Below are positions 1 to 64,000 of a DNA stretch of 64,000 nt, one piece after another. Under the pieces are notes generated by a model that saw nothing but the letters and a program-made list of their open reading frames with translations, was not told where the DNA came from and made no database searches. Each line of letters opens with the position of its first letter. Position 1 is the stretch's first letter. The position numbers and the translations under genes were made by a program. Origin of the DNA: Fimbriosthenelais zetlandica. Lineage: Eukaryota. The stretch lies in the NCBI GenBank assembly GCA_977030845.1, contig OZ365110.1, positions 53,010,001 to 53,074,000 on the forward strand, given 5' to 3'.

Positions 1-1519
1 AACTATCATACTAGCTAATTGATTCATTAGTGTTTACTAGATCAAAATTCTGTCATGCAATCAAGCACAAATATAGTAATTACAGAAGTAGTCTGGCATA
101 ATAAGGTAAGTGCCTAAAATATTATCTTTCAAATGAGAAACAATTGGTTTAATCCTGTAGCTAGTATCCAGGATAATCCGATTGCTTCCCAAAATACTAT
201 AAGGGCATACAACATCCATGTACGGTAACAGTACGAATACAATAACATCCTAGATTCAGAGAATTCAATTTTGAACCAGTAGGAGTATTGATTAAGGTTC
301 GATTCGAAATAAAAAGCAAGATTGATGAATGGATTTGGGGACTGTTAGTAGGCCTAGATAAGATAAGTAAAATACTAGTATGTCTATGCATGAGAAATGG
401 ATCGCAATATCTTGCCCTATAGAATGACCTAGTGACCTGTTTTCCAGCTAAAACTAGTCACTATTGTACCATCCCACCCACACGCCCTACACCACTATCA
501 CCAGACCCCAACCCCTCTCACCCCCCACTGGAAATGATGAACGAGGTGTCAAAATCAACTCTTGCCTTCTCTCCCTGCCCCCTGCTTATATGTTCTTGTC
601 TCTAACAGTTGCATAACAATAAACGGGGACTTTGGTGGAGATTGTAAGAGAATGTGGTATAAAATGCGCAGTAAATGTTAGGGACGGGAGTGGCAAGGAC
701 CAAGCTATCACACACAGCTGGTTCAACCACTGGCAAGACAAGCCAGGGTCGGAGCGGGGAGGGGGTCACCACCTCATTGAGAAGTGACCTAGTGACATGG
801 GTAGTCCCTACTAAAGACTAATATTCCTCTAAAGTAAAGGGACATTCTTGGAAAAAGTTTGTAAGGTTAATATATAACAACACATTGTTTTAATCCACAG
901 AAATGCATGATTTACATGTGCAGGCCTATTTCATAACCTAGCTTACTATTTCCAGCATAATCCTACCCGGTAGGCTACGGTACCGTATCATTAGGGCCTA
1001 ATTTAGGCCTATGATTTCCATTTATGTTATTGTACAGGCTTATGAATTATGTGCCTAATTATAGGCCTAGGTCTATGACCATATGAGATGAAAACAATGG
1101 TTCATGAAAACTTGGCCTACATTTACATTGGTTGGTTTAGATTCAACTAATTTATACATAGATCGAGCCTAGGCCTACCCCGTCGGCCTACACTGGATCC
1201 TAATAATCATAAATTTACAGATTTATCATCTACAGATCGAGGCTCAATTATCTACAAAATTCATAAATTTCAAAATAATAACTTCCGCCATGCCCTAGAG
1301 TAGGCTAGACCGGATTTCGCCAATTTTAAAATTCTAAATGGGGTAAAAACACTGAAACTTTGTGTCTAGATCCAAAATATCAAAACAAAAAAAAAACAAT
1401 TTTGAGGAGTGGCCCCCTGCACCTCTCCCCAACCACAGCCACTGTCGCAGCCAGCATCGCACGTGGCTAGGTCCCTCCCCTGATATAGGTCAATAGCACT
1501 AGAACTGTCAAATTAAACC

Positions 1520-1950
1520 TTCAAAACACATCATAGCAACCCACAAAATTTGCTCAAAACACCGTCACACAATCTAACAATGTCTTATATACGTCTCCTG
1601 GAAAGGAAAGGTAAATCTTGTGTTTTCAGAGAGCAGACGACGTAGTCCAAACAAAAGCCAAATCACATGGCAGTCTTTGTGTGTGTCTGTGTGTGTACGT
1701 TTGCATAAACATGGGAATAGCGATGACCTCATGCTTTTACCGCCATTTCAAACCCGACGTATTTTACCTTCCCATCCTCTCTAAACCCATCTTCATGAAT
1801 TTAAATTGATATGGACGGAAAGAAACATACCTTATGTTGAAGACCAGGTCCATTTTAGAGGTGAAAAAGTCTAGTAAATCCGTTATCGATGGCTTTGAGT
1901 GCGGAGCGATGGAGAGCGCGTCCTTCTCGCTTCCGCCATTGTGATCATCT
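1520..1950 (-). other. Putative 5' leader exons of an unidentified minus-strand gene that continues off the left edge
   Basis: Minus-strand donor AAG|GTATGT at 1831/1830 and acceptor cctttcctttccag|G at 1598/1597. The spliced product gives only a short uORF (MDLVFNIRRRI*). A CpG-rich promoter-like region lies directly upstream. No coding exon is recognisable in the window. Confidence 0.4.
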
Positions 1951-2060
1951 TGTACTCAGCCAGCGCCTGACGTCAGTAATGAATGCGGCGCGCGCCCATG
2001 CTGACACCTCGCGGCCAACACACGAAACATTGGCGCTTTTACCAGTTTCCCGCCTTACAG
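1925..2060. promoter_or_regulatory. CpG-rich promoter, probably bidirectional
   Basis: YY1-like CCGCCATT (~1933), perfect CRE TGACGTCA at 1968-1975, GCGCGCGC, and E2F-like TTTCCCGC (~2046) in otherwise AT-rich DNA. Donor-like sites point away on both strands (1830 on -, AAT|GTAAGG ~2133 on +). Confidence 0.5.
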
Positions 2061-5000
2061 TTAAAACCATGCAGAGAAACAGTGCGCTCTCGACAAAAAT
2101 GGAGGGAAATTATCAGACCCTTGCCGGATAATGTAAGGCTTCTTCTAGATCACATTTTGAGCAACGAGCAATGGCTTAGACCTAGCCTAGCCTTGAGCAC
2201 AGATTTGAAGGGAGGGGGTTGGGAATCCGATCTTTGGAACGACTCTGTAGGCTAATCTGTAGGGGCCTAGGCTATTTTTTGATAGACCCTAGGACTATAT
2301 AGAATAGACCTATTAGAGAATTCAGTAGGCCTATTAGGCTACTGGTAGGCCTATTAGAGAATTCCACTGATGGAGGCGTAGGCTAGGCCTAGGGACTGGC
2401 TAGGGCCTAACTAGCCTATCACAGGCCTACAGATCTTCAATGCCCACCAAGCTAGGCCTAAACAAGCCTAGTAGGCCTACAGCTACACGGGGAAGTGAAC
2501 ATGAACGCGTGTTTAGAACACTAGGCCCCGGCTCTAGGCCTAAATGTCGGCCTAGTCCTACTATCGACTATCTCTATTTTATCTGGGTCTACCTCGACAG
2601 GAGTTTGGGCCTAGCTATTGACACATTAGGCCTATTTTATCATGGTGGTCTCAACTTTAGATCTATAGGCCTAGGCCTTGCCATGCTGGCTAGGCTAATA
2701 TGCATGTAAATGTTTTTTAAGAAAAGACTGACAGATGACGGTCATTTCAAGGACAATTGTTAATTTGGCGCTCCAATAAAAATCCGCGAATTTAATTTTC
2801 CCCACAATCACCACATCAAACAAATTAGACATAATTTTTTCAAAGATAACAAAAAATACATAGGCCTAATTTTTCACATAGGCAACTCCCCTTGCTGTCC
2901 ATCCCTCTATGGACGAGTTTTCAAGCGGCTTATTGTTTATTTTAGTAATACACAAAACAGCACGAATGGGAGGAGGTGTTCAAACAAAAAGAGACACACA
3001 AAGCGCCTTTTAGATGCATGCAGGCAGCAGCATGATGAGGGCCGCACTATGACGAGACAGTCCGCGCCAGATGCCAGAATGACGTCATTCTTGTGCTATT
3101 TATAGCTTATCTGTGGCCAGACACACAAGAACCACGACATCGAAAGACATCTGGCGGAAAATCCACCAACTAAACTCGGAATCGTGCACGGTTTTCCTCC
3201 ACGCACTAAAAGTAAATCATACACATGTATTGGGCTACAAATGTGAATAAAAATAAATTAAAAATCATAAAAATTAAAATACAACAAATGTTCTTTCCAA
3301 GATCACTTTATGTCATATTCATAAGCATTAGCAACAATGACAAACTTGTTGCCGAGAAAAAGACATTCCAGGAAATCAAGAAATTAGGCCTATAGGCCTA
3401 ATTCTAGAAGTTACCGGTACAAGTTTAACAATAAGGTATTATGTGTTTCTCCCAGATCGTATCAATTAAGGACGAGACTAGATGGCTACATGGCACCAAT
3501 TATTTAATAAATCATGTATACATAGCCTAAGAATAAATCAGTATACTATATAAAAAATCATACAATTATTTAGACCTAACAGAAATACAGGTTAGCAGAA
3601 AGCATATTTATATGTAAAATGGGTAAATATATATGATTTATCTTTGTTTTTCATCTTTAAATTTCGGTATACCGGTACAAGGAAAAGTAAGCATATACAT
3701 GTACCGTAAGCACTCAGTTATCACATCTGTACATATTAATGTAATTTGGTAATTAGCTTAATATAATTACCGTGAAAAAACCTTTACAAACCGTTTACAT
3801 ATGAATTTACTAGATCAAGATAAGGATAAGACAAATGTGAATTCATTTAGGTTTTCGAACGCACACTACCGGTACCGGTAATTATTGACCAGAGGAAATG
3901 ACCAGTGATGTGAAGCCCTCGCTTGACTCATTTATTCTAATTCTGATGCAAAAAAAAACTAGATTAGACCTAATGATAGATCCTGTTTTACAATGCTAAC
4001 ACTACAAATATTATCACCTTATAATTTCATTGCTGCACATAGAGTCGACAAACGAAAAAAAACCATCTCGATAAGTGACATTTCAGAGAAAAATTGATAA
4101 GAAATATCATGGTAGGAGGTAGCGACCGGGAATCATTCGGCATTTTTTTTTGGTGCAAACTGTTATAACTTGCCGATGTAGGCAGTACTGGTACTGGCTA
4201 TAAAAACTTTTTGTCTAAATTTATATAGACCTATAAGATGAAATATGCATAATTACATATATTAAAAGAGATAGAACCCGTAATACCAGTAACTTTAACT
4301 AGGTAATACATGTACTTTAAAGGCACCAGGTGCTAGGTCAGAAAACCCCTTTTGAAAAAAAGAACTTCTCACTTCTGAGCAACGTGATATATTGTAACGT
4401 TATTGTCGGAGCTCCTTGTGAAAATTCTTTGATTTGTGAGCACTTCGACATTTTAATTAAAAGATTTAGACCAATACTAATATTATAGTACTATTACATG
4501 TATTATCATAATCTTTGAAATCTGAAACCAAACTAGTGCAAACACGTATATCTGCCAATTAGTTACATTTACATACCACCATGATCATAAAGTAACATTC
4601 CTTAGGCAGACATTGTTTTTGATTAACATCTTAACAACTTGATATATTTGACAAGACTGATCAGGACATGAATAAACTAAGAGAACACCATCGTGATAAC
4701 CAGCAGTTTTTGCCTAACGTTACGTACACCTGTGTTGTATCAGAATGTTCACCAAAGGACAAGATTCCGGCATTGTCCAAGGCCAAATGATCTATTCTAT
4801 AACATCCTAGGCGGCCATTAAAAAATTACGGAATACGGTGTTTGGAGGTGCGGTAATGTTGGCCTAGTTAGCATTACGTTGCACTCCAAATGGTAAAACA
4901 TGGCATTTAGTTTTACAGGGGGTTCAGGGTGTCAATTTTTGACGGAAAAAATCGTTACGTAATCTTTTAATGACGCAAACTAAATTCGTTAGAAAATGTT

Positions 5001-5638
5001 AGTGTTTGGGGACATTGACATGGACGTGGTGCCATGAGTTGTGGATGAGGCCTCGGAGGTTCCATATGCCTTCTGCTGACTCAGGCTGGGAGTTATGCGA
5101 GGTGTCCACTGCCTTACACACTAAATCTAACTTCTTGCCCTTCATGTTGTTGGGTATTTTCATGTGTGTCTCCCACAGCGCCCAGCCCCATTCTCGATGC
5201 ATCGGTTGTTTAGTTTTATCCAGATCCGCCACCTCCCACGTTTTCCCACCATCAAGGGAGACATCGACTCGGATGATGCCACGGCCACCGCCACTCCATG
5301 CGTACCCCTTGATGTGCACCTCCTCTGCTTCTTCCAGGGTGGCACCTTCACTGGGCTCGCAAATGGCAGACTGTATGGGGTATTCCTGGATAGCCACTGA
5401 TTTGGTGAAATCCACATTATGCCAGTCGATGGATGGATTAAATTGCTTGTAATCATTCTGCTGCCAGTGACCCTGGCATTCCTTCTTGCTGGTTGTGATC
5501 TTTGACAACCATTTCACTTGACGGGCACCAGCGATTCCTGGAGCGATAATCCGGGCCGGGTAACCATGGTCAAGCGGGAGCGGCTTACCATTCATCTCAA
5601 AAACGATCATCACATCCTTACGAGGGTCAAAAGCAGTA

Positions 5639-8268
5639 CACTGTTAAAAATCCTGGTAATAGCTCACCTCTGGGTAAAGATAATATAACGCGGGGTATAA
5701 AGTTCAGATTTATTAATATTGGGTAGTGTTTTCAGCGGAAAATTGTCATGGTTTCAGGGGTCTTTTACTTCCAACAGCGATTGTTTATCTCTGGGCAAAG
5801 AAACTTATACCCCATTTTACTAACTTCACATTACTATTGACAGCCACCATGTACTAATGCCATAATTACCCTTAATCCTCTCAGTGGCCACTGATGCATG
5901 AAGCCAGCGGCCTAATGCCTAATCCTCCACCTCCCCACCTTAGCTTTTATGGTTATGCATGAGGCTTTGGTGAAATGAATTTCATTTACCACTTTTAAAA
6001 TAATGGTTTCCATTGCATGACATAAAGATGACTTGGAGATGTATTAATTAATTAATTATAATCTATGTTAGAAGCCGAATCTTAAACCCAAGCGTCTCCA
6101 TATCAGGTAAGATGTTTTTGGGAAAGCACAAATTTCCCTCATAAAGCCAGTCAAGCAACGAACATCTTTTTTTTTTAGTTATAATTTTTATAGAACCTGT
6201 TATGGGTGAATACCAGCTCACACTCTTGATTACATGTACTCAAGTTTCTCGTATGATTTTCAGCTGGGGCTCTTTCTATGTTCATTACTACATTGCCTTC
6301 TGTGCAATGGATATTTCTAGAACATGTATAGGCCTATGTACAACCCTGAGGAGGGAGGCATTGGAAATGTCTTGGACAGCTCGGGAGATTGAACCGCCGA
6401 GCCTTCGATCATTGGTCAACCACCCTGTGTGAGCTGGCGCTCCATAACATTTCCATAGTTAAAATGCATACCGGTACCCCACAACCCTCTGGCATTCACT
6501 ATCATCCACATCATTGACTAATACATATTTACAATAATATGTATATGTGCTCATAATAGCACCCAATCAGAGATTAACCACCATGGTTCGATTTAAATCA
6601 AATCTGCCGATTTCAATATTGTCATTATTTTTAATCACTCAGTGATAGTCCGGTGAGTTAATAATATGCCTAAGCATTAGGCATCTTACAATCTAAATGG
6701 CTCCCAGTTACTACCCATGGCCATGATTGGGCTAGGCCCAGCGTGGGGGTTTGTGGAAGTTGGGTAGCTAAGAAAATCGGAAATATTTGTAAGAGATCCA
6801 GTGGGGGTCAACATAAAGGACTAAATGGTTAAATATTTTATTATCAATCCCTAGTTTGTAATGACTAAATTATTAATCGATATACCGCAAAATAGTTTAA
6901 ATAATATACAACCCGACCACCCCTGCAAGCTAGCTAGTACAACCCTTGAATGGACTCACCCAGCCGTTAAAGTGTTACATCATCTTCACCGAGCCGTCTC
7001 TACTAAGGACTTGTCCTGGTTATTTGGAGAGATACATTCGAAGTGACCACAAGTACCGAGTAGGCCTACACACATAGGTAAAAATTTCCTATTCCATTTA
7101 CAATGTTCTATCTTTATAATTGTAGACATATCAGATGGGATGATATTTTCACTCATTTCAACAAATGTAGTTGACATATTATACTCTATATTTTTTTCAG
7201 ATTGATGTGACCAATTAATGCCCGAGAGGTAATTCAAACTGGTTCTGATATTCTGGTGGGTAAAAGAATTTCTTTATTTGTTGAATTTATAACATACGAT
7301 TTTAGTACGGCAACTGGGAAGGTAGTTATCATTGCAATAAAGTGTTATGCTCTGCAATTTGTTTCAGATTCAAGAGAAAGGAAGGCTATAGCCGCTAAAT
7401 CCTAAAATACAGGGAAATGGGACGCATTTGGACAAAAGGGTTAGTACATGTACCTACATGTATCCCACTAACACCCTCGGACTTATCTGCTTGGTGATAC
7501 CAACGAGAGTAAGATAAACCTTATTTTACTCTCGTTGGTGTGACGATTCCCAGGGTGATTTTTCCTGAGGAAGAAGGGAGATTTTGTAAATGTTTTATTC
7601 CTACTGAATAATATTAAACACAAACCTTTGCTCTTCGATTTACAGGTTTAAACTTCACATGGGTTAAGAGACTGGACCTGAACAATAGGCTGGATTACAA
7701 GAACAATAGGCTTGAATCCAGTGTCCCGTCAGACAGGAAGGCGGCCCAACAACAATATAGGCCTTTGTTTCCTGTGACTTTCATCCTCCTGCTTCTCCAT
7801 GTATACTATAATATTATCTTGCAGGAATAGAACAACTCTCCAAACTCCTCAGGAATACAAGGAAGATGTCTCATTAAATACTGATGAGAAAATGATGAAT
7901 TAAGACGAATGAAATTGATGTTGCCCAAAATAAAGATTAATCCTCTACAATAAAGCAGGGAGTGGGGTTGGAGGGGAGGGGGTGTACATTGGTTATATAA
8001 CTATAATCCTTTAATTACCCTATACCCTAAGCTTTCCACCTGCCCCCATTCCGTCACGCCTGGCTGCAGGCACCCGTCATGCTTGGTTGGCCCTGTTAAT
8101 ATTAATCCTTTAATTGGCCTCTCTGCCTCTATAATCGCCACACCTAGCTTTCTTCATGGGGCATAAAAATGGCAGATATAGTTGGGTAGTGAATCCTCAC
8201 CCCTGTCATCGGGCATTGGATTTGGGTAAAGATATCGTTACACCTAGGCGTAATGCTTCATAGCAGTG
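5639..8268. mobile_element. Non-autonomous CACTA/EnSpm-like DNA transposon (2630 bp)
   Basis: Begins CACTGTTAAAAA and ends TTCATAGCAGTG (imperfect TIR, CACTG/CAGTG perfect). Flanked by TA on both sides (5637-38, 8269-70) where the intact SUOX copy has one TA. Subterminal TGGGTAAAGATA-like motifs recur near both ends (~5671, ~8223). No transposase ORF. Confidence 0.8.
6167..6444 (-). mobile_element. tRNA-derived SINE family A, 5'-truncated copy nested in the CACTA-like element
   Basis: Highly similar to 41496-41797, including B-box GGTTCAATC, body and A-rich tail; head truncated. Confidence 0.8.
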
Positions 8269-9647
8269 TAGCGGCCGGGATGGATGCCTCGTAGTGGACA
8301 CCCTCAATGTCTTTATCAAGGCCAGTGAATGTCACATGTTCAACGTCTTCCTCCCTGATTCCAGCATAGGTGAGCACATCACTCAGTTTGACCCCAGTCC
8401 ACTCAGCGTTACTGATGGCATTTGACCCCCAGGAGAGACCCCGTACACCTTTATAGGTGGCCATGTGGGACCTCCTGTTACCAGCACACTGCACCGCCGC
8501 CACCATCTTATGAACAGGGAAGAGCCTCTTGAGCCTGTCCACATTGAAGACCACAGGATTCCTCCAACCCTCTCCTGAAATGGCTATTGAATGGTTCTTG
8601 GCATCAATCTTAGGAACCGGTAGATGATTTCTAACGAAGAAAAGATCATTAGGTGTAAGGTAGGCGTCTGTGAGAAGCTCAGCTGGTGGCTCGGCATTGA
8701 ATGGCTTCTCAGAGTTGACGGTCAATGCAGGATGCCTTTGTGGATCATTAGCAAAAGGATCATTAGCATCAGTAACTTTAACTTTGACTTTGTCATCAGG
8801 ATGGAGGTTACCAATCCTCAGTTCCTCCATTATCTCCAGAACATGGACACTAAAATGCTGGGCGTAGGTGCTGAAGTAAGGCTCCAGAGGCTTGCCAGCC
8901 GCCAGGAGGATTTTCTTTCCTCCTGGATGACCCTCAATGAAGTCCGTGACATTGTAAACCCCGTCTTTGAACGTCACCCAAACGCCGTTTTTCGCGTCGT
9001 TATGTTTTTCTATCTCACTCATCCGGTATGTGGGTAGGTCATCCTTGAAGTTTCCAAAATTATCAGAAGCATGGGCCGCCTCCTTACAGCACTTCGACAT
9101 TTTAATTAAAAGATTTAGACCAATACTAATATTATAGTACTATTACATGTATTATCATAATCTTTGAAATCTGAAACCAAACTAGTGCAAACACGTATAT
9201 CTGCCAATTAGTTACATTTACATACCACCATGATCATAAAGTAACATTCCTTAGGCAGACATTGTTTTTGATTAACATCTTAACAACTTGATATATTTGA
9301 CAAGACTGATCAGGACATGAATAAACTAAGAGAACACCATCGTGATAACCAGCAGTTTTTGCCTAACGTTACGTACACCTGTGTTGTATCAGAATGTTCA
9401 CCAAAGGACAAGATTCCGGCATTGTCCAAGGCCAAATGATCTATTCTATAACATCCTAGGCGGCCATTAAAAAATTACGGAATACGGTGTTTGGAGGTGC
9501 GGTAATGTTGGCCTAGTTAGCATTACGTTGCACTCCAAATGGTAAAACATGGCATTTAGTTTTACAGGGGGTTCAGGGTGTCAATTTTTGACGGAAAAAA
9601 TCGTTACGTAATCTTTTAATGACGCAAACTAAATTCGTTAGAAAATG

Positions 9648-12600
9648 TTAGTGTTTGGGGACATTGACATGGACGTGGTGCCATGAGTTGTGGATGAGGC
9701 CTCGGAGGTTCCATATGCCTTCTGCTGACTCAGGCTGGGAGTTATGCGAGGTGTCCACTGCCTTACACACTAAATCTAACTTCTTGCCCTTCATGTTGTT
9801 GGGTATTTTCATGTGTGTCTCCCACAGCGCCCAGCCCCATTCTCGATGCATCGGTTGTTTAGTTTTATCCAGATCCGCCACCTCCCACGTTTTCCCACCA
9901 TCAAGGGAGACATCGACTCGGATGATGCCACGGCCACCGCCACTCCATGCGTACCCCTTGATGTGCACCTCCTCTGCTTCTTCCAGGGTGGCACCTTCAC
10001 TGGGCTCGCAAATGGCAGACTGTATGGGGTATTCCTGGATAGCCACTGATTTGGTGAAATCCACATTATGCCAGTCGATGGATGGATTAAATTGCTTGTA
10101 ATCATTCTGCTGCCAGTGACCCTGGCATTCCTTCTTGCTGGTTGTGATCTTTGACAACCATTTCACTTGACGGGCACCAGCGATTCCTGGAGCGATAATC
10201 CGGGCCGGGTAACCATGGTCAAGCGGGAGCGGCTTACCATTCATCTCAAAAACGATCATCACATCCTTACGAGGGTCAAAAGCAGTAGCGGCCGGGATGG
10301 ATGCCTCGTAGTGGACACCCTCAATGTCTTTATCAAGGCCGGTGAATGTCACATGTTCAACGTCTTCCTCCCTGATTCCAGCATAGGTGAGAACATCACT
10401 GAGTTTGACCCCAGTCCACTCAGCATTGCTGATGGCATTTGACCCCCAGGAGAGACCCCGTACACCTTTATAGGTGGCCATGTGGGACCTCCTGTTACCA
10501 GCACACTGCACCGCCGCCACCATCTTATGAACAGGGAAGAGCCTCTTGAGCCTGTCCACATTGAAGACCACAGGATTCCTCCAACCCTCTCCTGAAATGG
10601 CTATTGAATGGTTCTTGGCATCAATCTTAGGAACCGGTAGATGATTTCTAACGAAGAAAAGGTCGTTAGGTGTAAGGTAGGCATCTGTGAGGAGCTCAGC
10701 TGGTGGCTCAGCGTTGAATGGCTTCTCAGAATTGACGGTCAATGCAGGATGCCTTTGTGGATCATTAGCAAAAGGATCATTAGCATCAGTAACTTTAACT
10801 TTGACTTTGTCATCAGGATGGAGGTTACCAATCCTCAGTTCCTCCATTATCTCCAGGACATGGACACTAAAATGCTGGGCGTAGGTGCTGAAGTAAGGCT
10901 CCAGAGGCTTGCCAGCCGCCAGGAGGATTTTCTTTCCTCCTGGATGACCCTCAATGAAGTCTGTGACGTTGTAAACCCCATCTTTGAACGTCACCCAGAC
11001 GCCGTTTTTCGCGTCGTTATGTTTTTCTATCTCACTCATCCGGTAGGTGGGTAGGTCATCCTTGAAGTTTCCAAAATTATCAGAAGCATGGGCCGCCTCC
11101 TTACAGTGGGACTCATGTCTTCGCCAGTATATTGAAGCACCTAGAAAATAACCACAGAAAAAAACAATTACAATTGTGGTCAGTTGATTGACAGTTTTTG
11201 TATTGCTAACTGTATTGAGAGGATCTAGCCTACGTCTAATGGTTTATTCAATAAAATGATTTACAATTTGCAGAGTGCGTTCAGGTCAATTTCCATCAAA
11301 ATAAAAGGCGGGCAGTGAGTTGTTTTCCTCCTAACCTCCTAACCCAAAAATATGATAGGTCTATTTATAGATCTGTAGGCCCTATGAGTATACCGGTATG
11401 TGAGTGCCACAATAATACATTCATAAGCATCATGGGAATAACGCTCCAAATGAAACAAAATATTCTGCTCGTAAACAGGTAAAAAACATGAGAACATTTC
11501 TCTCAAAGTACTGACAGTGATACTCTGAGGAAACTTGCTGATAACAACAATACTTATAAACTAAAATTATCTCCATTAGCGTACAAAAAACAAATAGAAT
11601 CGATCTCAATCGGTGAATAAATGTATCTTGTCAATGACTTATAAGTAGCCTATAGTGAGTACAAATCAATGTGGAAATATCAAGAAATGTCCCAACCAAC
11701 GTATAAAGCAGCTCCTTATCTCTATATAATCATACAACGAGTCCCAAATCTAGGACGACAAAAGGGACATTTCTATATTTCCAAGGAGCGCAACGGTAGG
11801 CCTACGTATATATCAGCACGATAATCATCCTTAGCTGACGCAATGGATAGCTACCAGGACCAGGGTAGATTATTTTATTTTCAAGTAAAGCCACTTGAAT
11901 TCAGGTCATGAATGATATATGTATAGTAATAACATTATATGAAACATTAGATTATGTACCGGTACCATGTAAGCCTAAATAAGGTTTGTGGGTAAAAGCT
12001 AACAGGTTAGAAATGTGAACATATCAGGATGAAAGGAACTACCCAGGCCCTGGTAACATTAGCACTTTAGCCAAGATTATATCCCTCGTCACGTTCCACC
12101 TGTTTCAACAGTCAAGGGCTATTGCTACACCTCAAGGACAAATTGACTAAGGCCTATGATCCTATGTCAGGTCTACATAGTTCTATGGTGAGATGATAAG
12201 GAGAAAGAAAAGTAATTGATAATACAGAGATAAAAGTGAGATACCGTATTGAGATAGGCTACATGCTAGTAAGGAGATCAAAGTACCCGGTACTCTACAC
12301 AAGTGACAGCTTCTTATCACCTTTTGTCTTAATGATAAATCCACAAGTTCTCATACAAGATCATACAAACGACAGTGACAGAGGTAGGCCTACCGTAGGC
12401 CTACTGTACACCAAGTCGATCACGATGCAATTAACATGCAATTAATTTACCTATTTACCTACGGTATAAAGTAATGAGCTATGATAGCACTGCGATAGAA
12501 TGATAGATACGGTCTAGGCCTATTAGGCGATAGGCCTAATTTGTTTTTGCACAGGCAAGTAGAGGTGGATATCGTCCTAAAAATATATCTTGATGTGGGA

Positions 12601-14254
12601 TTACATAGGCCTAAATAGTCAGGATAAAGACACCTCCCCCCCCCCCCCGCCCCAAATCCCATTTTCCAATTTTTTACCCACCAAATCCCGAAAAGAAATT
12701 TTACACCAAATCGCAACCCCCATTCCCAATAGGCCTACGATTTTCCAAGGCACAAAAAATACATCCCAAGGTTGAAGGTTATTGTCGCACACCTGCCCTG
12801 TTTACTGGGCCTAGCCTAGTTAGGCCTAAGCCACGGTAAGTGAGTCCTAGGGCCAGGCTATTTACAGTGGAACCTCGCTATCCGGCCACCTCACTTTACC
12901 GGCCACCTCGCTATGTGGCCAGAAAAAGCCCAGTCCCGAATTTGTTCCCTCTATATCATGTTTAATTCTTATTCAATAAAACGGCCACTCACTAAACCGG
13001 CCACCTCGCGTTATGGCCGGCATTTCATGGACAAACAAAGGATTTACATCTCACTAAACCGGCCATTGTGACCAGAGGGGCAGACATTTCTTTGATGATG
13101 TAACAGCACGGCGCGACTGGGGGGCCGACGCCGAGTCTGAGGGGCGGATTAAATCATTAAAACTACATGTAGATAGCCCTGAATACACACATTCACCCCC
13201 TACCCCTTACCAGCAGGCATGATCATAGCCTCATTAATGGTTTTCAAAACGACCTTTAATTCAGGCACTTTGCTGATGAAATCAAAGAAATGTTCTCATA
13301 ATTTATTTAGCCATTTCACATTAAATCATCGAATCTAAACAAAGTTAAACGTAGCTTGACTCATGTCTTCTGCGTGGGTAAATTTGAGTGAATGTTCTGT
13401 ATGTGATGTTTTATTTTAAATTTTGCCTTGATCAGCACGATTAACAAAAATGTAGCCTATTCACAACTTAGGCCAATTTATGGGACAAATCGTGGCTGTC
13501 AGTAGGGGAAACCACCACAAACGGGCGGGTGATGAAGCCCTACCAGGTCTATCAGTGGGAGAAACCACCAAAAAAGCACATTTTATTTATTTATAGAATA
13601 TAAATTGTTGGTTTCCTTTAAACAAGACCTGATCGTCCCTATTTTATTATGAAAAGAGATTAGTATACCGGTAGTGTAAACATTGCGCATTTGGTGGTCA
13701 GCAATCTAATGACCAATATGGTTGTGTATTGGGGAACTGTACCTCACCAAACCGGCCACCTCGCTATCCGGCCAGAAAAGGCTCAGTCCCAATGGTGGCC
13801 GGATTAGTGAGGTTCCACTGTAATATGCTGCGTAAATGGACGCCAAAGGTTAGGCCTACCGAGTAGGCCTATAAAGCCTATATGTATATTTTTCTACAAT
13901 CATAGTAGTAGGCCTTCCTAACATGACATAACGGTATGCCTAGGCCTACATAAAATTTATGCGATAGGCCTAGGCCTAAAAGTAAAACAAAATCGAAAAG
14001 GAGAACGTGATGTATGATATAACCTTACCTAGGGTAGCCGAAAATCCAATCAGGGCCAACCATCTTGAGGAGTGTCCATCTCGCCTTCCTTTGTGGTGGT
14101 TTTCTTGATGATATTTATCATTCGCGAGATCGGCAGCACTGGAAATTTGGCGAGCTAGGTGCACAGGTCTTTGAGTTCTAATAGGATGTCTTATGAAAAC
14201 GGAATATAATTCAGCTTTGTTGCAAAAACGGATAAACCTGGCCAGTTGAGCCAT
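9648..14254 (-). CDS. SUOX: Sulfite oxidase, mitochondrial (572 aa, 2 coding exons)
   Basis: Exon 1 14254-14029 (basic leader plus hydrophobic LALIGFSATLG, phase-1 donor G|GTAAGG) joins exon 2 11140-9648 (acceptor ttttctag) in frame, 1719 nt. Cytochrome b5 domain (HPGG), Moco domain with QCAGNRR, HGYPARII and ARQVKWL, and C-terminal dimerisation domain (WNLRG). Confidence 0.96.
12865..13820. mobile_element. Tc1/mariner (pogo/Tigger-like) MITE in SUOX intron 1
   Basis: TA|CAGTGGAACCTCGCTATCCGGCCACC ... GGTGGCCGGATTAGTGAGGTTCCACTG|TA. About 26-bp imperfect TIRs, TA TSD, internal reiterated ACCGGCCACCTC motifs, no ORF. Confidence 0.85.
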
Positions 14255-14370
14255 GTTGATGGTCAGAATGGTTCAACCTCTGATGGTTCGATAAACGACC
14301 GGAAGTAGAAGCGGCGTCTCTTCATTGGATGAAAAGGACGCCGCCCAAAAGAGGATTTATGGCGCGTCAA
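14255..14370 (-). promoter_or_regulatory. SUOX promoter region
   Basis: ETS/GABP-like CCGGAAGT at 14299-14306 and a CpG cluster immediately upstream of the SUOX ATG. Confidence 0.45.
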
Positions 14371-15839
14371 ATGTCTACAAAAAGTTGATTTTTGAAGTTT
14401 TCAATAATAGATTTATGCATTTTCTTTTTAGGAGCCTTTTACCGTAGGCATATTTCGTTAAATTTGTACACGTTGAGATCTTGGCTACTTAGGCATAGGT
14501 ATTTATGATCATTTATAACCCAAATTTACTTCCGATACCCGGTAGGCCGACCGGCAGCCTAGATATACGGGTAGGCCTAGATAAATGGTTACCGGTACAT
14601 TTTGATTGATTTAAGCAGTTACCACATACTGGACTGATATATTGATGCTTTGGTAGTAAGGTACTACATCTACCTGCTGTTGCATATATATGCTGGAGAA
14701 TAAAGAAGAATTCTTAATAGGCTTTAGTGCGGGCAAATCAATCATTCCCAATTAAATACGGTACTATACTTTCACAAGGCCAGGTTAAAAACAAGAAAGT
14801 AGTATACAAGTTACACGTTTTCCACGTATATTTTATTTACAGAGATGATAAAAATGCATTTGATTCTGAAATTATTGGATGAAGTAGTTAATAAGGTAGT
14901 GGACCTGGTAAAAGATAAAATGATTTTAAAGATGGGTCCAGTAGAAGCTTTGATGCCAACCAATACAGAGTAACTATCTATGATGGCTATGAAACACACC
15001 AGTAGGGTTACGATAAGCCTTCTGTTAACATTCAAGTAAAATTAATTACCAACATTTGTAATTTACAAAAGACATGGAAATCGTTGGTAATAAATTATAT
15101 ACAATTTTTGCTGAACAGATCGAACGTTTGTTACATGTCATAAGTTATAAAATCAAAAATTTATCTTACAAATACTTAACTGTGTTTATTGACATACCGG
15201 TATTTATAATGGACTGTATTTTTATAGGATAAGTAAACTGTAGGCCCTATTTTCCTTATTTTTTTGTTAACAAATTTGATTATCAGACGAGACATGTGAC
15301 AACTTAAAGTTGTTTTTCATCAGCCTTAGCAAACCTGGAGTTCCCGCATGAAAGGTCAATTTCAAAAGGCAACTTTTACGTCAGTTACACAGGGAGTTTT
15401 TTTTTACATGCTAAGTTACACAAACGTCAGAGGGTCATAAATAGTCACTTATCAACTGAATGAGCCCGGATCCAAGCTCTTCACTCAAAAGAGAACATAA
15501 TTTCCACATACAATGTGGCATTTTTTTAAAAAAAAAGTAGGCAGTGACAGATTAAACACCATGATCAAATGGGGCATGTTCACACCACCTCAGATCAACT
15601 GACAGATTACTGTAGGTTAAGATGACGAATGAAATGAACTTTTATATGAAAAATGAATGAGATGATTATGAAATTATGTAATGGTGCGGTCTATTAGAAA
15701 GTCAATACATTGGATATTATTAACATTGAAATATGGCCACTAGTTCTATTAAAATACTTCATAAGATTTGTGTTTAGAGATCCAATTTAAATAAGAAGAT
15801 GAAGACGAAAGGTGTTATTTGAGGTAAAATAAAAAGAAA

Positions 15840-18800
15840 TCATCCTGAAAGATCATTGGCCTCGTACATATCTTGGTCATATCGTTGTGCAGAGACGATC
15901 CGGCCTCCGAAGTATCTACCATTCAAGGCAGCAACCCCCTTATCCATCTCTGGAAAACACAATAAATTGATGTTAGTTTCATGTTTCGATTTTTTTTTTT
16001 TTTTTTTGTTTAGTTAGAATTTTTATAGAGCCTGTTATGGGTGAATACCAGCTCACACTCTTGATTACTATTCTCTAGGTAATCAGATCTATTGTTTCTA
16101 AAACTAAACCCTCACCTGCTTGTTGGGCGAATTCGACAAATATTTTGACTAAGACTTCAGCATCGGCCTCCTCTCCTTGTTTCTCCTGGTAAATGATTAC
16201 TCGGTTAACCGCACCAAACTTGGCACACTCTTCTGTGATCTCCTGTTCCAGCTCTTCATCCAAATCCTCTGGCCCAACCATGTTCCTGTACAAATAGACA
16301 TAGGCTATATGTAAAATACACTACAATATCTTTTTTGTTTTTTACAATCCCATAGATATTTTCGGTATGTAAAGGGATTAGAATGCAATTTAGGAAGACG
16401 TTTTTGACTCACAATTAGGTCCCGACACAAAAAACAGGATTTTTTTCATGCAATTTCAGTCTTCGCCAAAAGCACTAGCCCGAAGCCCGGATACTAGTAA
16501 ATTTTGTCGGGCTAGTGAAGAAAGAGAGAGAAGAAAAAATGTACCAACCGTAAAACCATTACTCTGCTTTCCGACCGCCTCATGAGTTTCTGCATGACCA
16601 TGTGTCTGGCATTACTACCCGAGATCTTCATGTTTTCCTGTTGGTCTAATGTCTGTGCCGGATCGTCCTCTACTAGTTTCTTTTGGGCCTCTGTTAAGTC
16701 TCCAGGTTGTTGTGAGTTAATGGATGAGGAGGGAGCGATGACCGAGGAGGGCATGGACATGGGCATGGGCATCAAGTCCGATATACTCATAGGTATGGCT
16801 GTAACCAAAATAATATACATTATTTTAATTTGTATTAGAATTTAGGAATTATTCCAATATAAATTATCCCTATAATTGACACTTGGGGAATTAAGAACAA
16901 AATGATAAGAAATTCCCAGGATGAGTTATTACAAATTTACTGCAGATGATATTTATGACAGGTTATTATGTATTTCAATATTAATATCTCACTACATTCA
17001 CAATATTATAATTCTAGTTTAAAAAATGCATTGTACATATGGAAGACCGACCAATTTTGTGCCGAATATGTGCAATAAAAATCTTCAAACTCAAACTCAT
17101 ATTAAGCTTCTTTTTTCCAGTTTAAAAGCAGTTTTTAAAGAAAGATTTTACTTACACATGGGAGTCGAGGCTGTAGAGGTTGTAACAGTCATGGGGCCAA
17201 CACCCATGGACGAGACAGGAGCTAGCTGTGGTAGAGTAGTCACCACACCAGGGGCAGGAATGTGAGTGGCTAATGTGGGAGGAGCTATTGGGGCAGTCAC
17301 TGCTATGGCTGACGCTAGTGACTGACTTAGCTCTGCCATAGTAGAAGGTGGTATTACCATGCCAGGTATACCTACTGTGCTGGAGGCGGCTGGAGCGGTA
17401 GGAATAGCGGTACCACCCAGCTGGGGTATGGCAAGTCCGGGAGGTGCTAAACCCTGAAAATATATCAATCATTTAACATTAAAGACCATCAGTAATGTAG
17501 GAGAGTACCTTTGTGAGTCAAATCTAAAACCCATAATTAATAATGGACTATTTGAATGATAAATGAGAGTTTTCTACTAAAGTATCGTCCTTGTTTTTAG
17601 AGTTCAAGATTAAAGTTTCTATGGAGGTAAATTCGCAGATAACAGTATAGTTTCTTACAGCATCCATGGCTGTGATCTTGGCTGTGACGGCGGCTGCAGC
17701 CACGGCGGCTGCTGTGGGCATGCTACTTGGACATGTCGGGGCCTGGGCTGCATTGGGAGGCGTGACGGCCTGAAGGGAGAAAGGAAGAAGTTCATTAACA
17801 TCAGAAAATATCATCTTAAAATGTACATTTTTATTACTTATATATTAATAATATATAAGACTTCAGTAAATAATTTAATATACATTTTAATATAAATTTT
17901 ATATATATCAAAGCCTCGTTCCTAAGAAATTTACGAATTCGATTTTAATTGGACAGAAATTTTTAAATAGATTTGAAATAAAGACTTACTTTTCCTACTC
18001 TGAGATACTGGCCACCCAGGTCGAACAGATTCATGGAGGACACGGCGTCCTGGGAAGCCTGAGATGTGTCGTACTCTATAAAGCCATATCCTCTGTAAAA
18101 AAAAAAATCACAGATTTCAGTGGATGTACCTAACACAACTGTGAAAGGATCTAAAATTCAACATTTTGTTATTTTTTTTACTTAGGATGTTGCAGCGAGT
18201 TTAAGGGTCATAGGCTCACGGGGCACAATGTATGAGGCTAGCCCATGGTATTCTTCCTATTGCTGTTTTTCTAGGTGCTTACTAAAGGGGACTTGCAGAG
18301 TGGATTAGTAGACTAGACATAAATTAAAGCAAAGGGTTATTATTCTGGTTGAACGTCCACAAATATATAAATATAGAGGCACCAAGTTACTCACTTGTGT
18401 TTTCCAGGCTTGGTAGGATCAGCTGATAATTGACAAGTTATGATTTTCCCAAATGCTTCGAACACACTGAAATAAAGCAGATTAAAAATCAATATAGGAA
18501 CAAGTCAGCAGAGAAAGTATTACTCTATTATGGCTCTATAAAAAATTTAAAACAAGTGCAAGTCGTACTATACAATGTATAGTAATTTCGTTTCTCATTT
18601 AAAAAAAAGGTAGATGTAGAATCTAATTTAATTTCCTTGATTTTCAAATTAAATTTCAGGTAGATCTAGACCGGTAGCGGGTAGGCCTACTTCTAGGCTA
18701 GAGAATTAGACTTGTCGAAAACAGCCTAGTATTAAAATAAACAAAATATGGTACAGGTACTTGTAAATTAACTCAGATTATTTCAATTACCAGTAAATAT

Positions 18801-21800
18801 TTTCTTAATAATAATGTATAGATTCTACCCTGCAATATGAAGCGACCTTGCAACGAAATAGATCTACAATTCAGATGGAAGTGCTCAAAATCTTGATAAT
18901 GTAACTCAAAACACGTTCATTTTAGGATTCCGATCCGTGTCTACCCATGGCATATCAGACTTAAGCCGGGCATCCACCTTTCCGATTTTTGTCGGATCCG
19001 ATTTTGATATTTCCCAAAAAAATCGTACAACAATCTGATCCGATTTGGAACCGATTTTGAGGATCCGATTTCATTTCCACAGTACCGATTTTTCTGGTAG
19101 GATTTTTGATCGGTTCTGGGCAAAATCGGATCCGATCTTATTTCCATATGTCGGATTTGATCGGATCCGATTTTCTACATGGCTGCAAGTCGGTATCAGA
19201 TCATGAAAATCTGATCCGATCTTATTTCCATATGTCCGATTTGATCTGATCGTATCCGAAAATCGGTAGGGGTACCGATTGGGACGAACCAGACCGTCCC
19301 AGTCGGTAGTACATACCGATTTTGATCCGATTTAAAATCGGTATCAGATTGTTATTTCCACCTTTCAGACTCAATTTTCAAACGGATCAGATTTCAAAAA
19401 AAATCTGATCCGATCAATTTTGACCCGATAATCGGATAGGTGGAATCCAGATTGTTGTACGATTTTTTTGGGAAATATCAAAATCGGATCCGACAAAAAT
19501 CGGAAAGGTGGATGCCCGGCTTAAGTTACCGGTACACATAGCAGCCTGATAGTGATAGTAGCCTACTGATACAACACACCCGAGATGGAGTATTCATTCG
19601 CATTGATTGTATAGAGGGTTCCCAGGGACACTTATCGGCCCCGCCCCCTTATGGCGCTCAGCCAATCACGTAGCGTCGTGTCATGATTGACAGCGTCGCC
19701 ATAACGACGACGTCAGCGGACCTCGGTCAAACAACTTGACGCTCGGTCAACGACATCGACGATATCGGCGATGAGCGTTACTTTTCTTTACCTTTGGACA
19801 GCTGACCGGTATAAATAAAGATGGTTAAGAGATGTGCTTATGGGAGGTGCAACTCCGACACCCGTTATCCCGAAAGGGTAGCGGGTGTGGGATTTTTCCC
19901 ATTCCCTAAACCCAAAACGAAGCTGGAGCAATGCTTATCGTGGATCAAGACCTGTGGACGACCACACAGCGACTTGAACATAGGCCTTGTAAATAAGGAC
20001 ACCTACGTATGCTCAAAGGTAAGCATCCGCATTAATTAATAGAAATATTGGCAATGGACAATATTAGCATCCAAAAAGTGAGGCCTATACAATCTTTGTC
20101 ATAGATATCTCATGCTATGGTATGGGTTGTTAAGACCTTGATAACTCGTAGTTACCAGGCACGGTTGGTTGGGCATTTTGAAACAATGTTGCAAAATGTG
20201 ACACCCATGAAATGCAGGGCCCTCCCTCAGTTAGGATCAGTTAGGCCTAAGATCGCCTAACGGATTGCCGGTATTTATAATGGAATGTTTAATTTAAGAC
20301 TTTATAGTTCCGTATGGTGATCGAGAAAAGTAAATATTTTGTCTTTGAATCGCCTTATGAACTATTTGAGCATTCAAATTAGCTGTACCTACCGCTACTG
20401 AAACTAACTTCTAACTAGCCTAGTTACTAGGGATTCTTGGGAGTGCCCTGAAAATGTGACCTAAATCATCAATGTGAGGCTCCACAGCCTTCACATGGCT
20501 TTAGCCTCTAGACTAGAGCCTGAGTAGAGGCCTACAACTGCCTGCTTGTGCATCTCAGAAAGTGCTTTTCCCCAAACACAGGTAGGGCTAGATAGTCATA
20601 TTGTCCTTTTTCCAAATCACAGTACCGGTACACACTAGCTGTGAAGATCATAACCACTATACTACTACTAGACTAGTTTTGTTACTTTGTAGGCCTAAAG
20701 CTCTGGATAATTTTATCTCTAAGTTAACTCTAACCGCTGACGAGCCTAAACAAAATATCATAAGCCTACCAAAATCTACTCTTACAACACATAAGTTTCA
20801 GAGAAACAAATTGTCTACCGTACATTATATTACTCTCGTACTTGTCCTACTACTAGTGTAGTCTTAGTTAAGAGATGGAATCTAGGCCTAGACTACAGCC
20901 CTATACTTTGGATTTTTTTACTATGTATTCGTTCTGCGTGGGGCGATATTACCGGTATTTAATATTTACATTAACTTTATTAGCTTATTTTGATACATTT
21001 ATTTATTATTGGGGAATATGGTACGTTTCATAAATGAAAACAAAATACAATAAACACTAACAATCATAGTATTGGCAATTGCTCATTGTTTATATATATT
21101 TTTATTATACATTCCGAATCATGAGCTAAAATGGACATACGAGTGATTAATATTAACCCACAATTTTTATATAATTTTATCTTAAATATCAAATATATAC
21201 ACACGTTCACAATCAAATATAATATACATTCCAGCACTTCCTGCAGGGACGCCCTACCCAGGAATACCCAGATCCAATACCAGCTGATGGAGCTGAAGTT
21301 AGGCGCACAAGGCGACATATAAAAAGAAGTATTAGTGCTGGGTAGGTTTGCCTCTAGACATGAATTTAAAATTCTCTTAATCATACATCTCATACTTCAT
21401 AGTGAACAGGCTTTATTCACCACATATTCTTATACTAGGACACAATAAACTTTCAGAATTGATGAACAGGAAGGAAAGAGGAGGAAAGATTTAGAGGGAC
21501 AACCAGAAAGAACAGCACTGCCACATTCAGAACAGTCAGGTGGGAAATCATTTTCTGTGATAACAAATATTCAGAAACACGTTTAAACTTCTTTCGCAAA
21601 AATGAAGATATTCATATTCAAGAAATTTACTTCTGTAAAGGTAATATTAGAATAGTAACAGTAAATTACTACCTGTCTGAATAATAACGCTATGTGGGCT
21701 TAAATACATAGGCCCTATAATAAGCTATATTGATCTATATAGACTTACAGTCACTATGTTTTGCTATCAATATGTATGGATCTATCTTATTCATGACATG

Positions 21801-24800
21801 CATTTCCAAGGACGGATAATGACTGAAAAACAATTTATGATGAATGTGCCTCTAAGAAGGGTACAGCATGCTCAACATAAAATTTGTACAAGACATCAAG
21901 CATCATTTGCATGGTGGTTTTATCAGGCAGGATACGCTCAATGTGGAGCCCTTTCCTTGTATACACAATGAAATCGCAAAAGGGTGCCCCAGTGACTAGG
22001 AGTTGACCCTGAACTTGGTAATAATACGTGTGATTTTCAGGCAGCTTGATAAGATCATTTTCATTTCTGAGACAAAAGTTTTTGAGTGACTGGACTGCCT
22101 CCTCAATGGTCAGGTCTCTTGCAGTATATGGTGCCTTTATTTCAATGATGCCTGTCAACCCCTCATCACAAACTTTACCATCAGGTGTAGCCCCCAAAAA
22201 ACTTATAGATGGATTTACTACCAGACCACACCCATGTACATGTACATTCTTCCTCCTCTCACAGTACACCCCTTTAGCTACACACTCCTGGTTTTTACCA
22301 TACGACATGGCTGGCGTCTGTACTGAACGACCAGCAAATAATGATGACAAAAACTTATCGTTTACTGCTTTTTTCCTCTTTATGATGTCGCCAAACCGGG
22401 ACGCAGTTACTCTTCTCCTCCTTTCCTCATGCCACTCAGGCGAGTCGCTCTGACACACCGTCCTCTGCTCCAGTGCTTCGGACTGAGCTTGGGTGATGGT
22501 GACATGTGTAGGACAGGTGGTAGCTAACTGGGGAGGGATATCCACCGGGACCTGGAGTGGGAATCTGGTGACACCACACCTGACGTCTGGGCACGGGTTA
22601 GGACGGTTGAAGAGTGGAAGCTAAAAAAAACAGAAATATTTGTTCTTAACAAATTTGACAACAATTTTTAAATATTTATTATAATTATTATTATGCAGGT
22701 CTTGAGATATTATCTCAGGTGTGTCAGGAGCAACAAGACCACAGTCTCCATCTTCTGGAAACCGCCATTGAAATAAGACAGACACAAGGTGAGAACGACA
22801 TATTGAGGGAAAAACTTGCAAAGAATGAAATAATAGTATCTCAGATGAAGGCCTCTCAGATGAAGGTTGAAAATGATCTCAAAAAACAAGTAGCGGCATT
22901 GGAGCTCAAAAACATCGCCCTCCAGAGAGATATAGCTGAAGCTACAAGACCTCAGCCTGATTCACCTCAGCTAAGTAGTTGCAACCAATGTAAATTATTT
23001 AGCCCTTCCACAGTTGTTACATGTAAGGTCAAAGATTCTCTTGTGTTTTACACTGGGTTTGATTTGCCTACTTTCAAGATTTTATTTAAATTCCTTGTCC
23101 CTCATGAAGGCAAAAACCCCGTGTTGTATTCAGAAAATAAGGCTTCTTCTTTAGACATGTGTTTGGAGTGCCAATTGTTTCTAGTACTTTGTCGTTTAAG
23201 GAAAGGTTTTTTGTTGAAGGATTTGGCTATCCGCTTCAACATCAGTGTTCAGGTAGTTAGTGTAGTGTTTAATAGCTGGATTAGGTACATGTATGTCAGA
23301 CTTGGCTCTCTATCCTGGTGGCCGAGTCGAGAGGTCATAATAGAAAAGATGACTGCCAGGTACAGGGAGGAGTTCCCGACATCTCTTGCTATCATTGATT
23401 GCACTGAGATCAAAACAGAAAAACCATCATCCCTAAAGACCCAGTCACAGTGTTATTCTGAATATAAATCCAGCCCAACTCTGAAGGCCCTAATTGTAAC
23501 GGACCCCAGGGGATCACTGATGTTCACGACCGCATTATTTTCTGGGTCCATTTCTGATAAGGAAATATGTGTGCAAGGTTGTTTTTTCCAGCTCCTAAAA
23601 GAACTTAAAGAAAGTGGCAAAATACAGTCGGGAGATGCCATCATGGCCGACAAAGGTTTTCTTATTGAAGAGAAATTAGGAGAATTGGGTTTACTACTAA
23701 ACATACCACCTCTGTCATCCAAATCACGTCAAATGCCACCAGGTGATGTAGCCTTGACAAAGAAAATAGCTAGTCACAGAATAACTGTGGAAAGAGCCAT
23801 CAAGAGGATTAAGGATTTTAGGATCCTGGACAGACGGATTCCATCCTCTCTTTTCCACAATATAAATGAAATATGGCTTGTATGCACATATTTAACATCT
23901 TTCCAAAATATCCTGATCAAAGAAGACACAGTGCGCTAAATTAAATTAGATTAAAACATAGAACTTGAACCAACGAATTCTCATGATAGATATACCAATC
24001 TAATACATGTATATTTTTCAGGTAAGAAACGGTGGATGTAACTCTTTCAAGGCAAGTCATTCAGAATGTATATCACTGTATGTGTAGAATAACATGATTA
24101 TAACATATTCATATAACCCGTTTTCATTTTACCAGCCGATTTTTACTGGTGCGAGTGACATGAACTGCTCTGTCATTTTCACATAACTCATTATGTACTA
24201 AAAATATCCAAGGGGAAATCCGATAATATGATTAGATACCATATTTATAGATCTATATTTATGAGAGATTATATAGATATTTATTACGTTGGGCTATATA
24301 TATATATTCAAAATTAGGATTTCCCTTTGAATTTCAGTGTATTCATACCTGTGTCATAACCATGTTTGGCGTCTCGTCTTCTAACAAGTTTGTTTGTGGC
24401 TTGGTTAATTGTATCTCTATAAATAATTTCTGTGACTAATCAGCTTACCCAACTCAATTTTAACCAGTATTCAGTAACTGTTAGGGGGCAACCATTATGT
24501 GATTATGTTCATAAACTGATATAAGTATATAGTGTGAGGAGGACGCACTATCGCCTCGTCCCACTAGGTGAGAGCTCAGTGCCTGCCGGTCGCATTATCT
24601 GACCTGACCAGTCACGGTCACTCCACCTCTCACACCACACCTGTCACTTGTATTTTTTTTTATTCATGCAGGGGGGGGGGGGGGGGGGGGGGGTAAATAT
24701 GGCATGGATAAGGAATGATTATCTCGCGTCCTATTTGGGAATTTTAATTGCACCCCTATTTTCTGTGATTGATATCTGACGTATATATGTAATTTAATGT

Positions 24801-27800
24801 GTAATAATATATGTAATAAAAAAACCCAGCTAGACCCGCCGTCCCACCTCCATCTAATGGTCGCCCCTATATCAATTTGTATTCATTCAGGTACATACTA
24901 ATCCTTAACACATATGGAAATTTGATTACCATCTCACTCTGGCATATTTATATGGAAAAGGGTTCAGTCCCCAAACCTTTCCCCTCTTAATCCCTTCTTT
25001 TATAATCTGTGTTCTTTTTTCCTATTCATATTATCAAAGGGACGTGTATGTTATGTGTCCGTGATATTATAAATTGAAGTGAATACCTGGTACTGTAGTG
25101 CTGAACATTTCTGGACTGGTCCGTATTCAGTTTCTACATTAGGCTCGTCCTCAGTCAAGAGGTATGACATCGCTGCCGTCCTTTTTATCTTTAGTTCTCT
25201 GATTTCGTCATTGTTGGCTAGGGGGATGCTGGAAAGTATACACAGTCTATGTACTGATTGGTAATATACACATAAATACAATGTTTAAAATGGACTAAAT
25301 ATGATGTATGTTTACTGTAATGTAGGCCTGCTTTTATGAACCATTTAATGATTAAGTTTGGATGAAATAAAGCAGGCTATAATCATCAGAGTATAAATGT
25401 ATCTTAATATTATTTACCTATGGATAGGGAAATTGGAAGTCACTGGCTTTCGCTTCCTTTCCTTTTCTGTGGCCGGATTGGCCATGACCAGTGATGTCGC
25501 TGGTTCTGGCCGAATGATTTTTCCCCTGGGTTTGTGCCACTGCTGGGGAAGGCTTGTACAGGATAGTGCATCAGGGCACTCAGCCAATTCTTGTTCTTGG
25601 TACTGGACGAGGGTCAAGAACAGTCCTATTACATGGGCACATGACCCTGCGAGACTGAAATAAGAAGGAAGTATTTAATGTTAAAATGATAGCAATGTAA
25701 ATAACAATATTGGTAGAGTGTTTAGGTATATGTTAACTTCTGCATTTCTTTCTGAAGATAATCTTACTAAGTGTACGGTACCTAGCAGGCCAAATATTTC
25801 AAGGTTTAGGCCAGTGCCTATATGAGCCTAAACTTAATTTCTTTTCTGACAATGAGAATATATATAGATCATCTAGTCCTATATTTCGTGTATGTGCCGG
25901 CTTATATATGGCATAAGCTTCGTTACAGACACATGTGTTAATTTAATCAATGGATGGAAAATAATTATTCCCCAAATAAAAAAAAATAGCCCACAAATAT
26001 TATGTCTGTTATTTTTTATTTGCGTCTGTTAACTAAAAAATAGATTGAATTAATGTAGATCTAGGCCCAGTTGAAAAGTTCATGTAGGCCTATAAAAAAA
26101 GGCTTTAAGTTTGAGCCTAGAATAGATGTAGGTAGGCCTACCGTCAAGCCTATTTCAGTACTCTACTACTAGTACTAGTACTACTAGCCTAACTTGGCCA
26201 ATGGAGACCAATATATGATTTTACTGCCTTGCAAAATTACTAGTTCAACAATTATATAGGCCCATTCTGATCAATGTATAATGAACTTAAACCCACACCT
26301 TTATTAAATTCGTTCCCCTTCATTAAACTTTAGGCCTATCTTGACAGGTAGGCCTTCACTAAGCTACAGAACCAGGCTACAAAAGGGGGCGGGGCATGGG
26401 CGGGCGGGGTCGGGGTGGCCCTGGTTTGGGAAGTTTGAGGGAAGCTGTCTGATGATTAAGAGGGAATGAAAGTCTGTCATCATCTTTTAATTATATAATT
26501 GAAATATATTTACCCTATGGTGCAGGAACAGGTGCTAAAAGTCACTTTCCTCTGGATTGTATTGATGTTTAAGTTCACTTTGTGGGGTTGCTCATGTTTT
26601 CTCATGCTCCGGTAGCATTCCGCTTTCACGCTGATGTCTCCCTCCGTTGGCTCCATTCGCACATTATGAATATACCCCAATAACGAATAATTAACTGCCC
26701 TGTCCCTAATCCTCGCTGATATCGCACTTTCAAAAAAATTTAAACTTAAATCCCCCGGCAAAACATCCACCCGCTTTGTTGTCATCTTGACGCTTGACCT
26801 AATAACGCGGCAAACGTCATCGCATACGTCATTGTTTGACCGAGGTCGGTCAGCGTCGTTAGGGGGATTCTACGTCGCTAAGGGGGGCGTGGCTACGCGG
26901 CGCGCTGGGAACCCTCTATTATCGCCCAGACCAAAGCTTCATCCGATATATCTATGTCATTTCATACAGTTACATTAAAATTTTAAATAAATATTCATAA
27001 AATCACACTTGCCACACATTCTCTACATTTGATCATGCCATAAACCCAAGGAGGTTGTCAAGAAGAGTCGAAATAGACTTTGTAGATTTAGGAAACGATC
27101 ATCCCTAAGCTCCATTGTGAAAGGTCAAGGTCACTAAGTCAGTTTACTTTCGTAAAAAAAAAAGTCAGTCAAAATGTGGCCATTGTGAAACAACTTGTAT
27201 TTTAAATTGTATGTTAATACCCCTGCAGTATTTAAATGTTATATTACCGGGATAGTTTTTGGCCAAAAGAAGTGCGAAACGGATCTTGACCACGGAGAGC
27301 TGCAGCCAGTGCAGGTCGCTTTGGAGACCGCCGATATGTCGACTCACTCCACTTCCACACCCCACCAAATCGCAAATAATTAACAAAACCACATAAAAAC
27401 TTGTAAGGATTCAGAAAAATATCCCTAAATCAGTATGGTGATATTTAATTTACATTCAATTCATAATTCTGAACAATATCCATGCAGGATTTGCAGCACG
27501 TCCTCCTGGAGAAAAAACTTGGCACAGTGCCAGACGCATGGAACGTTTGTGACACGGACATGTTAAAATCTAGTTATGGCCAAATAAAACGCCATAAATC
27601 ACGAATAAATAATTTTTAAAAATAAAAATAAATTAGACAGTGCAAATTTACACATGTTACTCCGTGTCGTATTAAGTTTCTATGCATTTATTCCACGGAG
27701 AAATGTATTTTATCATAAGTTGAACTTCAGTGTCAACAGTGAGGTGAAATAAAATCCCGGGCGATACCGGCGCGAGGGCCAAGTTATTGACGGCGCCTGC

Positions 27801-30800
27801 TCGGGCACGTGCCGCCAAGCGGTCACGGGGGCGAGGCGGTCTTGTTACAGTTACGCAACACCTAAGAATATTTAGTTTCACTCGATCTTACGATCTCGAG
27901 AAACGAAATAAAAATTACTTCTAGTCTAAGATATTAGATAGTGGTGTGCCACCTCAGATTGAAGGTCTCTGATCTCTTAGACCTGAATTAACACGGAATC
28001 ACCTAATTTAGAATAGAGGGAATAATAAAGAAATTACCTTAGGAATTAATACATTTGTGTTTGAAATGAATCCTGAATCAGAATCAAATCTAAATAGGTA
28101 GATCAACAATGCATAGTGACAAGCATGAGTTAACTCACCTCTGAATATCATTTTCTGTGAGATCTTGATGAATGGAAGCCACGTAGATACGGTTAAAGTT
28201 CTTGGCCTCCTCTGCCAACCTCTCAATGATAGGCTGAGCTTGTGGCATGTTACTCGGCCTACCGACCTAATAGAGAAAGGAAAATTCACCTCAGCATATT
28301 TTATTCACAGCAAAATAATGTTTTCCAAATGTATATACAAATAATTCTGGTTCACAATATGACTGAATAGGAATTCTTTCTCTATCCACTACCGCAAAAG
28401 GGGTCGGATAATTGAAGAACAATTTTTTTTTTCACAATATGACTGAGTTCCCAGAAGTGAAATTTTTGACGTGAAAATATTTAAGTGAAGTCATATGCCG
28501 CCTACCTTAATATTTCTTCCTCCAATCATGACCCCATTCATCTGTTCCAGGGCCAGGGAAGCAGCCTCTGGGATTTCGTACTCAATAAAGGCAAATCCTT
28601 TGTGTTTGTTGGTGACGGGGTCCCAGGAAAGGCTCACACTTTTGATCGGACCAAAGGGCAAGAAAGCTTGTTTGATGGTGTCTTCCTTGATTTCAAAATT
28701 GATACTTCCGACGTATATTCTACAAAGAAAACATTGGGATTAGATTTCTTCCTTTTTTAGTTTAATAAAATTACAGGATTTCAACTCTAATGCAAGTCAT
28801 TTCTGTAGTACACATGATTCGACTATTACATAATCCATTTCCTCAAATTTCAGAATGTAATTTTTTTTTATTTGCGTTTACTCTGGTTTCTACAATAAAT
28901 TAGTAGGTTTTCTGAACCAACAGTCAATCAGGGGTTTAGATAATTTTTTTCAGACTTGAGTACAGTACGCACCTCTTTACACGAACTTGCGTACAGTATA
29001 ATTTTTTTGTGCCCTTAGGTTTTGCTTAATTTATTCCTTCAATGTCAAATGGAATACACAGATGGATTTGGCACAGTAGACTACATTGTGTCAAGAATGT
29101 GTGCCTTATTAGGACCTGTTAAATGGTTTTTATATGCCTATTTGACGTAGCTTCAGATTAAAGAAAGTTATGGTACGCTTTCTAATGGAAAATCACTGCG
29201 TATTGTACGCCTAGCACAAGATCTGATGATGCGTATTTAGTGAGTGGGGAAGCGTATATACGCAAATACGCACGTTATCTAAATCCCTGGCCAATTCTTC
29301 CAAGTTATAAATCCATTCTAATTTGCTAGCTATATATAATTAATTACCTGTGATACCTGTGTAATAATATTGTAATTCAACTGACCTGCACATGAGTGCC
29401 AATGCCTGTTGTCGTTGGACTGTGTTCTGGAAGTTGAGCATCTGTTGTTGTTGATGGGCTATCGTCTGTTTCACCAGTACGCTCTTGATGCTTTGCTCCA
29501 TGGCGTACTTCTTGGCTTTCTGCACCGCCTCTTGCTGGTCGGTCGTAAGTTTGGGTAGTAGGAAGGGCTTCATGCTTTGTTTAGCTTCGTCGGATCCGGC
29601 CATGGGCACCTCTACAAAACCAAGACGAGAGTCAGAAGCCTGTTATCTATCACCATGGGGGCACTGCCTGTATTAAGGGAACTGGACTTACGTCGCATAG
29701 ACGTATGACGTGCTAGAGAGCGCCCAGGGTAAGGGAGGGTAATTATATCCCCCTTTATAATTAATTAAGTGGAAATGTCCCAAATGATACCCTAAGCTTG
29801 ACAGATTTAAAGGGGTTTTGGACTACCCAAGGCCCGGGGTTCCAGACCCCATTTCCCAGTCAAAAAAGAAAATTTGTTTTTTCCGCAGTGCTCCCCATGA
29901 AGATCCATTACTCCAAGTTTTTAGACAAATCGTTACCCTCTACTAAAGCAGTAGACCCCAACATCTAGGAAAAGGATTTTTAGAGAACAAGAGAATCCAT
30001 TACTTGTCCCTGTGTTTTGTCCCCAATAACCCAGGACTCTCTTTTTTCCTAGATTTCCAAACCCTTTGTGGATGGATTACTCAAACACCGCAGGAACCAA
30101 TAACATGGTACCATTTTGCCCTCACTTTGAGGTATTTTTCCACCAGTGGGTTTGGGTGATAGTATGTGAAAGTTGATGCGGGCAGGGCTAATGGAATGAT
30201 GCAGACACGATGGAGAGTGTGGTGTAGTAACATTGAATGGAGAATAAAATAGAAGTAGAGATATATATAGTATCGGCCGTGGGCAACTCAATCTTTACCG
30301 AGTGGCTGGTCATGTTTGTCACTGACGTTGGGAGCTGGTGCCCCATTCTGACTGAGTAGCTACAACCGTAAGTTGGCGGTGCCTACTTAATCCCCATTCT
30401 TTCCACGTCTCAAATTGCACCTCGCATTTTGGTCCGGACTGAATACATAAAAACACAGAAAAAGAGAAAAAGGAAAGAAATAAAACACATGTTAGACCAT
30501 GGGCGTCTCAGTCCGGGAAGGTAGGAGTACACACAATGCAACATCAGCTGTGGGAATGTATATTGACCCAACACGGGGCAGCAAGCGACAGTATCTCAAT
30601 AGACAAGATCATGTAGCAGTGTGAAAGATTATCAAAATCAATCAACTTTCATCCTATAACAGAATAGGCAATTTTTTTCCAATCCTTCACACAACTTCAT
30701 TTGTTATTCATATCGATACAAATACTTACTCTTTGGTATACTAGACATTATATAGTTACACTTTTAGGTATTTTAGCCACTTTTAACTTGTTTAAATACG

Positions 30801-33800
30801 ATTGAGCTGTCACCATCGGAAAGATGAGATACCATAGTTTTTACACGCAATCACAGAACATTGACACCAGGCAAGTTATATCAAAAGAAGGATCGCAGTG
30901 AATGTGTACAAGAAAAAAATCCTTGAAAAAATCAAAAAGAGATCGAAGTTGCCCTGGCGATCAGAGAGCCGCTTTGAGTTTGTCTAAGTGATCGTCTCGT
31001 CACCTGGCCAAGGGGAATTGCTTTGTGCCCTGAAAGACATGAATAGAAAAGATCTCCAAGGCATGTGCCCAAGCGTTCATCCACTTAATCATTTTTGAAC
31101 ATTTGGAAGGACGAGAAGCCATGACAATCAATGCTACCTGTATCTTCCCATATATAACCCTTTAAAGATAAGAATTTCACGAAAAACCGGAATGAGTAAG
31201 GTTCTAACAGTACATGCATAACCCTCCTCCCAATTCCCTGTTAACTTAAGCTGATTATTAAATTTGGTGCTGGTCTTTTACTTCTAAATTCTGTTATAAC
31301 GACTATTTGATTCTGATAAATGGTTACACAAGAGAGATCAAATGCTACACTGTTAGTTACATGAGCATGCTTCAATCTCCGTGAAAAGCATGTCAGCTAG
31401 GTTGGTAATGATAAACCCTGCTTCAGCTGAGTCTAAAGTTCGCTTTAGCATCCAAGACTTTAACGGAGCTGATATTGCTTGTCGGGCGGAGTGTGGGGAC
31501 AAGAGAAGCTCCTGCAAAACATAGATAAAACAGAGAGAAAAATCTGCATTAGTACCGAAGGTCCAAAATCCATCGTGCAATGGGTATATGATTGCAGTGG
31601 GGGAGACGGGAAAACCTTGTATTTTAGTATTTAAATTCATATTTTGCGCTTCCTAAGAGTAGGTTCTTATATCCTAATGGATATAGGTAAGATTAATCAA
31701 GTTTTTGTTCAACTATATCAGGCCAAATTATTCTGAGGGTAATCCAAATCGGATATCAAGGATTTAGTGCCAAAAGAGTTGCAATTAAGGACCCCAAAAT
31801 AACTAGTTATATAATCTATATAAATTTTAAATGTCAAGACCAATGACGTTGGATGCACTTCTTCCCAATTTTGAATTCAAGATTTAAATAGGTTTGACGC
31901 CCATGCATATGAAGTTGAGAGCCAATGCGAGAGCCCGCCGAGTGGAAAGCTGGTAATCGAACCACAAGGACTGCAAATGGATATTGGGGAAAGCTTTGTT
32001 TGGGTTCAAAGCGCCGAGACTCCAACCATCACTCCAACTGTCCTGAAAAAGCAACTGGAAAGAACATTTCACGGGAACAAGATATCACTCCTGTTTTGGT
32101 ATTATGTCCCGTTTAAACGCCCATCAGCCCTTGATCTTAACACCTAACACTTGATGATGTTGATGGAAATCACCCTGCCTTTATATATATCATAGTGAGT
32201 ATGCAATCTATTTAAAGCTAAATTTCTAGTCCATTTTCTTCGGTTTGGGTTTAAGAATTTCCATCGATCAGACATATTTCAAACCTCTTAACACTGAAGG
32301 AATCATTCATTTTTCCTCCGATATTAAAGAATCTTTTTCTGAATGATTTCCATTATAAACCAAAAAAAAAAAGTAATCTACCGAGACACAAAGGTAAACA
32401 GTGATAAACCTAGCACACAATATATCGAGGCATTGCTCACTGGCAGAGACAGAGATAGATGGTCATAAACGCAAGGGTAGCTATACCTCTCAAGTTTGTC
32501 TGTCCATAGGACCTGGAAAACACACAAAGAAGAACAGGTGGCATGACGTTAATAGTACAATCTCCTCAAGGAAGAGGAGCACGAAGGGGTCCCCTAAGGG
32601 GCTCACAAATATCACCCATATACCAAACAATATCTCCGCTTCTACAATATTGTTACGCCATGCATTTTGTGTGCGGAGAACTGTTTCTATGTAATTTTAT
32701 CCGTTCCATAAAGGAATATGGGGAAGTACTACAGTGGGCAATAATATAAATGTATATGCCTAGAATGCCAAGAACCTGACTAGGGTATGGCCATCGATCA
32801 CTGCACGCAAACCCAATATCATAAAGTGTATCATGAGGCGGACGCTGAAGCAGCAGTATTCAATTATATTTTTTAGCCTTTTTATCCGTTCAATGCTAGT
32901 AATAACAGCTAAATATTAATAATAAGGGGGATATTTATTGGACTATATCATATAGTAAAGATTTCAACTTGTTTTGATTTTAAATACTACTGCGATCAAC
33001 AAAGCCCCTAAAAAACGTATTTAAGTCGTTCTACCTAAGCCTGGTTCCAATTTCAGCATTTTGACGATCATCTCGCTCTCACTGTTGCCTGCGAGTCCCC
33101 CGAGTCCTAAACCGATCCCCATTGTGGCCATCGCCGCTACACCCTGAAGTGAAAGAGGGTAGGGTTAGTATTTATCAAACTTAATCAAAGAGATTGTTTA
33201 TGGCTTATGCAATTATGGCGTATTTGGTACAGTTGGTCGAAAACAAAAAAAATGAACATATATAGGCTATATACACCATTAAGACCTCATCTTTAAATTA
33301 AATAAAGGGATTTCAAATAATTATCTACCTTTTGTTTGGCCCAGATGATAACCAGGTATGAATGGGAGTATCCCAGTAAAAAACTACTACTACTAGTCTA
33401 GATCTACATGCACTTAAAGTTAGGCCTAGGATTTCACATAGGTTACTAATACACTAATACATAAACATCGGAACACTATATCTTAAAAATTATTCAATCA
33501 TGTGACCAAAACCACAAGTCAAAGTCGTTCTAACCTCCTCTTTTTTTCGCGTCACTGAGACTGACAGTGACACCAAATTCTAAAATGACTAAATGGGGGG
33601 TGGGGGATTCTTTAGCTCAGGTCAGCGTTAGCAGTAGTTAATTCTGCTGATCGATTAATATTTTGAGGTTTTGAAACAGTTCTTCATGCCAAATACTAGA
33701 ATCTAATAAAATAGATGGCCTAAAATGTTTATTTATCCCAGGATTTGCCTACTTGCCAATGTCAATCGACTATCAATGAATCAGAAAACCGGCGGTGCAT

Positions 33801-34017
33801 GCGTCTTGCTCAAACGAATTTGGCTATTTTCCCCCAAAGATTAAGCAATCCTGTACATACCAAGGTTTGTTTACGACCAGAAATTGGCGTAGATGAAGAA
33901 TACATTATAGTTATTCTAGTTACCGTAAACATAATAGTAAATATTAAAGTGTACACTTACATTCGCTCCTAAACCATTTGCCATGAACTGAATATCGGCG
34001 GGGTTAGTCGACGCCAT
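15840..34017 (-). CDS. PUF60: Poly(U)-binding splicing factor PUF60 / half-pint (about 615 aa, 12 constitutive exons)
   Basis: Exons 34017-33961, 33143-33035, 29611-29386, 28719-28506, 28266-28139, 18466-18395, 18092-17990, 17769-17659, 17453-17156, 16798-16549, 16285-16116, 15949-15840. All phases are compatible (1848 nt). Signature [29 protein letters not shown]1 ([16 protein letters not shown]), RRM2 ([23 protein letters not shown]), C-terminal UHM ([20 protein letters not shown]). Confidence 0.96.
15990..16068 (-). mobile_element. SINE family A 3' fragment in the last PUF60 intron
   Basis: tttt..gttagaatttttatagagcctgttatgggtgaataccagctcacactcttgattac matches the tail end of the copies at 41496 and 6167. 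Confidence 0.75.
18965..19520. mobile_element. MITE with 73-bp perfect TIRs at a TTAA site
   Basis: TTAA|GCCGGGCATCCACCTTTCCGATTTTTGTCGGATCC...; the first 73 bp are the exact reverse complement of the last 73 bp. TTAA on both flanks. Interior packed with ATCGG/CCGAT/GGATC motifs. Superfamily not determinable. Confidence 0.9.
19821..23939 (+). CDS. Transposase with N-terminal THAP zinc finger, coiled coil, HTH and Harbinger-type DDE domain (542 aa, 4 exons)
   Basis: Exons 19821-20018, 21235-21341, 21457-21539, 22699-23939 (1629 nt, phases 0/2/1, no stops). THAP C2CH completed across the first junction (CAYGRC..W..VCSK|HF). Catalytic motifs IIDCTE, MADKGF and [12 protein letters not shown]. 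Confidence 0.9.
21835..26785 (-). CDS. SWIM zinc finger plus YqaJ/lambda-exonuclease-like PD-(D/E)xK nuclease (484 aa, 4 exons)
   Basis: Exons 26785-26514, 25654-25418, 25246-25087, 22620-21835 (1455 nt, phases 2/2/0). SWIM CSCTIG|LAGSCAHV formed across junction 1, then [14 protein letters not shown]. Nuclease motifs [26 protein letters not shown] and [13 protein letters not shown]. Confidence 0.9.
24484..24867. mobile_element. Small MITE-like insertion nested in the ISL2EU-like element
   Basis: Imperfect inverted termini GGGGGCAACCATTA / TAATGGTCGCCCC in a TTA/TAT context. Contains a ~22-nt poly-G run (~24672-24693). No exact TSD. Confidence 0.5.
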
Positions 34018-34316
34018 TTTGTTGTTTGTCTCTCTTCTCGCAAATTCTCGTTCGAATGTGAATTCACTTAGACAAGAAAAATCCGAGATTTTCACATATT
34101 CTGATTCAAAAACAATATCTGACCCCAATATATGCCGGAATATTCCAGAAATTTATTTTTTAACGAAGTTATTTTGTGAAAAACACTAGAACGACCGGAG
34201 CGTCACTGTGCGGAGTGTGGTGAAAACAGGAAATCTTTTCCGGAAGTCAGCCACCGGAAGTAAGGCACAACGTGGTTTGATAGTTTGATTCTTCGCACGC
34301 TTCTACACAAGTCAAA
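34018..34316. promoter_or_regulatory. Bidirectional PUF60/NHP2 promoter (299 bp between start codons)
   Basis: Divergent ATGs at 34017 (-) and 34317 (+). Tandem ETS-like CCGGAAGT at 34240-34247 and 34254-34261. YY1-like CGCCATTTT overlaps the PUF60 ATG. Confidence 0.75.
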
Positions 34317-35703
34317 ATGGGAAAAGAAAATAAGGAAAAGAGGAAATCAGTAGCAGATGAAGACGATACAAAAGAGGAGCGATGGGAGGAATTAGTTGGA
34401 CAAGTAGGACCGATCGCCAATCCTTTAGCTTCCCGAAAATTGACCAAGAAAATCTTCAAAGTCGTGAAAAAAGGTAAGTTCATGGCTACAGTGCCTACAC
34501 TGTCACTGTGCCACTACCTACCAGGTAGGCCTACCGGTATACTAACCCGTATTATAGTACTAGCCCAGCTAGGCCTACACTATAGGCCTACATATCTTAT
34601 AATCTACTCAATACTGTACTGGCTGATAATCATAAAAAAGAGTACAGCTTACTGGCACTAAATGTATTAATTAATGTATTAATTAATGTATTAAATATTA
34701 ATAATTTGTCTTTTCAGCTCAGAAACAAAAGCAGGTACGGAAGGGTATCCGTGAAGTACAAAAATTTGTCCGGAAAGGCGAAACTGGGTGAGTTCAGAAG
34801 TAGGCCAGGCAGGCTGGTTTGGTTTTAAAATTCAGACTTAACATTATTTGGGTGAATACACATAATTACAACTGATATATATTATATATTAAGACGGATT
34901 ATTTTGATTTAGGTTATTATTAAATTAATTAGTAGGCTAGATAACACCTTAAGAGTGTTGTGAATTCATTGTCCAGAAAGTCCCTAACTTTGTCCAGATT
35001 GTCTTTTTATTTGTCCAGATCGAGCGAGGCTTTACCTATCTTCTAACTGAAGATTTAAGGATAATAAATATTATAATTACAAATCATTGGTTGCGTGCCC
35101 CAAAGCAGGAAAATAGTACGGTAGCTCAAGTAATTCAGCATCGTATTTGGTTACTGAAGCTATAAATCTTTTTCAGGTTGATCATCTTTGCTGGCAATAC
35201 AAGTCCAGTAGATGTTATTTGCCATATGCCAATGGTTTGCGAAGAGAAGGACATTCCATACTGCTATGTTCCATCAAAAGAGGTGTGTAACAACAAAGAT
35301 TACCATTCCTCACACGTACCGTAATTGTAGGCGATTTGATATATTAAGACTGGTACTACTTAAAGTAGTATGCGAAATATATTTCTCAGATATGATTTTA
35401 TGTTCATGATTTCTAAGTTAATTTTTACCATGACTAGCACTGGGAAATGTTTTATTTGTGCCACAGTGCTCAATGTTTAAGTTAGACCAGAGTAAGGCCT
35501 AATGATCCGTCGATTGTATAAGTGAGAAGGTAGCCAAAGGTCGTGTCTTCACATTAACGATATTCATCCATTTCTAGGATCTCGGCCTTTCAACTGGCTC
35601 GCGTCGCCCAACCTGTATGTTGATGATCAAGCCACATGAAGATTACCAGGAGCTGTACGACTCGTGTTATGAGGAAGTCAAATCCCTCCCTTTACCCGTC
35701 TAA
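34317..35703 (+). CDS. NHP2: H/ACA ribonucleoprotein subunit NHP2 (152 aa, 4 exons)
   Basis: Exons 34317-34473, 34718-34787, 35177-35282, 35578-35703 (459 nt). L7Ae-family motifs [45 protein letters not shown] and [20 protein letters not shown] at 35822. Confidence 0.95.
35431..35556 (+). ncRNA. Candidate intronic H/ACA snoRNA in NHP2 intron 3
   Basis: Hairpin AGCACTG..CAGTGCT, ANANNA boxes (AGACCA/AGAGTA ~35484-35494), second stem GGCCT..AGGTC, and ACA at 35551-35553. Size ~126 nt. The second hairpin is weak and no target was identified. Confidence 0.3.
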
Positions 35704-38700
35704 ACGTCTTAACTGGCCATCACACCATTTTCATCCATCTCATCTCACTATAATCGTCCAGCATTAGTCATCTCAAATATTATTTTACCATATATAATCC
35801 AATGAGAGATTATTTCTTTATAATAAACACTTTGACTTAATTTTGGATATCCTTGTTTAAGTAATAAAATACAGAAGATACGAAATAGAAACATATCTTG
35901 TTTTGTCATATAAGTTATAACAATTTTACAATACTAGTCGAAGCAAATTTACTGTTATTCAATCATTAATTGAAAGGATAGGTCCCATAGTATTTTTTAA
36001 ACGCATGTCAAAGAGCAATTGTTGTTTAATTCAGTATCTATATATGAGCTTTTCTTCACGGAAAAATTCACTAAGAAATCATGGTGCTCAGTTTTATTTC
36101 TAAAAAATGCTTCAATACGATGGCACACGTTCATGCCTGTATAATTATATTGACGTTTCTTTGCACATGACATTCACAATGAGCATACAATTATTGCAAC
36201 ACCCTAAAACCACCTCTAGATACGAACCTTTTTACCGTGCTTAAAACTCACAGACAATATCTGTGTGATGAACTACATGCATGTACACACCAAATCCATG
36301 TTGAACATTCATGTGTTTGTATGACCCTTTTCTTGTCAAAGAGAAGATGGGAAGAAAATGACGGCCCCTTCGTTAAGGTTAAGTCGCCAGAAGACCTCCG
36401 AAAGTGCAACTCCCATACTAAACAAGAGCGACAAAAATATATAACGTAACATCTTAGTTAATATTGTTACTGTTACATGTTCTAATCAATCCTTGCTTCA
36501 TAATACTGCTTTAAATAACACGAGTGAGCCGTTTGGTATACAGCGACTATGTATGTACTGCCGAAAGACGGAACTAATCAAGTGAATACATGAGCATAGA
36601 TCAGTGGACAAATATATCAGCTAAATCAGATCTGAACCAATATATCCTCAAACCAATAGTTTAATAACCTCAGAATAAGATCAAAACGCCTTCCACTCTA
36701 TCACTTCCCTTCATAATACAACCAAGCAAACGAGTGACAATATTTTCGGGCTCAAATCCTGTCACCTATGAATTACCCTGGTCAAATTCGGACTGATGAT
36801 TTTCGTGTACATATTTTTCCAAAAAAATGATGGAAATGGGGGCTTGCATGGATCTGCATATATACATGCATAGGGTTAGAAGAGCGCGGAGCTACACAAA
36901 TATATATAAATTCTAGCATATCCCTCGATATTTTTTTCAATTTTCATTTCATTAGTTAAAATATTTTTCCTCCAACTTCTTGATTCAGCAGCTTCTTTAG
37001 CAGTGACAAGTGACTTTTAACATCACTTTGTGCACCGCTCACAACCAAGTCATTTTATCCATATATGGAGTTGAATCCACACCGAGGAGATTTTTGTATA
37101 AAACCCTTCCTGTCAACTCCCCTCCAATAAACCTTCCTCTTTGAATTAAACACATATAAAAATGTATTTGTTAAATTTCTGAATACAATGTATTCATTTT
37201 TAGTTGAGGAAACGCTTAACCTCGTACTTTCACAAGCATATTTGTTTCATATAAGAACTTATTTTTAGCTCCAATATAAAGTTGTCTTTCAATTTTTCCT
37301 ATTTTCATTTTATCAGACAAGATGATTCTCCTCCTACCACCAGCTTTCTTCTGATTGTTAAAGCTTGAGTCTTACATAACGGACTTTCTTTTACAAAACC
37401 CAATAAGAAGCCCATGAGCAAATTCTTTTTTGTTTTCATGTTTTGTTTCATAAAGTACATGTTGACAATTAAAATTGATCAAATTTCAAATGGGGCAAAG
37501 GGGACATTAATTAGTGTTACCTTTTAAACCGGAATAGCTTGTCACAAAGTACAACATTGCTTCCAAGTTACAACCTTAGTGCAAACTCAACAGGGTTGCT
37601 TCAACTTGAACTTCAGATACCAAATGAGTTCTATGATAAGCAAAGTGACAACTTGATTACTTTAATACGGCAAGAGAAAAATCCCCAGAAATATCGCTAC
37701 CTTTTCTGTGTAATGTACAATTATTTCATTACAAAGTCATCCATGTCAGCAATGCTTCACCCACATACTACTCGCCTACTTTATCAGTCTGATTCCTTGC
37801 ACAAAAAGAAACATTAAAATTTGAAGCTTTGACATCTGATACACTATATTTCAAGCTTTTTTATGAACAATCATCCGTATTGTAGTACCAACGTGTTATC
37901 CTACTCTACTTCTAATCAGTGACATATTTTGTAAGGAATAAATGTAGCACCTCTAAAATATGGGCCCTAGATGATACTTAATTGCCTAACGCGACCATTT
38001 GTCCAATTTTCTTCTGCCGTTTTTCTGAACAAAAATATATAATCCGATCCGACTCCAATACACTAAGTAATATCTCTGCTGAGAAAAGTGAAACATGTTA
38101 CCCCCAACAAATTAAATGGTACGGGACATTATGCAAGCCTTCCATTTGCGGGTTTCTGAATTTCCATGCACGAAATGGCATTTTAAAATTAAAATTGTTA
38201 CTACATGTCCCGGCGGTATTGTAAATAGTATTGATAAATATGGTCCACGTTGCTGACGGCTGGGTCAGAACTGGCCTTATTGGGGGAAGGCAATTTTTCC
38301 CTGAATATTTCCTCGCAGGGTAGAACTATTTCTGCAGCATTCCAAATTATTTTTCCCTAAATTTCAGTGAACTACATGTTTGTGGTGTAAAAACGATAAC
38401 ATAATACGGATAACCGCAATGTGTGAACACAAATAGTGGTTATGTATATGGGATGAAAAGAGAGACATATGCATCATTTAAACAAGTGATGGCGTTGTTG
38501 AAAATGAGGAGTGAAAATATACCGTACATATACAATAATACATGTCTTAAAATTAGCAAGCTAGGCATATATAAATTTATATAATCCGAAAAATAATGAC
38601 TCAACCTTGAAAAGCTCTCGATAGATGAGTACCATAATCATACATGTAAGTTTAGGGCAAGATTTGTTCAATGATACATTATGACAAGCCAGTGAGCAAA

Positions 38701-40297
38701 TAGTAATTAGAATGGCTAGTATTAAAACCCCCAGATTGTAATTGAAATGATTGTCAAATATAAACTTCATGAAATGAATACCACTACGCTAGATAGTTAT
38801 TAATGTCCATAATGGTATTTGATCATAGCAAGTTGACTATAAATCCCTATTAGACCTGGAATAAAACATATCCAAGGTATTTTAATACAAGTGTGTCGGC
38901 CATTTTTGTTCATTAGTTCAATGCATGCCTCTTGACAATTTTCAGGCTAGTGGACCACGAATGTGTGAATCATTTTCCACGTTACAAAACACACTAATCT
39001 CCAGAAACTCCATATAAGGACAATATCAATACAGTCAGATAGTGACACTGAAAAACTTACGGCAGTTTAGTGACTTCACATTTACAACATTAGGCCAAAA
39101 AGATGCGTTTCTGGTCACAATCGGATTCATCTAGGGGGCTTTGACATGTCTATTTATAGGTGTGGCAAAACGTTGACCCCCAAGGAAAGCACAACAGGAC
39201 GTCTTGTAAATTTATGGATTAGGCAGATCTCCAGAAACGCATCTTCTTTTTGAGATTGCATTTTCATTATTTTTACGGTACACTTCACTTCAATGAATGA
39301 CAACAATCTTCATTAAGGGATAAGCATCACCATGGATACATGCACCTATACATACATATACACAGCACGATATGGACTAATAAGCTGGCATTAAATGACA
39401 AAAATCATTCATCACCCACTTTCAGTGTAAGGAGAAATAAATATCTATTCCTTTATGTTCTTTGAAAGTATCACACAAACATTGATTGGATTAATATGAT
39501 ATATCGGCAAAATAATTTCATAATACTGGACATAAGTTTGGGTGAAAAAACTGTTTCAAGCTACAAGATAAAGTGTCGTGGAACTTCCAGTCATGGCACT
39601 ATGGCACGCTGCACGCTGCTTTTTCATAGAAGATAAATTTTCTTGTAATGTTTCAGTTAATTTTTACCCCATGTGAAAAGATCAAATGGCAAGGAATGAA
39701 TTAAATTCTTGCTGCTCATTGCAACTTATACAAATAAAATAAATTAGAATTGATCTCAAATTTCCATATATATTTTTTTAAACACTCCACTCAGCGGAGA
39801 ATATATTTTTTACTCAAAATTATATAATTGAACTAAATAAAATTTAGCACCAAATGCCATGGCTCTTTTTTGTTTTATAAATTGGTCTACCAGCAACCAA
39901 TGACAGAAACTTTCACACCTAAATATAATCGACTGCTTATAACCTCATGTGGTGGTGTTTCTGTGGAATAATGCAAGTGAAAAAATAGCATAAATCTGAT
40001 AAAATAATATAAATTTCTTAAATACTAACCATGGCAAATCACAATTATAGCACACATTCATAACTCATATATAAGATAAGCAATAAGTTATTATTAGGTA
40101 CAAGTCATATACACAAAGCGCCACATGCATTTCCCATGTAGGCCTATAATATATTATGCCCAGGTTTAGGATACACCTTGATAAGCATAAATTCTTCAGA
40201 TGTCCATGGGTACATGTATCTTGAAAAGCACACCCTACTTAATTGAGCTGAATACCCCTATTAATGACAGAAGATTGGTGGGTTAGAAAACTGGTCA

Positions 40298-43200
40298 TCA
40301 GGGTTGGAGTGATGATTTGTGTTGGATGGGTGGACTGTCACATTTGAGGAACTTCCGGCGAGTCCGGCCGCAGAAACCCAGGCAACCACGGTCTGTGTCG
40401 TCACTTCCTCTGCGGACGTTCAGTCGAGTGCTCTTTTCCCGTTGTATGTCCACTAGACATTTTTCATAGTAATCTAGCTCTTTCAGGTACCTGAAATAAG
40501 TGATAAATCCATTCAGTGATTGAAAAATAAAGAAATATGAGTGAAAAATATAAGTTTTATAATATAAGAAAAAACGGCTCAACTGCACATCCAAGATGGC
40601 CGCGAGGCCTCTGTTACTAAGGTCAGGTTTAGGTCTTTAGGGCTTAGGTTAGGGTTAGGTTTATATTTTAGGGGTTAGGTTAGGGTGAAGTTTAGGGTTA
40701 GGCTAAATACTAGTACCTATAAAATGCCAAATTATGCTCTTATTCCCTTAAAATTATTCTGTTGCCAAGGGCCTTGTCTCGCGAGACTTTGTTCCGAAAA
40801 AACTTAATTGAAGAGAGGATTTATTTTTCATACCAAACAGGTGGCCAGCGACGCTTAGCAAGGTAGATTTGGTTCTCTGGCTTGAGTGTCTGAAGCAGTT
40901 TGGAACGATTCTTGTAGACGGTCTGGTAGTTTACTGATAGGTACCAGAGGCACCAGTCGGCAAGCTGATGGGCGTTATGCAACTGTGAAAGACGAAAAAG
41001 GAAAATTATTATGGAGAATAAGTCTTAGGTCAATTACCTTAAGGCCTTTAATTCCCTTCTGTGTATAGATCCGATCTATAGATAATAGATATTTGTCTGA
41101 CCCCCGAACCCCGCTTTTCCGAAAATATATGTCACGGCCCCAATCAAAATCCGGCCCAATTCAAAATTTTGATCCAGTCCGGCCTGGATCAAAATTTTGA
41201 CAGATCCATAACTGATGGCTACGTACCTGAGCAGGCTCTAGCAGCATGATGACGTCATCAAGCAGGTCCTCAGTGGTACTGGTATGGTCAGCTGAGGAGA
41301 GTTCATGTGCCACATGTTGTTCAGTGAGGGCCAGAAGCCGTGGCAGACAAAGCCGGTTAGCCAGCTCTATTAACTCAATACAGTCTACATCCATCTTCTC
41401 CGGGCACATGCCGGTGTAGAGGTAATCCTTCAGAGCTACAAACGTGTCGTGGGTCACACCCGGGAAGTGGATCTGGAACAAAGACGAATCTTGGGTTTTT
41501 GTTTTTTTTAGAATTTTTATAGAGCCTGTTATGGGTGAATATCAGCTCACACTCTTGATTACTCAAGTTTTCGTATGATTTTCAGCTGGGGGCTCTTTCT
41601 ATGTGCATTACTACATTGCCTTCTGTGCAATGGCTATTTCTATGTGCATGTGCTCTAGAACATATGTACACCAACACCCTGAGGAGAGAGGCATTGGAAA
41701 TGCCTTGGACAGCTCGGGGGATTGAACCGCCGACCCTTCGATCATTGGTCAATCACCCTGTATGAGCTGGCGCTCTAACCAACGGACCTAACTCCCCTTC
41801 ATTGCAATCTATATCAGCCTAACTGAATTTTTCGTTGACACTAAATGATTAATCATTTCTACTCACCACTTTAGCTGAACTTTCTCTGAAGTTGTAACTA
41901 AACATGCCTAGCATGACGTCACATCTGGCCGTCAGTAAGGCTTTGTGGGCTGGCACGACCCCGTCATCGACTTGAAAAGTGACATCTGCGAAAACAAAAG
42001 GTGAAAATGATTGTTTGGAGAACCTTTTTAATTCAACAATAATACAAGCACACATATAAACTCCATTGACATAATAGCTTTCGATGATCTTACCTGACAA
42101 AACTGATCTTTTAATCGTGTATTCTCTGAGTCGTTCAAGTCTCTGTTCCAAGAACCGTTCCTGCAAATCCTTGTTCAGATAGCCCTCATTGTTGAGGAGA
42201 TTAGTGATCATCAAAACCAAATCATGGAGACCGAGGAGGAAGGCTGCCCTCCTGATCTCCTGTAAGCAATCGTTGTTCTGTGGTGCTTTACTGGTGTAGA
42301 GAAAAGTAAGGATGTATTCAAATGCTGCTGGTGTGATCTCCTCGTTGAGGGTGACCACTGTCTGGAGAGTGCGCGCTCCCGGATTATACACATCCTCACA
42401 GTACTGGAGCTGGAGCGTCCGGAACGCTGGATGATTCAAAGCCATCTGTGGAAAACATCCAGGATCCCTCTGGACATCCTCGTTATCGCCACTTGACGTC
42501 TCCACCTCCTCAAAATCCAGGAGTTTGGTGGTGTCCGACTGTTTCTCATTGTCCTTCATTACATTGGCGTTGTCCACCTTGCCGGCCCCGTTGGCATTAC
42601 CGTTGACACTGTTTGATCGGTTGAGGCGAGAGGAGGAGGTGGAGTGGGGAAGATCCGTGGGCGGACTAGAAAGGTCTGATAGAAAGAGCTCCTCAAAAAT
42701 GGAGGACGCAGCGATGAGACAGACTTTATGGGCCTGGAAGACAAATTGAGAAATATTATGTTACCAGTCTCTAACAAATGGTACTAGATGTCTATTTTTC
42801 TTTTTTTAGTTAGAATTTCTATAGAGCCTGTTATGGGCGAATAGCAGCTCTAGAACATATGTAGAACAGTGAGGAGGGAGGCATTGGAAATGCCTTGGAC
42901 AGCTCGGGGATTGAACCACCGACCCTTCGATCATTGGTCAATCACCCTGTATGAGCTGGCGCTCTAACCAACTGAGCTAACTCCCCTATAGGCCTACAGT
43001 ATTATATAAGTATAGGCCTACAGTAGAAGTATAGGCCTACAGTAGGCCTAAAAGTGCCAGTAATCTGATCATATTCTGACAAGTATTCTGATCACATATT
43101 TACCTGGATGCAGACACCACGCGCCACAAATATGACATCACAGAAGGCTTGGTTCTGAAGCAATGAGTCAAGGTCATTCTCAAGGTCAGGCTCAGGGACC

Positions 43201-46200
43201 TTGAATGTGGGTGGCTTAGGTTTAGGGGGCAAGAACGGCTCCTGGCACAGCGGCCTGGAGATTCGCTTCAGGTTGCCAAGGATATTCCAAAAATGCTTCT
43301 CCCGCTTGTTGATGAGTGCAACACGGATGACATTGGTGAAGACGTCATCGATACCGTACTGCTCCAACACACTGGTCTCATAGTAGGCAGCGTCTATCTC
43401 CTTGGCAACTGCACGTCCCATCTCCGGCGTGACTATATCAGACTCACGGATCTCCCTTTAAAAGAGGAAAACAAGTTCATGTTACCACAATCTACAGTAC
43501 TAGTTGCGGTATCTTCTTCTGGAAGGTCGCCGGTTCGAACCACGGCCGGGTCATACCAAAGACTGAAAAAATAGGACTAGTGGCTCCCTCGCTTGGCACT
43601 CAGCAACAAGAGGACAGTGCTAGGACTGGTCAGCCTGGTGTCAGTATAATGTGACTGGGTGAGATATCATGTCATGTGCCTGCGACATGATACCTCAGTG
43701 ACGCAGCACTATAAAAGAGCATTGGGCTCACTGTCACAAGTAGGCACCGTCATGATATAACTGAAAAATTGTTGAAAGTGACGTTAACCTCATTCAATCA
43801 CAATCTTCTAACCCATTGGTAACTGGACTGGAGGTATTTGCCTGCATGTAATAAACTAACAATTATAATGTACCTGAAGAAAGGTCCCTTGTCCAGTTTC
43901 TTAAAGTCTTCATCCATGTACATGTACCGGAGGTCTGCTTGACAGCCACAGAGGATGATGGGGACCCCTGGACAGGACCGCTGGATCTCAGGCCACCAGT
44001 GGTTGACAATATTTTGTAGAGTACGAGGACGGACCACCGAGAAGCATGCCAAGACAACGTCAGCCCTGAGAACAAAATAAACAGTCAAAATAACAGATTT
44101 TCATACATATACATGTAGATGGTTCAAATGGGCATTTCGCCAAGAATCAAAATACTTGGAATGGTCCTGTTCCAATGGTAATATATATGTACTTGGGTTA
44201 GCCAAAGCAACTACGTGTATAGGTATCACTACACCTACCGTCCATATGCGAACCTTCTATCTTTGTCATGGTAACCAAAGGTATCCCACAGACGTAATGA
44301 TACGCTTGGCACGTTATCTATAGTTGTCCAAGACTGTAGTAAAACCTGAAATGGAACAAATATATTGAAATATTCAGGCAATCAGGCACTGATGGAAATA
44401 CAAAATGTATAGGCCTATTGCTCTTCTCAGAAAGCAATTTAATGCGTTTGTCACGAAGTCATTACATGTATCGACCCAAAGACATATCTACCTTAGGGCA
44501 GGATGCCAGCATAACTAAAACAGTAGTAGATTCCATCCCTTTCATGTAAAATTAAGAATGAACAAAAAAAGATAATTACGTGTTTGTCCTTTCTGTAGTG
44601 ATCAATTGCCCAGACTGTAGGCACGTGGGTCTGGGTCAGTTGTTGCAGACTATACTCTGTTCCACAGGCACGTGAACAGACCATCCGTGTCTTGCCGACT
44701 CCACTGTCTCCGACCACGACACACTTGACGATGTGAAGGTCCTGCCGGACGGGATCAAGATAGGTAATGTTTTCCATCGCAGCGTGGGGTTGTGATGATT
44801 GCGACGTGGGGCTGCAGCCATAAAGACGCTGCTTCCTGCAAACACAAAATATATCATTCAATTAGGGAGATGCCAAATTATAAAAAAATACCAGAATTAC
44901 TATGCAAAATAATTAGTTCAATGTGCCCCGCGTAAAGACATGGTCATTTAGGGAACTTTCTGCCAAATTCCTTACATTTTCACTGCAGTATTGTTACTAG
45001 TGCATTAAACATATCAGATCACAGTGGCCCAATGATTTGACCACGTCCATCATACTTAAGTAATAACTGCTACAAAAGCAAAGCGGCCACTCAAATACTA
45101 CCTAACCTTTTTTGCTACAAAATTGAGACCCCGCCCCTTCTAAGACCATAACGCAGACCAATGTTTTACCAATCAGGGCATAACGCAATGCTATGCCCCC
45201 ACCGACCCCAACCCCCATTACGCAATTTCGAATGACCTAACACTTTGTTCCTAAACCCCAAAAATTTGCTTGCAAGTTAATCGTTTAAGTCAGTGTAAAT
45301 AGTAAATCACATGGATTAGTAATTTTACTTTCTGCTAAAAAGGATTTGGATAAATATACAAAAAGCCCCCTGGGACCATGACATTATTCTCTGCCAAACT
45401 AACATGTTCTCCGTTGCATCTAAACCACCATTTCCCATTGAGCGCTAAGTGTACATCTTGGTCTCACTCCGCCCATGGCAGGAATGCCATCACTGGTCTA
45501 TTTACATGCACACACATCAGACATTTAGTTCTTCAATTCAAATAAAGCTCAACGACATTTTAAAACATTTTTGAAGGGACTTCTTTTAGAAGAATATATT
45601 CCTTTATAGCTTTTAATCCATGTTCACTCCACAACAACCAAAGTTTGTAACCCTGGAATGTACTTGAACGACCAGTTATTACCCAAAACCCTTTATACCG
45701 CAAGTACAGTACTTCAGATAAATCATGAGATATTATAATAAGGGACCAGTCAGCTTATGTTAGTTACATAGCAGGAACAATAGAGGATGAAAAGAAACAG
45801 AAGCAATTGGATATTTAAAATACCAGCTGTGAGTAGAATCAAGATTGGCATAGATGAGAGGTCAGACCACAAAGTCGGGAACAGGATGCGAGTGGTTTAA
45901 CTGGTAGCTGGGTGAAAGAACAGGTTATAGGGTACAGTAGATATACCCCCTTTACTCTCCTGATTAGGCACACTTAACAAAAGCCACCATAAACCTTGAA
46001 CCGTCAGGCGGCAGGCAAAAAGTTAGATTAAAAGACGTAAAAGTGTTAAAGAACAATGGGAGAGAGGTAGGAAGGGACGAAGGAAGGAAGAAGGAATAAT
46101 GAAAGGAAGGAAGACAGGAAGGATGGGCAGGATGGGAAGGAGGGATCGAGGGAAGGAGGGATCGAGGGAAGGAGGGAAGGAATATGTACATTTGGCCTCA

Positions 46201-49200
46201 CAAATAGATTGAGAAAAATATTCATGAAACAGATATACAATCCTAACAGCGTGGTAGAAAACTGGAGACAAAACTGTACATTGATATACACAATCAGCTA
46301 CATGTGTATATATGTTCACAGATTAATATTCTTACCTTTAGTTTCTAAATATAGCCTAATAGAGTATTCTACCTATCACCACGCCCACCCACGGAAATGT
46401 AGAAGGTCAAACCATATCAGTATTATGTTGACCTCAAATAAGTGGATCGTCTAATCAGACATTACATGGTCATTATCCCTAAGAAAAAACATTCGATTCC
46501 AACTAAACATCTCTTCAGTGGATACTTGTACTTTTTTACTTTCTTTTTCCGCTATCTTTTTATTTCTTAACCTTTCCCTTTACTTTCTTTATCATCTGAA
46601 CAGAGACTGACATATATGACTGTAGGAACATCTGAAAAGGAAAATATATTGAAATACTCAGGCAAATCAAGCGCTGAAGGAAATAAAAAATGTATATTGC
46701 TGTTTTCATAAAGTAATTCAATGCATTTGCCACTAAGTCATTAAATGTATCTACCCAAAGGAATATCTATACCAACGCGTTTAATTGTCGTTTCTGTAGA
46801 CATATATGACAGCATATATGATATAGTATACGATTAATTAATTGATCTATTAATAACTGAATAAAATTATATACATGGACATCATGGTGTATGGGGAGCA
46901 AAGTTATTTTACCTCCCTCATATAAGACTGGAGTTCACCTGTAATAGTGACAATGTTCTTCTTCACAAGACTTACCCACTTTTGTTCCCCATCTTAGTCT
47001 TGGCCTATCGACCTCCACTTGAGATAACAGTATACAAATGATTTATCTTCAGGAAGAATACCAACAACGCTTTTCTTAATCCACTGACTTTTCTTTCCTG
47101 CAACAGGTGTCACTTTTCAATCCAGTCTTAAGTAAATGACTATTGTCAAGCTTTAGACATGAACCAACCTCGCCTTTAACTCCACTGAGACACAGGTTAT
47201 CACGAGTTTTTGTCTTTTTCCTTATGTTTTTAGTATTTTGTCACTTCTCACTCACTGGAGACACATGTTCCTATGTAAGTTCGCGGGACAATCACAGTAC
47301 ATGTGGTGTGGCAGAGGAGGGGGGTAGAAGTGGGAAGGGTGTAGAAGAAGGACACAATGATCTGTACTCACTCACATCTGTATGAGAGGTGGTTTAGAGA
47401 ATAGGAGACACTTACAGTTTTCCCCATGTGTGTGTACGTGAGTGTGTCTGGTATAGGACAATGATATTTGAATCTAAAGAGATGATGAATCACTTTGGAC
47501 ATGGACACATATTCTCACCCACACACCCACAGTCTGGCTCTCCTGTCAGTCTACCGGACTTATCTTAACACTACATATATAATCCATTTATCTTATAATA
47601 TTTTATATCAGGAATTGTGCTCCAAATCACTTCCTTTACTTTCTAAAATTAGACATGCTTGCAAAACCAAATAAAAAGGATAGACAAAATTTAAGAGAAA
47701 ATATCACCCCAATGTAAGAAGTGAAGTGAATATTTTTTCCTATTTTAGTTGGAAATAAATGCATGATGATATCAGCACAATAGGCCAAGTAGTTGATGTA
47801 TATCAAACCCTTTTTTATTGCCAACATGTAGTGTCTGAGTGTTACCAACACTGGATTGTGTGGTTACACCCTGTCCACAGCAGACCTGTCACTTGTTTGT
47901 TGTTGTCAGGCTCATATTTCCTGCCTATCTGCCATTAGTCTGCTACATGAATCTTTCTAGAAACGTGACATTGTCCATGTCAAATTTAATAATTTATAAG
48001 TGAACATCATATACTTCCACCACAATTTTATCTCACTTAACACATCACTATTTTTTCTACACAATGCCCTGCCAGTTAATTCAACTAATAGACTCTACTT
48101 TAAAATAATAATAATAACCAACTAAAAAGTAATTACGTCACACCAATATCGGTTGAAATTCAGGCATTTCGGTATATTTTTTTTTAATTATTTAATACCG
48201 GTAAATGTTTTCTAAAAAAAAATGGTCATCCCTGTTTCCAAGTAAGAGAGGTTTTATCTAAGAGTGGATTTAGTTTTCCTCCCGTCCTGGACTCGCTACA
48301 TGTTGTCCCCCACGTATACAAGACTCCACTCATTTATCTTATATCTTGAAAAGTGCCGCAAGTGTTCTTGTGAATATTGTAATGTACATGTAGGTACATG
48401 GTCTCCCCACCAGAGAAGATGAGTCAATGAAACCGTCAACAATGTATGAAACAATGGTGTTATTTAGAAAGAAATCCAGCACGAAAACACTCCTAGCTTC
48501 ATAAAAACACCAGTAATTTATGAAAATGTGGTGCCTGGATAAAATAGTCAACAGTTCATAATTATAGCGTCATAGAGATTAAATGAAAGACCTACAGTCA
48601 ATAATTATACAATTACAGTGCCCCCCTCCCTCAACCGACCATCCCCTTAAACCGACCACATTTGGCTGGTCCCATTTTCGCTTTTATGTTTAAAATACCC
48701 CCATAAACCAATCACCTCCTTATAGAGACCACTTTTGGACAGCCTCAGAGGAGGCCAGTTTAAGCGGGAGCACTGTATACATGTATATATGTCATAAAAA
48801 TATTAACGAAAAGACCAAAAAATGCAGTCATAAAATAATACTAGGCCTATTATCTTATCTACCGGTATATTAGATATGGGCATGAACAAAAGACTTAAAC
48901 AAATAAATCAGATTTTAATTCGTGGATTCCCCTTATCTATCAGAAACAGGTGGCTTAGTTAATGATTAAATAGCAATTTAACGATAAATACTAAAGCCGT
49001 CCATAGAGAGGCTTTTGATGTTAAACCATTACATTAACCCCGATACTGAGAAGTGCTGATAGACGGATAAGAAACCATTACCTCTTAAGCTACTGCTCCC
49101 ACATTATCATAGTTATATACACCTTAAAATGGAAGGAATGTCATCATTTCAAAAAAAAAAAAAATTAAAATAAAATTAAAGCCCTGACAAATAGGCCTTT

Positions 49201-52200
49201 TATACGAAGCTGAGTCAAATAAATGCACCTTCCAAGGATAACGCCAAGTACAACAATTTTTATGGGCGCTACAATTCAAAAGATTTCATTGAGTGTGATC
49301 GCTGACTTCAAAATACCTCAAGCAGAAATGACTTACAAATTTAGAGTGGTAAATTTAAAAGCCAATTCTTAACTGGGTAGAAATTATATAAGAGGGATTT
49401 TTAAAATTCTTATTATATAAATAAAGACCATCAAACTTTGAAAGGTATTTGTGTAAGGAACCTTGAACATTGGTCCATAAGAAACCCATCAGGTGCCATT
49501 CAAATATTTTAATGGAGCGGATACAGAGAAGCGGTTTTTTGGTGGCCCTGCGAAAAAGCGTATAAAAAGTCCATAAAAAATCGCGTCGCAACCGAAAAAC
49601 GCTTTCATAAGGGTTCGCAAAATTATAAACCCGAGCCTCCCGCATTCCGTAATTTCTGAATGGCCCTATAAGTGCTAACTAAAGGGGACAGAATGACAAA
49701 CGAACTTGTTCAGGTAGAGAGACATATCACGTCTGCTTCACACGCCATTAAGCTAGGATTAAAATATGTAGGAAGAAGAGGTCTCTTTTATGTACCAGAC
49801 AAATTGCTGCCATTTTTTTAAGAACTGAACTAAATGTAAAGTAACAACGTAATACTGAACTCAAGTAGGCCTCAATTTGTTGTATTACATTTACGTAGAC
49901 CGTCTAACAGAATTCTATCATTTCTTTTTCTGCTTTCGATGGTATTTCTGATATATCCGTAATCTTTAACCAGTCAAATACTATTAGATGAATTCTAAAA
50001 TCTAATAATAATGCATGGAAAACATCAGCCAAAATAATCCTGGGTGGATTAACCGATTAACAAAGGTTAAACCCTGGTAGAGATATGAATTATCATACTC
50101 AAAATACATGTATACAGTACCTTGGCATTTCCATTGTGAAGACAATGTGGAGGTGTGTGGAGATATGTTTGCTTCTATATATACAAGTGTTTACACCAGC
50201 CAAACAAAAACACGTCCCTTTATGTCCATAGATGTAGAGAAATGTCCACATAAAAGGTGAGGCAGGAGGAATGCACCACGGACAAGTGGTTGGGTCAATA
50301 GTGGAGAACGCCAATTATCCCTGAGATAAACTTTGAGGTGAGTAAGTTCATAACCAAGACTGACCGTCTCTACTACACCCAGTCATCTCTAATTGCAAGA
50401 TTCCTCCCTCCGCCTCTACTGAACAGAGATTTTTTAATTAAGCTTATCTCGAATGTAACTTGAATAAATGGTTCAATTTATTAAAGATATTGTCACTAAT
50501 ATGCTAACTGATGATATGTAAGTTACAGATAAATGGCTTTCCACCAGGGTGCAACCAAAAGATAACGACTAACGCATGAACAAATGAGAGGGAGGTATCA
50601 ATTGCCGAAGCTTTTTGTCTTCCTATTACGAAAGATATGCTCCAGAAATATGACACTCGGATATCCAAAACATTTTTATGACCCCCTTTTCATCCTTTCC
50701 ACACTGCTGTTCCTCTGTGATAATTTAGAGGGGATTACATGAAAATTCATTCTGGAGGAGCCCCAGCTCGCTGATGAAAGTGATTAATTTTTTCAAACAA
50801 ATCCCATCATAAGCTAGTGGATGACGGGCGAGCGTAACATGCTCTATTGCTGGGCGATTCATGTCAGGGTAATGTGACTTCTATTTATAGAATAAATGTC
50901 ATGATCTTGCCTTAATATTTGCCCTGATGTTAGTGTGGCAATGTCTAGTCCTTCCTCCAATATTTAGCGTTCAAAATCAAAGTTTGGATTGTAGGATTCA
51001 AAACTAAAAGATTTCAAAACGTATGACCGGCTTCAACTGACTTAGTTTTCTTTGCAATGAAATGCTGATATGCATTCATCTGATATGGATTAACTTAATC
51101 CAGAAAGAGGATACGATTAGCAAGGATTAAGAGTGATAATAAGATAATATTAATTTCATGTAAACGTGCAGTATCAGAGATAGGGTAAAATCTACAAAGA
51201 GAAAATGAAGCAGAGTGTAGATATTTGGGCGACCGAACTAACAAATCACCAGATACAACTACCAACAGACAGGATGGCAGTACATGTAATACTACAGCAC
51301 TTCAGAAGGACCAACACGACTATCATTTTCATACATGTAAGTACATATAACCAGGCATATCACTAATCTTACTTTTTTGTCAGATCAAAGGACACCAGTG
51401 GCGTAATATACAGGAGGGCTTACCCAGATAATACTGAACAATATCTCAGAGAAAAATAAGCTATACAACAGAAAATCAAAGGTTGATGTATTAAAATATG
51501 CACATTCAAATCCAGAAATGGCCATAAGAAACCATCGTTTTGTCTTTGGTAAATTTGTGCTGCCCTATATTATCATAAGTTAAATACGTATATATTTTTT
51601 TTGTCCATTAGTTATCATTTTTGTTGATTTTTATTTGGAGAGGAAGGCTTCAGATGTGTTTATTTTTTCTAGGTTTATGATCCAGGGCTAACCTAATCGT
51701 TCCTCGGCTGGTCTGGGTGTTGGCTGGCTGGCAATACAAAGTCATGAAGACTGGCCATCAGCCAAATAGTCCGTCTGACCGCCCATGATACCTGCCTACT
51801 GTGGCCCAGAAGCACGATTAATGATCTACTACATATTAACCTAGTTCAAAGCCTAATTTTCAGCTTAATTTAATACATTTTTCAAAGCCAAGCCAAGTTC
51901 AAGTAGGACAGAAATCAAAATTACTGTGGATATTATAGCTGGTTATATTTCAGACTTATTTTCTTGTTTCAGGCCACCGTACTATGACTGTGAATGTTCG
52001 CACTGATAGACATATTAATGGCATTTAAAAGAAAACCTGTGCCAAAATGCTAGAATTTGATTGCGGAAATAGTCCAACTTTAATATAGTGAATATCTACA
52101 TGATTGTCCGCGCCAATTTAGACTACACATACTGATTTTCGCGATCATATTTATCAAAATATTTTCTTAAAAAAAGGGATTTACATTGCTTGCCAAATCA

Positions 52201-55200
52201 TGTAATGCAAATATGAAATAACAAAAGATTCCCCGAATGCCTGCAGTCATGTTCTACTAGTGCTTTCTGGGTCAGTGCAAGTCCCATCTGTGCACCTTTC
52301 GATATATCATCGCCAGTCATTTTTAGGGAGACCTCTTGATCTTTACTTGACCATTACCAGAAACAATATTAGTTTCTGGAGGTGATAGAGTGGGGAAGAA
52401 AGAAAGTAAAGATTAGATTAGAAGTATAGGCAGTCCCTCCATGTAAGCAGGTAGATTACTCCACCTTTTGCCATAAATTGAATATGGCATACAGGTTGAG
52501 AGGGTTTCACCTTTTACATGATGTCTCTAACCACATCAAAGATTCATCATTTAAACACATTGAATCAACTTTGTTAAATTAAAGTATGTAAATTAACGTG
52601 AGCATCTTTAGCGCTCATTTCGTACCAACAAGCGCCTGTGAAGGTTTAGGCTAAATTTGTACAGGGGATACTGTCACGACCTTCAATAGATTTAAACAAG
52701 TCTTTTTGTAAGAGTGAGGCAAATCCAAAGATCGAAAATTGAATAAAAAGAAAATAAAAGAGATGAAAAGCTTCCAAGTACACTGTATGGGAAGCTTGAA
52801 ACTATTTCAAGTTGCGGCCAGGTTTCTATGGACGGCTGGGGGAGTGCGGTACCTTTACTATGGGGGAAAAGTTCAACCAGTACCCTTTAACATCGGAATA
52901 ATAATGTTTTGATCTGTAAACTTCAATGCTACACTGGAAGAGCCATTCTGAGTCTATTCACATTTTGATATGTGACACAAACAGCAGCGAGATACTGTCA
53001 GGGTGAAATAGAAAGAGATCTACCCTCGACTATTATAAATCTATAATTTAATCTACCATACTGATAAATAAGCGGATACATAGAAAAACAGTGACGGGCA
53101 TGAAAATGCCCCTCCACATTTTCCACACGGCAAAGTCGATTATTTTTTATAAGGACAGTACCTGGTCGCAATTTGTTTGAATCTATTAAATCGTAAGATG
53201 ATTTTTAAACAATGATGGATGGAAAATAAAGTATTTTCTTTTCATATGGAGATGAGCTCTAATACCCATTATAGAAAAGTAATATGCATGATGCACGTAG
53301 GAGCAAGATTTAAGTACCGGTACTATATTATCATGCGTGTTTATCATGTTGCACCTCAGAATAGGAACATTCGGACAACTATACATGTACATATATCCCA
53401 TAGATGTGTAGCAGTAATTAGTAATCCATATAGGATGCACACTAATCCATGGAGATAAGCCACTAGAACTCCCTATAGCACCAATAGATTATCAATAGTC
53501 TGATTCGACATCCATTCCTGGAGGAGGAGGCAGTGCTGTAGTAAAAATACCCTGAGATCTGTATACAAGTCCCACGGGTAGAGAAGTTCCCATATACAAT
53601 GAGTTTATACTTTTATATAGTATGTATGTGAGGTACAATTGGAATGTCTCGCATCATTTAGAACGGTAGACAAATATAAACTCTACATCCCCCCCCCCCC
53701 CCACCACCCCACCCCCTCACCACTTGATAAAATGATATATATCACGCAGTATTTATTTATAAACGGAAATAACTGGTTAGATGATATATATACAGTTTGC
53801 TAACTTTTTTTTCAAATTTTGTTGCCATAGACCTAATTTGATAAGGTATCTTGATTGGCTATAGGCCTACTGTAGGCCTACATCTTGATTTAGCAAATAA
53901 TTATCCTTTCTGCAAGTAAATCAAATTGAAAATGGCAACAAAGTAAGGGGGTATGCAAAATGATGATCTCACTCTATCCAACATGATCCAACATAAACTG
54001 CAATTTTCTTTTCTGCTTGAAGAAAATGTATAGTGTTTTTTAACCAAAATAATGTTAGCTGGTTTACTGTCATCATGCTGGGGAATATTTATAGTTCAAT
54101 GTTTATATGGAGTGAGCCAAACAGTGGCCTATTGATTAGCAGATCCCTAACATTACACATGGCTGAAAATAGGAACAGAAACAATGCTTCCCTCAACACG
54201 GACACCAGGGGTCATGGTGTTCTGGGACTATGCTCCACCAGGCAATATTTTCCTAGTTGGCAAAAAGTCAATTATTAATCCTGTTTATTCTCACACCTTT
54301 AAGGCTTAGTCCTATAGTTCCAAAATATCTTTATATTTATTAGAAGAGGAGCCTATGATTTACAAGGACCTAACTCTGATCCTCCATGATACTTGATCCC
54401 AGAAAGGGAAACCAATCATATATGGTAAAGAACTTGTTACATTCATGACTGAAACTGAGGCATAGATTCTGTTCATTAAGATAGAAAACACTAATGTTAA
54501 AGCCTAGCCTATATATTTTATTCTGATACATTTTATTTTAATTATTTCTGGTAGGCCTACTGGAACCAACAAGCAGATCAAAATAACACTAACAATCCTC
54601 CGCGAGCTAGTAGGAAAATAATCTCTTTGTTTTTACGCAAAATTCTTTGTTCTATCAGAACCAAGCATACAACAATGAAAGGAAAAAGACCAAAATAGAT
54701 TGAGTGTGAGTCATACAAATTGGTCAGATGGCAAAGTGCTCCGTATGGAGTAGGATACATTGGCCTATCATCAAATGATTTTTCATTTCCAAGATCTGAA
54801 TTATATATTTTCCATTTCCAATCTGATGAAGGAAGACACTAATATTTTGTACCAGACATAGCCTGATATCAGTTCTAAAGGAATGGTGGCTAGGCCTTAG
54901 GCCTACCAGACATGTCATTTGTCAAGACAAAAAGAATTTTGTAGTAAGACGACAGAAGCCTGAGAAGGCATTGCTCAAGTAAAAATGACAATTTTAATTC
55001 CATGTAGGCCTAGGTAGGCATTCCTTTTAGTTCTATACCGTCCCTTTACACAGTCATGGAAAGGGATCGATACAGGCCTCATAGACAGTTAGGCCTACTG
55101 ATTTAGAGCATAGATAATAGTAGAAGAGATCTATAGGCTAGATAATGTTTAGAAATTAACCTTAATTAGAAACACGAAGGGCGAATATTATATGTTCCTT

Positions 55201-57584
55201 CAATATAATCTATAATGGATAGATATGCCTATCTTTGAAGTTTCTAATCAGACTGAGTTGGTAAGGCCCTAGCCCTTATGTCATGAAGCCTAATGACTGA
55301 TGTCACGAGGGGGTCTTGTGAGCAACTCAGTTGCGAGTTGGGTTCAATACACAACCCCTATTTTTCAGTTATTTCAGAATCAACAGCCATGAGAGTGATA
55401 AATAAATGATTGGAAAGGCCAGTCCACATGATAACTTTCACTGCAGGGTACAGGTTTTGGGTTTCAGAGGATATTTTTGCAGCTTTCAACCCCTATTGGA
55501 ACAAAGGCACTGGTGACAGAGGCCCCTAGTGAGAGTAGGCCTATCTACAGCAGCAGGGATAAACTTCAGTGACTTCAACTGGCTGTAAAGATGACAGCGC
55601 AGGAGGAGGGGGTTTTCTCCCCGTCTATACAAACAACAAATCAACATGCACATCATTTCTAGCACTTCACATATTTCCCTGGCTAAGTAGAACTAACTTG
55701 ACACAATGACATCAACGAATTCACCCACCTTACGACCAAAAAATAGCGGGAGACAGTCAAGATGCTGGAGGGGCAGTGAGAGGAGCAGTGGCCTGCATGT
55801 TTTCATCCAGTTGTGGTAAATATTGTAACGTCAGAGGTTTATGGGTACATGTCTGGTTAGTTGTCTGAGTACCTCATCATCAGTACTTGTGGTGGGGAAA
55901 TGTAGGTGGCACTGGCTTCCCGCCAAGATTTGGCATGATTGATTGGTGGGTTCAAACAGTTAGTCTGTGGTTCAAACCACAAAATGTTTTTTATTTTGGA
56001 GTGATCGGCCTGCAGAAGCTGATGTTAGACTAAAAGCAAAGTCATAGGGGCAATAGACAACCATAGACAACTCGTTCTAAGGCTAAAGGCCTAGGCTATG
56101 GAAGGGGCCAACCTGGGATCTATTCTATAGGCAAATCCTATCTAGGCCTAATGCCACTCAATGACACAGAAACTTAGGGTGAGTGTCCCCAGAGACCCTA
56201 TATGAGGCCTATATATGAGGTCTCTGGTGTCCCGAAACCACCCCTTCGTAGTAGGCCAATTATTATAGCCAGATCGACCTATATAGGCCTACAGTCTGTC
56301 CAAACTACGTTGGACCGAAACCACAGTAGGCCTAGATCTAGGGTGGTTTCGGTCCAACTTAGTTTGGACAGACTATAGGCTATCTAGCCTATGGACCTAG
56401 GCCTATCAATTTAAGGTAGCCTACCGTAGGCCTAGCAGTGGTAGGCCTAGGCCTCGGCCTAGCCCTAATACTAGCCTACTTGTTAGCATATTGGCCTAGC
56501 CTAATAGGCCCTATGTATATGAAAAATAATAACAATCGATAGCCTTAACTTTACGACCTATCTAGTAGGCCTAAGCCTATGCCTAGACCTTATCAAGTCT
56601 TTGTCTAAATATTTAAACGCAATTCTCAGTTCCCACAATTTTGCAATCTGATAACACTAACATGCAGACCTGTAGGCAAGGCCCCGCCCCCACCCCCCGG
56701 GTCTAGCTATTGTGTAGGCCTAGCTATAGGCCTACCTAGGCCTATAGTTAGGCCTATAGCTTATAACCTAGTGAATAACCTAGGCTCATGCCGGCCTCAC
56801 CCTAGCCTATATTATGTATATTATAGGGCCTACAGCAGGGGCCTGTGTCAACATAATTTCTTCATTCTTGTCATACAGAGTTGACATTAAAAACAATAGC
56901 GTAGGCAGGACAATTTATAGGCCTATAGGGGCCCCCTGTACGGGTAGGCTGTTGGTATTTGGTCGATGGATTTTCTGATGGTTCTTTAGGATGGCTTGCA
57001 TTAAAATGGCAAAATTTCAATAGCCTGTATGGGGATGATGGGAAGCATAAGATCCGGGCCAACTGCTTGAAGTGCAGCTATAAGCATATTCTCCATTGAA
57101 GCTTTTGATGCGAATGATAGGAATAAAAATGATAATATTATAGGCCTATATGTATTGCGTATTAGGTTATTTTGGCCTACACACATCGCTTGGATATTGA
57201 ATTTAATTCACGCTTGACCTAGAACCCATGACCCAAACCTAGATATTTAATAAGAATAGGGCCTACAACACATACAAATGGGTCAGATTTAAAAATGATA
57301 AAATTGATAATAAAAAACGACAGTTATTCTTTGTACAAATGCAACTGCTAGGGATACTTCATATTACATAATTCTATTCTTTGTACAAATGCAACTGCTA
57401 GGGATACTTCATATTACATAATTCTTATTATAGCGTATCTCTTTTTGGAAAAGACAGGTGGTCCATGCATAAAAAGTTAAAATGTTAGATTTACTTACCA
57501 AAAATGTTCCATAAAATCCATGCCCCAAGAGAAGGTGTTACTGGTATTCCCAAGTGATAGAAGTGGAGAGAATCTAGCAGCCAT
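40298..57584 (-). CDS. RHOBTB: Rho-related BTB domain-containing protein (RhoBTB1/2-like; 731 aa from Met 44777, 779 aa if the distal exon is used)
   Basis: Exons [57584-57499], 44835-44580, 44345-44239, 44065-43874, 43455-43104, 42733-42094, 41985-41867, 41472-41227, 40982-40834, 40490-40298 are phase-compatible. P-loop GDSGVGKT, RhoBTB-type LWDTFG, split BTB1, BTB2 ([18 protein letters not shown]), C-terminal RWPPVWYLKE. The distal first exon is supported only by its in-frame join and a GTAAGT donor. Confidence 0.92.
40621..40703 (+). repeat. Degenerate telomere-like (TTAGGG/GGTTAG) tract in the last RhoBTB intron
   Basis: About a dozen imperfect TTAGG(G) units, e.g. ttagggcttaggttagggttagg. 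Confidence 0.65.
41496..41797 (-). mobile_element. tRNA-derived SINE family A, near full length
   Basis: Minus strand reads GGGGAGTTAGGTCCGTTGGTTAGAGCG..CTCATAC..GGTTCAATCCCCG (A- and B-box), then a ~200-bp body and an A-rich tail. Four related copies in the window. Confidence 0.88.
42795..42986 (-). mobile_element. tRNA-derived SINE family A, internally deleted copy
   Basis: Intact head GGGGAGTTAGCTCAGTTGGTTAGAGCG and B-box GGTTCAATCC. Body lacks ~110 bp relative to 41496-41797. A-rich tail. Confidence 0.85.
43520..43805 (+). mobile_element. SINE family B (MetaSINE/MESC-like), 5'-truncated
   Basis: B-box GGTTCGAACC followed by GGTCATACCAAAGACT..GCTTGGCACTCAGCA..GTCAGTATAATGTGACTGGGTG..GCACTATAAAA..CCGTCATGATATAACTGAAAAATTGTTG. 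This resembles the conserved Meta-type SINE body as I recall it; not database-checked. Confidence 0.65.
46060..46160 (+). repeat. Polypurine (GGAA/GGGAAGG) low-complexity tract
   Basis: Nearly pure G/A run with a repeated unit GGAAGGAGGGATCGAG. Confidence 0.75.
48616..48775. mobile_element. Degenerate Tc1/mariner-like MITE
   Basis: TA|CAGTGCCCCCCTCCCTCAACCGACC ... GGCCAGTTTAAGCGGGAGCACTG|TA; TA flanks and a degenerate TIR. Confidence 0.5.
56292..56375. repeat. Short foldback inverted repeat, possibly a minimal MITE
   Basis: AGTCTGTCCAAACTACGTTGGACCGAAACCAC and GTGGTTTCGGTCCAACTTAGTTTGGACAGACT form 32-bp arms with one mismatch around an 18-bp spacer. TA on both flanks. Confidence 0.75.
57325..57424 (+). 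repeat. Exact 50-bp tandem duplication
   Basis: tattctttgtacaaatgcaactgctagggatacttcatattacataattc occurs twice head to tail. Confidence 0.9.
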
Positions 57585-59356
57585 TGAGCGATCCTTACGA
57601 TGTCCCACCAGCAGTCTATATACGAACTGTTTCCACTTTAAATCTAACAATACTATATGTAGTGCTTATATTTAGTAGGCCTGCATGGACATCACAGTCA
57701 TGTATTTGTCACCAACTGGGTCGTTTCAGGTGAAACTCCTGTATACAAACACTCATAATAGTCTGTATAGTCCTATTGTAGACCCTTTATAATGGTTATT
57801 ACTTTCAAGTAAATAACATTGACCTTCTAGAAACTAGAATTAAAAATAGAACCCAAATTATGTGTAAGCTTACCGTAAGTACTATTTTCGTCCTGCCCAC
57901 TACGTTACGGTACAGTAACGGTATAGGCTTAAAATAATTTTAATGAATGTAGGCATAATACTATAAAAGCTAATAAAATCTGGACCTAAACATATCTAGT
58001 TTTGAATACTTTGTTGCATGTAGAGGTTAAGTTCCACAGAGTACGGTATTTTAATCTAGGCCTAATGTTTATAGAGGAAAATGATATTTCATTATGAATA
58101 GTATTATAGGAATTCGGGTTATTTTGCTTTGACGTATCTAATTGTTGGATTTGTTATTTTCAGATGGAGAGGGATACAATTGAATTATATATAAACAACC
58201 ATGTAAGTTCTTATACTTATATAGGAGCAATAGGTACTATGTGCATGTTGGTCTAAATGTCCTGTTATGGGGAACACCACATTATATAAGCATTTAATAT
58301 TATACCCCTCTAACATGAAAACGAACTCGATGACATATATATATTTATAATGCCGAGTCCAGAAGCAGGTCAGTGTTCTGGTCTTAGATTTGTAGGATTT
58401 ACAAATAATATTTTAGGCCTATATCTAGTTCTACGATCCTCCCACTCAGTCTCTAATAAGTTCCACTCGGCCTATAGTTTGTAACCAATTCCAATTATAC
58501 AATAGGCCTACCTATTTGAATGGTGGACAGAAATATTGGAGAAATTGTCTAAATTAAATATCCCATTATATATATTCCCTTGCTTGTGGTGCAGAAAATT
58601 TTCCCATAATATTTTGTGTCAAAACATGTGGACTATCTTGCCAATGATCATGTATATAATATAAACATGCTCATTGGCATGGTATATATATATAGGCCTA
58701 TGCTGCTTAGGCCTATGCTGCAATCGATGTGTCACCTCCCCTAATTAACTCGACGCCTAGCCTATTTAACATATTTTCACCCTCCTATGTTTTAAAAAGA
58801 TAAATAAGCCTATATAGACCTAGGCATATTTCCACCTGAGTAGGTATCGCCTATTATGATCTATTAGGCCTATAGGCCAGCCTAGCCCGCGGCTGCTAGG
58901 ATTTTGGCCTAGCTTATATTGACTACCCGTAGGCCAAAGGCCTAGGCCTAGCTTTAGGACCTGAAAGCCTTAATTGGCCCACCCATATTGTGCATTTATA
59001 GGTCTATAAGCCTTTATAGGCCTAGGCCCTATAGGCCTACAAAATAGGGCGAGAATAATAATAGGGTCCCTAGGCCTACCGTATGAAAAATGGCTGAGGT
59101 TAAAATGAAACCCCTTGAATCATTAGGGCCTATCGTTAGTTTTGTTTTATTTTTCGCTTTATTGTCCCCATACAAGCTCTGAAATGGTTTTATGTAAGGT
59201 AGGTTCCCGTCCCTACCCCTGTCATGTGCACAGTGAGTGAGTCCCTCGTGATCATGAGCCTGAGGTACTCTGGCGATCCACATCCCCATCCTCCCACTAC
59301 GCAGGTCTCCACCACACACAAACTGATGACGTAGTCCACAGGCACCTCCTGCCAAT

Positions 59357-62300
59357 ATGTCACGCGTAGACCTTAGCAAGAATCGTACAGCCTTATTGGC
59401 GGCTTACGACGATGTCAGCAACCCTAAATGCAAGACAACATGGTAAGTAAAACTTTATTCTAGCAGGAAATTAATTTTGAGCGTTCGATTGAGGAAATTA
59501 GCTTCGCGCGCGGAACTTTTCTGTGGTGAATTCCGGACACCGGCTTCCGCACTCCATCATTGATGGGCCTGGGCCCTGGCTATAGCGCTTCCTGAAACTC
59601 TGACTCAGTCGCTCGTGTGACTGTGAGCTTGTGATAAATAGATCCCAGGGCCAAGGGTGCTGTTTGTGATCTTTTTGTTCCGGTATACATGTATATAATC
59701 TGCTTTCGATACGTTACTTTTGTTGATTTTCTATTAGGCCTACCGTTTTATTTGTCGCCTTCCTTCACCTCATAAATTGTCATTGGCCTATTTTACGTGT
59801 TGGGAACTTTACCTGGGTAATATTTTTTTGTACACTGCATAGGCCTATGCCATAGTCGTGATTGCGATAACATTACCGTATCTCATTAATCAGATAGAGG
59901 AAGTTTCTGGCAGATGACCACTTAAGGGTAGGCCTATAACATTTGCTAAGAGTCGCCGAATGACTCATTCGGCTATAAGTTATAACGGCCTAGATGCTAC
60001 ATCACAGTAGCCGAGTAGGGCCTACGCCTACGGGTAGGCCTAGGCCTACCGGTACATGAATAATTGTCAATAAATCATGGAGCATAGCCAATAGCCTATG
60101 TACATGACGTATGGTACGGTATGGTGCAAATCACGGTGCATCTTTACTTTAGGCTATAAAGATACTATTCAACTGTTAGGAACTTAGGGTGATATGGGCC
60201 GTAGGCCTAAAATGTTAAAAATCATAAGGCCCTTATGCCTACAGTAGGCTAGATCTCTAGAGTCAGTTTCATCAACCGGTGTTATTATTAAATACATTAA
60301 TGTCTTCTATTTTTCCACAGGGTTGTGTATGGATATGAGGGCCAAAGCAACTGCTTAAAGGTCGTCTCCTCTGGAGGTACAGTGATCAGCCCTATTTAAT
60401 ATTTTATACCCCCCCCCCTCTCCCCCTGCCCCCACCTTTAAAAAAAATCCTGCTGGACCGGTACGGTACCGGTAATGACCTATTAGTAAATATTTCTTGA
60501 AATTTGTACATAAAAAGTCTGAAAAAAGGTTTCAAAGGCAGGAATAATATGAATAGATTATAGAGAAATTATTTAAAGTTGGAAATAACAATTACATAAT
60601 TTATAAATTTAGATGGCGATATAGAGGAGATGGTGGATGAGTTAAATAGTGGAAAAGTCATGTACGCCTACCTCCGTGTCATGGACTCCAACACTGGCCT
60701 CGCTAAATATGTTCTCGTTAACTGGGTAAGTTAATGATTTTCTTTAGCAATACATGTCATTACCGTATAATGGTAATTTAACTACGGTAACTTGATCATC
60801 AAAGATCATAACTACATGTATTTTCTTGCCACTTTTAGTGTTGTAGTACCGTACATTTATCTTTTTTTTTTTAAATTTTATTATTTAGCAAGGCGAAGGT
60901 GTGCCTGAGAACAAGAAAGGAACATATGCAAGTCATTTCAATGATGTTCAACATTTCTTTAGGGTAAGTTTTGATCTTATATAAAATCTATAAATAATAT
61001 TCGAATTCCCAAGCCTTAGGCCAGCATTTACAATAGTATCACTATTAGTGATACTATTTGACTTCATGACATAAATATGTTAATACAATGTGAAATTACA
61101 CGGGGCTTATAGCAAAATGTTTTTATGATGATAATAGTAACCTGTAATAATTGAATTATTGAGGAGTTGTTTTAATTGACCAGGGTGCGCATGTAACGAT
61201 TCAAGCTCGTACGGAGGATGATTTGGATGAAGAAACTGTGAAAGACAAAGTGGCCAAATCTTCAGGTTCCAACTACAGTTTCCACAAAGAGACGTCAAAA
61301 GCCTCCGACAATGAGGATATGGGACCCGTGGTAAGTCCTCATAGTCAGTTACTTTTTTTAACAAGTTATGTTCCAAATGAAATGTATATTATTTTCCCTA
61401 AATTTTTCGATTCCATTTTCCCAAAGACATTTTTAGTTTACGTGTATTTTGCTTAAAATTGTCTCTTAGTCTCAATTTTATACAAATTATTAGCTTGTAC
61501 GCAATGGGTTATATGATCAATGACTTATGTATAGGATTTTTGTTAACCCTTTTCCTTCCTTTGGTTTGCCTTTAATTTATTTTAATGTTTATGAACAGCC
61601 ACAACAGCCTGTGAGTATTTCTGTAGGAATAATATTGGCGCACTTACAAAAAATTGTCAAGATTTTAACTATCCCGGTTTCCCCTTCCACCCTCCTCTCA
61701 CGCCCTCAATTACATATTATGATACATCATCTCAAAAAATATAATTTTGCTTATTTACGGTCAATGGAAATTTTCGTTTCTGAATTGCACACTTGCAATA
61801 CACACTTGCAATTGATTCTGGGAAGGTTTCATAAATTTATTTTGTAACTGGATTTATTTTCTGGGGAGAAATACATGCTTAAATTCTCACTGCCCAATCT
61901 GATATACACTAAGAAGACATGTAAGTTAGCAGGTATCTATAAGAACCACGAATTTTGATACAGAAATAGTTAACTGGTGAAGAATTGCAGATTCCCTTAT
62001 AAAGTATTAAAGCATTCCAAAGGTAGTACCGTTAATGCCCGTCCCTGTTAGTTCTGCCCAAATCGCATGTTTTGGATAATGTGTTAAGACCTGGCGATAC
62101 TACAGGTAGGAATGCAACTCTATTTTAACCCTATCAAGAGGAATGGATATTTTATCGTGATCACTGGGAGAGCCCTGCAGAGATGAAAACTCGAGATGAG
62201 GGAACAAACTCGTCTTAGAATAATTTCTGATTTCTGAATCAGTGTAAATATTAATCCATATGATCCATATCTAAATACGAATGCAAATTAATTATTACTG

Positions 62301-63049
62301 TCCCTGTCAGAGGATATTTTCTCCATTTTAAATGCTTTGGGACACATTTCAGCTGTGTTCTACAGTTAAACTTATATTTTAAAATCAAGTACTTGCTCAG
62401 TGAAGTCAGATTATATGTCTAGAGTTAGTACTGCATCATAAATTATTTATTATTGATTTAAATTTTAGGGCTCCGTTTATCGAAAAGTTCGTCCACATGT
62501 AGAGATCAGAACCAACGAACGTGATAAGTTCTGGGAGAAAACCAGAGTAAGTACCTATAATTTTTTATTTAATTTGTGTCCGTTTGTCTTACAAAAAATC
62601 ATTTATTCGAGTATCACGATTTACTTGCACTATTTATAAGTTTCTATACAGCAAATAGATGGTCTGTTTGCCTTATCTGTCACTGAAATCTTATGGATTG
62701 CATTCCATTATCTCTTTTAGGAAGAAGATCGCAAACGGAGGGATGAAGAAATGAAACAACAAGAAAAAGAAAGAGCTAAGTTAGAAGATGAGAGGCGGAA
62801 GAGAGAGGTACAGATACATCCGGTTTCTAAAGGATATTCTGAATTTTGATTCTAGTTTCCACTCTATGTCCATATAAAGTATATACGGTATGTTTTTTCC
62901 TGTGGTGAATGTAGCTTTTTTGTTTGTATCAGGAGGAAGAAGGGAAAGCGAGAGAAGCAAGAGAGGCGGAGAGAATAAGGAAAATTCATCACATTAAAGA
63001 AGCAGAGAAACGAGCCAACGCACCATCGAAGAGCAACAAAGACAGCTGG
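59357..63049 (+). CDS. DBNL: Drebrin-like / Abp1 actin-binding protein, 5' part (continues beyond the window)
   Basis: Exons 59357-59442, 60321-60376, 60613-60725, 60889-60963, 61184-61330, 62469-62546, 62721-62807, 62933-63049 join in frame. ADF-H domain ([51 protein letters not shown]), GSVYRK..RDKFW, then a charged coiled coil. Confidence 0.93.
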
Positions 63050-64000
63050 GTGAGTGCACTTGATGTTATTAAATCTAATAAATAATAATAAATATTAATG
63101 GATTAATACGTAAATACTAAATGGAAAATATTTATTTTTTATAAATTAATAATTTGCTTTGCCAAGATTGAGTATGGAAAATTGGTTTGTGAAATTGTGT
63201 ATTGACTGTAATACGAGGGTTTGTAAAATAGCGCCCATTGATTTTGTAATTCTCTACTCCTTCTGGGGTTGCAGAATTCTGATTATTGTGAATCCTCGGA
63301 ACAAAACTTGGATAAAAATATGCTTAAGTCTCTGGTGGTAAGCTCGCAGGAATTATTTCTCTGTCAGAGTTGTTTCTTTGTTCGTGAAAGTTAAATTTTG
63401 TTTTACAGCTTTGTCCCCATTTATAACTCCGTTGGTTGTTCAAACCCCGCCTGTTTAATAAATCTAAATGGCCAAATGATTAAATTTTGTAATAGGTCAT
63501 CTGCGTCTGCTCCTCTTAAGTAACTTATAGTAATTATCTTATATTATACTATATAAATAATTTATATGGAAAGTGTAAAATTGTAATGAGTGAAAATCCC
63601 AACTAATTTTACGCAGTACCTAGATATAATCTAAACTTTATTACAACAAAAACAGGACAAAGAGGGAAAGGGTGAAGTGAGTATATCGCATAAGATAATA
63701 TACAAGAAAAAAGAATACTTAAAACAACATGGAATGCATGCTGAACATGGATCGGCTTGCCGCCCCAGCCCTACTCCACTTCTTAATTGTATATAAGGTT
63801 AAAACAAAGTTAAAAGTAAACTTCGTTTCAAAATAATCATTAATGATTCCAATATACGAATGACTTTACCTGGAAAATATGATTTTTATACAGGGACATC
63901 ATTTGATTTTGAGAATATTATTTGATTCAAGAAACGAATAAATATTTAAGCAGAATATGCCTCTACTAGCTAATAATAATTGGTGGGAGTGGAACGTTTA

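What the first reader, a model, noticed from the sequence alone, without database searches (positions are those of the whole stretch)
19613..26917. Intact two-gene transposon whose convergent genes are mutually interleaved
The YqaJ-like gene's 786-nt last exon (22620-21835) lies in the last intron of the transposase gene. The transposase's 1241-nt catalytic exon (22699-23939) lies in the last intron of the YqaJ-like gene. Each transcription unit therefore runs antisense through the other's catalytic exon, giving about 2.1 kb of obligatory overlap between pre-mRNAs. Both ORFs splice without stops or frameshifts, the TIRs are perfect and the AT TSD is intact, so the element may be young or active. 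Transposase plus YqaJ is known for ISL2EU, but I do not know of a description of this reciprocal nesting. It could act as built-in expression control (polymerase collision, dsRNA/piRNA source) or lock the two genes against separate deletion.
Basis: partly seen in the sequence, partly recalled or inferred. Interest (0 to 1): 0.85.

Follow-up and report, generated by a model that had tools for sequence, protein, structure and literature searches.

The report
Transposon with two mutually interleaved genes
This is an intact ISL2EU-type jumping gene whose transposase gene and exonuclease gene run towards each other with each one's main exon sitting inside the other's last intron. I found the same odd layout in a whole branch of this family (oysters, abalone, a fish, amphioxus), and no paper I could search describes it.

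Summary
Window 19613-26917 is a 7,305-bp ISL2EU element with perfect 13-bp TIRs and AT on both flanks.

- **Transposase gene (+ strand):** three exons, 19821-20018, 21235-21328 and 22699-23939. It encodes a 510-aa THAP-HTH-DDE transposase.
- **Exonuclease gene (- strand):** four exons, 26785-26514, 25654-25418, 25228-25087 and 22620-21835. It encodes a 478-aa SWIM-YqaJ exonuclease.
- **Interleaving:** all introns are GT-AG and both frames stay open. Each catalytic exon lies in the other gene's last intron. The two acceptors face each other 78 bp apart.

The layout is not peculiar to this copy. The same exon order occurs in Branchiostoma, Coilia grayii, three oysters, Haliotis and several metagenome contigs. 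On a transposase tree these elements form one clade (UFBoot 100 / SH-aLRT 99). The other 48 classifiable relatives have the simple convergent layout; the two whose ORFs I read are intronless.

In Magallana gigas, a 1,616-nt RNA-type contig matches the genome in four blocks and splices over the antisense YqaJ exon. RefSeq models in Saccostrea and Haliotis splice over the antisense DDE exon.

No sequencing run was listed for this genome. Junction use, activity, copy number and any regulatory role are therefore untested here. I found no published description of the layout; Repbase could not be consulted. The scan's first readers noted other THAP-DDE plus YqaJ elements elsewhere in this genome; I did not examine them.

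The parts
19611..19612 (.). Left AT, putative 2-bp target-site duplication
   Evidence: Sequence. Matches the AT TSD published for ISL2EU (PMC4482050). No empty site was available.
19613..19625 (+). Left terminal inverted repeat, 13 bp perfect
   Evidence: two hits in the window, 0.08 expected. pair I2.
19626..19820 (+). Left subterminal region and presumed transposase promoter. GC-rich, with two tandem 20-nt CTCGGTCAA-type repeats at 19722-19761.
   Evidence: GC 0.50 against about 0.38 nearby. Direct repeat D1. An inverted copy lies at 26832-26859 (I4). The promoter role is inferred.
19821..20018 (+). Transposase exon 1 (ATG, first part of THAP zinc finger), donor GTAAGC
   Evidence: Pfam THAP E=1.9e-5. 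tblastn of full-length homologues, residues 1-66..
21235..21328 (+). Transposase exon 2 (end of THAP, HF..GRPT..PDPIPA motif). Acceptor ttccag, donor GTATTA. An alternative in-frame donor follows 21334.
21835..22620 (-). SWIM-YqaJ exon 4, the last exon, 786 nt including the stop. It holds the lambda-exonuclease-like PD-(D/E)XK domain and lies inside transposase intron 2.
   Evidence: Pfam YqaJ E=1.7e-15 and Viral_alk_exo E=6e-9. Acceptor ttttttttag. The PDG...EIK motif aligns with homologues.
22621..22698 (.). 78-bp AT-rich spacer. It carries the 3' splice signals of both introns, one on each strand, so the acceptors face each other.
   Evidence: Comparable short spacers occur in several relatives (ORF-extended gaps of -12 to 92 bp in four of the seven relatives measured).
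22699..23939 (+). Transposase exon 3, the last exon, 1,241 nt including the stop. It holds a coiled-coil linker, HTH_Tnp_4 and the DDE_Tnp_4 catalytic core, and lies inside SWIM-YqaJ intron 3.
   Evidence: Pfam DDE_Tnp_4 E=2.6e-38 and HTH_Tnp_4 E=2.3e-13. The family-invariant D227, D311 and E358 are present.
23940..23955 (+). Two ATTAAA polyadenylation-type hexamers directly after the transposase stop
   Evidence: A motif match only.
25087..25228 (-). SWIM-YqaJ exon 3 (linker with the ..SYLL..G..S.LQYQ motif), bounded by AG and GT
   Evidence: Aligns with P0147, P0134 and P0315.
25418..25654 (-). SWIM-YqaJ exon 2 (second half of the SWIM finger C-x-H, and the [10 protein letters not shown] motif)
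26514..26785 (-). SWIM-YqaJ exon 1 (ATG, N-terminal domain, C-x-C of the SWIM finger), donor GTAAAT
   Evidence: 123 homologues at E<=1e-3, many of them 90-100-aa ORFs ending at this same boundary.
26786..26904 (-). Right subterminal region and presumed promoter of the SWIM-YqaJ gene
   Evidence: Inverted copy of the left subterminal motif (I4). The promoter role is inferred.
26905..26917 (-). Right terminal inverted repeat, 13 bp perfect
26918..26919 (.). Right AT, putative target-site duplication

Best explanation
Window 19613-26917 is a structurally intact, autonomous ISL2EU (PHIS / PIF-Harbinger-related) cut-and-paste DNA transposon. Each terminus is followed by an inward-facing gene.

The left end leads into a 3-exon gene for a 510-aa THAP-HTH-DDE transposase. 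The right end leads into a 4-exon gene for a 478-aa SWIM-YqaJ (lambda-exonuclease-type) protein.

Relative to the simple convergent arrangement of most relatives (THAP-DDE forward, then YqaJ-SWIM reverse; intronless in the two I read), the two catalytic 3' halves have changed places. Each is now the terminal exon of its gene and lies in the last intron of the other. The two acceptors are back to back, 78 bp apart. Making either protein therefore requires transcribing the antisense of the other's catalytic exon and splicing over it.

Shown here: the anatomy, its conservation, and use of the splice pattern by the transposase gene in an oyster relative.

Inferred: the layout arose once in an ancestor of this subclade. 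One possible route is duplication of the central module followed by complementary loss, tolerated because other copies can supply the proteins in trans. It has since been kept because almost any internal rearrangement or deletion destroys both genes.

Most likely functional consequence, not shown: at least 2.1 kb of complementary nuclear pre-mRNA, giving transcriptional interference or small-RNA production that damps expression. The mature mRNAs themselves share no complementary exons.

The exonuclease most likely resects DNA ends during excision-site or transposon-end processing. Its role is unknown in the literature.
For: Termini and TSD.

Domains.

Exon models with GT-AG borders and open frames.

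Colinearity with an intronless A-type element (L044: 521-aa THAP-DDE ORF and 597-aa SWIM-YqaJ ORF, 335-bp spacer) and with contiguous-ORF contigs L003 and L005.

Same exon order THAP+ / YqaJ- / DDE+ / SWIM-: Branchiostoma L001 and Ostrea edulis L002; Coilia grayii L004; GCA_965363235.1 L006; Magallana gigas L088; Saccostrea L089 and Haliotis L090; metagenome contigs L010-L012.

RNA-level evidence in a relative: Logan contig L003 matches the M. gigas genome at 99.6-100% in four blocks. Its last intron (7972-9175) contains the antisense YqaJ exon.

RefSeq models P0378 and P0385 join SWIM exons to the YqaJ exon across an antisense DDE exon. In Branchiostoma, the YqaJ gene is annotated inside the THAP-DDE gene.

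Phylogeny: all 11 interleaved rows lie on one side of a branch (UFBoot 100 / SH-aLRT 99). One change suffices in 100% of 200 bootstrap trees, and 0 of 500 label shuffles did as well.

ISL2EU definition from PMC4482050, PMC4122938 and PMC9179366.
Against: There is no RNA, small-RNA or population data for this genome; no run was listed. Junction use in this copy therefore rests on homology and splice consensus.

The transposase exon-2 donor is ambiguous and weak (GTATTA or GTGCTG).

This family's copy number in the genome is unknown, so 'active' is unsupported.

The tree is unrooted. 'Simple to interleaved' is inferred from the midpoint root and from the intronless genes of L044, a member of the sister group.

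The fish element's YqaJ domain groups with simple-layout elements. An AU test rejects one clade for the interleaved YqaJ domains (p=1.5e-5). A single clean origin of the whole arrangement is therefore not secure.

Nothing here tests any regulatory effect. The interleaving could be selectively neutral.
Confidence: 0.85

Rival explanations
1. The interleaving is real but functionally neutral. It is a frozen rearrangement that persists only because it cannot easily be undone, with no effect on expression, silencing or copy-number control.
For: Relatives with the simple layout are more numerous in the survey: 48 against 13 relatives plus the window copy. Interleaving is therefore not needed for the family to succeed. 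The mature mRNAs share no complementary exons.
Against: The layout survives across elements whose transposases are only 45-63% identical, in hosts from molluscs to a teleost. In four of the seven relatives measured and in the window copy, the ORF-extended gap between the two catalytic exons is under 100 bp. Neither point proves selection.
Confidence: 0.4
2. The two central exons are expressed on their own from a bidirectional promoter in the 78-bp spacer. On this view the THAP and SWIM exons are separate small genes or relics, so the genes are not truly interleaved.
For: Automatic annotation sometimes calls them this way: a 232-aa single-exon YqaJ gene in Branchiostoma and a separate 169-aa THAP gene in Saccostrea. 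The DDE exon has an in-frame ATG upstream of its HTH domain.
Against: In the window, the YqaJ exon has no ATG before the middle of its domain. The spacer carries a pyrimidine tract plus AG on each strand. Reading frames join exactly to the upstream exons and restore the C-x-C...C-x-H SWIM finger and the CSK|HF THAP motif. The M. gigas RNA contig is spliced from THAP to DDE. Intronless relatives encode the same full-length fusions.
Confidence: 0.05
3. The locus is a domesticated or immobile single-copy relic, not a mobile element. Its intact ORFs would then reflect host function.
For: Only one copy is visible in the window. Copy number in the genome could not be measured.
Against: Both perfect TIRs and flanking AT are retained. 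Both genes are kept, with their subterminal repeats. Relatives are multi-copy: the M. gigas cluster has several RefSeq loci and 167 contigs for one ORF variant. First-reader notes report other intact THAP-DDE plus YqaJ elements in this genome (unchecked).
Confidence: 0.07
4. The arrangement is an assembly artefact, or a chance nesting of two independent elements.
For: None specific.
Against: The same exon order occurs in eight independent genome assemblies, counting the window, and in metagenome contigs. A single TIR pair encloses everything.
Confidence: 0.01

Closest known systems
ISL2EU group of the PHIS (PIF/Harbinger-ISL2EU-Spy) superfamily, as described in Repbase and in Han et al. 2014/2015 (PMC4122938, PMC4482050) and PMC9179366
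   Same: DDE_Tnp_4 transposase with HTH and an N-terminal THAP domain. A second gene with a YqaJ exonuclease domain. A 2-bp AT TSD, short TIRs and an animal host.
   Different: Published descriptions speak of 'two ORFs' and draw two separate boxes. None of the texts I could search mentions introns, strand or nesting. Here the two genes are split into 3 and 4 exons and reciprocally nested. The TIR starts AG rather than the usual GG. At 7.3 kb it is longer than the reported mean of about 4.8 kb.
Simple-layout ISL2EU relatives (for example Porites lobata L007 and metagenome contig L044)
   Same: The same two proteins, THAP-HTH-DDE and SWIM-YqaJ, on opposite strands and converging.
   Different: In the two I read (L044 and L007), each catalytic gene is a single intronless ORF. 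They lie tail to tail with a spacer of about 330 bp and do not overlap.
PIF/Harbinger elements
   Same: A related DDE transposase and a two-gene design in which a second protein is needed or presumed needed.
   Different: The partner is a Myb/SANT DNA-binding protein, the TSD is TWA, and there is no THAP or YqaJ (PMC4482050).
Maize MuDR (mudrA/mudrB) and En/Spm (TnpA/TnpD). From my own knowledge, not tested here.
   Same: MuDR has two convergent genes, each driven from a terminal repeat. En/Spm has coding sequence of one product lying in an intron of the other.
   Different: The MuDR genes are not nested. En/Spm nesting is on the same strand and works by alternative splicing. Neither shows reciprocal antisense nesting.
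Interleaved or nested host gene pairs in animal genomes (general phenomenon). From my own knowledge.
   Same: Exons of one gene lie in introns of another on the opposite strand.
   Different: Here both partners belong to one mobile element, the nesting is reciprocal, and it involves the catalytic exons of both.

Membership tests
ISL2EU | DDE_Tnp_4-type transposase with an intact DDE triad | tested here: met
   Pfam PF13359 E=2.6e-38. Family-invariant D227, D311 and E358 are present in the window protein.
ISL2EU | N-terminal THAP zinc finger plus an HTH ahead of the catalytic core | tested here: met
   PF05485 E=1.9e-5 on exon 1 and PF13613 E=2.3e-13 on exon 3. The spliced protein is colinear with THAP-DDE homologues.
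ISL2EU | Second gene encoding a YqaJ-type exonuclease | tested here: met
   PF09588 E=1.7e-15 on the minus strand. The PD..EIK motif is conserved.
ISL2EU | 2-bp AT target-site duplication (target A|AT|T) | tested here: met
   AT on both flanks. The outer flanks are T and T rather than A and T. No empty site was available to prove duplication.
ISL2EU | Terminal inverted repeats of 6-259 bp, usually starting GG | tested here: inconclusive
   A 13-bp perfect TIR is present but starts AG. The M. gigas relative starts GG. 'Usually' is not a strict criterion.
ISL2EU | Transposase groups with Repbase ISL2EU references and apart from Spy and PIF/Harbinger | not testable with these tools
   Repbase and Dfam are not available. 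The transposase does group with THAP-DDE plus YqaJ elements of oysters, amphioxus and a fish.
Interleaved subclade of ISL2EU (defined here) | Exon order THAP(+) / YqaJ(-) / DDE(+) / SWIM(-) with acceptors back to back | tested here: met
   The same order is seen in L001, L002, L004, L006, L088, L089, L090 and L010-L012.
Interleaved subclade of ISL2EU (defined here) | Transposase falls inside the clade that holds all interleaved elements | tested here: met
   The window is sister to Branchiostoma L001 (100/98), inside the clade supported 100/99.
Active (currently mobile) element | Several near-identical copies, insertion polymorphism, or transcripts in this genome | not testable with these tools
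   No run was listed. The by-sequence look-up was blank.

The most novel reading that the evidence does not exclude
The reciprocal nesting is a selected device. By forcing each gene to be transcribed through the antisense of the other's catalytic exon, the element would generate nuclear dsRNA or piRNA precursors in proportion to its own expression, which is self-limiting copy-number control. It would also tie the two genes together so that neither can be lost alone. On this reading the design arose essentially once and has persisted or spread across molluscs, cephalochordates and teleosts, surviving even exchange of the exonuclease module (the fish element).
Probability: 0.2. Interest if true: 0.8.

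Novelty: new variant of a known kind. Interest (0 to 1): 0.55.

Why it matters
**A distinct architecture within ISL2EU.** ISL2EU elements are described in the literature simply as 'two ORFs'. This work shows that one well-supported branch of the family, present in oysters, abalone, amphioxus and a teleost, has a different and stable gene architecture. In it the catalytic exons of two convergent genes are reciprocally nested.

**A natural test case.** Closely related elements with the ordinary layout exist as built-in controls. That makes this a ready-made system for asking whether convergent, mutually intronic transcription regulates a transposon.

**Annotation errors explained.** The layout accounts for recurrent mis-annotation. 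RefSeq pipelines split the THAP exons into a separate gene in Saccostrea, call a SWIM-less single-exon YqaJ gene in Branchiostoma, and truncate the Ostrea model.

**An evolutionary puzzle.** How two catalytic halves changed places without changing strand is unexplained. So is the fish element, which keeps the layout but carries an exonuclease with a different history.

**A caveat on novelty.** If Repbase CDS annotations already list these joins, the novelty shrinks to the clade-level analysis.

Tried and rejected
- **RNA and DNA reads for this genome.** I ran two sequencing-run searches, one on the whole element for RNA and one on the 2.1-kb core for any kind. None was listed, so read laying could not be used.
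- **Other copies in this genome.** The by-sequence look-up in earlier findings was blank and the word search for nesting was blank. The place look-up only gave unchecked first-reader titles.
- **A sixth junction or extra transposase exon.** I enumerated all AG...GT segments that keep the frame between exon 2 and 22699. The best candidates lie antisense inside the YqaJ exon and have poor donors, so I rejected them.
- **Pfam on SWIM exon 1.** There was no hit. The SWIM assignment rests on the C-x-C-x7-C-x-H motif restored by splicing, and on a UniRef name for homologue P0134.
- **Expected congruence of the YqaJ tree with the DDE tree.** This was rejected for the fish element.
- **Tandem repeats inside the element.** None found.
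- **Literature.** Five full-text searches and three key papers were read for the words nested, intron, overlap, orientation and antisense. Nothing was found on ISL2EU gene layout.
- **Host identification.** I did not attempt it, because the capped protein searches were better spent on the element.


Full report
**1. What is in the window**

The 13-mer AGAGGGTTCCCAG occurs exactly twice in the 64-kb window, at 19613-19625 (+) and 26905-26917 (-). Chance expectation is 0.08, and none of 100 shuffles gave two hits. AT lies immediately outside both copies. Beyond the 13 bp the arms are only about 71% complementary.

A subterminal motif (CTCGGTCAA...) is repeated twice in tandem at 19722-19761. It occurs once, inverted, at 26832-26859. 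The left end is GC-rich compared with its surroundings.

Pfam assigns these domains:
- THAP to 19821-20018 (+)
- HTH_Tnp_4 plus DDE_Tnp_4 to 22719-23936 (+)
- YqaJ and Viral_alk_exo to 21838-22545 (-)

**2. Gene models**

I mapped full-length THAP-DDE and SWIM-YqaJ homologues from the protein search onto the window with tblastn. I then read the splice sites directly.

| Gene | Strand | Exons | Product |
|---|---|---|---|
| Transposase | + | 19821-20018, 21235-21328, 22699-23939 | 510 aa |
| SWIM-YqaJ | - | 26785-26514, 25654-25418, 25228-25087, 22620-21835 | 478 aa |

- All introns are GT-AG and both frames stay open.
- An equally in-frame transposase exon-2 donor follows 21334.
- Two ATTAAA hexamers follow the transposase stop.
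- Splicing restores the CSK|HF motif of the THAP finger and the C-x-C-x7-C-x-H SWIM finger.
- The whole of each protein aligns colinearly with homologues.
- The family-invariant D, D and E of the transposase, and the PD...E-x-K motif of the exonuclease, are present.

I find five coding junctions rather than six, and a search for a further exon gave nothing credible.

**3. The interleaving**

Transposase intron 2 (21329-22698) contains the last YqaJ exon (22620-21835). SWIM-YqaJ intron 3 (25086-22621) contains the last transposase exon (22699-23939).

The two acceptors are back to back, 78 bp apart. Each strand of that AT-rich spacer has its own pyrimidine tract and AG.

The transcription units must overlap antisense over at least 21835-23939, which is 2,105 nt. 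The exons themselves do not overlap, so only the pre-mRNAs are complementary, not the mature mRNAs.

**4. Is this peculiar to the copy? No.**

I fetched loci encoding homologues and mapped the six window exon translations onto them. The order THAP(+) / YqaJ(-) / DDE(+) / SWIM(-) recurs in the following places.

| Source | Locus |
|---|---|
| Branchiostoma | L001 |
| Ostrea edulis | L002 |
| Coilia grayii (teleost) | L004 |
| Assembly GCA_965363235.1 | L006 |
| Magallana gigas | L088 |
| Saccostrea cucullata | L089 |
| Haliotis cracherodii | L090 |
| Metagenome contigs | L010-L012 |

- Contigs L008, L009 and L022 are compatible with the same order.
- A Logan contig has the two catalytic ORFs head to head, 38 bp apart.
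- In Branchiostoma, the public annotation already places a YqaJ gene inside the THAP-DDE gene.
- The ORF-extended gap between the two catalytic exons is under 100 bp in four of the seven relatives measured, and 38 bp in the window copy by the same measure.

**5. The other layout**

Porites lobata (L007) and 47 metagenome contigs show the plain convergent arrangement: DDE(+) followed by YqaJ(-) and SWIM(-).

In L044, a member of the group closest to the interleaved clade, both genes are single intronless ORFs separated by 335 bp. They are a 521-aa THAP-DDE ORF and a 597-aa SWIM-YqaJ ORF.

So the same two proteins are encoded in two architectures.

**6. Phylogeny**

I built a maximum-likelihood tree of 80 DDE domains (IQ-TREE, LG+C20+F+G4 PMSF).
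- All 11 interleaved rows fall on one side of a branch (UFBoot 100 / SH-aLRT 99).
- One change of layout suffices in all 200 bootstrap trees.
- None of 500 label shuffles did as well (quick tree).
- The window's transposase is sister to the Branchiostoma element, at 63% identity.

The tree is unrooted. The direction (simple to interleaved) is inferred from the midpoint root, the paraphyly of the simple layout, and the intronless genes of L044 in the sister group.

The YqaJ-domain tree is only partly congruent.
- Window, Branchiostoma, Ostrea and L010 form a clade (99/94).
- The fish element's YqaJ groups with simple-layout elements (98/96).
- An AU test rejects one clade for all interleaved YqaJ domains (p=1.5e-5).

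This suggests either module exchange within the interleaved frame or a second origin. I did not resolve which.

**7. RNA-level evidence (in a relative)**

P0023 belongs to a 90%-identity cluster that contains M. gigas RefSeq proteins. Its 1,616-nt Logan contig (L003) matches the M. gigas genome at 99.6-100% in four blocks: 6916-7198, 7542-7683, 7859-7971 and 9176-10252. It is therefore a spliced transcript.

Its last intron (7972-9175) holds the antisense YqaJ exon (8848-8135). The SWIM exons lie beyond the DDE exon.

For the other gene the evidence is weaker:
- RefSeq models of 481 aa (Saccostrea) and 487 aa (Haliotis) join SWIM exons to the YqaJ exon across an antisense DDE exon.
- An 1,843-nt ENA contig carries a contiguous 508-aa SWIM-YqaJ ORF.

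For this genome no run was listed. Junction use in this copy remains inferred.

**8. What it is and how it works**

By every testable criterion this is an ISL2EU element: a THAP-HTH-DDE_Tnp_4 transposase, a YqaJ partner, an AT TSD and TIRs. This matches the published description (PMC4482050, PMC4122938, PMC9179366). Placement against Repbase references could not be tested.

The transposase presumably excises and inserts the element. The SWIM-YqaJ protein is a lambda-exonuclease-type PD-(D/E)XK nuclease. It most plausibly resects double-strand ends at the donor site or on the excised element. The literature states that its role is unknown.

The interleaving forces antisense transcription of each catalytic exon. 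The most likely consequences are transcriptional interference or nuclear dsRNA and small-RNA production, and a physical coupling of the two genes. None of this is shown, and a neutral 'frozen accident' is a serious rival.

**9. Origin (inference only)**

Going from the simple to the interleaved order swaps two adjacent segments without changing their strands. A single inversion cannot do that.

A tandem duplication of the central DDE-forward / YqaJ-reverse module would produce the order. It would need to be followed by loss of the outer copies and recruitment of splice sites. Intermediates could survive on proteins supplied in trans by other copies.

**10. Novelty**

Full-text searches for ISL2EU, YqaJ with THAP or SWIM, and nested or interleaved genes found no description of this layout. 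The three papers that define the group speak only of 'two ORFs'.

The layout is nevertheless implicit in RefSeq gene models, and probably in Repbase CDS annotation, which I could not consult.

I therefore rate the element as a new member of ISL2EU, and the architecture as an undescribed, clade-wide variant of a known kind. It is interesting to transposon specialists but not categorically new.

**11. Earlier notes of this scan**

These are unchecked first-reader notes. One covers the same stretch (s1-210732). Three others report intact THAP-DDE plus YqaJ elements elsewhere in the same genome (s1-217075, s1-184613, s1-189679). I could not examine them. They suggest the family is not single-copy here, but they are not evidence.

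Noticed in passing
window 19000-19485: A MITE-like unit lies about 130 bp to the left of the ISL2EU element. It has 38-nt perfectly complementary terminal arms (19000-19037 and 19448-19485) 410 nt apart, with several internal GATCGGATCCGAT-type inverted repeats.
   Followed up: no
L004 (Coilia grayii) 8001-12468: This fish element is interleaved, and its transposase sits inside the interleaved clade. Its YqaJ domain, however, groups with simple-layout elements (98/96), and an AU test rejects one clade (p=1.5e-5). That points to exonuclease module exchange or a second origin of the layout. The element lies in an intron of a Cpn60/TCP1 gene.
   Followed up: partly
L088 (Magallana gigas) 5996-11698: The oyster ISL2EU (6915-11203, TIR starting GGTCGGACAT) is inserted inside a LINE-like element. 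Its endonuclease-type ORF ends at 6934 and its RT-type ORF resumes at 11141. The spliced RNA contig L003 starts at 6916, the second base of the element. Transcription therefore starts at the very terminus or reads in from the LINE.
   Followed up: partly
L001, L002, L089 (public annotations): Automatic gene models are repeatedly misled by the layout. Branchiostoma has a SWIM-less 232-aa single-exon YqaJ gene. The Ostrea model lacks SWIM exon 1. Saccostrea has the THAP exons as a separate 169-aa gene and no DDE model. A JGI record names the oyster-type YqaJ ORF (P0377) 'roadblock/LC7 domain-containing protein'.
   Followed up: no
window 19707-19761 and 26832-26859: The subterminal motif CTCGGTCAA(A)C occurs twice in tandem about 110 bp from the left end and once, inverted, about 60 bp from the right end. 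These are candidate binding sites for the THAP or HTH domain.
   Followed up: no
window 4441-11106 and 30299-30438: Other first-reader notes place a SUOX tandem duplicate and a PUF60 exon on either side of the element. I did not determine the element's position relative to host genes.
   Followed up: no

What the first reader, a model, noticed from the sequence alone, without database searches (positions are those of the whole stretch)
21835..26785. SWIM-YqaJ exonuclease as a transposon accessory enzyme of unresolved function
The 484-aa protein keeps the PD-(D/E)xK catalytic motifs ([17 protein letters not shown]) behind a SWIM finger. Lambda-exonuclease/YqaJ enzymes are 5'-3' dsDNA resection nucleases that partner single-strand annealing proteins in phage recombination. 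Canonical Harbinger elements use a Myb/SANT DNA-binding partner instead. Inference: this element may process donor or target ends by resection, a two-enzyme transposition mechanism that is not worked out as far as I know.
Basis: partly seen in the sequence, partly recalled or inferred. Interest (0 to 1): 0.7.

Follow-up and report, generated by a model that had tools for sequence, protein, structure and literature searches.

The report
ISL2EU transposon's lambda-exonuclease partner gene
The SWIM-YqaJ nuclease gene is real and looks catalytically intact, but it is the already published second gene of ISL2EU-type jumping genes, so this is an apparently intact new copy of a known kind whose nuclease still has no tested role.

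Summary
On the minus strand, four exons (26785-26514, 25654-25418, 25246 or 25228-25087, 22620-21835) give an open frame of 484 or 478 codons. It has a CxCx7CxH SWIM-type motif split over exons 1 and 2, and a YqaJ/lambda-exonuclease domain in the last exon. That domain keeps every catalytic residue and the arginine that aligns with R28 of lambda exonuclease.

The gene lies inside a 7,305-bp element (19613-26917) with 13-bp terminal inverted repeats and AT on both flanks. The element also carries a three-exon THAP-HTH-DDE_Tnp_4 transposase gene.

THAP-DDE transposase plus YqaJ protein plus a 2-bp AT target duplication is the published definition of ISL2EU elements (PHIS superfamily; PMC4482050, PMC4122938, PMC9179366). 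So this is not an odd Harbinger.

New detail: the two genes are interleaved, each with its main exon inside an intron of the other. The same order occurs in a snail, an oyster and amphioxus. A more distant lineage has plain convergent ORFs.

My mechanism is inference only: 5'-3' resection of transposase-made breaks that steers repair towards homologous recombination. No RNA run was listed.

This scan has already filed several ISL2EU copies in the same genome.

The parts
19611..19612 (.). left AT flank (putative 2-bp target site duplication)
   Evidence: AT also at 26918-26919. AT is palindromic and no empty site was available, so this is consistent rather than proven.
19613..19625 (+). left terminal inverted repeat, AGAGGGTTCCCAG
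   Evidence: the only two exact matches in the window are the two element ends, in inverted orientation.
19707..19734 (.). left subterminal repeat; its inverted partner is 26832-26859. It holds the motif CTCGGTCAA, which occurs twice on the left and once, inverted, on the right.
   Evidence: (I3, 82% complementary)
19821..20018 (+). transposase exon 1: THAP zinc finger up to ...CSK, donor AAAG|GTAAGC
   Evidence: Pfam THAP E 2e-5
21235..21328 (+). transposase exon 2: starts HF..., completing the THAP C2CH. The donor (21297, 21328 or 21334) is unresolved.
   Evidence: the same small exon is present in amphioxus L004
21835..22620 (-). nuclease exon 4: YqaJ/lambda-exonuclease domain with stop codon. 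It lies inside transposase intron 2.
22699..23939 (+). transposase exon 3: coiled-coil region, HTH_Tnp_4, DDE_Tnp_4 (D227, D311, E358 of the 406-aa ORF that starts at 22719). The acceptor is 22699, 22707 or 22719. It lies inside nuclease intron 3.
25087..25246 (-). nuclease exon 3: conserved ...SYLL...G.VQ..S.L.YQ segment. Acceptor 25246 gives 484 aa; acceptor 25228 gives 478 aa and is favoured by homology.
25418..25654 (-). nuclease exon 2: second half of the SWIM motif (CAH), invariant Q.W.KPR motif, RKRKP basic patch
26514..26785 (-). nuclease exon 1: ATG 132 bp from the right end, pre-SWIM domain, first half of the SWIM motif (CSC)
26905..26917 (-). right terminal inverted repeat
26918..26919 (.). 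right AT flank

Best explanation
The stretch is the second gene of an apparently coding-intact ISL2EU-type DNA transposon (PHIS superfamily) spanning 19613-26917. The gene encodes a protein of about 480 aa: an N-terminal SWIM-type zinc-motif domain, a conserved linker (Q.W.KPR motif and an RKRKP basic patch that may be a nuclear localisation signal), and a C-terminal lambda-exonuclease/YqaJ PD-(D/E)xK domain. The identity and the element membership are shown (about 0.9).

The mechanism is inferred. I put it at about 0.35 as the main role. The THAP-DDE transposase binds the ends and makes the double-strand breaks. The nuclease loads on the 5'-phosphorylated ends that DDE hydrolysis leaves and degrades the 5' strand in the 5'-3' direction, leaving 3' single-stranded tails. 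This commits the donor gap, and perhaps the excised ends, to homology-directed repair rather than end joining. Repair from the sister chromatid or homologue would restore the element at the donor site, so each jump adds a copy.
For: Element and membership:
- TIRs and AT flanks.
- THAP, HTH_Tnp_4 and DDE_Tnp_4 in the transposase and YqaJ in the partner.
- Published ISL2EU description.

Linkage:
- The same nuclease-transposase pairing is found in Batillaria (L001), Ostrea (L002), Branchiostoma (L003, L004) and two metagenome contigs (L005, L006).

Catalytic competence:
- E112, E160, K162, Q202 and Q204 are invariant, and R67 and D147 are at least 90% conserved, in 27 homologues from several phyla.
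- A profile alignment puts R67 on lambda exonuclease R28, ATPDG on SPDG and IEIK on LELK.
- The AlphaFold2 model has pLDDT 92.8. Its best Foldseek matches are LHK-Exo and lambda exonuclease, probability 1.0, TM up to 0.78 normalised by the target.

Selection:
- dN/dS is about 0.09 for the nuclease exon between two amphioxus lineages.

Theme:
- Other DNA transposon lineages also carry end-processing factors: KolobokE a lambda-exonuclease-like nuclease, KolobokH a RecQ helicase, KolobokD a DnaQ exonuclease (PMC9587614).
- From general knowledge: lambda-type exonucleases make 3' tails for recombination, and related PIF/Harbinger transposases excise in heterologous cells with only a Myb partner. 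This suggests the DDE_Tnp_4 core needs no second nuclease to cut.
Against: - No biochemical or genetic data exist for any ISL2EU nuclease in the papers found. PMC4482050 states the function is unknown.
- The element has no single-strand annealing partner: its other ORFs have no Pfam hit.
- No RNA evidence that this copy is expressed or spliced as modelled.
- Oligomeric state and any transposase contact could not be tested.
- The dS in the selection test (1.86) is near saturation, and one of the two copies compared has lost most of its transposase.
- This copy has Ala where most homologues have Cys after the catalytic Lys (IEIKA against EIKC). The effect is unknown.
Confidence: 0.8

Rival explanations
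1. Second-strand nuclease, as TnsA is for Tn7. The DDE transposase only nicks the 3' ends. The PD-(D/E)xK partner frees the 5' strand, so it is required for excision itself, and losing it would block cut-and-paste or make transposition replicative.
For: - The nuclease is co-inherited with the transposase in every locus examined.
- The catalytic residues are invariant.
- From general knowledge: TnsA is also a PD-(D/E)xK enzyme paired with a DDE transposase, and some IS5-family elements process the 5' strand late.
Against: - The fold and the arginine that aligns with lambda exonuclease R28 match end-dependent exonucleases rather than restriction-like endonucleases. That R28 contacts the 5' phosphate is recalled from the lambda exonuclease literature, not checked here.
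- From general knowledge: lambda exonuclease needs a duplex end, and homologous PIF/Harbinger transposases make double-strand breaks without such a partner.
Confidence: 0.2
2. Mainly a non-catalytic partner, replacing the Harbinger Myb-like protein. The SWIM domain and linker bind the transposon ends or the transposase and bring it into the nucleus, and nuclease activity is secondary.
For: - The N-terminal domain and the Q.W.KPR and RKRKP motifs are conserved across phyla.
- The papers call the ORF2 product a DNA-binding protein.
- An unchecked note from this scan (s1-184613) reports a predicted docking of the nuclease on the transposase.
Against: - The transposase already carries THAP and HTH DNA-binding domains.
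- Invariant catalytic residues and dN/dS of about 0.09 on the nuclease exon indicate selection on the enzyme itself.
Confidence: 0.1
3. Chance nesting: a Harbinger-like transposon landed in an intron of an unrelated host SWIM-YqaJ gene, so the two genes are not one element.
For: The main transposase exon lies antisense inside an intron of the nuclease gene, as a nested insertion would look.
Against: - One pair of TIRs encloses both genes.
- The THAP exons of the transposase lie on the far side of the nuclease exon.
- The identical exon order recurs in a snail, an oyster and amphioxus at 44-62% protein identity.
Confidence: 0.02

Closest known systems
ISL2EU elements (PHIS superfamily; Repbase ISL2EU; PMC4482050, PMC4122938)
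   Same: THAP + HTH + DDE_Tnp_4 transposase, a second gene with a YqaJ exonuclease domain, AT on both flanks, an animal-type host (nearest protein relatives are from molluscs and amphioxus), short TIRs.
   Different: - The TIR starts AGAGGG rather than the usual GG.
- The element is 7.3 kb against a mean of about 4.8 kb.
- Both genes are spliced and interleaved. This arrangement is not mentioned in the three papers read, which also do not mention a SWIM motif.
- The nearest database proteins are only 52-56% identical.
Lambda exonuclease / LHK-Exo (PDB 1avq, 3sm4, 3syy)
   Same: Fold, the D/E/K catalytic residues, the QxQ motif, and an arginine that aligns with lambda R28.
   Different: Carries an extra region of about 220 aa with the SWIM domain and linker, has no annealing-protein partner gene, and sits in a eukaryotic transposon. 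The trimeric ring was not tested.
KolobokE transposons (PMC9587614)
   Same: A DDE-type DNA transposon that carries a lambda-exonuclease-like PD-(D/E)xK nuclease of unknown role.
   Different: [quoted passage not shown]
Tn7 TnsA-TnsB
   Same: A PD-(D/E)xK nuclease paired with a DDE transposase: a two-enzyme logic.
   Different: TnsA is a restriction-endonuclease-like enzyme that cuts the 5' ends. Here the fold is that of an end-dependent exonuclease, and no sequence relationship was tested or claimed.
PIF/Harbinger elements
   Same: Related DDE_Tnp_4 transposase and a two-gene layout.
   Different: Harbinger has a Myb/SANT partner, a 3-bp duplication and no THAP. None of these applies here.

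Membership tests
ISL2EU (PHIS superfamily) | Transposase with DDE_Tnp_4 catalytic domain plus HTH and N-terminal THAP | tested here: met
   Pfam DDE_Tnp_4 E 2.6e-38 and HTH_Tnp_4 E 2.3e-13; THAP E 2e-5, with the C2CH completed by exon 2; D227, D311 and E358 invariant
ISL2EU (PHIS superfamily) | Second ORF with a YqaJ exonuclease domain | tested here: met
   Pfam YqaJ E 1.7e-15, inside the same TIR pair
ISL2EU (PHIS superfamily) | 2-bp target site duplication, typically AT | tested here: inconclusive
   AT on both flanks. AT is palindromic and no empty site was available. A 3-bp direct duplication does not fit.
ISL2EU (PHIS superfamily) | TIRs usually starting GG | tested here: not met
   The TIR is AGAGGGTTCCCAG. 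The paper says 'usually', so this is not a strict criterion.
ISL2EU (PHIS superfamily) | Transposase falls in the ISL2EU clade in a DDE-domain tree | not tested
   No Repbase reference sequences were at hand.
YqaJ / lambda exonuclease family | PD-(D/E)xK residues (Asp, Glu-x-Lys) and the QxQ motif | tested here: met
   D147, E160, K162, Q202 and Q204 conserved in 27 homologues and aligned to lambda exonuclease and LHK-Exo
YqaJ / lambda exonuclease family | Lambda-exonuclease fold | tested here: met
   Model pLDDT 92.8; Foldseek hits 3sz4, 3syy, 1avq and 3sm4, E 1e-11 to 1e-9
YqaJ / lambda exonuclease family | Arginine that binds the 5' phosphate (lambda R28) | tested here: met
   R67 aligns with R28 in the profile alignment and is at least 90% conserved. 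That R28 binds the 5' phosphate is recalled from the literature, not checked here.
YqaJ / lambda exonuclease family | Toroidal trimer | not testable with these tools
   Only single-chain prediction is available.
YqaJ / lambda exonuclease family | Adjacent single-strand annealing protein partner | tested here: not met
   The other ORFs of the element have no Pfam hit, and the rest of the element is intron sequence.
SWIM zinc finger | CxCxnCxH motif | tested here: met
   CSC ends exon 1 and CAH starts exon 2. Both are conserved in all copies and contiguous in P0014 and P0088.
SWIM zinc finger | Match to the Pfam SWIM model | tested here: not met
   No hit at E <= 0.1 in four homologous database proteins, two of which (P0014, P0088) carry the complete motif, nor in the exon pieces. 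The joined exon 1+2 model was not searched, by instruction.

The most novel reading that the evidence does not exclude
The nuclease is an obligatory catalytic partner. By resecting transposase-made breaks it forces homologous repair of the donor gap and so turns a cut-and-paste element into a net-replicative one. The interleaved exon layout, conserved from molluscs to amphioxus, would then be a selected lock: a deletion of either gene's main exon also removes intron sequence of the other gene.
Probability: 0.2. Interest if true: 0.65.

Novelty: new member of a known kind. Interest (0 to 1): 0.3.

Why it matters
The role of the ISL2EU nuclease is a real open question. The papers state it is unknown, and several DNA transposon lineages have independently picked up end-processing enzymes. 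An apparently intact copy with clear ends, such as this one, is usable material for a reconstituted transposition assay. That assay could show whether a transposon-encoded resection enzyme biases break repair in the element's favour. The finding itself adds no new kind of system. What it adds is a new family, a worked gene model, and the observation that the interleaved two-gene layout is old and conserved.

Tried and rejected
- **Three-exon model:** the obvious three-exon model of the nuclease gene was out of frame. Homologues revealed the missing middle exon.
- **Two-exon transposase model:** it lacked the THAP histidine. A small HF... exon at 21235 was found by comparison with amphioxus.
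- **Pfam SWIM:** no hit in the exon pieces or in the homologous database proteins.
- **TIR sequence in other loci:** this element's TIR sequence is absent from L001 and L002. The L001 ends stayed ambiguous. L002 has a 24-nt inverted pair at 7058/15002 that brackets the element.
- **P0090 (Exaiptasia):** no contig on record.
- **Nested-insertion reading:** rejected.
- **dN/dS against this window's own copy:** not attempted, because the nearest sequences are only 52-56% identical and synonymous sites would be saturated.
- **Large representative-protein search:** not used, because the family scans did not leave the protein open.
- **Joined-model steps:** Exons were searched singly by reference. 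Scripts joined exons only to test reading-frame continuity.
Full report
**What is there.** The minus strand between 26785 and 21835 carries a spliced gene.
- The last exon (22620-21835) is one 261-codon open stretch. It hits Pfam YqaJ (E 1.7e-15, 58 bits against a cut-off of 22) and, more weakly, Viral_alk_exo.
- Exon 1 (26785-26514) starts at an ATG and ends ...CSCTIG at a GGTAAA donor.
- Exon 2 (25654-25418) follows a pyrimidine-rich acceptor and opens with ...GSCAHVIG, so the CxCx7CxH SWIM-type motif is formed only by splicing.
- These three exons alone are out of frame at the obvious splice sites.
- Database homologues with both the SWIM motif and the YqaJ domain (P0014 Batillaria, P0084; the shorter P0026 Ostrea model begins after the motif) have a conserved segment...SYL...G.V..GSPLSYQ, between the two domains. 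The window holds it at about 25228-25087.
The second is favoured because homology to the amphioxus copies starts exactly there and the pyrimidine tract is better.

**It is inside a transposon, and both genes belong to it.**
- The 13-mer AGAGGGTTCCCAG occurs exactly twice in the 64 kb, at 19613 (+) and 26917 (-). A second inverted pair lies just inside each end (19707-19734 and 26832-26859). AT lies directly outside both ends.
- On the plus strand the element carries a transposase gene of three exons:
  - 19821-20018 holds a THAP finger up to ...CSK (Pfam THAP E 2e-5).
  - 21235 to about 21328 starts HF and so completes the C2CH. It was found by comparison with amphioxus.
  - About 22699/22719-23939 holds HTH_Tnp_4 (E 2.3e-13) and DDE_Tnp_4 (E 2.6e-38). 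D227, D311 and E358 are invariant against three other copies.
- The nuclease exon 4 lies in transposase intron 2, and the main transposase exon lies in nuclease intron 3. The two convergent genes are interleaved.

**This is not a chance nesting.** I mapped the window's exon translations by tblastn onto loci fetched around homologous proteins.
- The same order (SWIM exons 1-3, transposase main exon antisense, YqaJ exon, THAP exon antisense) occurs in the snail Batillaria (L001), the oyster Ostrea (L002) and amphioxus (L004). Protein identity is 44-62% for the transposase and 48-49% for the nuclease.
- In L004 the NCBI annotation has a 525-aa THAP/HTH_Tnp_4/DDE_Tnp_4 gene whose span contains the YqaJ gene on the other strand.
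- A more distant lineage (L005 and L006, 37% identity) has the plain layout. In L005 a 436-aa nuclease ORF converges on a 528-aa transposase ORF, both without introns in the parts seen. L006 ends inside its transposase ORF.
- The interleaving is therefore derived, but old.

**What is known.**
- Three papers describe exactly this gene content as the ISL2EU group of the PHIS (PIF/Harbinger-ISL2EU-Spy) superfamily: a transposase with DDE, HTH and THAP, a second ORF with a YqaJ exonuclease domain, and a 2-bp duplication that is typically AT (PMC4482050; PMC9179366; PMC4122938).
- The pairing is therefore the defining feature of a catalogued group, not an exception to Harbinger.
- None of the three papers mentions SWIM or the interleaved layout. 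That is an absence in those texts only.
- KolobokE transposons carry a lambda-exonuclease-like nuclease too. KolobokH carries a RecQ helicase and KolobokD a DnaQ exonuclease (PMC9587614).

**Is the enzyme likely active?**
- In an alignment of 27 homologues from molluscs, amphioxus, cnidarians and unnamed assemblies, E112, E160, K162, Q202 and Q204 are invariant. R67 and D147 are at least 90% conserved (numbering of the 261-aa exon piece).
- A profile of that alignment matches LHK-Exo (E 2e-25) and lambda exonuclease (E 1e-9). The printed alignment puts R67 on lambda R28, the GK..E glutamate on the GKQYE glutamate, ATPDG on SPDG and IEIK on LELK.
- That R28 is the 5'-phosphate contact is my recollection of the lambda exonuclease structural work. 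I did not check it here.
- The AlphaFold2 model of the exon piece is confident (mean pLDDT 92.8, pTM 0.91). Its best Foldseek matches are LHK-Exo and lambda exonuclease at probability 1.0. Next come mimivirus R354, herpesvirus SOX and BGLF5, Cas4 and MGME1.
- Between two amphioxus lineages the nuclease exon has dN 0.16 and dS 1.86, a ratio of about 0.09. dS is close to saturation, and one of the two copies (L003) has lost most of its transposase. I take this only as clear evidence that dN is far below dS.
- This window's copy keeps all conserved residues. It has Ala rather than the common Cys after the catalytic Lys.

**The rest of the protein.**
- Exon 1 encodes a domain with invariant ...Y..A...RS.RK...PH... 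leading to C.C.
- Exon 2 has an invariant T...Q.W.KPR...I motif and an RKRKP patch that looks like a nuclear localisation signal.
- Pfam's SWIM model does not hit the homologous database proteins. "SWIM" is therefore a motif-level call, backed only by a UniRef label on P0014.

**How it most likely works.**
- Shown: a lambda-exonuclease-fold protein with its catalytic residues conserved is stably linked to a THAP-DDE transposase, and in the one pair compared its nuclease exon has far fewer non-synonymous than synonymous changes.
- Inferred, step by step:
  - DDE hydrolysis leaves 3'-OH and 5'-phosphate ends, which are the substrate of lambda-type exonucleases.
  - The transposase has its own DNA-binding domains, and its Harbinger relatives excise without a second nuclease. 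The partner is therefore more likely to act after cutting.
  - 5'-3' resection gives 3' tails that commit a break to homology-directed repair. At the donor gap that would restore the element and give a net gain of one copy.
- I hold this at about 0.35.
- Rivals are a Tn7 TnsA-like role in freeing the 5' strand (0.2) and a mainly non-catalytic, Myb-like recruiting role (0.1). The remainder is "something else".
- No annealing protein is encoded in the element.

**Limits.**
- No RNA run was listed.
- The host organism was not identified.
- Other copies in this genome could not be read, so the age, copy number and activity of this copy are open.

**Earlier notes of this scan.** Notes s1-184613, s1-189679, s1-217075 and s1-188363 report further ISL2EU copies and a host fusion in the same genome. 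Note s1-210704 covers this same element's interleaving. I reached the ISL2EU reading from the papers before seeing those notes, and I tested the interleaving myself.

**Verdict.** This is a new member of a known kind. Interest is modest, because the open question about the nuclease is real but already stated in the literature.

Noticed in passing
window 19821-26785; L001 7899-12125; L002 7169-14834; L004 4262-10463: The two convergent genes are interleaved, each with its main exon inside an intron of the other. The same exon order is kept in a snail, an oyster and amphioxus, while a distant lineage (L005 4093-7063) has plain convergent ORFs. The layout is not mentioned in the three ISL2EU papers read.
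   Followed up: yes
L003 5202-8666 (Branchiostoma floridae): In this copy all four nuclease exons are present and the last is an annotated intact gene. The transposase main exon is reduced to a remnant of about 100 aa and no THAP exon is found. It could be a nuclease-only derivative or an early domestication.
   Followed up: partly
window 18959-19526: A 568-bp MITE-like element with 79-nt perfect terminal inverted repeats and internal AAAATCGGATCCGAT repeats lies 86 bp to the left of the ISL2EU element.
   Followed up: partly
window 19638-19670 and 26880-26895: Both ends carry a GC-box-like run (GCCCCGCCCCC / CCACGCCCCCC), and the left end also has a CCAAT-like box. The two ATGs are 208 and 132 bp from the termini. 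Each end may act as an inward-firing promoter, which would produce overlapping antisense transcripts.
   Followed up: no
window 19722, 19742 and 26836: The motif CTCGGTCAA occurs twice near the left end and once, inverted, near the right end, and nowhere else in the 64 kb. It is a candidate transposase (THAP) binding site.
   Followed up: partly
L002 822-2645 (Ostrea edulis): A second, more divergent YqaJ-like stretch (30% identity) with a DDE_Tnp_4-like fragment next to it lies about 5 kb from the main oyster copy.
   Followed up: no
window 24660-24700: A long G run (read as poly-Pro or poly-Gly in translations) lies in the shared intron region of the element.
   Followed up: no
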